Below the pieces are notes generated by a model. That model did not search any database, was not told the DNA's origin, and saw nothing but the letters and a program-made list of their open reading frames with translations. Shown here one piece after another: positions 1 to 45,249 of a stretch of 45,249 nt of DNA; position 1 is the first letter of the stretch; the number at the start of each line of letters is the position of its first letter. Location of the stretch: NCBI GenBank assembly GCA_964501035.1, contig CAZCRK010000007.1:1-45249 (forward strand), read 5' to 3'. The translations under genes were made by a program, and so were the position numbers.

Positions 1-2474
1 AAAATCTTGACCCCATGGGCGTACACACGGGCGACTCCATTACTGTTGCTCCGGCACAAACCCTATCAGATAAGGAGTACCAGAAAATGCGGAACTGGTC
101 TATTTTGTGTTTGCGGACAATTGGGGTAGATACCGGCGGATCTAATGTGCAGTTTGCAGTGAATCCTGAAAATGGACGCATGATGATTATTGAAATGAAT
201 CCCCGTGTGAGCCGGTCATCTGCTTTAGCTTCAAAAGCAACAGGATTTCCAATTGCAAAGGTGGCTGCCAAATTAGCTGTTGGATTCACCTTAAATGAGT
301 TACCCAACGAGATTACGGGGCAAACCATGGCTGCTTTTGAACCCACTATTGATTATGTTGTTACCAAAATTCCACGATTTGATTTTGAAAAATTCCCAAC
401 ATCAGATGGTATTTTAGGTGTTCAAATGCAATCCGTAGGTGAAGCAATGGCAATTGGACGAAATTTTAGAGAGAGTTTACAAAAAGCTTTCCGCTCTTTA
501 GAAGTTGGTTTGGATGGATTTCACCCTAAAGAAACGGAGTATCGAGATTTAGATATTAGCAAAATACGTTTTGCAACTGCATTTAGGTTATTAAAAGTAA
601 AACAGGCATTTGAAACGGGTTACTCGTTGGAAGAAATATTTGACCAAACAAAAATTGACCCATGGTTTTTGCATCAAATTCAACATCTAATTTATTTGGA
701 ACAACAGGATGAAATATCTCTATTAGAGTTAAAACAAAATGGGTTTTCTGACCATCAAATAGCAAGATTGTTTCATAAAACGGAATGTGAAATTAGAAGC
801 ATGCGAAAGAAAAAAGGTATTTTGCCTACATATAAAGTGGTTGATACCTGTGCAGCAGAGTTTGAAGCATTAACTCCGTACGTATATTCAACCTACGAAA
901 TTGAAAATGAAATTACTCCTCTAGAGGGTAAAAAAATCATGATTTTGGGTGGGGGACCAAACCGAATTGGGCAGGGGATTGAGTTTGATTATTGTTGTGT
1001 GCAAGCTGTCTTTGGTCTAAAGGAATTAGGAATTAAAACTATCATGGTCAATTGCAATCCTGAAACTGTTTCCACCGATTTTGATATTGCAGATCGATTA
1101 TATTTTGAACCACTTACTTTTGAAGATGTCATGAATATTGTGGATTTGGAACAGCCAGATGGAGTTTTAGTCCAGTTTGGTGGTCAAACTCCGCTCAATA
1201 TTGCCCAACGCTTAAAAGAGGCAGGTGTAACCATTATTGGAACCAGTCCAGATGCGATTGATTTGGCTGAAGATCGTAAAAAGTTTGGAAAAATATTGGA
1301 TGATTTGTCTATTCCTGCTCCAAAATGGGGGACTGCATTTTCAGTTGATGAAGCATTGGATGTTGCACATGAAGTGGGGTATCCGGTTTTGGTACGTCCG
1401 TCCTATGTGTTGGGTGGTCGTGGTATGGAAATAGTGTACAGTGATGATGGATTGAAAACATACGTAGGTAAGGCCGCATTGGTTTCAGGTGATCATCCTA
1501 TTTTGATTGATGCATTTTTGGAAGATGCGTTTGAATTTGATGTAGATGCCCTATGTGATGGCACGGATGTGTTTATTGCAGGAATCATGCAACATATTGA
1601 GGAAGCCGGTATACATTCTGGGGACTCAGCCTGTGTTCTACCTGCGTATGAATTATCCAAAAAATCTCGACATAAAATTGAAACATACACCAAACAACTT
1701 GCACTTCGTTTAAATACAGTTGGTCTTATCAATATCCAGTTTGCTATGAAAGACGGTGTGATTTTTGTCATTGAAGTTAATCCAAGAGCCAGTAGAACGG
1801 TACCATTTATCAGTAAAGTAATTGATATTCCGTTGGCTAAAATTGCCTCTCAACTTGCGGTTGGAAAAACACTAAAAGAATGTCAATTGGAATCCAAAAT
1901 TAAAAATGGACTCATTGCTATTAAAAAACCAGTTTTTCCGTTTAATAAGTTTCCGAAACAATCTGTCTTTTTATCTCCCGAAATGAAATCAACAGGAGAA
2001 GTCATTGGGATTGATACACATTTAGGGTCTGCTTACTCAAAAGCAGAATCAGGTGCTGGACAAATTTTACCCCAAAAGGGATGTGTGTTTATTTCAGTAA
2101 ATGATTCAGATAAAATGAAAGTCATACCTCTTGCCCGAGATTTACATGAGTTAGGATTTACTTTAGTGGCAACTTCTGGTACAGCTGAGTTATTATCCGA
2201 AAATGGAGTAGTTGCAGATAATATTTTTAAGGTAGGTGAGGGTCGCCCTCACGTGGTGGATGAACTAAAAAATGGAGATATTCAACTGGTCATCAACACA
2301 CCTTTAGGTCAGCAATCTCGTTTTGATGAATACGAAATTGGACGTTCTGCAATACGCCATAAAGTGCCAGCAATTACCACTATTTCCGGTGCCCAAGCTG
2401 CGGTGCGTGGCATACGATCTCAACTTGCCAAACGTATAACGTATCGTAGTTTACAAGATGTGTTTGATTCGTAA
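1..2474 (+). CDS. carB: Carbamoyl-phosphate synthase large subunit (5'-truncated by window edge)
   Basis: Frame is open upstream of the ATG at 15 ([12 protein letters not shown]). ATP-grasp motifs [11 protein letters not shown] and [32 protein letters not shown]-terminal MGS-like domain. Confidence 0.98.
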
Positions 2475-3542
2475 ATGACTACCACTCTTTTAGATTTAGG
2501 ATTTAACCTAGCGATAGAAAATCATATTAAGTCAAAAGACTTAGGTGATTTTGAAATAGGTCGCATCATTCGTGAAAGCAAAAAGAAATATGTGGTAAAA
2601 ACAAGCCATCGCAGTTTTCATAGTCGCATTTCCGGAAAGCTTCGACACCATGCACAAAGTAGAGCAGATTACCCTGCGGTTGGCGATTGGGTAGCACTCT
2701 CAGTCCAAGATGATGATGCAATTATTCATCATATTTTACCCAGACAAACCATTATTGAGCGACAAGCAATCGGCAGATTTGGAAAAAAACAAACCATAGC
2801 GACCAATGTGGATGTAGCATTTATCATGCAAGATATAACCTACGATTTCAATCTCAATAGGCTTGATAGATTGGTAGCGATTGCTTTTGCATCCAATATT
2901 CAACCAGTTATCATTTTAACTAAAATTGACATAGCTGAAGATAAAGAATTAGAACAAAAAACCAATGACGTTAGCAATCGATTTACCGATGTAAACATCA
3001 TGAAACTTAGCAATAAAAGTTTAGAAGGATTTCAAAATATTGTATCAGCAATAGAATATGGAAAGACCTATTGTTTTATTGGGGCATCGGGTGCAGGTAA
3101 ATCTTCACTAATTAATAATTTACTGGGTGAAAAAGTGATGCTGACTAAATCATTGCGAGAAAAATCCAATAAGGGTCAACATACTACAAGTCACCGCGAG
3201 TTGTTTATTTTACCAAATTCTGGAATATTGATAGATACCCCCGGTATGCGAGAGTTAGGGATAGCAGAATCTCAAGCAAGTTTGGAATCTACATTTGAAA
3301 AAATATTTGAAATTGCAAATTCATGCAAGTTTAACGATTGCAGCCATACGAATGAACCCAAATGCGCAGTAAAAAACGCTGTGAAGAAGGGTAAAATAGA
3401 ACAATCATTTTTAGATAATTTTCATAAAATGAAAATTGAATTGGAGGCCTTTGAACTCAATAAAAGGGGTATAAAGGATAAAGACCAGCAAAAAAGGTTG
3501 AAGTCAGATATTAAACAAAGGAAATCACAAAAGAAAAAATGA
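2475..3542 (+). CDS. rsgA: Small ribosomal subunit biogenesis GTPase RsgA
   Basis: OB-fold PAVGDWV, permuted GTPase motifs TKID, GASGAGKSS, GQHTT, DTPGMRE, and Zn knuckle CKFNDCSHTNEPKC. Abuts the carB stop (TAA-ATG). Confidence 0.95.
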   Translation: MTTTLLDLGFNLAIENHIKSKDLGDFEIGRIIRESKKKYVVKTSHRSFHSRISGKLRHHAQSRADYPAVGDWVALSVQDDDAIIHHILPRQTIIERQAIGRFGKKQTIATNVDVAFIMQDITYDFNLNRLDRLVAIAFASNIQPVIILTKIDIAEDKELEQKTNDVSNRFTDVNIMKLSNKSLEGFQNIVSAIEYGKTYCFIGASGAGKSSLINNLLGEKVMLTKSLREKSNKGQHTTSHRELFILPNSGILIDTPGMRELGIAESQASLESTFEKIFEIANSCKFNDCSHTNEPKCAVKNAVKKGKIEQSFLDNFHKMKIELEAFELNKRGIKDKDQQKRLKSDIKQRKSQKKK

Positions 3543-4435
3543 ATATTTATTATTCTGATCAATTTTTAGACCACGATACAGGATATGGACATCCCGAACA
3601 TGCAGGACGATTGGAAGCGATTGTTGCATCGTTGCAATCCTCGGATATTGCTCGCAAATTAACGTGGTTAGACCCTCGGTTTGCGGAAGTTTCTGATCTT
3701 GAATTAGCTCATACAGTTTCTCATATACAACGAGTAAAATCAGTTTGCGATGCAGGGGGTGGCTATTTAGATGCGGACACTCCTGTTTGCAAAAAGAGTT
3801 TTGACATTGCACGCAAATCTGTGGGAGGTTGGCTTGATGCAGTAGATGCAATCAAACATGGTCAATCGTCATTTGTTGTATCACGCCCTCCCGGCCACCA
3901 TGCTGAAGCAGATAGACCGATGGGGTTCTGTTTATTTTCTAACGTTGCCATTGCAGCAAAATATGCATTAGAGAAAAAAGCATTCACGCGAGTGGCAATA
4001 TTTGACTGGGATGTACATCACGGAAATGGCACCCAAGATATTGTACAGCATGACCCAAATATTGCGTATGCATCAATTCACCAATTTCCATTTTACCCTG
4101 GAACTGGGCTGCAAACTGAAACGGGAAAATTTGAAAATGTGCTCAACATTCCTGTACCTGCCCATACTAGCAGAGAGAAATACTGTCAATTATTTGATGA
4201 AAAAGTTATTCCCTTTTTACGATGTTTTAAACCCAATTTACTTTTGGTTTCTGCAGGGTTTGATGCCCATAAAAACGACCCCTTAGGTAGTTTGCAATTG
4301 GAAAATTCTGATTTTGCGTATATGACCCAAATATGTAATACAATTTCACCCAACATAATACTGGGATTAGAAGGTGGTTATGATGTGAATAGCTTAGGAG
4401 ATTGTGTAGTGGCTGTATGTGAGGAGTTGGTTTAA
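3539..4435 (+). CDS. Histone deacetylase family (Zn-dependent deacylase/amidohydrolase)
   Basis: HPEHAGRL, RPPGHHA, GFCLFSN, DWDVHHGNGTQ, SAGFDAH, LEGGY motifs. ATGA overlap with rsgA. Confidence 0.95.
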   Translation: MNIYYSDQFLDHDTGYGHPEHAGRLEAIVASLQSSDIARKLTWLDPRFAEVSDLELAHTVSHIQRVKSVCDAGGGYLDADTPVCKKSFDIARKSVGGWLDAVDAIKHGQSSFVVSRPPGHHAEADRPMGFCLFSNVAIAAKYALEKKAFTRVAIFDWDVHHGNGTQDIVQHDPNIAYASIHQFPFYPGTGLQTETGKFENVLNIPVPAHTSREKYCQLFDEKVIPFLRCFKPNLLLVSAGFDAHKNDPLGSLQLENSDFAYMTQICNTISPNIILGLEGGYDVNSLGDCVVAVCEELV

Positions 4436-4558
4436 CGGTTAGCATATGGCATGTAGGCGATTTTGGGCTTCAATCCTATTAAACCGTGATAATTTTGAAG
4501 CGGGCTACAGTCTTTGAATTTACTAACATTTCACCTATTTTGATATACATTATTACCT
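4430..4558 (-). mobile_element. Degenerate attC-like recombination site downstream of the 4582-5277 gene
   Basis: The minus strand runs from AGGTAAT (4558-4552, inverse core with AAC>AAT) to GTTAAAC (4436-4430, exact GTTRRRY). The 129 bp contain nested imperfect inverted repeats: GCATAT/ATATAC (4442/4543), TAGGCGA/TCACCTA (4454/4531), GCTTCAA/TTGAAGC (4467/4495). Confidence 0.65.
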
Positions 4559-5333
4559 GCTGGCATTTGTCATTATTTTCATTACTTATTAGTCCTAAAC
4601 TTTACTGATAAAATTTCATTTGAGCTAAGTTGCGTCAAGTGCTTTATCGAAGACATAATATACCTAAATGTAAAAATCAATATCAAGATTGAAGGAAGAG
4701 CAATGACTGGAAAGCTTAGCATTGTCATTCGTCCTATTTCTTCATTGAATTGAGTTGTTCCTGGCATACTTTGAACTATGATTTTTGCCAGAATAAAATT
4801 TAGTACTGCTGAAATGAAGAAAGAGATAGATAAAAATATATTAGCCTGATTCAATTTTCTATTTAATTGAATTTGTAATCCATTCGAGTCAAGCTTATTT
4901 TGAATTTTATCAATATCAAAAATCTTACGGTTATATAAAAATTTTGTAATCAGTTGCCATGAAGTTTTTGTAGAGAACAATATAACAAGTCCAATTATCA
5001 AGGGAATTGCTGCTTCTTTAACTGCAACCCATTGAGGAGAAAATCTCATTAATCCAATAATACCTGTTAATAGAACTCCAACAAAACCCATTATTGAGGT
5101 TAAACTTTTTGTTTTTTGAATTACCAATCCATGTAAGCCAAAAATTAATGGGAATAGTAACGCAATCAAAAGTCCCCAAATTGGGCCAAGGTATTCATCT
5201 TTACTTAGTCTTGTTAATACAATAAGTGGTATTATAATATTAAATAATACATTTATAAATTGATTTTCTTTCTTCATTAACTTTTTTTCCAATCTTTAAT
5301 GTTTACGAACTCTGTTCGTTGCCATGAAGGTAA
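4436..5333 (-). mobile_element. Solitary integron-type gene cassette (898 bp) with no integrase in the window
   Basis: On the minus strand the unit begins at G|TTACCT (5334-5328), complementary to the inverse core AGGTAAT of the downstream attC, and ends at G|TTAAAC. It contains exactly one ORF, oriented against its neighbours. Confidence 0.62.
4582..5277 (-). CDS. Integral membrane protein, VC0807-like family
   Basis: Several hydrophobic segments; signatures NIIIPLIVLTRLS, LGPIWGLLIALLFP, VAVKEAAIP, FNEEIGRMTMLSFPVIALP. ATG at 5277 is preferred over TTG at 5292. Family name is from recall. Confidence 0.75.
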   Translation of the reverse strand: MKKENQFINVLFNIIIPLIVLTRLSKDEYLGPIWGLLIALLFPLIFGLHGLVIQKTKSLTSIMGFVGVLLTGIIGLMRFSPQWVAVKEAAIPLIIGLVILFSTKTSWQLITKFLYNRKIFDIDKIQNKLDSNGLQIQLNRKLNQANIFLSISFFISAVLNFILAKIIVQSMPGTTQFNEEIGRMTMLSFPVIALPSILILIFTFRYIMSSIKHLTQLSSNEILSVKFRTNK

Positions 5334-5563
5334 CATCCCAATAAACACTATTACATTTATCTGGTTATCTGTTTTAACATTTAATAATTGTTTAACGGAA
5401 TTTTTAATATTTTAATTACTCAAAGTTATTTCAACAATTAATAATGACTAAAATTACAAACATTTGTTTTGTGTTTGTCTTCTTGTTGTAAATTTAATGA
5501 GTTAATTTATCAAAATCAAATTTAAAAAGTCCACTTGATAATGTTTAACATAAAGGAAAACTG

Positions 5564-5824
5564 ATGAAAAAAATCATAATATTCGGATTTATAATATTTA
5601 CATTGTTACTATTGAGTTCTTGTCAATCTCGAGCTGTTTCACGTTGGACAGGTTCCGCATTAAAATTGGAACTACCTGATGATTTTGATCGCCCCATTTC
5701 ATTTGCATCAGGTCGAGAAGGGGAAAAAGATTTGTTCTATTGGTCGCAAGATGGACAAATGAAAGTTAAAACCTACACAGATTGGGGTGTGTTGGAATCT
5801 GAAATAGTTTTTGTTAAGAGGTAG
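5564..5824 (+). CDS. Small hypothetical lipoprotein (86 aa)
   Basis: MKK + hydrophobic stretch + lipobox LSSC; AAGGA RBS upstream. Confidence 0.8.
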   Translation: MKKIIIFGFIIFTLLLLSSCQSRAVSRWTGSALKLELPDDFDRPISFASGREGEKDLFYWSQDGQMKVKTYTDWGVLESEIVFVKR

Positions 5825-5825
5825 C

Positions 5826-6365
5826 ATGAAACATATTTTATTTTTGATAAGTATTTTAATGATTGGATGCAATCAACAAGGGGAAACAGTGAGCGAATAT
5901 ACAGACGAACAAAGAATGCACCACTATATGGGCACTGAAATGAATATGCAAACATGGAATTTATTAAGCAAAGAAGACAGAAATGAACAGGAAGATGCTC
6001 GTATGGTATATTTTGCTAAAGCATCATTGTATCATTGGCAGTTATCACCCAAATTTGAACCCATCAATGAACAGCGGGGTCAATGGATGATTTCGCATGT
6101 GTTTGCTGTATTGGGAAAAGGTGATTTAGCTTTAGAATATGCAAAAAAGACACTTCGTTTAACGGAAGAACATGGTTTTGACGATTTTGATTTAGCATAT
6201 GCGTATGAAGCAATGGCTCGAGCGTATGCAGCACTTGGTAATTCAGATGATTGCAAATTATGGCATGCGAAAGCTACTGAATTTGGAAAACTTATTAAGG
6301 GCGAAGAAGATAAAAAATACTTTGAAGGTGATTTGGCAAGCGGTCCTTGGTTTGATATTTGCTAA
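5826..6365 (+). CDS. Hypothetical lipoprotein with alpha-helical TPR-like domain
   Basis: ATG at 5826, 1 nt after the previous stop, gives MKHILFLISILMIGC (lipobox-like). Helical-repeat motifs AKASLYHW, RGQWMISHVFAVLG, DFDLAYAYEAMARAYA. Confidence 0.75.
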   Translation: MKHILFLISILMIGCNQQGETVSEYTDEQRMHHYMGTEMNMQTWNLLSKEDRNEQEDARMVYFAKASLYHWQLSPKFEPINEQRGQWMISHVFAVLGKGDLALEYAKKTLRLTEEHGFDDFDLAYAYEAMARAYAALGNSDDCKLWHAKATEFGKLIKGEEDKKYFEGDLASGPWFDIC

Positions 6366-7339
6366 TTTAACTTCTTTTTCCATTGTCTTTTCCAAAATAA
6401 AAATCCTCCAATGGATAGAACAAAAAATACCCACCCCACAGTTTGCCGGTTAGGATAAGAAATTTCAGACTGGGCATTCATTTCATAATTTGATGATGCA
6501 AAATCCATTAAATTGAAATTCCACTCTAAAGTATCATGCTTAACGGTATCTGCATTATGTGAAACCAATAATCCAGGTAGTATGACTTGATACGTGAAAT
6601 CATCGTCAGCTAGATCTAGGGTGATATCGAGTTCATATTTTAGCATTTGGAAAATTGAATCCATTTCTGGATATAGACTGGGTGAATTAGGTTGCATAAT
6701 TAAATCCAAACCTTGTGAGGTGTAAAAATCAATATCCACGAATAATATAGAATCAGGCAAGGTGGCTATGTTTTCACTAAACCACTTATCAAGGTCTCCA
6801 GCTATGATAGGTTTAGTATTAAACTCGATTTGACTTCGATCAATAGTTTCTTTCAGAATATATTGTAAAGATTCTTTTAACCATCCATTGGAAGCATTAT
6901 CAGAATTTTGGAGAAATTCCAATACTTTGGGATATTTTTGAAGCACATTTCTATCTTGAAATTGAGCTGAAAATATAAATGTTTTCCAAAAGAACCAATT
7001 TCGTGTTGTGACATGAGTTGGTGTTTGTAACAAGGATGCATTAAAAATTGAATCACCATTATAAAACGTAGATGGAAAATCAAAATTATTGGAAAAACTG
7101 CGTTTTGCATTATAGTCAAATGTCTCGACATCTGGGGAATCAAAATTAGATTTTATATCCCAATTTTCAGATGTGGGTAAACAAAAATCATTATCAAGTA
7201 AGTCTTGCCTATCCCCATGAGAATATATTGAAACGTTATATTGTCCACTTGGTTGAACATGAAACGTAATGAGATGTTCGACACATCCAAAGCTAAGTAA
7301 AATTAAACTAAATAAAAGTATATTTTTGAGATTGTTCAT
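6362..7339 (-). CDS. Hypothetical lipoprotein with C-terminal transmembrane anchor (LppM-like layout)
   Basis: Lipobox LSFGC at the N-terminus; VILPGLLVSHNAD...LEWNF motif; C-terminal TM followed by a basic tail (WKRQWKKK). Confidence 0.75.
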   Translation of the reverse strand: MNNLKNILLFSLILLSFGCVEHLITFHVQPSGQYNVSIYSHGDRQDLLDNDFCLPTSENWDIKSNFDSPDVETFDYNAKRSFSNNFDFPSTFYNGDSIFNASLLQTPTHVTTRNWFFWKTFIFSAQFQDRNVLQKYPKVLEFLQNSDNASNGWLKESLQYILKETIDRSQIEFNTKPIIAGDLDKWFSENIATLPDSILFVDIDFYTSQGLDLIMQPNSPSLYPEMDSIFQMLKYELDITLDLADDDFTYQVILPGLLVSHNADTVKHDTLEWNFNLMDFASSNYEMNAQSEISYPNRQTVGWVFFVLSIGGFLFWKRQWKKKLN

Positions 7340-7378
7340 TAACTATAATTTACTTTAATTATATGAAACATAGGTGAA

Positions 7379-8980
7379 TCAAAAATCCACCTCAAATACA
7401 TTTCCTCTGTTTAACAAGAAATGTGGATCAATTGCCTGTTTACTTTTTTTCACTTCATCAACTGCGTTATGCCCATAACATTTAATAAAATCATTCCGTT
7501 TATGTTTCCCAGTTCCATGTTCTGCAGAATACACACCACCTAATGTTGCAGATAAGTCAATAATATTAGCATAAATTTCATGAGCACGAGTTTGTTGACT
7601 TTTTTCTGGTATTAAATGAAAATGAAGATGACAATCACCCAGATGCCCAAACAATAAATATTCAATATTTGCATTTTGTAACATGCGATGGGTTTCTTTC
7701 AAAAATTCTGCAAAGTTTTCGGGTGGTACAATAGCATCGGTAATAATACTAAAAGTATCCAATGAACGCATTTTAACAAGTGCATTTTCAGGTATTGAGT
7801 GACGAGCTTCAAAGAATCTGTTTTGGATGGTCTCATCGTTTAATACAATAATGTTTTCACTTTGGATATGACAGTGGTTCTCAAAAAAATCTGCCCAAGC
7901 TTCAATATCTGCATCCAACTCCTCTAAGGATGTGGCAATTTTCAGATAAACTCCAACCTGTTGTTTATGATTAAAAAATGCTTCCCGATGATTCATATAA
8001 TGTTGGCAGTTGTATCCAAAATACTCACACGCAAATAAATTGGATAAATCTCCCTTTTGTAATTTTGTTAAATTCTCAGTAAAAGCAATTGCTTCAGATT
8101 CACTAGAAAGTTGGAGAAAAAATTCCAAGAAGGAAGTCGGCTGTTCCATTAATTTTAATGAACACGACGTAATCAATCCGTACATCCCTTCACTACCAAC
8201 AATCAAGTCTATGAAATCAATTTCATTAGTTGAGGAGTACGGACCACTTGCGTTTTTAATAGTAGGTCGCTTGTATTTTGGAATGGGTAATTGTATAATT
8301 TCGTCTGTTGAATTCAGTGTGAAAAATCCATTTTTTGAAATCACATTATCCCGTTTTACATGAGCAATATTACCATTCGGAAATACAATTTCAATAGCAT
8401 TTACCCAGTCTCGAGTTGCTCCTTTTTTACCAGGGATAAATCCTGATGCATTACAGGAAAGAGTTCCACCCACACAAGCATCAATTCTACTTGTTGGATT
8501 AACGGGATAAAATAATGTTTGATTACTCAGATTTAACACTTCTTTGCGCATATCTTCTAAAATAATTCCAACAGGAGTTGTTACAGTATTGGTATGAGAA
8601 TCTACTGAAATGTTTGGTTGAGTTAATTTGATAGTTGATACTACAATTCCCCCAAATGGGGTAGCACTTCCTGTTAAATTGGATTTTCCAGCTGAAATTG
8701 TAAATGGAATTTTTGCCAAATAACACGATTTAAAAATGATCGCACATTCTTTGGTTGATATCGGACGACAAACACCTCTAGCAAATCCTGGCAGGTTAGA
8801 CCCATCTCGTTCAAACCCAGAAACAATATCATCATCTGAACTACAATCAATATGAAAATGTGTTGATAAAAAATGTATCAATTCTGTTTCGGAAACATGA
8901 TACGAGTCGCAAAATTGTGAAATTAATTTTGTTTCTTTTTCGCTTATGATGTTTTCTAATTGAATGCTATTTTGATTCAT
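7379..8980 (-). CDS. FAD-binding oxidoreductase, GlcD/D-lactate/D-2-hydroxyacid dehydrogenase (VAO/PCMH) family
   Basis: AGKSNLTGSATP, VGGTLSCNASG, LIVGSEGMYGLIT, FGHLGDCHLH, SAEHGTGKHK, DPHFLLNRG. Confidence 0.9.
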   Translation of the reverse strand: MNQNSIQLENIISEKETKLISQFCDSYHVSETELIHFLSTHFHIDCSSDDDIVSGFERDGSNLPGFARGVCRPISTKECAIIFKSCYLAKIPFTISAGKSNLTGSATPFGGIVVSTIKLTQPNISVDSHTNTVTTPVGIILEDMRKEVLNLSNQTLFYPVNPTSRIDACVGGTLSCNASGFIPGKKGATRDWVNAIEIVFPNGNIAHVKRDNVISKNGFFTLNSTDEIIQLPIPKYKRPTIKNASGPYSSTNEIDFIDLIVGSEGMYGLITSCSLKLMEQPTSFLEFFLQLSSESEAIAFTENLTKLQKGDLSNLFACEYFGYNCQHYMNHREAFFNHKQQVGVYLKIATSLEELDADIEAWADFFENHCHIQSENIIVLNDETIQNRFFEARHSIPENALVKMRSLDTFSIITDAIVPPENFAEFLKETHRMLQNANIEYLLFGHLGDCHLHFHLIPEKSQQTRAHEIYANIIDLSATLGGVYSAEHGTGKHKRNDFIKCYGHNAVDEVKKSKQAIDPHFLLNRGNVFEVDF

Positions 8981-9051
8981 ATTTCAAATCTTTGGATTTT
9001 AACTAACCTTCCCGACCGTGTAAATTACAATATAATTATTGGAGTATCTTG

Positions 9052-10221
9052 ATGAAACTTAAAGGTTTGGATTTTTTAAATCTATCAAATCAATTTACAG
9101 ATGAAGAATTAATGGCACAACATTCTGCATTTGATTTTGTTGAAAATGAATGTATGCCAGTTATTGAAACGCATTTTAGAGATGCAACCTTCCCCAAAGA
9201 TCTCATTCCAAAATTGGGTGATATGGGCTTCCTTGGTGTTAATCTTCCAGAAAAATATAGTTGTAGTGGGTTGTCAAATATTGCCTATGGACTCATTTGC
9301 CAAGAATTAGAAAAGTGCGACTCAGGATTACGGTCATTTGTATCGGTTCAGGGTTCACTGGTCATGTATCCAATTTATGCGTATGGAAATGAAGCACAAC
9401 GTATTAAATGGTTACCCAAATTGGCTTCTGGAAATACAATCGGATGCTTTGGATTAACTGAACCAGATTATGGATCAAATCCAGCTGGAATGATAACCAA
9501 AGCCAAAAAAGTAGATGGTGGCTATATCCTAAATGGTACAAAAATGTGGATTACCAATGGTTCGATTGCCGATATTGCAATTGTGTGGGCAAAAGATGAT
9601 GATGGCGTAGTTCAAGGGTTCATTGTTGAAAAAAATATGAAGGGATTTTCTGCTCCGTTGATGAAAAACAAATGGTCACTTCGTGCATCAATAACATCAG
9701 AACTGGTGTTAGAAGATGTATTTGTACCAGATAAAAATCTACTTCCAAATGGTTCTGGGTTGAAAGGTCCACTGGGTTGTTTAACACAGGCAAGATACGG
9801 TATAGGTTGGGGTTCTATTGGTTCAGCATTAGCAGTTTATAATACATCGTTAAAATATGCCAATGAGAGAATTCAGTTTGACAAACCCATTGCCTCCTTT
9901 CAATTGGTGCAAGATAAATTAGTATGGATGTTAAATGAAATCACAAAAAGTCAACTTCTTGCCTTACACGTCGGCAAAAATAAAGATGATGGTAGCTTAA
10001 AATTTGAACAAGTATCCATGTTAAAAAGAAACAATGTGTGGGTTGCGCGAGAATCTGCTAAATTAGCACGAGAAATCATGGGAGCAAATGGAGTTTCAGG
10101 CGAATATCCAATAATGCGACATTTAATGAATATTGAATCTGTGTACACCTATGAGGGAACCCATGATATGCACACATTAATTTTAGGACAACATATTACA
10201 GGAAAACCAGCTTTTAACTAA
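9052..10221 (+). CDS. gcdH: Glutaryl-CoA dehydrogenase-type acyl-CoA dehydrogenase
   Basis: DSGLRSFVSVQGSLVMYPI, GCFGLTEPDYGSNP, KMWITNG, SLRASITSEL, CLTQARYGIGWG, TYEGTHDMH. GGAG RBS at 9041. Confidence 0.85.
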   Translation: MKLKGLDFLNLSNQFTDEELMAQHSAFDFVENECMPVIETHFRDATFPKDLIPKLGDMGFLGVNLPEKYSCSGLSNIAYGLICQELEKCDSGLRSFVSVQGSLVMYPIYAYGNEAQRIKWLPKLASGNTIGCFGLTEPDYGSNPAGMITKAKKVDGGYILNGTKMWITNGSIADIAIVWAKDDDGVVQGFIVEKNMKGFSAPLMKNKWSLRASITSELVLEDVFVPDKNLLPNGSGLKGPLGCLTQARYGIGWGSIGSALAVYNTSLKYANERIQFDKPIASFQLVQDKLVWMLNEITKSQLLALHVGKNKDDGSLKFEQVSMLKRNNVWVARESAKLAREIMGANGVSGEYPIMRHLMNIESVYTYEGTHDMHTLILGQHITGKPAFN

Positions 10222-10224
10222 TAA

Positions 10225-11655
10225 ATGAATAATAATGTAAACAGAGCTCTACTGTTATGGATACAACAAAAGCGTTGGTTGTTATTTGTTGCTGTTTTAG
10301 GTACATTACTATATAAAGTTTTCCCATATCCAGAAAATATTTCTCACGAAGGGTACCGTACATTAATTATTGGAATAATGGTCATTATTTTGATAGTGAC
10401 TGAACCAATTCCCCTTCCAGCTGTTGCCTTGTTGATAGTTATTTTAGAGGTTGTTTTCCACATTGCACCAGTATCTGAAGTTGCAAACTCCTTTATGAAT
10501 GATTCTGTATTTTTTATCATGGGATCTCTTATGATGGCTGTTGCAATTGTTCAGCAAGGATTGGACACTCGATTAGCACTGGGAATTATTAAAATTACCG
10601 GTAATAAAGTAACCCATATTATTTTTGGTTTTACTGCAATTTCAGCCATACTATCTTCATTTGTTGGTGAACATACAGTTGTTGCTATGATGTTACCAGT
10701 TGGATTGTCACTGGTTCGAAATAGTTCGCAAATCCGAGAAATCCCTAATTTAACAGTGTTAATTTTATTTTCGATAGCCTATGGTGCAACTATTGGAAGT
10801 ATCGGAACTCCTTCGGGTGGTGCCCGAAATGCAATTATGATTGAATATTGGAAATCAATCACAGATAATGCGGTTACATTAACATACCCTCAATGGATAA
10901 TTATGGCATATCCAATGGTAATCATTGGAATTATAATATGCCCAATATTATTAAAAATGGCGTTTAAACCTGAGTGCTCACATTTAGATACAGCTATTAG
11001 AAAACTTAAAGTACAAGTTGCACACAAGGGAAAAATTACTGGGAAAGAACTACTTACAATTGCAATTTTCATTCTTGTATTCTTAGCTTGGGTTACTTTA
11101 AATGAACGGTTTGGAATGGGTATTATTGCAATTTCTGGCGCATTTTTATATATGGCAACTGGATTGATCGAATGGAGAGATGTTAGCAAACATACAAACT
11201 GGGGAGTAATTTTGTTGTTTGCAGGTGCTATTTCTCTTGGGGTACAAATGAAGAATACTGGTACAGCAGAATGGATTGGTAATTCTATAATTCATGGAAC
11301 ATCTGGACTGATTGAGCAAATTCCAATTATACCCTATGTTATTAATATTGCACTGACAACATTAATGTCTAATTTAATGAGTTCAAGTGGAACGGTTGCT
11401 GTATTAGGTCCAATTACATTAAATATGGGTGGACATCCATTATTCATGGGAATGACTACATCTATTGCATCTGCATTTGGGTATTTTTCAGCAGTAGCTG
11501 CACCAGCATGTATGATAATATATTCATCGGGCTTGGTAAAAGTTACAGATTTTCTAAGAGCAGGGTGGAGAATGGGGTTAGCATCTTTTATTATACTTCT
11601 CCTCTTATATAAATTGTATTGGCCTTTTGTTATTCAGTTTACAAACTTCAATTAA
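10225..11655 (+). CDS. SLC13/DASS family (divalent anion:Na+ symporter) transporter
   Basis: Many TM segments; TEPIPLPA, IAYGATIGSIGTPSGGARNAI, WGVILLFAGAISLG, DFLRAG. Confidence 0.9.
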   Translation: MNNNVNRALLLWIQQKRWLLFVAVLGTLLYKVFPYPENISHEGYRTLIIGIMVIILIVTEPIPLPAVALLIVILEVVFHIAPVSEVANSFMNDSVFFIMGSLMMAVAIVQQGLDTRLALGIIKITGNKVTHIIFGFTAISAILSSFVGEHTVVAMMLPVGLSLVRNSSQIREIPNLTVLILFSIAYGATIGSIGTPSGGARNAIMIEYWKSITDNAVTLTYPQWIIMAYPMVIIGIIICPILLKMAFKPECSHLDTAIRKLKVQVAHKGKITGKELLTIAIFILVFLAWVTLNERFGMGIIAISGAFLYMATGLIEWRDVSKHTNWGVILLFAGAISLGVQMKNTGTAEWIGNSIIHGTSGLIEQIPIIPYVINIALTTLMSNLMSSSGTVAVLGPITLNMGGHPLFMGMTTSIASAFGYFSAVAAPACMIIYSSGLVKVTDFLRAGWRMGLASFIILLLLYKLYWPFVIQFTNFN

Positions 11656-11665
11656 GTGAGATAAT

Positions 11666-12544
11666 ATGAAACTACTTATTGCTATAAAAGATACAAGTGA
11701 AGAATCCAGAAATATTCTAAACATTGGTGCAACAATTGCAAAAGGTATATCTGCTGATTTATCATTAATTTATGTTGGAAAAAAATCTTCAGCTTTATTG
11801 GAAGGTGATGTGAGTATGGCTCGTCGTTCATTGGCTGAATGGAATATTCTACATCCAGGATTAGAGATATTAGAATGGGCATATAAAACCATTCTTGAAA
11901 TGGGATTTGCAACATCGGTTGAGGGTGGATTTGACCCAAAGAATTTGATTGAAGAAAAACGAAGAATACGTATGGTCCTTCCTCAAAGTTCGGGAAATAA
12001 AATTAGTTTAATATTACGTGAGGGGGATTTAATGTCCGAACTTTCTCATGAAGTAGATCATCATCAATATGAATTAGCCATTATAAATAGGCCAAGAAGA
12101 AAGCGAACAACACACCAGTTAATTCAGTTTTTAAACACAAGTGTATTTGTGGTTGGAAATTTTGATCCACAATGGAATTACAAAATTTTATTGTGTGTTG
12201 ATGATTCTCGAGCAACCAAACGTGCGATAGTTTTTGGTACTCAAGTCGCAAAACAGTTTGATGCTGAAATTAGAGTTCTTACAGTGAGTAAAACAGTTAG
12301 TTTTGGCAAGGGATATAATAATGCTCATAAGTGGGCTGAAAAATACTTAAAACACATGAAAATAGAATACTCATTGTCCAAGCTTTCTGGTAATCCTACG
12401 GATGTTTTTGTTAATGAAGCAGGTGACAATCACATTATTATTATGGGCAAAGCAAAAGGAAATGAATTTTTGAAATATTTCAAGGGTAGTAAACCAATTC
12501 ACACAGCCCAAAATGCCAATTGTCCTGTTTTAATTGTAAATTAA
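11666..12544 (+). CDS. Tandem universal stress protein (USP) domain protein
   Basis: Two USP-like units: KLLIAIKD... and KILLCVDDS...IIIMG...FKGSKPIHTAQNANCPVLIV. Confidence 0.85.
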   Translation: MKLLIAIKDTSEESRNILNIGATIAKGISADLSLIYVGKKSSALLEGDVSMARRSLAEWNILHPGLEILEWAYKTILEMGFATSVEGGFDPKNLIEEKRRIRMVLPQSSGNKISLILREGDLMSELSHEVDHHQYELAIINRPRRKRTTHQLIQFLNTSVFVVGNFDPQWNYKILLCVDDSRATKRAIVFGTQVAKQFDAEIRVLTVSKTVSFGKGYNNAHKWAEKYLKHMKIEYSLSKLSGNPTDVFVNEAGDNHIIIMGKAKGNEFLKYFKGSKPIHTAQNANCPVLIVN

Positions 12545-12605
12545 TAATAATGAAAATAAATTTTGGTATCAATTTTATAACTATTCTAAATTTAGGGCTC
12601 TATAA

Positions 12606-12677
12606 GGCCCGTTCGTCTAGTGGTTAGGACCCAGGGTTTTCATCTCTGTAACAGGAGTTCGATTCTCCTACGGGCTA
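12606..12677 (+). tRNA. tRNA-Glu (anticodon TTC)
   Basis: Acceptor stem GGCCCGT/ACGGGCT, D-loop TAGTGGTTAGG, anticodon stem CAGGG/CTCTG with loop TTTTCAT (TTC at 12639-12641), T-loop TTCGATT. Followed by CAA, so CCA is not encoded. Confidence 0.97.
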
Positions 12678-12678
12678 C

Positions 12679-12711
12679 AAGGGGTTTTAGTTTTTACTAA
12701 AGCCCCTTTTT
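12679..12711 (+). terminator. Intrinsic terminator after tRNA-Glu
   Basis: Stem GGGGTTTTAGT/ACTAAAGCCCC with a TTTT loop, followed by a T run. Confidence 0.85.
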
Positions 12712-12781
12712 GTTTTACTAAAAAACTGTAGAAAATTCAATATAATAATATGTAAAATACGCTCGTTTAATTTGAAATATT

Positions 12782-13837
12782 ATGATAACACATTACTATA
12801 GGTCATTTTTATACATTAAGGGGTTGATGAAATCGGATGATAACGTCAACCAAAATGGTTATGTAGATGAATTTTATGAAGGGGTTAATGGAGAACACGT
12901 TCCATTACGAATTTTTTATCCCAATAAAAGCAATCAACAATCTGTAATAATTTTTCCTGGGGCGAGCCCGTATGCCGAAAAACATCCTACCATGAACAAA
13001 CTTGCGCATGCATTAACTCAAACAGGGTGTACAGTATTTATGCCGAGGATCCCCCCCCTTAAAGAACTTGAAATTTCTGAAAAAAATATCAATTGGTTTG
13101 CTCATTGCTACGAAGCATTGTTAAAACATAAGGATATCGAATCAGATAATCTTTTTGTCGTAGGAATTAGTTATGGAGGAGGATTGTTATTGAAAGCAAG
13201 TTTAGATAATCGCTTTAGGAACAACCCGCCTAAACTATTTTTTGTTTATGGCACCTATTTTAATATTGAAACAGCATTTCATTTTTTAATGACGGGTGAA
13301 ATATTTTCAGATAATAAAACCCATAAAATTACTCCAAATCCTTGGGGAACAGTTGTTCTGTTTTATAACTATTTATTATCTATTGAAGATTCAGAGATAA
13401 ATCGAAAATATACTGAAATTCTTAAACTTCGTATTGAAGATAGGTTTGAAGAATCTGATGATAAAATTGAAACATTAGCTAAAAATGACCAAGAGTTTAT
13501 ACGTGATATTCTTGCAGGAAATATGAGCGAGAAAGTAAAAGAATCCTCTCATAGAATTATAGAAAAAAATAAAGACATATTTTTGTCATTATCTCCTGTA
13601 TCATGGTGTAAGGATATTCAAGAAAAAGTGTATGTAATGCATGGGGCAAATGATTCCATGGTTCCTTTTACAGAGTCCACATTCTTGGCAGATAATCTTC
13701 CAAATAGTGAATTATTAATTTCATATTTATATGAGCATAAGGAAATATCAACTAATAAGGGTGTATTTTTCAAAATAAAAGAACTGTTTCGGTTATTTAT
13801 CTTTTTTGCTCATTTATTTGATAATGATGCAAATTAA
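12782..13837 (+). CDS. Alpha/beta-fold hydrolase
   Basis: Nucleophile elbow GISYGG, acid motif HGANDSMVP, candidate catalytic His in LYEH. Confidence 0.8.
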   Translation: MITHYYRSFLYIKGLMKSDDNVNQNGYVDEFYEGVNGEHVPLRIFYPNKSNQQSVIIFPGASPYAEKHPTMNKLAHALTQTGCTVFMPRIPPLKELEISEKNINWFAHCYEALLKHKDIESDNLFVVGISYGGGLLLKASLDNRFRNNPPKLFFVYGTYFNIETAFHFLMTGEIFSDNKTHKITPNPWGTVVLFYNYLLSIEDSEINRKYTEILKLRIEDRFEESDDKIETLAKNDQEFIRDILAGNMSEKVKESSHRIIEKNKDIFLSLSPVSWCKDIQEKVYVMHGANDSMVPFTESTFLADNLPNSELLISYLYEHKEISTNKGVFFKIKELFRLFIFFAHLFDNDAN

Positions 13838-14480
13838 CACTTTTCAAGGAGGTTTCGACAAAAACCTATGTTATTTAGTATGGTGTGAAGAAACCAAATA
13901 TTCAGCAGTAATTGACCCCTCTGTGAAACCGCAAGAGTTGGTTGAAAAAATTGAATCAAAATCTCTAAAACTTGATAAAATATTAATCACTCACACACAT
14001 AAAGATCATTGGCAATACTTGGATGATTTTTTGTTTTATTTTCCAACTACACAAGTTTGTATGTATAAAAATCCAACTAATAAAGTTATTGATGATTATC
14101 GAAAACTATCTCATAATGAGCTAATTTCTATTGGAAACAACTTTCTTAATGTTTTGCATACCCCAGGACATTTTAAGGACAGTATTTGTTTTTGGGATAA
14201 TAAAAATAAATTAGTTTTTACTGGAGATACTATGTTTATTGGTCGAACGGGGCGTACAATTGATATGCATAGTAATATCGAAGATTTGTATAACAGTATT
14301 TATAATATATTGCTAACTCTACCCAGTGAAACCACTATTTATCCTGGACATAATTATGGATTTTCAATTACAGCTACAATTAGGCAAAATATAGATCACT
14401 CTTCGTTCTTTCAATGTAAATCAATGAGTGAGTTTATATGTGTTATGGAGAATTATGAGAAAAGTAGAAAAAGTAATTAA
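13824..14480 (+). CDS. MBL-fold metallo-hydrolase (glyoxalase II-like)
   Basis: THTHKDH, HTPGH, FTGDTMF, IYPGHNY. ATG at 13824 or 13827 is preferred over TTG at 13806. Confidence 0.9.
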   Translation: MMQINTFQGGFDKNLCYLVWCEETKYSAVIDPSVKPQELVEKIESKSLKLDKILITHTHKDHWQYLDDFLFYFPTTQVCMYKNPTNKVIDDYRKLSHNELISIGNNFLNVLHTPGHFKDSICFWDNKNKLVFTGDTMFIGRTGRTIDMHSNIEDLYNSIYNILLTLPSETTIYPGHNYGFSITATIRQNIDHSSFFQCKSMSEFICVMENYEKSRKSN

Positions 14481-14585
14481 TACGTTACTATCAAGATAAG
14501 AATCCAAGAGTAAATCGTTATAAATTATTAAACATTTGTTGCTTTCTCTCTTTAAATTGATGAAAAATCGTTAGTTTTGAGGACT

Positions 14586-14650
14586 AAAATTGAGAAAAAA
14601 TCAAAAAATACTGTGAAAAAATGCGAAAAAATGCGAAAAAATGATAAAAA
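14586..14650 (+). repeat. Phased A-tracts, including GAAAAAATG x3 at a 10-bp period (curved DNA / UP-like element)
   Basis: A-runs start at 14616, 14626, 14636 and 14646 (exact 10-bp spacing), plus 14586, 14595 and 14603, ending just upstream of a -35 hexamer. Confidence 0.75.
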
Positions 14651-14653
14651 CAC

Positions 14654-14683
14654 TTGATTTTATCGTCGAGAAACTCATAGAAT
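14654..14683 (+). promoter_or_regulatory. Sigma70-like promoter of the 75-aa gene
   Basis: TTGATT (14654-14659), 18 bp spacer, TAGAAT (14678-14683). AAGGAG RBS precedes the ATG at 14738. Confidence 0.6.
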
Positions 14684-14737
14684 TAGAAGTTATTATTTGT
14701 AATAACTCAATTTAAATAATCAAAAAGGAGAACTACA

Positions 14738-14965
14738 ATGGCAGAAAAAGTAAAAACAACTGGAGTTAAAAAAGAAAGTGGCTTTTTATATTACTTAGAT
14801 AAAAATGGTAATGTTGCTCGTTCTAAAATGGCTCGTGGTGGAGAAAAAGGCGGAAATGCTGAAGTTGTAAACAATGCTGGTGTTGCACGTGAAAAAGGTT
14901 GGTTATATTTCATCGATAAAGATGGTGATGTAGCTCGTGCAAAAATGGCAAGAGGTCGTAAATAA
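14738..14965 (+). CDS. Small basic protein with an internal tandem duplication, function unknown
   Basis: 75 aa; residues 2-34 and 41-73 share 20/33 identities (GVxxExGxLYxxDKxGxVARxKMARG). 17 K/R versus 9 D/E. Has its own RBS, promoter and terminator. Confidence 0.93.
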   Translation: MAEKVKTTGVKKESGFLYYLDKNGNVARSKMARGGEKGGNAEVVNNAGVAREKGWLYFIDKDGDVARAKMARGRK

Positions 14966-14986
14966 ACGATTTATCAACTGTTTTTG

Positions 14987-15019
14987 AGAAAGCCCCGATT
15001 TCGGGGCTTTCTTGTTTTT
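14987..15019 (+). terminator. Intrinsic terminator
   Basis: AGAAAGCCCCGA-TT-TCGGGGCTTTCT followed by TGTTTTT. Confidence 0.9.
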
Positions 15020-15030
15020 AATCCATATTT

Positions 15031-16278
15031 ATGAAATTTACCCCTTTACTATTTATAATCATAAATTCATTTTCATTTTCTGAAGTAGTTAACTCTATTC
15101 AAATTTCAGGGAATTCACATACTCAACATAAAATTATTGAAAGAGAGATACATCATCTCATTCCTGGAGAATATGATGTAGATATTGCATTACAAGACAG
15201 AAACAGATTATACAATTTGGGGTTGTTTTCAACCGTTGAAATTTATCAAAAAGATTCTCAGTACTGTATTCACGTTAAAGAAGCACCACGAATTATTCCA
15301 ATACCTATGATTGAATATGATGAAGCATCAGGAAAATGGTCCTATGGGGGAGGATTTATAAATACTAATACTCACGGTCTTCACAGACGACTTTTTGTTG
15401 GAGGAATAATATTTGGTCAAGTCTCTGCTGGAATTATTGATTATGAAGATCCGTGGGTGATTGGAGACCATGTTTCATTAAAGATTAGACTAGTGGATTT
15501 TATAACAACCAATGTAACAAATGAGTTTAACAATAGAATCCAACATATTGAATTGGGATCTGGGTTTTATAAAAATAAAGTACATAAATTCAATTATTCA
15601 TTAGGTCTTAATAAAATCACACTTTTACCCATTAATTCTTTTGAAATTTTACCCAAACAAGAACAAAATTCATTTACCTTCATATCAACAGATTATTCGT
15701 TTGACACACGAGATATACACATTGACCCAACTTGCGGATTTCATCATTTAATAGGATTGCAGTTAAACAAAGATTTAAAATCATCCATGGATTATACCCA
15801 ATTTTGGGCACAATTTAACTCGTATCATTCAATCCCGATTAAAATCATTGAACCAGTACTACATTTAAAATCTACTTTGTTTTTGCAAAAATACAACACA
15901 GAACCACTTTTATTTACATATCAATATTTAGGCGGTGAAGATGGGGTGCGTGGTTATTCTCCTAATCCAATTGAGAACAATTTAGCCGAAGCCAAAGAAA
16001 TTATGGAAACAATCAATACAATGCACTTCAGTATTGAACTGCAAAATACATTAATTCGTCGAAAAGATTATGGAGGTGTTGAACTTGGGATTGATTGGAT
16101 ATTATTTTCTGATGTGGGTTTTTCAGCAGATGAATCATTTGAGTTTTCAATGAAAAACTCCATTATTGGATACGGGTTAGGGTTTCGGTTTTTTGCTTCG
16201 GGAATGGGTGTCATTGGAATCGATTTTGGATACAATCCCTATGGGCAACAATTCACCCATCTTTCAGATGAAAATTAA
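15031..16278 (+). CDS. Omp85 (BamA/TamA-like) outer-membrane protein with a single POTRA domain
   Basis: Signal peptide; POTRA motif IQISGNSHT...IIEREI...RLYNLGLFSTV; barrel motifs FDTRD, LGGEDGVRGY, FSDVG, GYGLGFRF, IDFGY. Confidence 0.85.
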   Translation: MKFTPLLFIIINSFSFSEVVNSIQISGNSHTQHKIIEREIHHLIPGEYDVDIALQDRNRLYNLGLFSTVEIYQKDSQYCIHVKEAPRIIPIPMIEYDEASGKWSYGGGFINTNTHGLHRRLFVGGIIFGQVSAGIIDYEDPWVIGDHVSLKIRLVDFITTNVTNEFNNRIQHIELGSGFYKNKVHKFNYSLGLNKITLLPINSFEILPKQEQNSFTFISTDYSFDTRDIHIDPTCGFHHLIGLQLNKDLKSSMDYTQFWAQFNSYHSIPIKIIEPVLHLKSTLFLQKYNTEPLLFTYQYLGGEDGVRGYSPNPIENNLAEAKEIMETINTMHFSIELQNTLIRRKDYGGVELGIDWILFSDVGFSADESFEFSMKNSIIGYGLGFRFFASGMGVIGIDFGYNPYGQQFTHLSDEN

Positions 16279-16279
16279 C

Positions 16280-16915
16280 TTATTTTTTGAATAGTTTGTG
16301 GAAAATCATTGCTTTTTCGAACTGATTTTCATTTCCTGAAAGCATACGTTGGATATTACTTCTGTGGGTATAGATTATAAATATAGCAATTGCAATTGCT
16401 GTATTTAGGAAATAAATATTTTCACACGGAACAAGATACCCATAAATTGCAATAGAAATTGCTGCAAGCATCGTACCTAATCCAACCCATCCAGTTAGTA
16501 TGAGGTTTATAATCCAAACTGTAAGTGCAACCACCATTGCCATTGGATGTATGGCTAAAACTAATCCAATACCAGCTCCACCACCTTTTCCACCTTTAAA
16601 TCCATGATATATTGGAAAAACGTGCCCAATAACAGCAACAACTCCACATAAAATTGCAAGTAGATCTGGAGATACAGACGTTGATTCAATAATTTGCATA
16701 TTTGACACAAATTTTGTTGGAATAAATCCTTTTGCAATATCAATAATTATAACACCGAGTGCAAAAAATGCACCCATGGTCCGAAAGGCATTGGTACCAC
16801 CTGCATTTCCGCTACCCATTGTACGAATATCAACATGCTTGATTTTACCCATTACCATACTACCTGAAACTGAGCCAATAAGGTAACTAACGAGTAATTT
16901 TATAAAAATATCCAT
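16280..16915 (-). CDS. plsY: Acyl-phosphate:glycerol-3-phosphate acyltransferase PlsY
   Basis: SYLIGS, DIRTMGSGNAGGTN, DIAKG, GHVFPIYHGFKGGKG, HRSNIQRMLSGNE. Confidence 0.96.
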   Translation of the reverse strand: MDIFIKLLVSYLIGSVSGSMVMGKIKHVDIRTMGSGNAGGTNAFRTMGAFFALGVIIIDIAKGFIPTKFVSNMQIIESTSVSPDLLAILCGVVAVIGHVFPIYHGFKGGKGGGAGIGLVLAIHPMAMVVALTVWIINLILTGWVGLGTMLAAISIAIYGYLVPCENIYFLNTAIAIAIFIIYTHRSNIQRMLSGNENQFEKAMIFHKLFKK

Positions 16916-16920
16916 AATGT

Positions 16921-18729
16921 CTATGATTGTACTTCTTGAGCCCCCACAACCAAAGCGCCTGGTCCTGCATGTACTCCTAAAGCGCCACCAACTTCTAATA
17001 GATAGGATGTTTTTATATTATGACCAGAACTTGTCAGAGAGTCAAGTAACTTTTTACCTTCTTCTTCACAGTAACAATGACCAACAGAAATAATATATTC
17101 CTTTTGATTGTCTAATTTATTCAACACAACTTTACCTAACTTTTGAGCAATATTTTTCTTACCATACAATATTCCAGATGGCCCTAGCTTTCCAGTTCCA
17201 TCAACAGCAAGAATTGGTCGAATATGTAATATGTCTGCAATAGTTTTTACAAATTTAGGAATTCTTCCGCCCTTGACTATGTAAGACAGATCTTTTAATC
17301 CAGCAAATAATTGAATTTTAGAACGCGTATTATTGATTTCTGTAATAATTTTATCATGAGGTGCATTTTCTTTTGCTAGTTTACTTGCATGTATTACAAG
17401 AAGTCCTTGGGCAACAGATAAATTCATTGCATCCATTACGGTTACACTCGAAGCGGGAATTCGTTTTGCTGCATTTTCAGCAGATTGAAACGTACCACTA
17501 ACTGTTTTGGGCATGTGAATTGAAATAATAGATTTATAATGCGTTGATAAAAACTGATATTGTCTTCTGAAATCACCTGGTGTAGGTTGTGAAGTTTGAG
17601 GATGATTTGGATTTGTACGTAATTCCTCATAAAATTCAGTTGCAGTTTGAGAAACTTTATCAATAAAGCCCTTGTTACCAAAACTATATCTAACAGGTAC
17701 AACATGCACATCTTTCACCAACTCCATTGGAATATCAGCACCAGAATCTGTTACAATTGCTACATTATTTTGCTTTTCTCCATGAGCAAGAGTTTGTTGC
17801 TGAAGCATATCATCTGCTTTTTGACCACTAATTGTACCGTACTTTTCACATATTGAAAACATTTCAGCTGGGTCATTTACATGGATATGAATTTTTGCTT
17901 TATTTTTTGGACCAGCTACAATCAAACTATCTCCAATTAGCATGAGTTCTTCACGAAGTTTTTTTCTATTTATATCGTCACCATCGATTAAACATTCAGT
18001 GCAAAATTGAAATTTTAAATTTTCATGGGAGATATCAGTATTTGCAACTGGGTCTTCAGAATTAAAAATTTCAGGAAGTTCCATATTTATTTCTTTAATT
18101 GAACCATCTTTGATAAATTTATTTATTCCATGTAAAAAATCAACAAATCCCTGTCCCCCTGCATCTACAACACCTGATTTTTTTAAAATAGGAAGAAGAT
18201 TTGGAGTATTTGCGAGTGATTCTTCAGCAACTTTAATTCCTCCTTCAAGTAGTATGATAAAATCATCAACTCCATTGTCAATTAAACGAACCAACTCATT
18301 TGAAAAATCTGTTAGAACCGTGAGAATAGTTCCTTCTCTTGGCTCAGAGAGTGCCTCTCGTGCATAATCAGATCCAAATTTAATTGCATTGGAAAAATGA
18401 TGGGGTTCCATTCTACGAACATCCGAAACACCATCGCTCATTCCTTGAAAAAATTGAGCCAAAATTACGCCAGAATTACCACGTGCACCATCTAATGCAG
18501 AATCAGCTATTAATGTAAGAGTGTCATCTGCCCTTGAGTTAACTTTACCGGCAGTTCCTTCCATAATTGCTGATAAAGTGAACGCCATATTCGTACCCGT
18601 ATCACCATCTGGAACAGGGAAGACATTAATTTTATTTAAATAGTCTTGCCTCGATATTACACTATGTATCCCAGCTACGATAGTTCTGTGAAGGCGAATT
18701 CCATTTAGATATGTTATTTTATTTGCCAT
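16921..18729 (-). CDS. DAK2 (FakA-like fatty acid kinase) - DegV (FakB-like) fusion protein
   Basis: INVFPVPDGDTGTNM, GARGNSGVILAQ, EGTILTV, VVDAGG, FCTE, KIHIH, KADDM; then DegV motifs IVTDSGADIP, PQTSQP, SGTFQSA, KGGRI, GVHAGPG. Confidence 0.92.
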   Translation of the reverse strand: MANKITYLNGIRLHRTIVAGIHSVISRQDYLNKINVFPVPDGDTGTNMAFTLSAIMEGTAGKVNSRADDTLTLIADSALDGARGNSGVILAQFFQGMSDGVSDVRRMEPHHFSNAIKFGSDYAREALSEPREGTILTVLTDFSNELVRLIDNGVDDFIILLEGGIKVAEESLANTPNLLPILKKSGVVDAGGQGFVDFLHGINKFIKDGSIKEINMELPEIFNSEDPVANTDISHENLKFQFCTECLIDGDDINRKKLREELMLIGDSLIVAGPKNKAKIHIHVNDPAEMFSICEKYGTISGQKADDMLQQQTLAHGEKQNNVAIVTDSGADIPMELVKDVHVVPVRYSFGNKGFIDKVSQTATEFYEELRTNPNHPQTSQPTPGDFRRQYQFLSTHYKSIISIHMPKTVSGTFQSAENAAKRIPASSVTVMDAMNLSVAQGLLVIHASKLAKENAPHDKIITEINNTRSKIQLFAGLKDLSYIVKGGRIPKFVKTIADILHIRPILAVDGTGKLGPSGILYGKKNIAQKLGKVVLNKLDNQKEYIISVGHCYCEEEGKKLLDSLTSSGHNIKTSYLLEVGGALGVHAGPGALVVGAQEVQS

Positions 18730-18791
18730 AAGTTTTACACATATATAGACTTAGATTTTACAATCATTTAAGAATGTATTCAAAATAAAGT

Positions 18792-19925
18792 TTAGTTTGC
18801 TTTATTTGAAAAATGTTTTAACAAACGAATTGTCTTTAATCCATCAAACCAACGGTGAAATTGGTTTATGAAATGTTGCTTAGATGGGGAAGATGATTGC
18901 AAACCATCCCAAACTTCTTCTATATTTTCATGTTGAATAAACTTTTTTAATTGAGGTGATATTTTTTCAACACAATCAAACAAATCATCTAAAGATTGAT
19001 AAAATCCATTCATTCCAATTTCTAACCAATCTTTCAAAATTTTAAAGGAGTTGTCCGAATAATAAAGTTCATTTACATCAAAACCTGAATCCGCTTGTTT
19101 CATTCTAAAACCTGTTCCTAAATATACCCTGTGTGATATTCGAGAAGAGGGATGAACTAATTTAACCTCTAATGAGTGTACCCCACAGAATTTCGCACAT
19201 TCTTGAAGAAAGTAAAAATCTTCGGTTGCTTTTTTTTTCGGCATACCACCGACAGATGCATATGTCTCTGCCATGCAAACCATAGCCGACCCTAATGAAA
19301 CATAACCATAAGGAGAACCTGTTTTTTGGATGCAATTTGCAGTGTCAACTAAAAATGTTTCATACTTCTTTATTGATAGATTTACATGCTCATCTTTACT
19401 TTTTTGATGAGAAAATCCAACTACGATTGCTTGGGCTTTGCTCTTCTTTTGAAATGTTTCTATTTCAGTTAAGTAGTTTGGATCTAAAATAGTATCTGCA
19501 TCGGTACAGCACAACAAAGAATCAGCATTGGCATACAGCAGTGCATTATCTAATCCTATTTTACGAGCCATACCTACACCAACATGTTTGTCGGGTATTT
19601 CTTTTCCATGAGAGCTAGCATCAATTACAACTAACTCTGCTAATGAATCACAAGTTTCAAGCCAGCTAATTGTGTTTTGGTTATTTTGCAAATCCTCATC
19701 AATACAATTTTCTCCATTATTAACAACAATCACAACGAGGGTATCATTTAACAACTGTTTGTTTTGCTGGTTGATACTCTGAATTGTTTTGGGTAAGTTT
19801 TCAAACTCTGAATATGCTGGTATAACGAAGATGAATTTATAATTTGTTTTTTTGGGTAAAGCAGTAAAACCCCATGGTGATAGAACCGCTCTTTTTTTGA
19901 GATATTTTTGAATAACTTTGGACAA
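18792..19925 (-). CDS. GT-A fold glycosyltransferase (family 2-like)
   Basis: VIPAYSE, VVNN, GVGMARKIGLD, DxD motif TDAD, GGMPKKKATEDFYFL, SSRISHRVYLGTG. TTG start. Confidence 0.8.
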   Translation of the reverse strand: MSKVIQKYLKKRAVLSPWGFTALPKKTNYKFIFVIPAYSEFENLPKTIQSINQQNKQLLNDTLVVIVVNNGENCIDEDLQNNQNTISWLETCDSLAELVVIDASSHGKEIPDKHVGVGMARKIGLDNALLYANADSLLCCTDADTILDPNYLTEIETFQKKSKAQAIVVGFSHQKSKDEHVNLSIKKYETFLVDTANCIQKTGSPYGYVSLGSAMVCMAETYASVGGMPKKKATEDFYFLQECAKFCGVHSLEVKLVHPSSRISHRVYLGTGFRMKQADSGFDVNELYYSDNSFKILKDWLEIGMNGFYQSLDDLFDCVEKISPQLKKFIQHENIEEVWDGLQSSSPSKQHFINQFHRWFDGLKTIRLLKHFSNKAN

Positions 19926-19930
19926 GAAAA

Positions 19931-20836
19931 TTATTTGTTTTGTTCAATTACTTTGAGAGCATCTTGAAAGTTTCCATTTTTTATCCAATGGATTTCAATT
20001 CCTCTCTTTTGCATTCTTCGAAAAAATGTCATCTGTCTTTTTGCAAATTGGTGTATTGCAGTATTGAGTTTTTCGAACATCGTTTGCTTATCAATTTCTT
20101 GATTCAAGTATCGTCCAACCCAACGATATTCTAACCCAAAATATTCTAATCTTTTTGAAGATAATCCATTTTCCAAAAGTGATTCAATTTCTTCAATCAT
20201 TCCGTGATTTAGACGATAGTCTAATCGTTTAGTAATTCTATCACGAATCACCTCTCTTGGATAATCAACACCTAAAACTATGACATCATTCAAATTAATT
20301 TTAGTATTATTTGGGTAAACTTTTTCTGGATTTGATGCAATTTCAATACCCCGTATGACTCTTCGTTTTGAATCACACGGCCATGATTTATAGAATTCAA
20401 TATCCAAAGATTTCAAATGTGCAGTTAAAGCTTCCAAAGACTGTGACTCTAATCCTTCTCGTAGAGCATCGTTAGGTTTTGTATCAGACATCTCATAGTT
20501 CAATAAAACAGATTCAATATATAACGCAGTTCCACCACATAGAATTGGAACCTTCCCCCTGTTTTCAATGTCATTTTTACAGGCATGAAATTCAGATGCA
20601 AATCGAAACACACTATAATTTTCTGATGGATCTAATGTATCAATAATGTGATATGGAATTTCAATACCATTTACATTATATTCATCTAAATCTTTTCCAG
20701 TGCCAATATCCATGCCACGGTACAGCTGTCTTGAATCGGCTGAAATTATCTCGGCATCATACTTTAAAGCTATCTGAACGGCTAAGTTAGTTTTTCCTGT
20801 AGCTGTTGGACCTAGGATGACAATGAGTTTATTCAT
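19931..20836 (-). CDS. miaA: tRNA dimethylallyltransferase
   Basis: GPTATGKT, SADSRQLYRGMDIGTGK, CGGTALY, RRVIRGIE, AKRQMTFF. Confidence 0.96.
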   Translation of the reverse strand: MNKLIVILGPTATGKTNLAVQIALKYDAEIISADSRQLYRGMDIGTGKDLDEYNVNGIEIPYHIIDTLDPSENYSVFRFASEFHACKNDIENRGKVPILCGGTALYIESVLLNYEMSDTKPNDALREGLESQSLEALTAHLKSLDIEFYKSWPCDSKRRVIRGIEIASNPEKVYPNNTKINLNDVIVLGVDYPREVIRDRITKRLDYRLNHGMIEEIESLLENGLSSKRLEYFGLEYRWVGRYLNQEIDKQTMFEKLNTAIHQFAKRQMTFFRRMQKRGIEIHWIKNGNFQDALKVIEQNK

Positions 20837-20850
20837 GATTAAAAAAAACT

Positions 20851-22131
20851 CTATTCTTCAAGTTCAGGAAGCAGTTCACTTGGGATATTCTTTTTAGCCT
20901 TTGCTCCTAATTTTTTAATGGTTTCAACTTTTCCAATTAAATTACCATGACCATCTTTTAGTTTATTCATTGCGCCATCATACGATTTTTTAGTCTTTTC
21001 AAGATGTTTATCAATATCTTGCAAATTTTCAACAAAGCCTACAAATTTATCATATAGAGCACCACTTTGTCGAGCAATTTCCAATACATTTTTCTTTTGA
21101 TTTTCTTGTTGCCAAATAAATGAAACTGTTCGAAGAGTTGCAAGAAGAGTGGATGTACTCACCAAAATAATATCCTTTTCTAACCCAAGTTTAAATATTG
21201 AAGGGTCTTCTTGAAGGGCGAGGGTAAGAGCTGGCTCAATAGGAATATACATTAACACATAGTCGGGAGAATTAATTCCATACAATTTTGTGTAGTCTTT
21301 CCCGGATAAATCTTTGATATGATTTTTAATACTATCGATATGTTTTTTTAGATAAATTTTACTACCCTCATCATCATGGGTTGAATAGAATTCTTCATAC
21401 GCAGTGAGTGAAACTTTTGAATCAATGATGAGATGTTTTGCATCTGGTAAATTGATAACACAATCGGGTCTTTTTTGGTTTCCCTCTTCATCTTTAATTG
21501 ATGTCTGTGTTGAAAAGTGGATATTTTTTTCAAGACCAGCATTCGCTAGCAAACCCTCAAGCTGTAATTCTCCCCAATCACCTTGAGTTTTCGAATCACC
21601 TTTCAATGCTTTTGTTAAATTATCTGCATCTTTACTAATTTGCTGATTTAAATGTGTCAAATGTTTAATTTGTTCTTCTAAACTTACTCTGCCCTCTATT
21701 TCTTTTTCATATTTATCATGCACTGTTTTCTCAAAAGATGTAATTTTTTCATTTAGGGGTTTCAGTATTTGATCAATGTTAGTTTTGTTTTGTTCAGTAA
21801 TTTTTTGGGAATTTTTTTCTAGAATTTTGTTTGCTAAATTTTCGAATTGCACTTGTAATTGTTTTTTTTCGTCTTCAATGTTTGATTTTACAATATCAAT
21901 TTCAGTTTTTAGGCTCGAATTTTTACCAATTAAGGATTGAATATCAGAATCTTTAACTTTATTTTCTTTTTCAAGATGGTCAGAATTTTGTTTTTCAACC
22001 TCAAACAATTCTTTTGAAACGTACTGAGATAAATCAACTTCTTTTTGTGAATGATTGGTTTTCGATTTTGTGACTAAATATCCAATGAATATGCCAAGTA
22101 CAACACCAGCTATGAGCAATCCAATTTCCAT
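20851..22131 (-). CDS. rmuC: DNA recombination protein RmuC
   Basis: N-terminal TM, coiled coil, ALKGDSKTQGDWGELQLE, RPDCVINLP, IDSKVSL, DYVLMYIPIE. GGAGG RBS. Confidence 0.95.
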   Translation of the reverse strand: MEIGLLIAGVVLGIFIGYLVTKSKTNHSQKEVDLSQYVSKELFEVEKQNSDHLEKENKVKDSDIQSLIGKNSSLKTEIDIVKSNIEDEKKQLQVQFENLANKILEKNSQKITEQNKTNIDQILKPLNEKITSFEKTVHDKYEKEIEGRVSLEEQIKHLTHLNQQISKDADNLTKALKGDSKTQGDWGELQLEGLLANAGLEKNIHFSTQTSIKDEEGNQKRPDCVINLPDAKHLIIDSKVSLTAYEEFYSTHDDEGSKIYLKKHIDSIKNHIKDLSGKDYTKLYGINSPDYVLMYIPIEPALTLALQEDPSIFKLGLEKDIILVSTSTLLATLRTVSFIWQQENQKKNVLEIARQSGALYDKFVGFVENLQDIDKHLEKTKKSYDGAMNKLKDGHGNLIGKVETIKKLGAKAKKNIPSELLPELEE

Positions 22132-22145
22132 GAGACCTCCTAAAT

Positions 22146-24791
22146 TTAGTTTAGAATCATTTGTGCTTTTAGTACATTGTAAATTTTCTGTGAACTATCT
22201 TTCAAATGAGCAATTGTTTGAGCATTATACACATTTTTTCGTTTTTGTGCAGTTTTGATTTGTTTAAACACCTTAACTAAATGACTTCTTGTTAGAGAAA
22301 GGGCATCTTTAGGAAAATTAGATTCAGACTCTATGAGTATTTGAGTCATCATTTCTACATAATTTCGTTGTAATTCTCTACGAAAGCTATTGATGTTTTC
22401 ATTTTTATCAAGTTCAGACCAAATCGTTGTATTCATAAAATCAAAAATTTCACTCATTGTAAATATATCATCACCTTCATTAAATCGAATTTCATTATCA
22501 TGCACTCTTGCAATTCTACGTGGATTCATAATTCTGTACAATGCAACGCGTTGAAGATAGTTAATGACACGGTGAATCGGATAATCAATTCTATCAACTC
22601 CCCACACAGAACCCTTAAAGTCATCAAACCGTTCTGGTGCAAGTTTATTTAATAGTTCAGGAGAGAAATCAAAGGCACTTTCGGATAAAATTTGATCACC
22701 AATAAATTGCATTGCCCTGCGTTGGTCATCAGCAGAAACCGGAGTTAAAGGCATAGGGGCATTTGGATCACCAACATGATGCCGACTCATATAGAGCCCA
22801 CCTATATATTTTGATGCAGTTGATGATGCTCGATTATACTCTCCGATTCCTTGAGAAAAAACAGACCGTATTTTTTGATATCGGGTATCTTCTTTTTCAA
22901 AATCAATTAACAGCTTTTCCCACAATTTATCAACCAATTCAAGTTGATTTTCATAATACAAAATAGGATCATTGCTCATATCCCATGTGTTACTTAAAGG
23001 GTCAATTCCACGAGATGAAAGACCATAGGTATCTTCGTCAGTTCCATAGGTCAATAGAGGTTCAGTTGACCGTTCAGCAATCGATTCTAAATAGTCACTT
23101 TCGCTTATTCTTGAATTTACATTAGGATTAGAATAGCCATACTCGATTGCCCACATATCATAAGGTCCCGGTTCAGTTTGAAACATGGTATGTCCATTAT
23201 CTAATAAGCAAACCGGGTGATAATCCATTGCTGAACCACTTATACCATGTGCTTCAGTAAAATCTGGGTCTGAAAGTTGTTCGACACTATATATTGAGCT
23301 TGCTTTAAAATTATGTCTTAATCCTAAGGTATGTCCCACTTCATGAATAAGTAAATCAACCAACCCTTTATGAACGTAGTCTTTAAGGTCTGTTTTAGTC
23401 CCATGGATTAAATTGTTAGAAATTAAATAGCTCCAACCCAACCCCATTTGCTCACGTAATTCATTTGAATAATTACAATGTTCATCATGGTGTATTTCTG
23501 GCTCATCCCATGCAATTTTGGTTATATCATCAGCTGTAACTGGAGTTACAAATTCTTCATATTCGTTATAGAATGCACGAACAAAATCTGCACTTACCCG
23601 AATATCAGCATCATACAACTCTCCTGTAAATGGATTTGCTCTAGATGGACCAACGGCATATCCAGATCCAGGTTGAACCATCCAACGAATAGTATTGTAT
23701 CTCACATCGGCTGGATCCCAATCAGCATCATCTGGCATTTGTTTTACGATGATTGCATCTTTAATCCCAATTGCTTCAAACGCTTTATTCCATGCCAAAA
23801 TTCCCTCTCTGATTGCATCTCGATACTCAACAGGAATTGTATTTTCTAACCAATACACTAGATGCTTTTTGGGTGGTGAAAGTTCAAGTTTAGGCTCTGC
23901 TTTTTCTAAATCCCAACGATTGATGTACCGAATATATGGATTTTCACGCATCATATTGGTGTAGTCTTGGTACATTGTTAAAAAATATCCAACACGGTCA
24001 TCTGCTAAACGGGGTTCATAATTGCTCTTTGGGATTTCTGATAAACTAATATGATACCGATGCATCATACTACGTGTACTTGGGAGAGTAAATGCATTTG
24101 ATGTTTTTTTACTTTTAAAATGGAGGGTAATTTCAATCTCTGAATTATGGGGAAATGATTTTAAATCATCATAGTAGCTATTTTTCTTATCAAATGAAAA
24201 TCGACCACCATGCCGGTTAGCAACATGTGCGATATCATTTAAAAACAAGTCATCTGCATCCACCAAAACCGCCCCAGTTTTACTATGAGGTTTACTCTTT
24301 ATTTCTGCAGAACTGATGAGTGAATTAGATAAATTATTTTCTAATGATTTTGATACTGCTGCGTCTTCATCTGCTCGAAACCATACATTTTTTTCAATAA
24401 ATTGCACTTTGTTTCCAATTTTCTTTAAAACAAATGGAAATTCCCCCATCATGGAACTACCGTCGTAATAATATGCATCACCAGATTGACGAGTAAGACC
24501 TGCCAAATAAATGATATCAAATTGTTCGGGTTTTATTGCAAGATATGCTTCATTTTTATCTTGATTCCAATAGAAAGTAAACAATCCTTCAATTTTTTCA
24601 CAATCCTTGATAATTTCATTATATTTTTTGGGGTCTGAAGATTTTCTTGAGGATTTATGCTTTTCACCTTTTTCACTAACCTCAGTAGAATCAGTTTTTA
24701 AAAAATCATAATTCAGTTGTTTAAAGGGGTTTGCAAGCAATAAAGATGTAGAAAATAATACAAGAAAAAATGAATTCAGTATGTTCGACAT
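22146..24791 (-). CDS. Secreted zinc-dependent metalloprotease (metzincin; EcxA / DUF5117-DUF4953-type architecture)
   Basis: HEVGHTLGLRHN zinc motif, Met-turn SAMDY, PRLADDRVGYF, GPSRANPFTGELYDADI, GPYDMWAIEYGY. ATG at 24791 has a GGAGG RBS and a signal peptide. Confidence 0.9.
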   Translation of the reverse strand: MSNILNSFFLVLFSTSLLLANPFKQLNYDFLKTDSTEVSEKGEKHKSSRKSSDPKKYNEIIKDCEKIEGLFTFYWNQDKNEAYLAIKPEQFDIIYLAGLTRQSGDAYYYDGSSMMGEFPFVLKKIGNKVQFIEKNVWFRADEDAAVSKSLENNLSNSLISSAEIKSKPHSKTGAVLVDADDLFLNDIAHVANRHGGRFSFDKKNSYYDDLKSFPHNSEIEITLHFKSKKTSNAFTLPSTRSMMHRYHISLSEIPKSNYEPRLADDRVGYFLTMYQDYTNMMRENPYIRYINRWDLEKAEPKLELSPPKKHLVYWLENTIPVEYRDAIREGILAWNKAFEAIGIKDAIIVKQMPDDADWDPADVRYNTIRWMVQPGSGYAVGPSRANPFTGELYDADIRVSADFVRAFYNEYEEFVTPVTADDITKIAWDEPEIHHDEHCNYSNELREQMGLGWSYLISNNLIHGTKTDLKDYVHKGLVDLLIHEVGHTLGLRHNFKASSIYSVEQLSDPDFTEAHGISGSAMDYHPVCLLDNGHTMFQTEPGPYDMWAIEYGYSNPNVNSRISESDYLESIAERSTEPLLTYGTDEDTYGLSSRGIDPLSNTWDMSNDPILYYENQLELVDKLWEKLLIDFEKEDTRYQKIRSVFSQGIGEYNRASSTASKYIGGLYMSRHHVGDPNAPMPLTPVSADDQRRAMQFIGDQILSESAFDFSPELLNKLAPERFDDFKGSVWGVDRIDYPIHRVINYLQRVALYRIMNPRRIARVHDNEIRFNEGDDIFTMSEIFDFMNTTIWSELDKNENINSFRRELQRNYVEMMTQILIESESNFPKDALSLTRSHLVKVFKQIKTAQKRKNVYNAQTIAHLKDSSQKIYNVLKAQMILN

Positions 24792-25038
24792 GAACAAGCC
24801 TCCGTTTTTAGTAGATGATGGTATAAATTGCCATAGTAAATTCAATGAAAAAACTACGAAGTTTCAATCCAAAAAGTGAAGGAGTATTTTTCAATAATCA
24901 CATTTCGTAAAAACCACACATAAACAATGAAAATAAATTAAAATAAGATAAAATAATCCTTAAAAAATAATATTATGTATATTGTAATTTATGTGGTTCG
25001 CAATTAGGCGGATTTTTGATAACACATTATGATTATAG

Positions 25039-26391
<1,353 letters not shown>

Positions 26392-26418
26392 ATAAATCTA
26401 AATAGATCATAGATTAAG

Positions 26419-26445
26419 AAAAAGGGTTCCACGGAACCCTTTTTT
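26419..26445. terminator. Bidirectional intrinsic terminator between gdhA and the convergent gene
   Basis: AAAAAGGGTTCC-AC-GGAACCCTTTTTT, with A and T tails on both sides. Confidence 0.9.
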
Positions 26446-26465
26446 GGTTGATAATTTGTTGTTAT

Positions 26466-29456
26466 TTATATCCCTGTTGATTCTTCTTCATCCATAATGT
26501 CAACCTCTGGGGGAGATGGTTTTAATATGACACCATCACCGGATCTACCATCAATTCGAACAAATAATGGATAATCTAATTCAATAAGTTTTAGGAATTT
26601 TGATTTTTCTTTAACGGATTGTTTTTTTAACCAGTCACAATCAATATTCTCAAGTTTATGTTGGTTTCGTATGGTGAAATATCCAATTCGAAGGCTGGTT
26701 ACATTTTGGAAAAAATGGCTTCCAAATGATGGGTCAGGATTCAACTTATCTGTGCCAACCTCAACGATTACTTTTGCATGCGAAATTTGCTTCCATGTAA
26801 CTGGAATACCCAGCCAAGGGTCTGCAGTTCCCCATCTACCTGGACCTATTAATAAATACGGATTTTCTGTACCTAATGCATCATTAAATACTTCTATTTC
26901 TCTGGCAATTTCTTGCGTTTTGGATACATCAAATAATTCTGGATCAACATATACAATATGCTTGATGTAATCAATAATGCCATCTCCCAATACGATATCG
27001 CTCTTGCATAATGGTTCTTTATTGGAACTTTTGAGCAATAATTCTGAATTTTGCAACCCACCAATCACCATAGGTTTTATTTGAAGCAAGCAAAATTCAT
27101 CTTTCTTATCTGGGTCATTATATATATTGATAGCAAACTCAATTTCAACGGGGCATCCTAACGCATGGGAGCTCATGTCTAGCATTTCATTTATGATGTC
27201 TGCAATTGGAAACGTTTCCCATTTTAACATAGGGGCAAATGTTATTACACGAGTTCCTTCATATTTGAGTGAGTCACGAATCATATTATCTTGAGAACAT
27301 ACCGTACTTCCAAGCCATTTGAGGACCCCATCACTTTCTGCCAAAGCAATATTGCTTTGTTTTAAGTTGTTGGGTTCACCATCCCGCATTGGGTTTTCAC
27401 CACAGTTTAGTTCCAATGCAAAAAAGTCATTTTGGGAACTGTTTATAGTGGCCTTAATCGAATAAAATTGTGGCAGTATTGCTGGATATTTTGGTGAAAA
27501 ACGAAGCGCTTTTCCACCTTCAACAATGGTGCGTCCTAACCCCAGTGCTACAAAGGCAATTCCTTCTTCACGTTGCATGTATGATACGGGATAATAATTA
27601 TAACTTTGTGCAACTCCACTGCATGTTGGGTAAAATCGATTATTATGGGTTTTGCCTACCAATTCCATAATGATAACTGCCATTTTCTCTTCTTCGTGGC
27701 GTTGTACGATATTATCCATTAATGTTTTTGGTTCTTGAAAAAATGTTGAGGCAAAAATACGTTTTATTGCTTCACATACTTGACTTAACCGTTCTTTGTT
27801 ATTCTCAGAACAATTGGGGAGCATATATGTGGAATAAATCCCAGCAAGGGGTTGATATTGAGAATCTTCCAATAAACTCGATGAACGAACTGCAATGGGA
27901 TGGTGCACATCCTTTAAATATGATTTTAGGGAGACAATTAAATCTCTTGATAATCGTCCTTTGAGAAAAATTTCCGTAATTTCATCATTATGTTTCGATG
28001 ATAGAGCAATATTCCATAGATCATTTTTATCCATGAAATTGTCAAACTCCTCAGTACCGACCACGACTACATGGGGAACACGAATATTTACATCTGGGAA
28101 TTTTTCTTTCCAATTCGGTTTTGCTAACATAGTATTTGCAAATGCTAAACCACGGGCTTTACCTCCCAATGATCCTTTACCTAATCGAGAAAAATTAGTG
28201 GATAGATGGTGAGAACTAGATGCAAATTCCACAACCTGGCTTGTTTGAAGATTTCTTTGTGAATTTCGAATAATGTCAATATACATCTCACGACGTTCTT
28301 CGGGATGATCAAAATCATCATCTGAAAGTTGACGAATAAAACTTGCTAATTTGAATTCCCCACGAGCTGCCAACCAATTTGAAAAATGATTATTTGATGC
28401 ATGGTAAGTAAGTGATTTCATATCCAGTGTTTCCAAAACTTCGACTAAATCACGAACAGATGTTGCTTTAGAAATTTCAGTATTATCTGGGTACCTAAAC
28501 ACAAAATCACCAAATCCTAAATTATTGACGATGAATTCTCGTAAATCTTGCAACAAGGTAGAAGAATTTTTGTTTAAAAAAGAAGCTTTAACTTTTGAAG
28601 CTTTATTCTCAATATTTTCTTCGGTAGAATGCAATAAAATAGGTAATGTTTTATCGATTGATCGTACAAATTGGGCAAACTCTATACCTGCATCTTTTTG
28701 TAATTTCCCTTTATGCGGAAATCGAATATCTGAAATGATTCCCAAGGTATTTGCTCGATAGCGTTTAAAATATTTTTCTGCTTGTTCGTAGGTATTTGCC
28801 AATAAAATTTTGGGTCGCCCACGCATGTGTAAGAGCCGATGGGTATCGTTTAAACTTTTGTCAATAAGTTGTTTTGTGTGGAATAAAATTTCTTTATAAA
28901 TAAGGGGAAGGATAATTGAATAAAATCTTGGGGTATCTTCAATCAGAATAATGGACCGAACATCACCCTTTTTTACATCTCGTTTTACATTTTTTTTATC
29001 TTCAATACATTTAATAATTGCTGGAAATACATTCGCATTTCCAGACCAAATAAATATATCATCAATGGAATCAGAGTAGTTATCTGGTAATTGCTTTATT
29101 TCAGATTCATCAAATGTGAGTAAAATTACAGGTTTTTTTGGATAAATTGCTTTTATTTGTGTACCAAAAGAAATTGGATCCATATCTGAAATACGAAGCA
29201 TAACAATAATTAAATCAAAAGGACGCTTTGATAACATATCCATAGCTTTGCGAGCTGTAGGAGCATTCCAAACACGAGGTGCATAACTCAAATTCATGCC
29301 TAAATATTCGTGTAAGATTTGCTCGGTTAAACGACCGTCTTCTTCCAATATAAATGCATCATACGGACTTGCAACTAATAGGATTTCATGTATCCTATGT
29401 AGCATTAAATTTTGAAATGCCAGTTCTTTACCTTGGTATTTTTCAAATTCACCCAT
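26466..29456 (-). CDS. Receiver-domain + PEP synthase/PPDK nucleotide-binding domain protein with a C-terminal phosphohistidine-swivel-like domain
   Basis: Degenerate REC at the N-terminus; second REC with ED, D243 (IISDIRFP), HST and NK; PPDK_N motifs GGKARGL, AVRSSSLLED, SGVAQS, GLGRTIVEG, EIEFA, LLQIKP; C-terminal GSH(914)FFQN and RIDGRSG. Confidence 0.88.
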   Translation of the reverse strand: MGEFEKYQGKELAFQNLMLHRIHEILLVASPYDAFILEEDGRLTEQILHEYLGMNLSYAPRVWNAPTARKAMDMLSKRPFDLIIVMLRISDMDPISFGTQIKAIYPKKPVILLTFDESEIKQLPDNYSDSIDDIFIWSGNANVFPAIIKCIEDKKNVKRDVKKGDVRSIILIEDTPRFYSIILPLIYKEILFHTKQLIDKSLNDTHRLLHMRGRPKILLANTYEQAEKYFKRYRANTLGIISDIRFPHKGKLQKDAGIEFAQFVRSIDKTLPILLHSTEENIENKASKVKASFLNKNSSTLLQDLREFIVNNLGFGDFVFRYPDNTEISKATSVRDLVEVLETLDMKSLTYHASNNHFSNWLAARGEFKLASFIRQLSDDDFDHPEERREMYIDIIRNSQRNLQTSQVVEFASSSHHLSTNFSRLGKGSLGGKARGLAFANTMLAKPNWKEKFPDVNIRVPHVVVVGTEEFDNFMDKNDLWNIALSSKHNDEITEIFLKGRLSRDLIVSLKSYLKDVHHPIAVRSSSLLEDSQYQPLAGIYSTYMLPNCSENNKERLSQVCEAIKRIFASTFFQEPKTLMDNIVQRHEEEKMAVIIMELVGKTHNNRFYPTCSGVAQSYNYYPVSYMQREEGIAFVALGLGRTIVEGGKALRFSPKYPAILPQFYSIKATINSSQNDFFALELNCGENPMRDGEPNNLKQSNIALAESDGVLKWLGSTVCSQDNMIRDSLKYEGTRVITFAPMLKWETFPIADIINEMLDMSSHALGCPVEIEFAINIYNDPDKKDEFCLLQIKPMVIGGLQNSELLLKSSNKEPLCKSDIVLGDGIIDYIKHIVYVDPELFDVSKTQEIAREIEVFNDALGTENPYLLIGPGRWGTADPWLGIPVTWKQISHAKVIVEVGTDKLNPDPSFGSHFFQNVTSLRIGYFTIRNQHKLENIDCDWLKKQSVKEKSKFLKLIELDYPLFVRIDGRSGDGVILKPSPPEVDIMDEEESTGI

Positions 29457-29601
29457 TGTGCTAAAATTACAACATTTTAATTAATAAATACTGACCAATA
29501 AAAAATTGAAGATTTTGTTTTTTTGAACTATTTAATATTGTGTAAATTTAAAATAAGATAAATATATCTTTTAATCAAATAAGGATTAAATATGAGGTGT
29601 T

Positions 29602-30894
29602 ATGAATATTAAAAATCGATGGCTTGTTGTAGTAGGGGCAATCATGATTCAACTTGCATTGGGTGCTATTTATGCGTGGTCAGTATTTACCAAGTTATTA
29701 ACAGACCCCAATGGATTATTTCAATTTTCTGCTCAACAAACAGCATGGATATTTTCTGCTGGGTTAGCAACATTTGCTATTGTTATGGTCCTTGCAGGAA
29801 AACTCCAAGTAAAAATAGGACCTATGAAAGTTGCGATGTTAGGAGGAATAATCCTCGGTCTTGGCTATATCTTGGGTGGTTTGTTTGGAAGTACATTTTG
29901 GGCACAATTTTTCTTCATTGGGATTTTAGGTGGAGCTGGAATAGGTCTTGCCTATGTGGTTCCCATTGCAGTTGGTGTGAAATGGTTTCCAGATAAGAAA
30001 GGTATGATAACTGGACTTGCTGTAGCTGGTTTTGGTTTTGGCGCAACTATTTGGGTAAAATTGGCAGGGTCATGGTTTGGTGGACTGCTGCATACAACAC
30101 AATTGTTTGGACTCAATGGTGTGCAATCAGTATTTATAATTTATGGGATTACATTTGCCGTATTAGTTTTACTCGGTAGCTTGGTGATGGTAAATCCACC
30201 CGAAGGGTATGTTCCTGACGGTTGGGATCCTGGTACAGCTTCCGGTATAAACGGAAGCACGGTTGAAGAAATTGAATCTTCATCAATGTTACGAAATCCA
30301 CAGTTTTATAAACTTTGGTCTGTGTTTATTTTTTCAGCTTTATCTGGATTAATGGTTATATACTGCATACGATTGTTTGGAGTTGATGCACTTGAATATC
30401 ATGGTGTAACCAATGCAGGTGTAATAGCTGGTACTGCAATGGCTTGGTATGCTATTCTAAATGGTCTTGGTCGAATAATATGGGGAACTATCTCAGATAA
30501 AATTGGAAGACGCATGGCAATTATTGCTATGACTACATTTCAAGGGATAATCATGTTATCCATCTATCACGGATTTATTCTATTTGGGTCAGCAATTGGA
30601 CTTATAATAGCATCTAGTATCATTGGATTTAATTTTGGTGGCAACTTTGCATTATTCCCAGCAGCCACTGCTGATTATTTTGGGAATAAAAATGTTGGAC
30701 GAAACTATGGATTTATGTTTACAGCATATGGTGTTGCTGGGATTCTAGGTCCACAAATTGCAGGTTTTTTCAAAGATTCTGCTCAAGGAAGTGCAGACCC
30801 ATCCGTTTGGATGACACCTTTTATAATTGCAGGAATTGCATGCTTAATTGGTGCACTTGTAATGAGTTTTGGAAAATCTAAAAAACTTGCGTAA
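29602..30894 (+). CDS. MFS transporter, oxalate/formate antiporter (OFA) family
   Basis: LGAIYAWSVF, GIGLAYVVP, KWFPDKKGMITGLAVAGFGFG, NGLGRIIWGTISDKIGRR, DYFGNKNVGRNYG. Confidence 0.92.
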   Translation: MNIKNRWLVVVGAIMIQLALGAIYAWSVFTKLLTDPNGLFQFSAQQTAWIFSAGLATFAIVMVLAGKLQVKIGPMKVAMLGGIILGLGYILGGLFGSTFWAQFFFIGILGGAGIGLAYVVPIAVGVKWFPDKKGMITGLAVAGFGFGATIWVKLAGSWFGGLLHTTQLFGLNGVQSVFIIYGITFAVLVLLGSLVMVNPPEGYVPDGWDPGTASGINGSTVEEIESSSMLRNPQFYKLWSVFIFSALSGLMVIYCIRLFGVDALEYHGVTNAGVIAGTAMAWYAILNGLGRIIWGTISDKIGRRMAIIAMTTFQGIIMLSIYHGFILFGSAIGLIIASSIIGFNFGGNFALFPAATADYFGNKNVGRNYGFMFTAYGVAGILGPQIAGFFKDSAQGSADPSVWMTPFIIAGIACLIGALVMSFGKSKKLA

Positions 30895-30923
30895 CTTAAT
30901 GAATGAAAAAGAAGGGGAAACCT

Positions 30924-32876
30924 ATGACTGAATTGATTCAAGAACCTAAAGCGATTAAAACAAAATATAAAGATGCACAAATTGCACATATTCCAACTTT
31001 GGAAGCATATAATAAAACGTATAATCAATCCATTGAAAATATGGATGCATTTTGGGCAGAAAAAGCTGAAAGATTAACATGGTACAAAAAATGGGACACA
31101 GTTTCCAATTGTGATTATCATACCGCAGATATTAAATGGTTTGAAGGTGGTAAACTCAATGTATCTTACAATTGTTTAGATAGGCATATAAATGCTGGTC
31201 ATGGAGAGCAAACTGCACTCATTTGGGAAGGCAATGATCCAACTGAAGATGCATCTTACTCCTATAAAGAAATGCTCGAAAAAGTATCTCGATTTGCAAA
31301 TGTTCTAAAAGCAAATGGTGTAAAAAAGGGCGATAGAGTTTGTTTATACATGCAAATGATACCTGAACTATCTGTTGCTATGTTAGCATGTACTCGTATT
31401 GGTGCGGTTCACTCAATTGTGTTTGGTGCATTTTCACCCGATGCATTACGTGATAGAATTAATGATTCTGAGTGTAAGATTTTAGTAACACAGGATACGG
31501 GTGTACGTGGTAAAAAACTCAATATTCCAATGAAATCAAATGCAGATAAAGCATTAGTAGATACTCCATCTATTGAAAAAGTGTTTGTTGTAAAACGAAC
31601 TGGTGAAGATGTCAATATGGATGATAGTAGAGATGTTTGGTGGCATGATGAAGTAAGTAAAGTATCATCAGATTGTGAACCTGTACAAATGGATGCAGAA
31701 GATCCATTGTTTATTCTCTATACGTCTGGTTCAACAGGAAAACCAAAAGGTGTATTGCATACAACAGCAGGATATCTACTTTTTGCATCTTACACACATG
31801 AGAGCATTTTTGATTATCAAGCAGGAGATATTTATTGGTGTACTGCTGATATTGGTTGGATTACTGGTCATTCATACATCGTATATGGACCCATGGCAAA
31901 TAGAGCAACAACCATGATGTTTGAAGGTGTTCCAAATTATCCTGACTTTGGTCGGTTTTGGCAAATAGTTGAGAAACATAAAGTAAATATTTTCTATACA
32001 GCACCTACTGCACTACGCGCACTAATGCGTGAAGGTGATGAATATGTAACCAAGTGGGATAGATCCACCTTGAAAGTACTGGGTACTGTTGGCGAACCTA
32101 TTAAAGAGCCAGAGTGGATGTGGTATAAAGATGTAGTTGGAAATGATACGTGCCCAATTGTTGACACATGGTGGCAAACTGAAACGGGTGGAATTTTAAT
32201 TACTCCACTTCCTTCAGCAATTGCTACAAAACCTGGGTCTGCAACCATGCCATTTTTTGGTATTCAACCTGTTATCTTAAATGCAGAAGGTAAGGAAAAA
32301 GATGGAAATGGAGTTGATGGATTACTTGCCATTAAACATTCATGGCCTGGGCAAATGCGAACCATTTATGGTGATCATCAACGATTCTTTGATACTTATT
32401 TTTCAATGTATCCTGGATATTACTTTACCGGTGATGGTGCAAAACGCGATGAAGATGGATACTATTGGATTACAGGTCGAGTAGATGATGTGCTAAATGT
32501 GTCTGGACATCGATTGGGTACTGCAGAAATTGAAGGTGCAATTGGTGCTTTTGATTCTGTTGCTGAAGCGGCTGTAGTTGGATTTCCTCATGATGTGAAA
32601 GGTCAAGGAATTTATGCCTATGTTACATTGATGGCTGGCGAAGAACCTTGTGATGACACTTTAAAAGGTATTCGTATGAAAGTAAGAGAGTTAATTGGAC
32701 CACATGCATCTCCGGATAAAGTTCAATTTACTCCTGCACTTCCAAAAACACGCTCTGGAAAGATTATGAGACGTATTCTTCGCAAAATCGCTGAGAATAA
32801 CATCTCTAGTTTAGGTGATACATCTACTTTGGCAGACCCAACTGTAGTGGATCATTTGTTAGAAGGTAGAAAATAG
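30924..32876 (+). CDS. acs: Acetyl-CoA synthetase (AMP-forming)
   Basis: [70 protein letters not shown] at 30924 follows a GAAGGGG RBS (30903 is an alternative start). Confidence 0.97.
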
Positions 32877-32912
32877 ACTTCTTTCCCCTGGAGGTATGAA
32901 AATACCACCAAT

Positions 32913-32956
32913 AAGCTGGGAGGGTTCCATATTGGAGCTCTCCCAGTTTTGTTTTT
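32913..32956 (+). terminator. Intrinsic terminator between acs and convergent aspS
   Basis: AAGCTGGGAGGGTTCCA-TAT-TGGAGCTCTCCCAGTTT (with G-U pairs), then a T-rich tail. A second small hairpin, TGGAGGTAT-GAAA-ATACCACCA, lies at 32889-32910. Confidence 0.8.
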
Positions 32957-32961
32957 AATGA

Positions 32962-34725
32962 TTATTTTTTGAGTTCTAGTCCAAGTTCAGATAATTGTTC
33001 ACTATCAACATTGGAAGGTGAATTGTCCATTAAAGACATTGCGGATGTTGTTTTTGGAAATGCAATGACATCTCTAATTTGATTAGAACCTACCAATAAC
33101 ATTACAATTCGATCCAAACCGAAAGCCATGCCACCATGGGGGGGTGCACCGTATTTAAATGCATTCATCAAAAATCCAAATTTCTCTTGAGCTTCTTCAT
33201 CACTTATACCTAATAAGGTAAATATTTTTGCTTGTAAATCTTTGTTGTGAATACGAATGGAACCACCACCTAATTCGTAACCATTCATTACAATATCATA
33301 CCCCAATGAACGTACTTTACCTGGATCAGTGTCCATCATTCCAAGGTCATCTGGGTGAGGTGAGGTAAATGGGTGATGTAAAGCATCCCATCGATTTTTG
33401 TCTTCATTCCATTCAACAAGTGGGAAGTCAACGACCCACAAAGGAGCCCACGCATTTTCATCGATAAGGTTTTCACGTTTGCCTAATTCAAGACGTAATG
33501 CCCCCAAAGCATTAAACACTACTTTTGCGCTATCACCTACAATAAAAATGACATCCCCATCTTGTACTTTGCATTGCATACGAATGTCTGATTGAACATC
33601 TTCTGGAAAGAATTTACTAATTCCTCCATCTAATTTTCCATCGACAGCTTTCATCCAAGCCAAACCTTTTGCACCGTAATACTTTTTCATCAAATCGGTG
33701 AGTTCATCTATTACTTTTCGACTATAATTACCTGCGTTAGGACAGACAAGAGCTTTCACTCTACCACCAGCATCCAAGACAGATTTAAAGGCATTAAACT
33801 CAGATTTTTCCACAAAAGGTGCAAATTCTTGCAGTTTCATTTCAAATCGTGTATCAGGTTTGTCTGAACCATATGCCTCTAGTGCATCATAATATGAAAA
33901 AACTGGAAACTGATCCGGTAAATCAACATCCAAAGTCTGTTTCCAAAGGTGTTGTGTTAAATGTGTTCCTAACTCCACTATATCATCTTGGGTAACAAAT
34001 GACATTTCAATATCAATTTGTGTAAACTCCGGTTGACGATCTGCTCTAAAATCTTCATCTCTAAAACATTTTACAATTTGAAAGTACCTGTCAAACCCAG
34101 ACACCATAAGTAATTGCTTGTAGGTTTGTGGTGATTGAGGTAGGGCATAAAATTTACCTTTATGAATTCTGCTAGGTACCAAGAAGTCTCGAGCACCTTC
34201 AGGTGTAGATTTCATTAAAACTGGAGTTTCAACTTCAATGAATTGTGAGTCAGAAAGATACTTGCGCGTTTCAATTGTTGCCTTATGACGCATTACCATG
34301 TGGTTTTGTAGCTCTTCAGTTCGAAGTTCCAAATATCGATACTTTAACCGATGGTCCTCCATTGCTGAATTTCTATCATTAATATCAAATGGTGTAGGAT
34401 CAGATTCATTATACACTGTTAAATCAGTGACTTCTACTTCAATGTTACCTGTAACCATATTTTTATTTTCAGCACCATCTTGCCGAGCGACGACAGTGCC
34501 AGAAATACCAATTACATCTTCCAGCCCTAATTTTTTAACTTGTGCGAAAGCATTTGCATTGATTTCTTCATTAAACACTATTTGTGTTTTACCATATCTG
34601 TCACGCAAATCAATAAATCGCAATGCACCCAAATCTCTAGATTTTGATATCCAACCATTTAAACTTACCGTTTCTCCAATATGGGTTTTTCGCAAGTCAC
34701 CGCAAGTATGTGTTCGTTTAATCAC
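32962..34725 (-). CDS. aspS: Aspartate--tRNA ligase
   Basis: RTHTCG, FIDLRDRYG, STPEGARDF, PQSPQ, FRDEDFRADRQPEFTQ, ELGGGSIR, GMAFGLDR. GTG at 34725 follows a GGAG RBS; the ORF-track start at 34767 is probably too long. Confidence 0.97.
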   Translation of the reverse strand: MIKRTHTCGDLRKTHIGETVSLNGWISKSRDLGALRFIDLRDRYGKTQIVFNEEINANAFAQVKKLGLEDVIGISGTVVARQDGAENKNMVTGNIEVEVTDLTVYNESDPTPFDINDRNSAMEDHRLKYRYLELRTEELQNHMVMRHKATIETRKYLSDSQFIEVETPVLMKSTPEGARDFLVPSRIHKGKFYALPQSPQTYKQLLMVSGFDRYFQIVKCFRDEDFRADRQPEFTQIDIEMSFVTQDDIVELGTHLTQHLWKQTLDVDLPDQFPVFSYYDALEAYGSDKPDTRFEMKLQEFAPFVEKSEFNAFKSVLDAGGRVKALVCPNAGNYSRKVIDELTDLMKKYYGAKGLAWMKAVDGKLDGGISKFFPEDVQSDIRMQCKVQDGDVIFIVGDSAKVVFNALGALRLELGKRENLIDENAWAPLWVVDFPLVEWNEDKNRWDALHHPFTSPHPDDLGMMDTDPGKVRSLGYDIVMNGYELGGGSIRIHNKDLQAKIFTLLGISDEEAQEKFGFLMNAFKYGAPPHGGMAFGLDRIVMLLVGSNQIRDVIAFPKTTSAMSLMDNSPSNVDSEQLSELGLELKK

Positions 34726-34864
34726 AATATTCTCCAATATAAGCAGGGGGAATTTAGGAGGTTTCAAACGATTGATGTTAGAATTTATTTAAGGTATAAA
34801 TTGATTAAAATTATTTACATCAACCATGCTAAATTGATTCAGTATTTACTGCAATCAAAAGAAA

Positions 34865-35914
34865 ATGTTGAAAACAATATTACAAATAGCAATAATTATA
34901 GGGGTACCATTTTTACAAATCTTGGACAAAGAACCCATCGCATTCTCTCCAGTTAAAGCTCCTGAATATACAGGGGTATTGACACAAAATGAGAAACTCC
35001 AAACAGCTGAACTTTTGTTTAAAGGGAAGGTTTCAGGTCCAGAAGATATTGCCATTGATTCTGAAGGCAACCTATATATTTCAAATGAAGACGGACATAT
35101 TTTTAAATCCAATTCAAAAGAAGAATTACATATTTTTGCAAAAACTGAGGGACGTCCACTTGGTTTACGGTTTGATTCAAATGATAATTTAATTGTTTGC
35201 CATGAATCAATGGGGTTGATTTCTATTAATTCTAAAGGAGAAATATCAACTTTGGTTAGCAATTCTCAAGGGTTTTCACTAATTGATGATTTAGTGATTT
35301 CTAGTAATGATGTAGTTTATTTCTCCGATGCTACCCAATTAGAGGGGCTTGATGGATTTTATAATGATATTTTACTCCATCATCCACTCGGTAGTGTGTG
35401 GAGTTATGATATTCCATTAAAAGAGTTAAGAAAAGTAGCTGATAGTTTGTATTTCCCGAATGGATTGGAGTTATCCAAAGATGAATCCATATTATACATC
35501 AATGAAACACCTATGTATAGGACGTTGCAATTAACACTGATTGGTAAGAAAAGGGGAGAAATTGATATTTTTTCTGAAAATTTACCAGGATTTCCAGATG
35601 GTATTGATCCTGCATCTGATGGGGGATATTGGATTTCTTTAGCATCTCCAAGAAAATGGGTAGTTGATTCAATAATTTCTCCATCGGTATGGTTGAAAAA
35701 GTTTTTGATGGTAGCTCCCCAATGGATGCGTCCAAAACCAACATTATATGGAATTATCATTAAGGTTGATTCCAAAGGTGAAATAATCGGTAGTTATCAT
35801 GACCCATCTGGAGAGCATCTTCATACCATTACAAATGTTGTTGAATATGATGGTTATCTCTATATTGGTTCATTGTTTAATGATTGTGTTGGATTATTTG
35901 AATTGGAACATTAA
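34865..35914 (+). CDS. SMP-30/gluconolactonase/strictosidine synthase family beta-propeller protein
   Basis: N-terminal anchor, GPEDIA, GRPLGL, YFSDA, LYFPNG, NLPGFPDGI, LYIGSL. Confidence 0.9.
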   Translation: MLKTILQIAIIIGVPFLQILDKEPIAFSPVKAPEYTGVLTQNEKLQTAELLFKGKVSGPEDIAIDSEGNLYISNEDGHIFKSNSKEELHIFAKTEGRPLGLRFDSNDNLIVCHESMGLISINSKGEISTLVSNSQGFSLIDDLVISSNDVVYFSDATQLEGLDGFYNDILLHHPLGSVWSYDIPLKELRKVADSLYFPNGLELSKDESILYINETPMYRTLQLTLIGKKRGEIDIFSENLPGFPDGIDPASDGGYWISLASPRKWVVDSIISPSVWLKKFLMVAPQWMRPKPTLYGIIIKVDSKGEIIGSYHDPSGEHLHTITNVVEYDGYLYIGSLFNDCVGLFELEH

Positions 35915-36569
35915 ATTGATTTTCTTTCTGTTAATTCTAATTTCCATGTTGGCTATTCTTGCATCGTTTTCACAAAGAAAATTTGGTAAATTCTTTTTGC
36001 TAACTACTATTGTATTATCCTTCGCTCTAACCAGTTATCATAATTTTACGTTTCACCCACATTATCAAGTTTGGATGTGTAATTTTACTGCATTGTTTTC
36101 TATTATTTTGCTATTAAAATTTAATCAAATCCTTTTAGATATCACGATGTTCTTTGCGTGGACAGGAGATATATTCACTTTTTTAGTACCTAATAATCAA
36201 ACGCTACCGAATGTAGATGAATTTCCCATTATTTGGTTAGCATATTGGCTCAAACATATTATTCCACTGTGCATTACACTATACTTAATATTTAGTGAGA
36301 AAAGACGTTTATCCCATGATGCATATTGGATAGCTGTTAGAGCGCTCATTATATATATTTGTTTTATTGCAAATTATAATTTAATTTTCGATCAAAATAT
36401 TATGGATTTACGATTTCCAACAGTTGAAATTCAGCGATATTTTGGACCATGGCCAATATACATAATCGTAGATACAATTATTATTTTGACTTGGTATTTG
36501 GCTATTGATTATTTGCAGAAAAAGTGGGTTGTTAGATTAGATTTAAATATTTTGAAAAAGGAAGGGTAA
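35880..36569 (+). CDS. Integral membrane protein, YwaF/TMEM164-like (start uncertain)
   Basis: Multiple TMs; WMCN, YWLKH, N..FDQNIMDL, FGPWPIYI motifs. The ORF-track start at 35799 overlaps the upstream gene by 116 nt, so a later ATG was chosen. Confidence 0.7.
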   Translation: MIVLDYLNWNIKLIFFLLILISMLAILASFSQRKFGKFFLLTTIVLSFALTSYHNFTFHPHYQVWMCNFTALFSIILLLKFNQILLDITMFFAWTGDIFTFLVPNNQTLPNVDEFPIIWLAYWLKHIIPLCITLYLIFSEKRRLSHDAYWIAVRALIIYICFIANYNLIFDQNIMDLRFPTVEIQRYFGPWPIYIIVDTIIILTWYLAIDYLQKKWVVRLDLNILKKEG

Positions 36570-36586
36570 AGGTGTAAGTTTATTCT

Positions 36587-38104
36587 ATGAAGAAAATAAT
36601 TAATATTGCAATGTTATGTTTACTTTGTTTTGGGTTTTTATATTCAGAGGTATATCAAAACACCCCACCTGTTAGGAAAATTGTAATGCGTGATTATGTT
36701 GAAAATGGACGTGTTAATGCATTATCTAAAAATAATGAACAAAATGTAAATATGTTAATTCAGTTGGATTTAGTCAATGATAGTTTACTTACGTTAGTGA
36801 ATAATGCAATTAATGGGTTGGAATTTTTTGCTGGACCCTCATCCTATCAGAGAATTTTAAATTATTCACAATTTTCAAATATTCAAAATATTCTGACAGA
36901 TGAGAATTATCGAATTATTTCAAATAATTATGTTGCTACTGATTCGCGAGATTATTGGTCTGAAACACAAGGGGGTGGTACATATATCGGTGCAAGTGGG
37001 GATGTTGATCCATCATGTATGTGTTTAGATGCATCAAATTGCTTAGTTATTGGATTCAATGATGATTGGTGGGATCCATTGGATTATTATGGTGAGGCAT
37101 GGTGGGGGTTTAATCCACCCGAAAATGATGGATTGATTGAGGTTCGAGTTTCTGTAAAAGGATCACAATGTGATGATTTACCGTTATGGTCCGAAACAAC
37201 CGTTTCAATGAGAAATTCAAGTTGTGGTTGGTCCGATGATTGGGAAGCTACTTTGAGCATTGAAAATACAGTAAATGGCCCATATGTTCTACCTGAAAAT
37301 ATGTTAGATAATATTTTCTGTGAAGGTTCATTTCAACCCATTATAGGGTCTGAAGATAATTATAATGTTGAATGGGTGAAATTAGAGTTTATCTATGATT
37401 GCAATGTGTCAAACCCTCCAACAACTTTCCAAGCTTCTGATAGTGAATTTTGTGATTACGTAAGTTTACAATGGTCATCAGATAGTGAAGCAAGTGGTGT
37501 AATTATTACTCGAGATGGAGAACAAATTGCAGACGTTGGGACAAATATTACCACATATGATGACTATTATGCTCAAGATGGTCAGAGTCATGAATATTGT
37601 GTGTACACTTATAACAATTGTGGAAATTCTGGTATGCTGTGTAACCCAGGCTCAACTCAAGGAATTTCTAATTCACCCACAAATGTAGAAGCAAGTAATG
37701 ATTTATCAGGTGAAATTATGGTCACCTGGGATGCTACAGAAAATACATCCTCCTATAAAATATACCGAGATACTTTTCTTCTGGGGATGCAAACAGCTGA
37801 TTCTCCAACGATATTTGTTGATCAATTTGTAGAAAATGGGTTTGAATATCTTTACTGTGTTGAAAGTGTTAATGATTGCGGGAATTCTGAACTTGCGTGT
37901 GATGTTGGTTTAAGTCAGTTTGGTAATTTAGGTGATTTAAATAATGATGAAATCATAGATGTGATTGATATTGTGTTAATGGTAAATATTATTACGGAAA
38001 CACATACCCCATCAGAATATGAGATATGGGCTGGTGATCTTAACTCAGATGGTTCACTTAATATTCAAGATATCATACTTTTAGTTCAGGTTATTATTAA
38101 CTAA
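36587..38104 (+). CDS. Secreted Cys-rich protein with two fibronectin-III-like repeats and a C-terminal dockerin-type domain
   Basis: Signal peptide; two repeats P(T)xxxAS...W......I(T/Y)RD......Y(E/L)YCV...NxCGNS; twin Ca-binding loops GDLNNDEIIDVIDIV and GDLNSDGSLNIQDII. Confidence 0.85.
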   Translation: MKKIINIAMLCLLCFGFLYSEVYQNTPPVRKIVMRDYVENGRVNALSKNNEQNVNMLIQLDLVNDSLLTLVNNAINGLEFFAGPSSYQRILNYSQFSNIQNILTDENYRIISNNYVATDSRDYWSETQGGGTYIGASGDVDPSCMCLDASNCLVIGFNDDWWDPLDYYGEAWWGFNPPENDGLIEVRVSVKGSQCDDLPLWSETTVSMRNSSCGWSDDWEATLSIENTVNGPYVLPENMLDNIFCEGSFQPIIGSEDNYNVEWVKLEFIYDCNVSNPPTTFQASDSEFCDYVSLQWSSDSEASGVIITRDGEQIADVGTNITTYDDYYAQDGQSHEYCVYTYNNCGNSGMLCNPGSTQGISNSPTNVEASNDLSGEIMVTWDATENTSSYKIYRDTFLLGMQTADSPTIFVDQFVENGFEYLYCVESVNDCGNSELACDVGLSQFGNLGDLNNDEIIDVIDIVLMVNIITETHTPSEYEIWAGDLNSDGSLNIQDIILLVQVIIN

Positions 38105-38280
38105 CCAGCCTGTTTATAATGATTATTTTTATTAATCTGCCTAATTATATAGAGTTTCAATAAAATGTCAGGTTTTAAATGTAATAGCGCAGAAAAATAA
38201 TTTATTGCTGATTCCTTATCAACCGCATCTATTTGATTTTTTACTTCCTGTGTTTGTTTTGGTATTAGTAAGTATATCAT
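38101..38280 (-). CDS. Small hypothetical protein (59 aa), absent from the ORF track
   Basis: Manual translation MIYLLIPKQTQEVKNQIDAVDKESAINYFSALLHLKPDILLKLYIIRQINKNNHYKQAG*. Purine-rich RBS GAAGGGGGAG just upstream of the ATG; fills the gap and overlaps the convergent stop by 4 nt. Confidence 0.7.
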   Translation of the reverse strand: MIYLLIPKQTQEVKNQIDAVDKESAINYFSALLHLKPDILLKLYIIRQINKNNHYKQAG

Positions 38281-38357
38281 ATCTCCCCCTTCAAGTTAGA
38301 TGAAATATAATATCTATTGATAAATTATGATGTAGCAGTTGTCACAAAAAAAATGTT

Positions 38358-38699
38358 TTATTTACTAGAAGTGTTTTCTGCTATTTTCCACGAATGTAAC
38401 TGAAACTTACCAGCTTTATTTACAATATTAGAAATAGATTCAAAATTAGCTGGCTGAGAGAACTTAACAGTGAATACCCATGTTTTTGGATTGAATGAAT
38501 ATGATTTTAATCCTTTATGCCCATCCAGAGCATCTTCAATATTATTGGGTCAACCTAATCATAAATACCCTGCTTTAACAAGCATACCTTCTACTTTAAA
38601 TGTAGCAGTTGTGATATTGTTGTTTTGGTGTAACATACTAAAAATAAACAGACCTATAATTACAAGCCCTGTACTATAGAGTAAAATCTTATCCGACAT
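38358..38699 (-). CDS. Putative selenoprotein: N-terminally anchored HMA/MerP-like domain with a UxxU motif (113 aa, in-frame TGA at codons 47 and 50)
   Basis: Manual translation MSDKILLYSTGLVIIGLFIFSMLHQNNNITTATFKVEGMLVKAGYL-U-LG-U-PNNIEDALDGHKGLKSYSFNPKTWVFTVKFSQPANFESISNIVNKAGKFQLHSWKIAENTSSK*. TGAs at 38561-38559 and 38552-38550. The start overlaps the end of marC by 11 nt, and a SECIS-like hairpin follows. Confidence 0.8.
38517..38533 (-). promoter_or_regulatory. Candidate bacterial SECIS hairpin
   Basis: mRNA AUGCUC-UGGAU-GGGCAU: 6-bp stem (one U-G) and a 5-nt loop with G at position 2. The loop starts at +23 from the second UGA and +32 from the first. Confidence 0.6.
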
Positions 38700-39354
38700 A
38701 TTGGCTAACTTTTAACCAATTTGTTATGATAGGAGTTAAGCCATTAATAATAAATTGAATTGCAATAACCATTAGGAGTAATCCCATAATTCGCTGAACA
38801 ATTCTGAGTCCTGTTGTTCCAAATCGTTGCGTCATTCTATCTGCAGTAAAGAAGACAGTAAATGTTAAAATCATTACCAATAGAATAGTAAGAAACAAAA
38901 CAAGTTTGTGTTCTAAAGTATGAGCATCAGATGCTAAAATCATCGTCGAAGTGATTGCCCCAGGACCCGCTATTAGTGGCATTCCTATTGGTGTTACAGC
39001 AATTTCATTTTTTGAATGTGCCTCATCTTCTTCTTTTGGGGTTGTTCTTGTTCGAGAAATCTTAGATTCTAACATTCCAATTCCCACTCTGAAGAATAAA
39101 ATGCCGCCTGCAATCCTAAAAGCATCAATAGTTATTCCAAAAAAAGAAAAAATGAGCTGACCAAATGCTCCAAACATAAATAAAATGAGAGTTGCAGTGA
39201 TTACACCTTTGAAAGCAATAAGAACCCTGTCTCTTTCATTGTATGGATCCACCATTGATAAAAATATTGGGCTTAATCCAATTGGATTAATCAATGTAAA
39301 CAAAGATGTAAAAGATAAAGTAAAATAGGTTAATAATATGGTATTAACTTCCAT
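38689..39354 (-). CDS. marC: MarC family integral membrane protein
   Basis: INPIGLSPIF, FFGITIDAFRIAGGILF, IAVTPIGMPLIAGPGAI, RIMGLLLMVIAIQFI. Confidence 0.93.
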   Translation of the reverse strand: MEVNTILLTYFTLSFTSLFTLINPIGLSPIFLSMVDPYNERDRVLIAFKGVITATLILFMFGAFGQLIFSFFGITIDAFRIAGGILFFRVGIGMLESKISRTRTTPKEEDEAHSKNEIAVTPIGMPLIAGPGAITSTMILASDAHTLEHKLVLFLTILLVMILTFTVFFTADRMTQRFGTTGLRIVQRIMGLLLMVIAIQFIINGLTPIITNWLKVSQYVG

Positions 39355-40985
39355 TACATCCTCTCTGGAGCAGAAATACCCAAAATTCGTAAACCATTTG
39401 CTAAAACAATTCGACTTCCTTCAACTAAAACAAGTCTAGCCTCAGTTAATTGTTTATCATCAATAATGACACGTTCATTTGCATAATATCTATGAAATAC
39501 ACCAGATAACTCATGTAAATAGTTCGCAATAGCTTGCGGTTCAAGGGTATGTGCACTTCGTTTAATAATTTCAGGGAATAATGCTAATTTTTGTATTAAT
39601 TGATGTTCATATTCTGAGGTAAGTAATGATAAATCTGCTTCTTTATTTAAAGCATGACCAAATGCTTCACCTCTTTTTATAATATTGCAAGTCCTTGCAT
39701 GGGCATATTGTAGATAGAACACTGGGTTTTCATCGGATTGATTTTTGGCAAGATCTAAGTCAAAATTCAAATGAGAATTCATTCCCCTCATGATGAAAAA
39801 GTACCGTACAACATCCGCACCAACTTCATCAATTAACTCATCAAGAGTTATAAAATTTGCCTTGCGTGTGGACATTTTAACTGGTTTTCCATCTTTTAAT
39901 ATGGTTACAAATTGGTGAATAAGTACATTTACTTTATCAGATGCATACCCTAGTTGATTTAACACTTCAAGAACATCGGGATAAGCATCCATGTGATCTG
40001 CACCAAATACATCTACTATTTCATCAAACCCACGTTCAAATTTAGTACGATGGTATGCCATATCTGGCAATCGATATGTAGGTTCTCCAGTACTTTTGAT
40101 AAGTACTCTATCTGCTTCACGACCTACAGCAGTTCCTTTAAACCAAGTTGCATCATCTTTTTCATAAATCAGCCCTTTGTCACGTAATTCTTCGATAACT
40201 TTATAGATTTCATTATTTTCATATAGAGTATGTTCATTAAAAAAGGAATCAAAAACCAACCCGAGCCGTGCTAACGTTGATTTTATATCATCAAAAATTA
40301 TGGATTCTGCTGTGTCTTTGAATACTGGTGATTTTAACTCATTTGCGAGCGCATCTGAATGTGTATCAATGATATTTTGTGCTATATCACGAATATATTC
40401 CCCTTCGTATCCACCCTCGGGGAAATCAAAGTCTAAATTTTGAAGTTCTAAATATCTGGCTCTAACTGATTCACCCAAAACTCTCATCTGTCGACCAGCA
40501 TTATTGAAGTAATATTCACGTTGAACATTGTAACCATTCCATTCAAGAATATTACTTACCGTATCACCCAACATTGCACCTCTACCATGTCCAATCGTTA
40601 AGGGTCCTGTTGGATTTGCGCTTACAAATTCTACCAATACTTTTAAACCATTAGCTGTTGTTTGTTTTCCAAAATTGCTTCCTTGGTTAACAATGTCTAA
40701 CAACTGTTGCACAACTGTATTTTTATTGAGAGTAAAATTTATAAATCCAGGTCCAGCAATTGATATACTTTCAAATGCATTGGAGTCCATATGTTGCAGC
40801 TCTGCAACAATTTCTTCTGCAATAACTCGAGGAGACTTCCCTAATGGTTTAGCTAATAACATGGCAGTATTTGTAGAAAAATCACCGTGTTCAGGATTTT
40901 TGGGATATTCAACAATTACATTTGTTTTAGGAAATTCCAAATTAGACAATGCTAAATTGATTGTATCAATTAACATATCTTTCAT
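39354..40985 (-). CDS. argS: Arginine--tRNA ligase
   Basis: EFVSANPTGPLTIGHGRG (HIGH variant), EYYFNNAGRQ, GADH, KMSTR, NPVFYLQYAHAR, LGISAPERM. Confidence 0.97.
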   Translation of the reverse strand: MKDMLIDTINLALSNLEFPKTNVIVEYPKNPEHGDFSTNTAMLLAKPLGKSPRVIAEEIVAELQHMDSNAFESISIAGPGFINFTLNKNTVVQQLLDIVNQGSNFGKQTTANGLKVLVEFVSANPTGPLTIGHGRGAMLGDTVSNILEWNGYNVQREYYFNNAGRQMRVLGESVRARYLELQNLDFDFPEGGYEGEYIRDIAQNIIDTHSDALANELKSPVFKDTAESIIFDDIKSTLARLGLVFDSFFNEHTLYENNEIYKVIEELRDKGLIYEKDDATWFKGTAVGREADRVLIKSTGEPTYRLPDMAYHRTKFERGFDEIVDVFGADHMDAYPDVLEVLNQLGYASDKVNVLIHQFVTILKDGKPVKMSTRKANFITLDELIDEVGADVVRYFFIMRGMNSHLNFDLDLAKNQSDENPVFYLQYAHARTCNIIKRGEAFGHALNKEADLSLLTSEYEHQLIQKLALFPEIIKRSAHTLEPQAIANYLHELSGVFHRYYANERVIIDDKQLTEARLVLVEGSRIVLANGLRILGISAPERM

Positions 40986-41362
40986 TATTCGTTTCCATCC
41001 TGTATTTCAGTAATTTTTGCATCTGCCCATAATCTTTCAAAGTCATAATATTCTCTAGCTTCTTTACTAAAAATATGAACCACTAGGTTCACATAGTCCA
41101 GTAAAATCCACTCTAAATGTTGATACCCTTCAATATGCCATGGTTTAATTCCATCTGCACGTAGTGTATCATCAATATGACTACTAATCGCTTTGGATTG
41201 AGGGTCAGATTCTGATGTGCAAATGATAAAATAGTCAGTTAATGAAGTCAATTCTCTAACATCGATAATTTTTATATCTTTCGCTTTCCGTTCCAGCATT
41301 AACTCAGCAATTTGGTTAGTAATTTCGTGTGAAGCAATAACTTGCTCTCGTTTGTTTGTCAT
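40985..41362 (-). CDS. rsfS: Ribosome silencing factor RsfS
   Basis: KAKDI, TDYFIICT, EG....WILLDY, VHIF...REYYDFERLW. Confidence 0.95.
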   Translation of the reverse strand: MTNKREQVIASHEITNQIAELMLERKAKDIKIIDVRELTSLTDYFIICTSESDPQSKAISSHIDDTLRADGIKPWHIEGYQHLEWILLDYVNLVVHIFSKEAREYYDFERLWADAKITEIQDGNE

Positions 41363-41379
41363 TTTATTTTTTATTCCAA

Positions 41380-41928
41380 TTATAGAGGGTTATTCAATTT
41401 TTCAGCTTTCCCATGGGAAGGTAAAGTGGTATAATTTCTACCAATTATTAGGGTCAAATCGTGGAATAGAAAATCATTTTGTTCAATTTCAATTAAATTC
41501 TCAGAAATACCAATTGCACTAGCAAGTTCATTAGCTCTTGAAATATCATTACTATGATGTAAAATTTTAGTTTTTTGGTACATAAAGTTTGATGCATTTG
41601 TTGAACTTACAACATCAAACCCTTCTTCTCTTAAGAAATCGGTAAACAAATGTGCTGCTCCAGGGACTCCACATCCATTTTGAATTTCAACTTTTATTTT
41701 ATAACCCGTTTCTTTTTCATAAGGAGTTGAACGTAGTAATGATGACAGATTTGTTTTCTTAAATGATATAGTATTTTCATTAGATGAAAAACTTGAAATT
41801 GTGGAGATTAAAAACCCAAGTACAATGATAACTAAAACACCCATTATACTATTGGCTAGCATATTTTGAGTATTTACTCTTGACGGTTTCTTTTTTCTGT
41901 TTCTTTTACCCTTTATTTTTCTTACCAA
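41380..41928 (-). CDS. Membrane-anchored LytR C-terminal domain protein
   Basis: Basic N-terminus, single TM, VEIQNGCGVPGAA, GFDVVSSTNA, DLTLIIGRNY. TTG start. Confidence 0.85.
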   Translation of the reverse strand: MVRKIKGKRNRKKKPSRVNTQNMLANSIMGVLVIIVLGFLISTISSFSSNENTISFKKTNLSSLLRSTPYEKETGYKIKVEIQNGCGVPGAAHLFTDFLREEGFDVVSSTNASNFMYQKTKILHHSNDISRANELASAIGISENLIEIEQNDFLFHDLTLIIGRNYTTLPSHGKAEKLNNPL

Positions 41929-41930
41929 AA

Positions 41931-42356
41931 TTAATTACCCCAAGGATGTTGATTATTTGAAAAATAGTTTCCATTTGAGTTTCGGAATTGCAAACTGAAG
42001 AATACATTATCTGAAAATTTATAATCTAACCCAATATCATATTGAACATTAAACTCTGATTGAAACTGATTGCCATTTATTGAATATGATGGTTTAACCA
42101 AGTGAAAATTTCCATGCAATTTCATATTCGGATTAATTTGATAATTCATGTAGTTTGAAAACACACCAGTAGAACCACTTACATTGTTACCAAATGATGA
42201 AACAAATGTTAGCCCATGACTCATTGTAAATTTATTTTCATCAAAAAATGCAGATGATGTATTTTGTAATCCAAGCTCTATTTCTTCGGATTGAAAAGGC
42301 TGACTGTATTGGCAAAACACAGTACTTACTATCAACAAAAATAACAAATTTTTCAT
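41931..42356 (-). CDS. Hypothetical exported protein, aromatic-rich with predicted amphipathic beta strands
   Basis: Signal peptide MKNLLFLLIVSTVFC; alternating patterns such as YDIGLDYKFSDNVFFSLQF. ATGA overlap with the upstream gene. Confidence 0.75.
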   Translation of the reverse strand: MKNLLFLLIVSTVFCQYSQPFQSEEIELGLQNTSSAFFDENKFTMSHGLTFVSSFGNNVSGSTGVFSNYMNYQINPNMKLHGNFHLVKPSYSINGNQFQSEFNVQYDIGLDYKFSDNVFFSLQFRNSNGNYFSNNQHPWGN

Positions 42357-43099
42357 CTATTTCTCCAAATATTATCAAGTTCTTTCAATTGTTCAGTCGT
42401 ATTTACCCCTTGAATTTCGGAAATATTTTCCGTTTTTTCAATAGCTACTTTATATTTTTTTGCTTTTATCATCGGAATAACATCTGGTAAATAATATTCA
42501 CCTTGCGCATTATTGTTCCGAACTTGTGGTAAAAGTTTAAACAATAATTTTGAATCGAAAACATAAATTCCAGCATTTATTTCAGTAATTGCTTTTTCTT
42601 CGTCTGATGCATCTTTATGTTCAACGATTTTTTCAAAATGTTCATTTTTGTTTCGAACAACTCGTCCATAACCTGTTGGATCATCAAAATCAGCAGTCAG
42701 TAAAGTAGCTGATGCATCCGAAGTTGAATGAGTCTGTATTAATTTTTTTAATGTTTTAATACTTATCAATGGTACATCTCCGGATAAAATTAAAACATTA
42801 CCTTCAAAATTGGACATGATGGCTCTACATTGATTCACAGCATGACCCGTTCCGTTTTGTTCTAGCTGAAAAGCAAAATCTAACGTTTCATTCTTGAGAG
42901 CATTTTGAACCATTTCATATTGATAACCAATAACGGGGATTATTTTTTGGGCACCTAAATTTCTGGCAACATCTATAACTCGCTTTAACATAGGTTCTCC
43001 ACCAATAGAATGAAGTACTTTAGGTAGGTCAGATTCCATCCGAGTACCCTTACCAGCAGCCAAAATAATTACAGCTAAATGTGTGTTATGATAGTTCAA
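42353..43099 (-). CDS. Sugar-phosphate nucleotidyltransferase: GlmU N-terminal (uridyltransferase) domain only
   Basis: LAAGKGTRM, PKVLH, QNGTGHAV, SGDVPL, PTGYGRV, IVEHKDA, EINAGIY, NAQGEYYLPD, GVNT. Ends at 248 aa with no hexapeptide repeats. Confidence 0.9.
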   Translation of the reverse strand: MNYHNTHLAVIILAAGKGTRMESDLPKVLHSIGGEPMLKRVIDVARNLGAQKIIPVIGYQYEMVQNALKNETLDFAFQLEQNGTGHAVNQCRAIMSNFEGNVLILSGDVPLISIKTLKKLIQTHSTSDASATLLTADFDDPTGYGRVVRNKNEHFEKIVEHKDASDEEKAITEINAGIYVFDSKLLFKLLPQVRNNNAQGEYYLPDVIPMIKAKKYKVAIEKTENISEIQGVNTTEQLKELDNIWRNR

Positions 43100-44168
43100 T
43101 AATTCCTCCTCCTAAAACACGATCTTTGTCATAGAACACAATTGATTGACCCGGAGTTACAGCTAATTGAGGTTCCTTGAATACAACGGAAATTATATGT
43201 TCTTTTTTAGAAATTGTACAATTTACAGCAGTACTATTATATCTAATTTGGCATTGAATATCTGACGGAAAATCAGGATTATCAATCAACCAATTTAGAT
43301 GTTTCACATTACATGATTCAGAATATAATGAGTTTTTTTCTCCCACTACAATTTGATTATTTTCAGGGTTAATCTCTTTTACATATCTGGGTTCAGGAAA
43401 TGATAGCCCTAACCCCTTTCTTTGTCCAACGGTGTAGTCAGTAAAACCAGAATGTTTTCCAAGAGTTTTCCCATTTTCATTTACAATATTTCCTTCGCCT
43501 ATTTTATCTATTTCATTTGGAGAATACTCAGAGAGAAATCGTTTGTAATTATTATCTGCTACGAAGCAAATTTCCATACTTTCTGGGGTTTCTGCAGATT
43601 CTAAATTGTGTTTTCTAGCAATTTCGCGAACTTCAGTTTTATGTAATCCACCTAAAGGTAATAATGTTCTTGATAATGTTTCCTTAGGAATACCCCATAA
43701 CACATAAGCTTGATCTTTTACAGGGTCAACACCTTTTAACAGAGAATATTCATCACCAATTTCTTCAATTTGAGCATAATGTCCCGTTGAAATATACTTC
43801 GCACCCAATTGGTCAGCTTGTTGAATAAATGCATCCCATTTAACAAACGAATTGCACCGCACACAAGGATTTGGAGTTCTGCCTGATAGGTATTCAGATA
43901 CAAAGTTTTCAACGACAGTTTCTTTAAAAACACCAGTAAAATCCAAAGTGTAGTGCGGGAATCCCATTTTATCGCAAACAAGTTTTGCTGTGTTTATAGA
44001 TTCGACAGAACAACAATTAGTTTCGTTGACTAAATTTCCACCAACATCGTTGTAATCCCATAGTTTCATGGTTACACCAATAGGTTCATATCCTTGTTCG
44101 ATAATTTTAATCAAGGCAACAGAGCTGTCCACACCTCCTGACATTGCTACGAGTACTTTATCAGCCAT
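43086..44168 (-). CDS. mnmA: tRNA-specific 2-thiouridylase MnmA
   Basis: AMSGGVDSS, GRTPNPCVRCN, TGHYA, KDQAY, ESMEICF, YTVGQRKGL, AVTPGQ. Confidence 0.97.
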   Translation of the reverse strand: MADKVLVAMSGGVDSSVALIKIIEQGYEPIGVTMKLWDYNDVGGNLVNETNCCSVESINTAKLVCDKMGFPHYTLDFTGVFKETVVENFVSEYLSGRTPNPCVRCNSFVKWDAFIQQADQLGAKYISTGHYAQIEEIGDEYSLLKGVDPVKDQAYVLWGIPKETLSRTLLPLGGLHKTEVREIARKHNLESAETPESMEICFVADNNYKRFLSEYSPNEIDKIGEGNIVNENGKTLGKHSGFTDYTVGQRKGLGLSFPEPRYVKEINPENNQIVVGEKNSLYSESCNVKHLNWLIDNPDFPSDIQCQIRYNSTAVNCTISKKEHIISVVFKEPQLAVTPGQSIVFYDKDRVLGGGIIELS

Positions 44169-45249
44169 CTGATAATATCATTTGTACTTGATTTGAAACT
44201 GCGTTTGCAACCATCTCAACTTCTTCAATTGAGTGATGTTTGCCAAAAGAAATTCTGACAGTATTAAGTGCGTCACTTTCGCTCATTCCAATTTCTAGTA
44301 ATGTCTTTGATGCTTTCATAGAGCCGGATGAACATGCGGATCCAAATGAAATAGCGATTCCCTGAATATCCAAATTTATCAAAAGAGATTGACCATTTAC
44401 ACCATAAAAGGTAAGATTACAAATTCCTGGAACCCTATTTTTTCCATTTAACTTAAATTGGACGCCTGATTTTTCTAATACAGACAAAAAGTGATTTTCA
44501 ATATGTTTTACATGGTTTGTATTGTTTTCAATATTTACAATTGCAAGTTCAGAAGCTAATCCAAAACCTGCAATAGCGTCCACATTTTCTGTACCCGCTC
44601 TAAGATTGCTTTCTTGACCTCCACCATATATAAGGGGTGGGAGATTCATACCATTTCGAAGATAAAGAACCCCAACACCTTTTGGCCCATAAATTTTATG
44701 TCCTGCTAAACTTATAAAATCTATAGGAGTTTTTGATACTTCAAAAGAGGATTTTCCAAACATTTGAACTAAATCAGAATGAAATAAAATATCATTATTC
44801 CTACAAAACTCACCAATTTCCCGAATTGGATTTATAGTCCCAAGCTCATTATTAACACCCATAATTGAAATAAGTTTTGTATTTGATTTACACGCTTTGA
44901 ATACATATTTTTCATCAATGCTTCCATCACTACTAGGTGAAACCAGAGTTGTTTCAACTCCTTTACTTTCTAGAAATCTTGCAGTGTTTAATATGGATGG
45001 ATGTTCAAACGAAGATGTGACAAAATGGTCACCAGATTTTAATGTATTTTGTAAAACAATATTATTAGATTCTGATCCACCACTTGTAAAAATAATTTCT
45101 GATGAATTTGCTTGTAATGATTTTGCGACTTGTTTTCGTGCTCTTTCAACAACGGCTTTAGCCTCTTGCCCAAATCTGTGTACACTTGATGGATTGCCAA
45201 AAACATTGTTTTGGGTATGAGTCATCAATTCTAATACAGTAGAGTCAAT
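44161..45249 (-). CDS. iscS: Cysteine desulfurase, IscS/NifS group I (5'-truncated by window edge)
   Basis: GNPSSVH, FTSGGSESNN, EHPS, NNELG, PLP lysine in AGHKIYGPKG, RAGTEN, GSACSSG. Frame stays open to 45249 (IDSTVLELM). Confidence 0.93.
   Translation of the reverse strand: MDSTVLELMTHTQNNVFGNPSSVHRFGQEAKAVVERARKQVAKSLQANSSEIIFTSGGSESNNIVLQNTLKSGDHFVTSSFEHPSILNTARFLESKGVETTLVSPSSDGSIDEKYVFKACKSNTKLISIMGVNNELGTINPIREIGEFCRNNDILFHSDLVQMFGKSSFEVSKTPIDFISLAGHKIYGPKGVGVLYLRNGMNLPPLIYGGGQESNLRAGTENVDAIAGFGLASELAIVNIENNTNHVKHIENHFLSVLEKSGVQFKLNGKNRVPGICNLTFYGVNGQSLLINLDIQGIAISFGSACSSGSMKASKTLLEIGMSESDALNTVRISFGKHHSIEEVEMVANAVSNQVQMILSDG

Follow-up and report, generated by a model that had tools for sequence, protein, structure and literature searches.

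A predicted UxxU selenoprotein with an HMA fold encoded next to a marC-type gene

We analyzed a 45,249-nt stretch of DNA (positions 1 to 45,249 of contig CAZCRK010000007.1, assembly GCA_964501035.1), hereafter referred to as the window, and found on its minus strand a gene for an HMA-fold protein with two in-frame UGA codons. The gene is real: its UGA codons show conservation and selection, it has the fold of HMA proteins, and the machinery for selenocysteine (Sec) is present in the genome. That 38358-38699 is translated as a UxxU selenoprotein is a prediction we regard as very probable. The whole account, namely an intact 113-residue UxxU selenoprotein gene whose decoding is directed by a hairpin and whose HMA domain carries a soft-metal site, is likely. 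The coordinates of the features are collected in Table 1.

Table 1. Features at the predicted selenoprotein locus (positions of the window)
Feature	Position	Strand	Details
UxxU HMA-fold selenoprotein CDS (predicted)	38358..38699	-	113 residues; TAA stop 38360-38358
First UGA, codon 47, predicted to be read as selenocysteine	38559..38561	-	TGA in 45/45 motif-bearing loci
Second UGA, codon 50, predicted to be read as selenocysteine	38550..38552	-	TGA in 43 loci, TGY (Cys) in 2
MarC / NAAT-family membrane transporter gene, upstream of the selenoprotein	38689..39354	-	Pfam MarC 210.7 bits; NCBIfam TIGR00427 211.2 bits
HMA domain, ferredoxin-like beta-alpha-beta-beta-alpha-beta, residues 30-107	38379..38612	-	Pfam PF00403, AF2, Foldseek
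Six-residue insertion LVKAGY, residues 40-45, between GM and the residue preceding the first Sec	38565..38582	-	Profile spans
N-terminal hydrophobic helix, residues 3-23	38631..38693	-	AF2 helix; Kyte-Doolittle 12-residue maximum 2.95
SECIS-like hairpin AUGCUC[UGGAU]GGGCAU (putative)	38517..38533	-	Loop 38527-38523; comparative pairing, covariation

The gene, its two UGA codons and its HMA domain

The frame runs from the ATG at 38699 to the TAA, with 113 sense positions interrupted only by the TGAs at codons 47 and 50, and its product around the Sec sites would read ...TFKVEGMLVKAGYL-U-LG-U-PNNIEDALDGHKGL... The product contains no Cys, and both of its Trp residues (W74 and W105) are encoded by TGG. 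Its ATG overlaps the 3' end of the marC-type gene by 11 nt, and the genes further upstream, argS (39354-40985) and rsfS (40985-41362), overlap by 1 nt each; a MarC-type upstream neighbor was also present in the relative from genome G001. At this locus, the ORF list made with table 11 held only a 46-codon stub (38559-38699), and the named NCBI records that we examined were stubs of 49 to 67 aa, labeled "hypothetical protein" or "cation transporter." The TGA codons are genuine and not assembly errors, as contigs from four public runs (four studies, with two of the runs possibly being the window's own source) showed zero differences at 38550-38561. The variants seen in these contigs, all in run X3, were V41I, a synonymous change at Leu23, I5V, and a 1-nt deletion past the stop.

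Profile searches of the window's genome identified selB (375 bits), selA (523 bits), and selD (379 bits), all over their curated cut-offs, and aragorn detected tRNA-Sec. The selD gene has a TGA of its own, within the GAGU motif, and selA was over its cut-off in 35 of the 42 genomes of the taxonomic family. This SelA/SelB/SelC/SelD system would decode both in-frame UGAs as selenocysteine.

Relatives were retrieved by an alignment-based scan, a single-protein scan of genome contigs having given nothing; in the metagenome scan, A2 proved too broad and diverse an alignment, and the narrower A3 worked. The motif was present in 45 of 47 related loci, 43 with U-x-G-U-P and two (L038, in genome G063, and L066) with U-x-x-C-P, i.e., with Cys at the second site, and such a recurrence of the TGA pattern is far beyond chance. 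The 43 loci that keep both TGAs at the same codons span roughly 35 to 70% protein identity. The G001 homologue is full length with both TGAs (69% identity), the G061 homologue also has two TGAs (40%), and that of G063 carries U-M-G-C (34%). One all-Cys relative was found (P0053), with Cys aligned to both UGA sites and the 6-residue insertion retained, and eight database fragments start with M-x-C-P immediately past the first UGA. In the profile alignment, the first UGA falls on the first Cys of the HMA motif; canonical Cys-containing HMA proteins of the same taxonomic family aligned at 33 to 34% identity. Over the 30 codons 3' of the second UGA, dN/dS was 0.11 to 0.51 in 11 of 11 pairs (0.18 for the window against G001, at a dS of 1.1). 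The family was found mainly in Marinimicrobia-labeled MAGs.

These data bear on two readings in which the TGAs do not encode Sec. One is that two nonsense mutations have turned a former CxxC HMA gene into a pseudogene, from which a 46-residue stub or nothing is made. The table 11 ORF does end after 46 codons, and additional in-frame TAGs in the metagenomic relatives L065 and L068 (after 67 codons) and L069 (after 49 codons) indicate that decay happens within the family; however, the conservation of both TGAs at the same codons in 43 loci, the downstream dN/dS below 1 in every pair, the frozen synonymous sites of the hairpin loop described below, and the Sec machinery in the genome make this reading very unlikely. 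The other is that TGA stands for a standard amino acid (Trp or Gly, as in codes 4 and 25), or is read through independently of a SECIS, giving W or G at both sites. Public protein sets hold full-length W/W versions of the protein (e.g., P0004, P0006, and P0219), but these show only that some gene callers used such a code on short contigs. Among 931 stop-to-stop frames of at least 250 codons in the window's genome, 595 were closed by TAA, 183 by TGA, and 153 by TAG, and TGA is thus a normal stop there. Moreover, Trp is TGG in the same gene, the relatives L028, L036, and L038 terminate this very gene with TGA, both sites fall on the metal-ligand Cys positions of HMA domains and on Cys in relatives, and tRNA-Sec and selABD are present. 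We therefore consider a standard amino acid at these sites extremely unlikely.

With U read as C, the window protein matched the Pfam HMA model PF00403 at 25.5 bits (cut-off 24.8), and 22 of 22 aligned family members matched it with an E value of ≤0.01 (best, 2e-10). The AF2 model contained, in order, the elements E30-37, H51-58, E64-70, E75-80, H86-97, and E100-107, with a mean pLDDT of 79.7, weakest around the Sec loop (mean of 58 for block 41-50). All 10 Foldseek matches with an E value of ≤0.001 were HMA-domain proteins, among them CCS, PacS, CopA, MerP, and Atx1, with TM-scores normalized to the target of about 0.7 to 0.8. The contiguous GMxCxxC is absent. Like nearly all family members, the protein retains the GM that is structural to the metal site; six inserted residues follow, and then predicted Sec at both ligand positions. 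Profile spans that include beta-1 are 6 residues longer than the profile positions. The insertion was modeled by AF2 as a small beta-hairpin (strands 41-42 and 45-46), at low confidence (pLDDT of 58).

The N-terminal helix of the window protein is of the signal-anchor or signal peptide type, with no lipobox Cys. A hydrophobic N-terminal segment was found in 24 of 37 distinct relatives, 14 of which have a lipobox-like Cys, and was absent in 7, one of them (L037) being N-terminally cut by a contig end. Judged by its hydrophobicity, this segment most likely serves as a tether to the inner membrane or as a signal for export across it. A division into exported UxxU and cytoplasmic UxxC proteins was considered and rejected, as both UxxC proteins lack the segment but so do five UxxU proteins, including the contig-cut L037.

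The original prediction, made from the letters of the window, had described a 113-codon frame broken only by two TGAs, a Cys-free product with a hydrophobic N-terminus, an ATG overlapping the end of marC, and an insertion of about six residues separating GM from the first Sec, all of which our analysis reproduced. The HMA fold that it expected upon U-to-C replacement emerged from Pfam, AF2, and Foldseek alike, and its view that TGA is a true stop and TGG is Trp agrees with the stop codon counts and with W74 and W105. It had also named the four sel genes, conserved TGA/TGA or TGA/Cys pairs in homologues, purifying selection past the TGAs, and assembly errors as points on which the idea could stand or fall, and on each of them the results given above speak in its favor. 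Gene callers do truncate the gene, as it had foreseen.

A putative SECIS-like hairpin within the coding sequence

We propose that Sec insertion at both UGAs is directed by a single short hairpin that lies within the gene and has UGGAU as its invariant loop. The loop lies 22 nt past the second UGA and 31 nt past the first, and in the window the hairpin has a 6-bp stem and the 5-nt loop UGGAU, in which a G at loop position 2 is followed by another G. Across 28 distinct sequences, pairing was found in 97.9% of cells, compared to at most 53.6% in slid controls, with both-sided changes at 3 of 5 pairs and no change in the loop. The covariation score was 0.414 compared to 0.261 in shuffles, a value reached by 0 of 500, and RNAalifold recovered the same helix; because the sequences are related, the compensatory changes amount to few independent events. 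The Leu codon in the loop was CTG in 37 of 37 genes; elsewhere in the same genes CTG accounted for 13.8% of Leu codons, and genome-wide for 3.9%. A caveat is that the hairpin falls in conserved codons (A-L-D-G/E-L). The hairpin is supported by the covariation and the frozen synonymous sites.

The bSECIS rules, as printed in PMC13188914, call for a loop of 3 to 9 nt, a stem of 4 to 16 bp, a G in the first two loop positions, a distance of 16 to 37 nt from the UGA, and an MFE of ≤-7.5 kcal/mol. Against these printed rules, the window hairpin lies within the ranges for loop size, loop G, and spacing, while the MFE of its segment (-7.2 kcal/mol) is just short of the limit, which the other 27 of the 28 sequences pass. 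An Rfam search of 38300-38750 in evalue mode gave chance-level matches only and no SECIS family. Folded alone, the 96-nt region did not exceed shuffles in stability (z = -0.12); only comparative analysis picks out the hairpin.

Gene neighborhoods and the putative function

With GM-[6-residue hairpin]-L-U-x-G-U-P in place of the canonical GMxCxxC, the single HMA domain (CopZ/MerP/Atx1-type) that comes after the N-terminal segment would present two selenols at the loop/helix-1 junction, the soft-metal position of HMA proteins. Most likely, these would form a bis-selenolate site of very high affinity for a thiophilic metal, i.e., Cu(I), Hg(II), Ag(I), or Cd(II), and the bound ion would be sequestered or handed on by the protein. 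That a metal is bound, and which one, are inferences. We lean toward metal binding as the putative job of the protein. The original prediction had included Hg among its candidate metals; profile searches of the window's genome gave no MerT, no HgcA, and no MerA over the cut-off, and a mercury role is therefore not supported in this genome.

The neighbors within the window (argS and the NAAT transporter) are uninformative on metals. In relatives, metal genes flank several of the loci: merTP lies upstream and arsR downstream in G063, an HMBD protein is encoded upstream in L035 and L063, and L051 and L066 have HMA neighbors. The commonest conserved neighborhoods are made up of thiol-redox genes. 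An AhpC/TSA gene upstream and a TrxR-like flavoprotein gene downstream were found in L031, L032, L034, L036, and L067, and in part in L027 and L062, the best NCBIfam match of the AhpC/TSA protein being "SelL-related redox protein" (76.6 bits, cut-off 120). A ResA-like redoxin is the neighbor in L026, L028, and L033, and a thioredoxin gene lies downstream in L037 and L052. Many relatives thus adjoin thiol-redox rather than metal genes, an arrangement that fits a redox role equally well.

It could be hypothesized that the protein is a real UxxU selenoprotein in which a redox-active diselenide/selenol pair sits on an HMA scaffold, making it an oxidoreductase or a redox sensor similar to SelL. Apart from these neighborhoods, the AF2 model places the U-x-x-U, followed by Pro, at a helix N-terminus, like the CxxC of redox proteins. 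Against this, the fold and every profile match are of the HMA metallochaperone type, nearly all members retain the GM that serves the metal site, and the metal genes listed above flank several relatives. Furthermore, the redox neighbors of the AhpC/TSA class have no signal peptide whereas the selenoprotein in that class has a lipobox, which makes a direct redox relay doubtful, and we know of no HMA-fold oxidoreductase. We consider such a redox function unlikely. If the protein binds metal, the thiol reductases, periplasmic or cytoplasmic, that many relatives encode close by may keep the site reduced.

In a more tentative and rather unlikely extension of the metal-binding reading, the family would be ocean-wide and Sec-dominant and would consist of stand-alone HMA proteins, most of them lipoproteins or membrane anchored, whose bis-selenolate site, shielded by the inserted hairpin, would let Marinimicrobia-type bacteria take up traces of Hg(II), Cu(I), or Ag(I) at an extracytoplasmic site and at an affinity far above that of thiolates. 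Since almost no all-Cys forms exist among the relatives (one found), the chemistry would then require selenium rather than merely tolerate it, and soft-metal speciation in the dark ocean would be tied directly to selenium supply. If metal binding itself holds, an abundant deep-ocean lineage has in this protein a candidate Hg/Cu binder of very high affinity. The analysis also corrects the annotation of a widespread gene, whose public records are stubs or full-length W/W products of a wrong genetic code, and adds a well-supported subfamily to the few selenoproteins whose Sec probably acts as a metal ligand and not as a redox catalyst. It further offers a natural example of two UGAs, 9 nt apart, that appear to share one short hairpin, and the 28 distinct sequences help to define the constraint.

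Relation to known selenoproteins and metal-binding proteins

In general outline, UxxU HMA selenoproteins were already known. NCBIfam has the model NF041115 ("UxxU_metal_bind"), a metal-binding (seleno)protein that appears in review tables under [quoted passage not shown] with credit to Zhang & Gladyshev 2007. Like NF041115, the window family has a small HMA-type domain in which both metal-site Cys are replaced by Sec three residues apart, and a soft-metal role is presumed for both. It differs in the 6-residue insertion, the fixed U-x-G-U-P, the usual signal or lipoprotein N-terminus, and its occurrence mainly in Marinimicrobia-labeled MAGs. NF041115 was not listed for the window protein at an E value of ≤1, and a whole-genome search with this model matched three other HMA places and not the window locus. 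When nine relatives were searched, eight scored 25.6 to 34.9 bits (cut-off, 95) and did no better with this model than with those for CopZ, MerP, and MerTP, and P0070 gave no match at an E value of ≤0.01. On whether the family had been catalogued, a point the original prediction had left undecided, the answer is therefore split: UxxU HMA selenoproteins as a kind are already catalogued (NF041115), while the Marinimicrobia-type family lies far below that model's cut-off and is unannotated.

Supplementary file 3 of the GOS 2008 selenoproteome contained no MGUP, VGUP, LUMG, or LULG, and its lone LGUP belongs to a Prx-like protein, which places the window family outside that catalogue; the "MerP" of the same data set was discarded as a match, being a short peptide that has a UC motif and is unrelated to the family. 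Term searches of BSepDB and deep-Sep returned no mention of an HMA selenoprotein, and no paper on a Marinimicrobia HMA selenoprotein was found in the open-access literature searched.

Selenoprotein L is a UxxU diselenide protein built on a thioredoxin fold. The window protein shares with it the two Sec separated by two residues, and a Cys protein resembling the "SelL-related" type is encoded upstream in several relatives, but its predicted fold (AF2, Foldseek) is that of HMA proteins and not thioredoxin-like. Sec in an HMA-type site of a heavy-metal transport protein is also a feature of NF045683 ("MerT_CopZ_Se") and of the UxxC E1-E2 P-type ATPases listed in a review table. These proteins are fusions or large transporters, the ATPases having a single Sec, whereas the window family consists of stand-alone small proteins; NF045683 scored 15.6 to 21.1 bits here against a cut-off of 375.

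With MerP (TIGR02052) and CopZ/Atx1, the window protein shares the beta-alpha-beta-beta-alpha-beta fold (Foldseek matches 1osd, 1afi, 1cc7, and 1kqk) and a GM with two chalcogen ligands at the loop/helix-1 junction. As in MerP, many members would carry an export signal, judging by their hydrophobicity. The relatives scored at most 27.9 bits against TIGR02052 (cut-off 92.55) and were likewise far below the cut-off of the CopZ equivalog. Unlike MerP, the protein is encoded in a genome with no mer operon, and only the G063 relative lies between merTP and arsR. What sets the window family apart from MerP, CopZ, and Atx1 alike is the 6-residue insertion and the predicted use of Sec instead of Cys as ligands.

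Reading frame and selenocysteine machinery

Translation of the minus strand after the marC-type gene confirmed the 113-codon frame of the original prediction, with TGAs at codons 47 and 50 as its sole interruptions (MSDKILLYSTGLVIIGLFIFSMLHQNNNITTATFKVEGMLVKAGYL-U-LG-U-PNNIEDALDGHKGL..., where U is selenocysteine, Sec). As claimed, the product had no Cys, and both Trp residues were encoded by TGG. Calling the locus with table 11 gave nothing but a 46-codon stub, and relatives named by NCBI were stubs of 49 to 67 residues (from MAGs labelled Candidatus Marinimicrobia, Ignavibacteriae and Planctomycetia), bearing out the expectation that standard gene callers truncate such genes. The stop of the marC-type gene overlapped the ATG by 11 nt and, because rsfS, argS and marC were joined through 1-nt overlaps, the description of a coupled operon was accurate. 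Assembly error had been raised as a source of the TGAs; both were present without difference in contigs spanning the stretch from four public runs (four studies), two of which are possibly the window's own source. One of the runs showed strain variants, namely V41I, I5V and a silent substitution in a Leu codon.

The genome uses TGA as an ordinary stop, as had been stated for the window: stop-to-stop frames with 250 or more codons ended in TAA (595), TGA (183) or TAG (153). The genome (167 contigs, 95.7% complete) held selA, selB, selC and selD, the genes proposed for checking. On contig 6, selB (375 bits) adjoined selA (523 bits), and tRNA-SeC was found by aragorn; across the taxonomic family, selA exceeded the cut-off in 35 of 42 genomes, and in 14 of 14 among those of high quality. 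The selD gene (379 bits; contig C13, 7047-7973; locus L006) was itself a selenoprotein gene, with its own TGA within the classical G-A-G-U motif (G-A-G-U-A-C-K) and a small hairpin approximately 13 nt downstream.

Downstream of the gene under study, the related genome G001 carried a DUF2492 gene on the opposite strand in place of the window's 59-codon ORF. Dockerin and Por-secretion-tail proteins were found repeatedly near relatives' genes.

Features around the two TGAs in the window, and elements of the modelled protein (residue numbers)
Feature	Position	Strand	Basis or remark
UxxU HMA gene	ATG 38699 to TAA 38360-38358	-	113 sense positions
First in-frame TGA (codon 47)	38561-38559	-	translation of frame
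Second in-frame TGA (codon 50)	38552-38550	-	translation of frame
Hairpin AUGCUC[UGGAU]GGGCAU	38533-38517	-	comparative alignment
59-codon ORF, directly 3'	38101-38280	-	no Pfam match
505-residue protein, C-terminal dockerin type I domain	36587-38104	+	Pfam
Modelled helices	3-23; 51-58; 86-97		AlphaFold2
Modelled strands	30-37; 64-70; 75-80; 100-107		AlphaFold2
Modelled two-strand mini-hairpin	41-46		AlphaFold2

Conservation of the UGA pair and of a downstream hairpin

Alignment-based scans gave 15 loci in 185,579 species genomes and 31 in JGI metagenomes. With the window included, the motif was found in 45 of 47 loci, 43 with U-x-G-U-P and two with U-M-[GA]-C-P, the TGA/TGA and TGA/Cys pairs that the original prediction had suggested looking for; it was missing from L039 and L070. 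Three loci duplicated the related genomes G001, G061 and G063, and 37 distinct protein sequences were represented. The homologue in G001 (same genus) was 69% identical, had both TGAs and likewise followed a marC-type gene, that in G061 (another genus) was 40% identical with both TGAs, and that in G063 was 34% identical and read U-M-G-C, with Cys at the second site. Purifying selection past the TGAs was evident: across the 30 codons that follow the second UGA, the Nei-Gojobori dN/dS was 0.11-0.51 in 11 of 11 pairs (0.18 for the window and G001, at a dS of ~1.1). An extra in-frame TAG occurred in three metagenomic copies, after 67 codons (L065:2920-3123 and L068:2920-3123) or 49 codons (L069:1041-1190); gene decay or sequence variation may explain them.

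A profile search of a 1.84-billion-protein library returned 268 proteins at E <= 0.001. Among the best 150 of these, eight clusters (by pattern) and P0005 (by eye) had W at both sites and are gene calls under a TGA=Trp code, eight fragments began M-x-C-P directly after the first UGA, and one all-Cys protein, P0053 (GMQQQGGFTCVGCP), retained the insertion; 115 of the remaining 132 were ordinary GMxCxxC or GMxCxxxC proteins. Also in this set was P0002, an ENA protein of 82 residues reading W-L-G-S-P, with TGA at the first site and Ser at the second; either genuine U-x-x-S variation or an error in sequencing could account for it. The family is abundant in seawater metagenomes.

A gapless alignment of 28 distinct sequences, 66 nt from the first UGA, contained one universal helix (columns 30-34 with 40-44) around an invariant UGGAU loop. 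In this helix, which sits within the conserved codons A-L-D-G/E-L, 97.9% of cells were paired; three of five pairs changed on both sides (13 cells; C-G to U-A, G-C to A-U), representing few independent compensatory events because the sequences share kinship. The covariation score was 0.414 versus 0.261 in shuffles (reached by 0 of 500), pairing fell to <=53.6% with a slid partner, and RNAalifold yielded the same helix. Rfam had no family matching it. The loop started 22 nt past the second UGA and 31 nt past the first, both within the 16-37 nt spacing of the bacterial SECIS model as set out in PMC13188914 (loop of 3-9 nt, G in the first two loop positions, usually then G/U). The energy rule of that model (<= -7.5 kcal/mol) held for 27 of 28 sequences, and the window's segment was at -7.2. 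The strongest single argument for constraint at the RNA level is the loop Leu codon, whose bases form the stem-closing C and the U and first G of the loop: it was CTG in 37 of 37 distinct genes. Among the other Leu codons of these genes CTG accounted for 13.8% (36/261), and across the window's genome for 3.9%.

A further small hairpin (ACCAA...UUGGU), whose first base is the final one of the second UGA, was seen in most relatives (L026-L069; columns 12-16 with 23-27 of their alignment, A4), with 88.6% of cells paired and two pairs changed on both sides; it cannot form in the window's own sequence (38535-38550).

That the frame is a pseudogene is very improbable, being contradicted by the motif in 45 of 47 loci, the downstream dN/dS and the frozen CTG in the loop. 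Reassignment of TGA to a sense codon is slightly less credible still: the 183 long frames ending in TGA contradict it and, because several relatives use TGA as terminal stop of the homologous gene, a TGA sense code was excluded.

HMA fold, gene neighbourhoods and putative function

With Cys in place of U, the window protein matched the Pfam heavy-metal-associated domain (HMA, PF00403) at 25.5 bits versus a threshold of 24.8 (residues 46-98 on profile 8-61); 22 of 22 aligned family members also gave HMA matches. The AlphaFold2 model from a 22-sequence alignment (mean pLDDT 79.7) agreed, and its top Foldseek matches in the PDB were HMA domains only (CCS domain 1, PacS, B. subtilis CopA, MerP 1osd and Atx1; TM-score ~0.7-0.8, normalised to the target). 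In alignments with curated profiles that take in strand 1, the protein covered six residues more than the profile, and the predicted insertion of about six residues between GM and the first Sec was therefore confirmed. Helix 1 of the fold opened with the second Sec plus the Pro after it, and in CopZ and MerP the second Cys takes that Sec's position. A hydrophobic N-terminal segment was present in 24 of 37 distinct sequences (14 with a lipobox-like Cys), the start was uncertain in six, and seven had essentially no extension (the two UxxC forms and five UxxU forms, including one truncated at a contig end). In the window protein, the hydrophobic helix that had been noticed lacks a lipobox Cys, and we read it as a predicted signal-anchor, or else as a signal that either stays uncleaved or is processed by SPase I. 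Both the initial observation and its structural interpretation are right.

Neighbourhoods of family members were heterogeneous. In the window and G001, the gene followed rsfS, argS and a NAAT (MarC-family) transporter gene. Among relatives, a metal context is clearest in G063 (L021, 923-2134), with a compact mer-like cassette of overlapping or adjacent frames: a MerT-HMA fusion (NCBIfam MerTP, 104 bits, under the cut-off of 180), the U-M-G-C HMA gene and an ArsR-type regulator. A heavy-metal-binding-domain (PF19335) protein lay directly upstream in L035 and L063, with sequence resembling a P-type ATPase C-terminal end further upstream in L035 (by eye; no Pfam match), and a second HMA protein adjoined in L051 and L066. 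L031, L032, L034, L036 and L067 (partly L027 and L062) had a TrxR-like flavoprotein downstream and an AhpC/TSA protein upstream, its best NCBIfam match being 'SelL-related redox protein' (76.6 bits, cut-off 120). L026, L028, L033 and metagenomic copies had a ResA-like redoxin with signal sequence and an alkaline-phosphatase-superfamily protein upstream, and an uncharacterised 212-residue protein downstream; in L037 and L052, thioredoxin and an ECF sigma factor followed. In L034 (313-2442), the second gene upstream encoded a 709-residue protein in which a VTT/DedA-type membrane domain is fused to a class-I pyridine-nucleotide disulfide oxidoreductase; with the MerA model it scored 398 bits, under the cut-off of 454. 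In L030 (838-2493), a serine recombinase (Resolvase and Recombinase domains) lay directly downstream on a 2.6-kb contig binned as Flavobacteriaceae, which may reflect mobility or mis-binning. Profile searches of the window's genome found no HgcA or MerT, and the best MerA match was 314 bits, under 454. Such contexts therefore indicate handling of soft metals and thiol redox in a general way, with nothing that singles out mercury for the window's organism.

The locus is a conserved, selected HMA-fold gene with two UGAs and a conserved hairpin in a Sec-competent genome. SelB with Sec-tRNA would recognise the UGGAU hairpin, both UGAs being decoded while the ribosome advances by 9 nt. The product would be tethered outside the cytoplasm, where two selenolates may hold a thiophilic metal ion and neighbouring reductases may keep the site reduced. 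A metal-related function is plausible; the main rival, a diselenide redox function, we regard as unlikely, at perhaps one chance in five.

Relation to catalogued Sec-HMA proteins

Sec in HMA-type sites is already catalogued. In review tables it appears as 'putative mercuric reductase / metal-binding protein' (UxxU, two Sec, NF041115), credited to a 2007 Olavius-symbiont study; a term search of that paper's main text did not find the name. NCBIfam further includes NF045683, a MerT/CopZ fusion selenoprotein, and a Sec-containing P-type ATPase family is catalogued as well. NF041115 (UxxU_metal_bind) was not listed for the window protein, its genome search did not match the locus, and on relatives it scored 25.6-34.9 bits versus a cut-off of 95, level with CopZ, MerP and MerTP. 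The GOS selenoproteome file held no sequence with the family motif, and its 'MerP' selenoprotein was rejected as a member, being something else. Names among 122 database relatives (E <= 1e-8) were only 'hypothetical protein', 'cation transporter' and 'copper chaperone CopZ'. On these sequence comparisons, the window family belongs to none of NF041115, NF045683 and the Sec P-type ATPase family; it is a new, uncurated and apparently Sec-dominant form among known Sec-HMA proteins.
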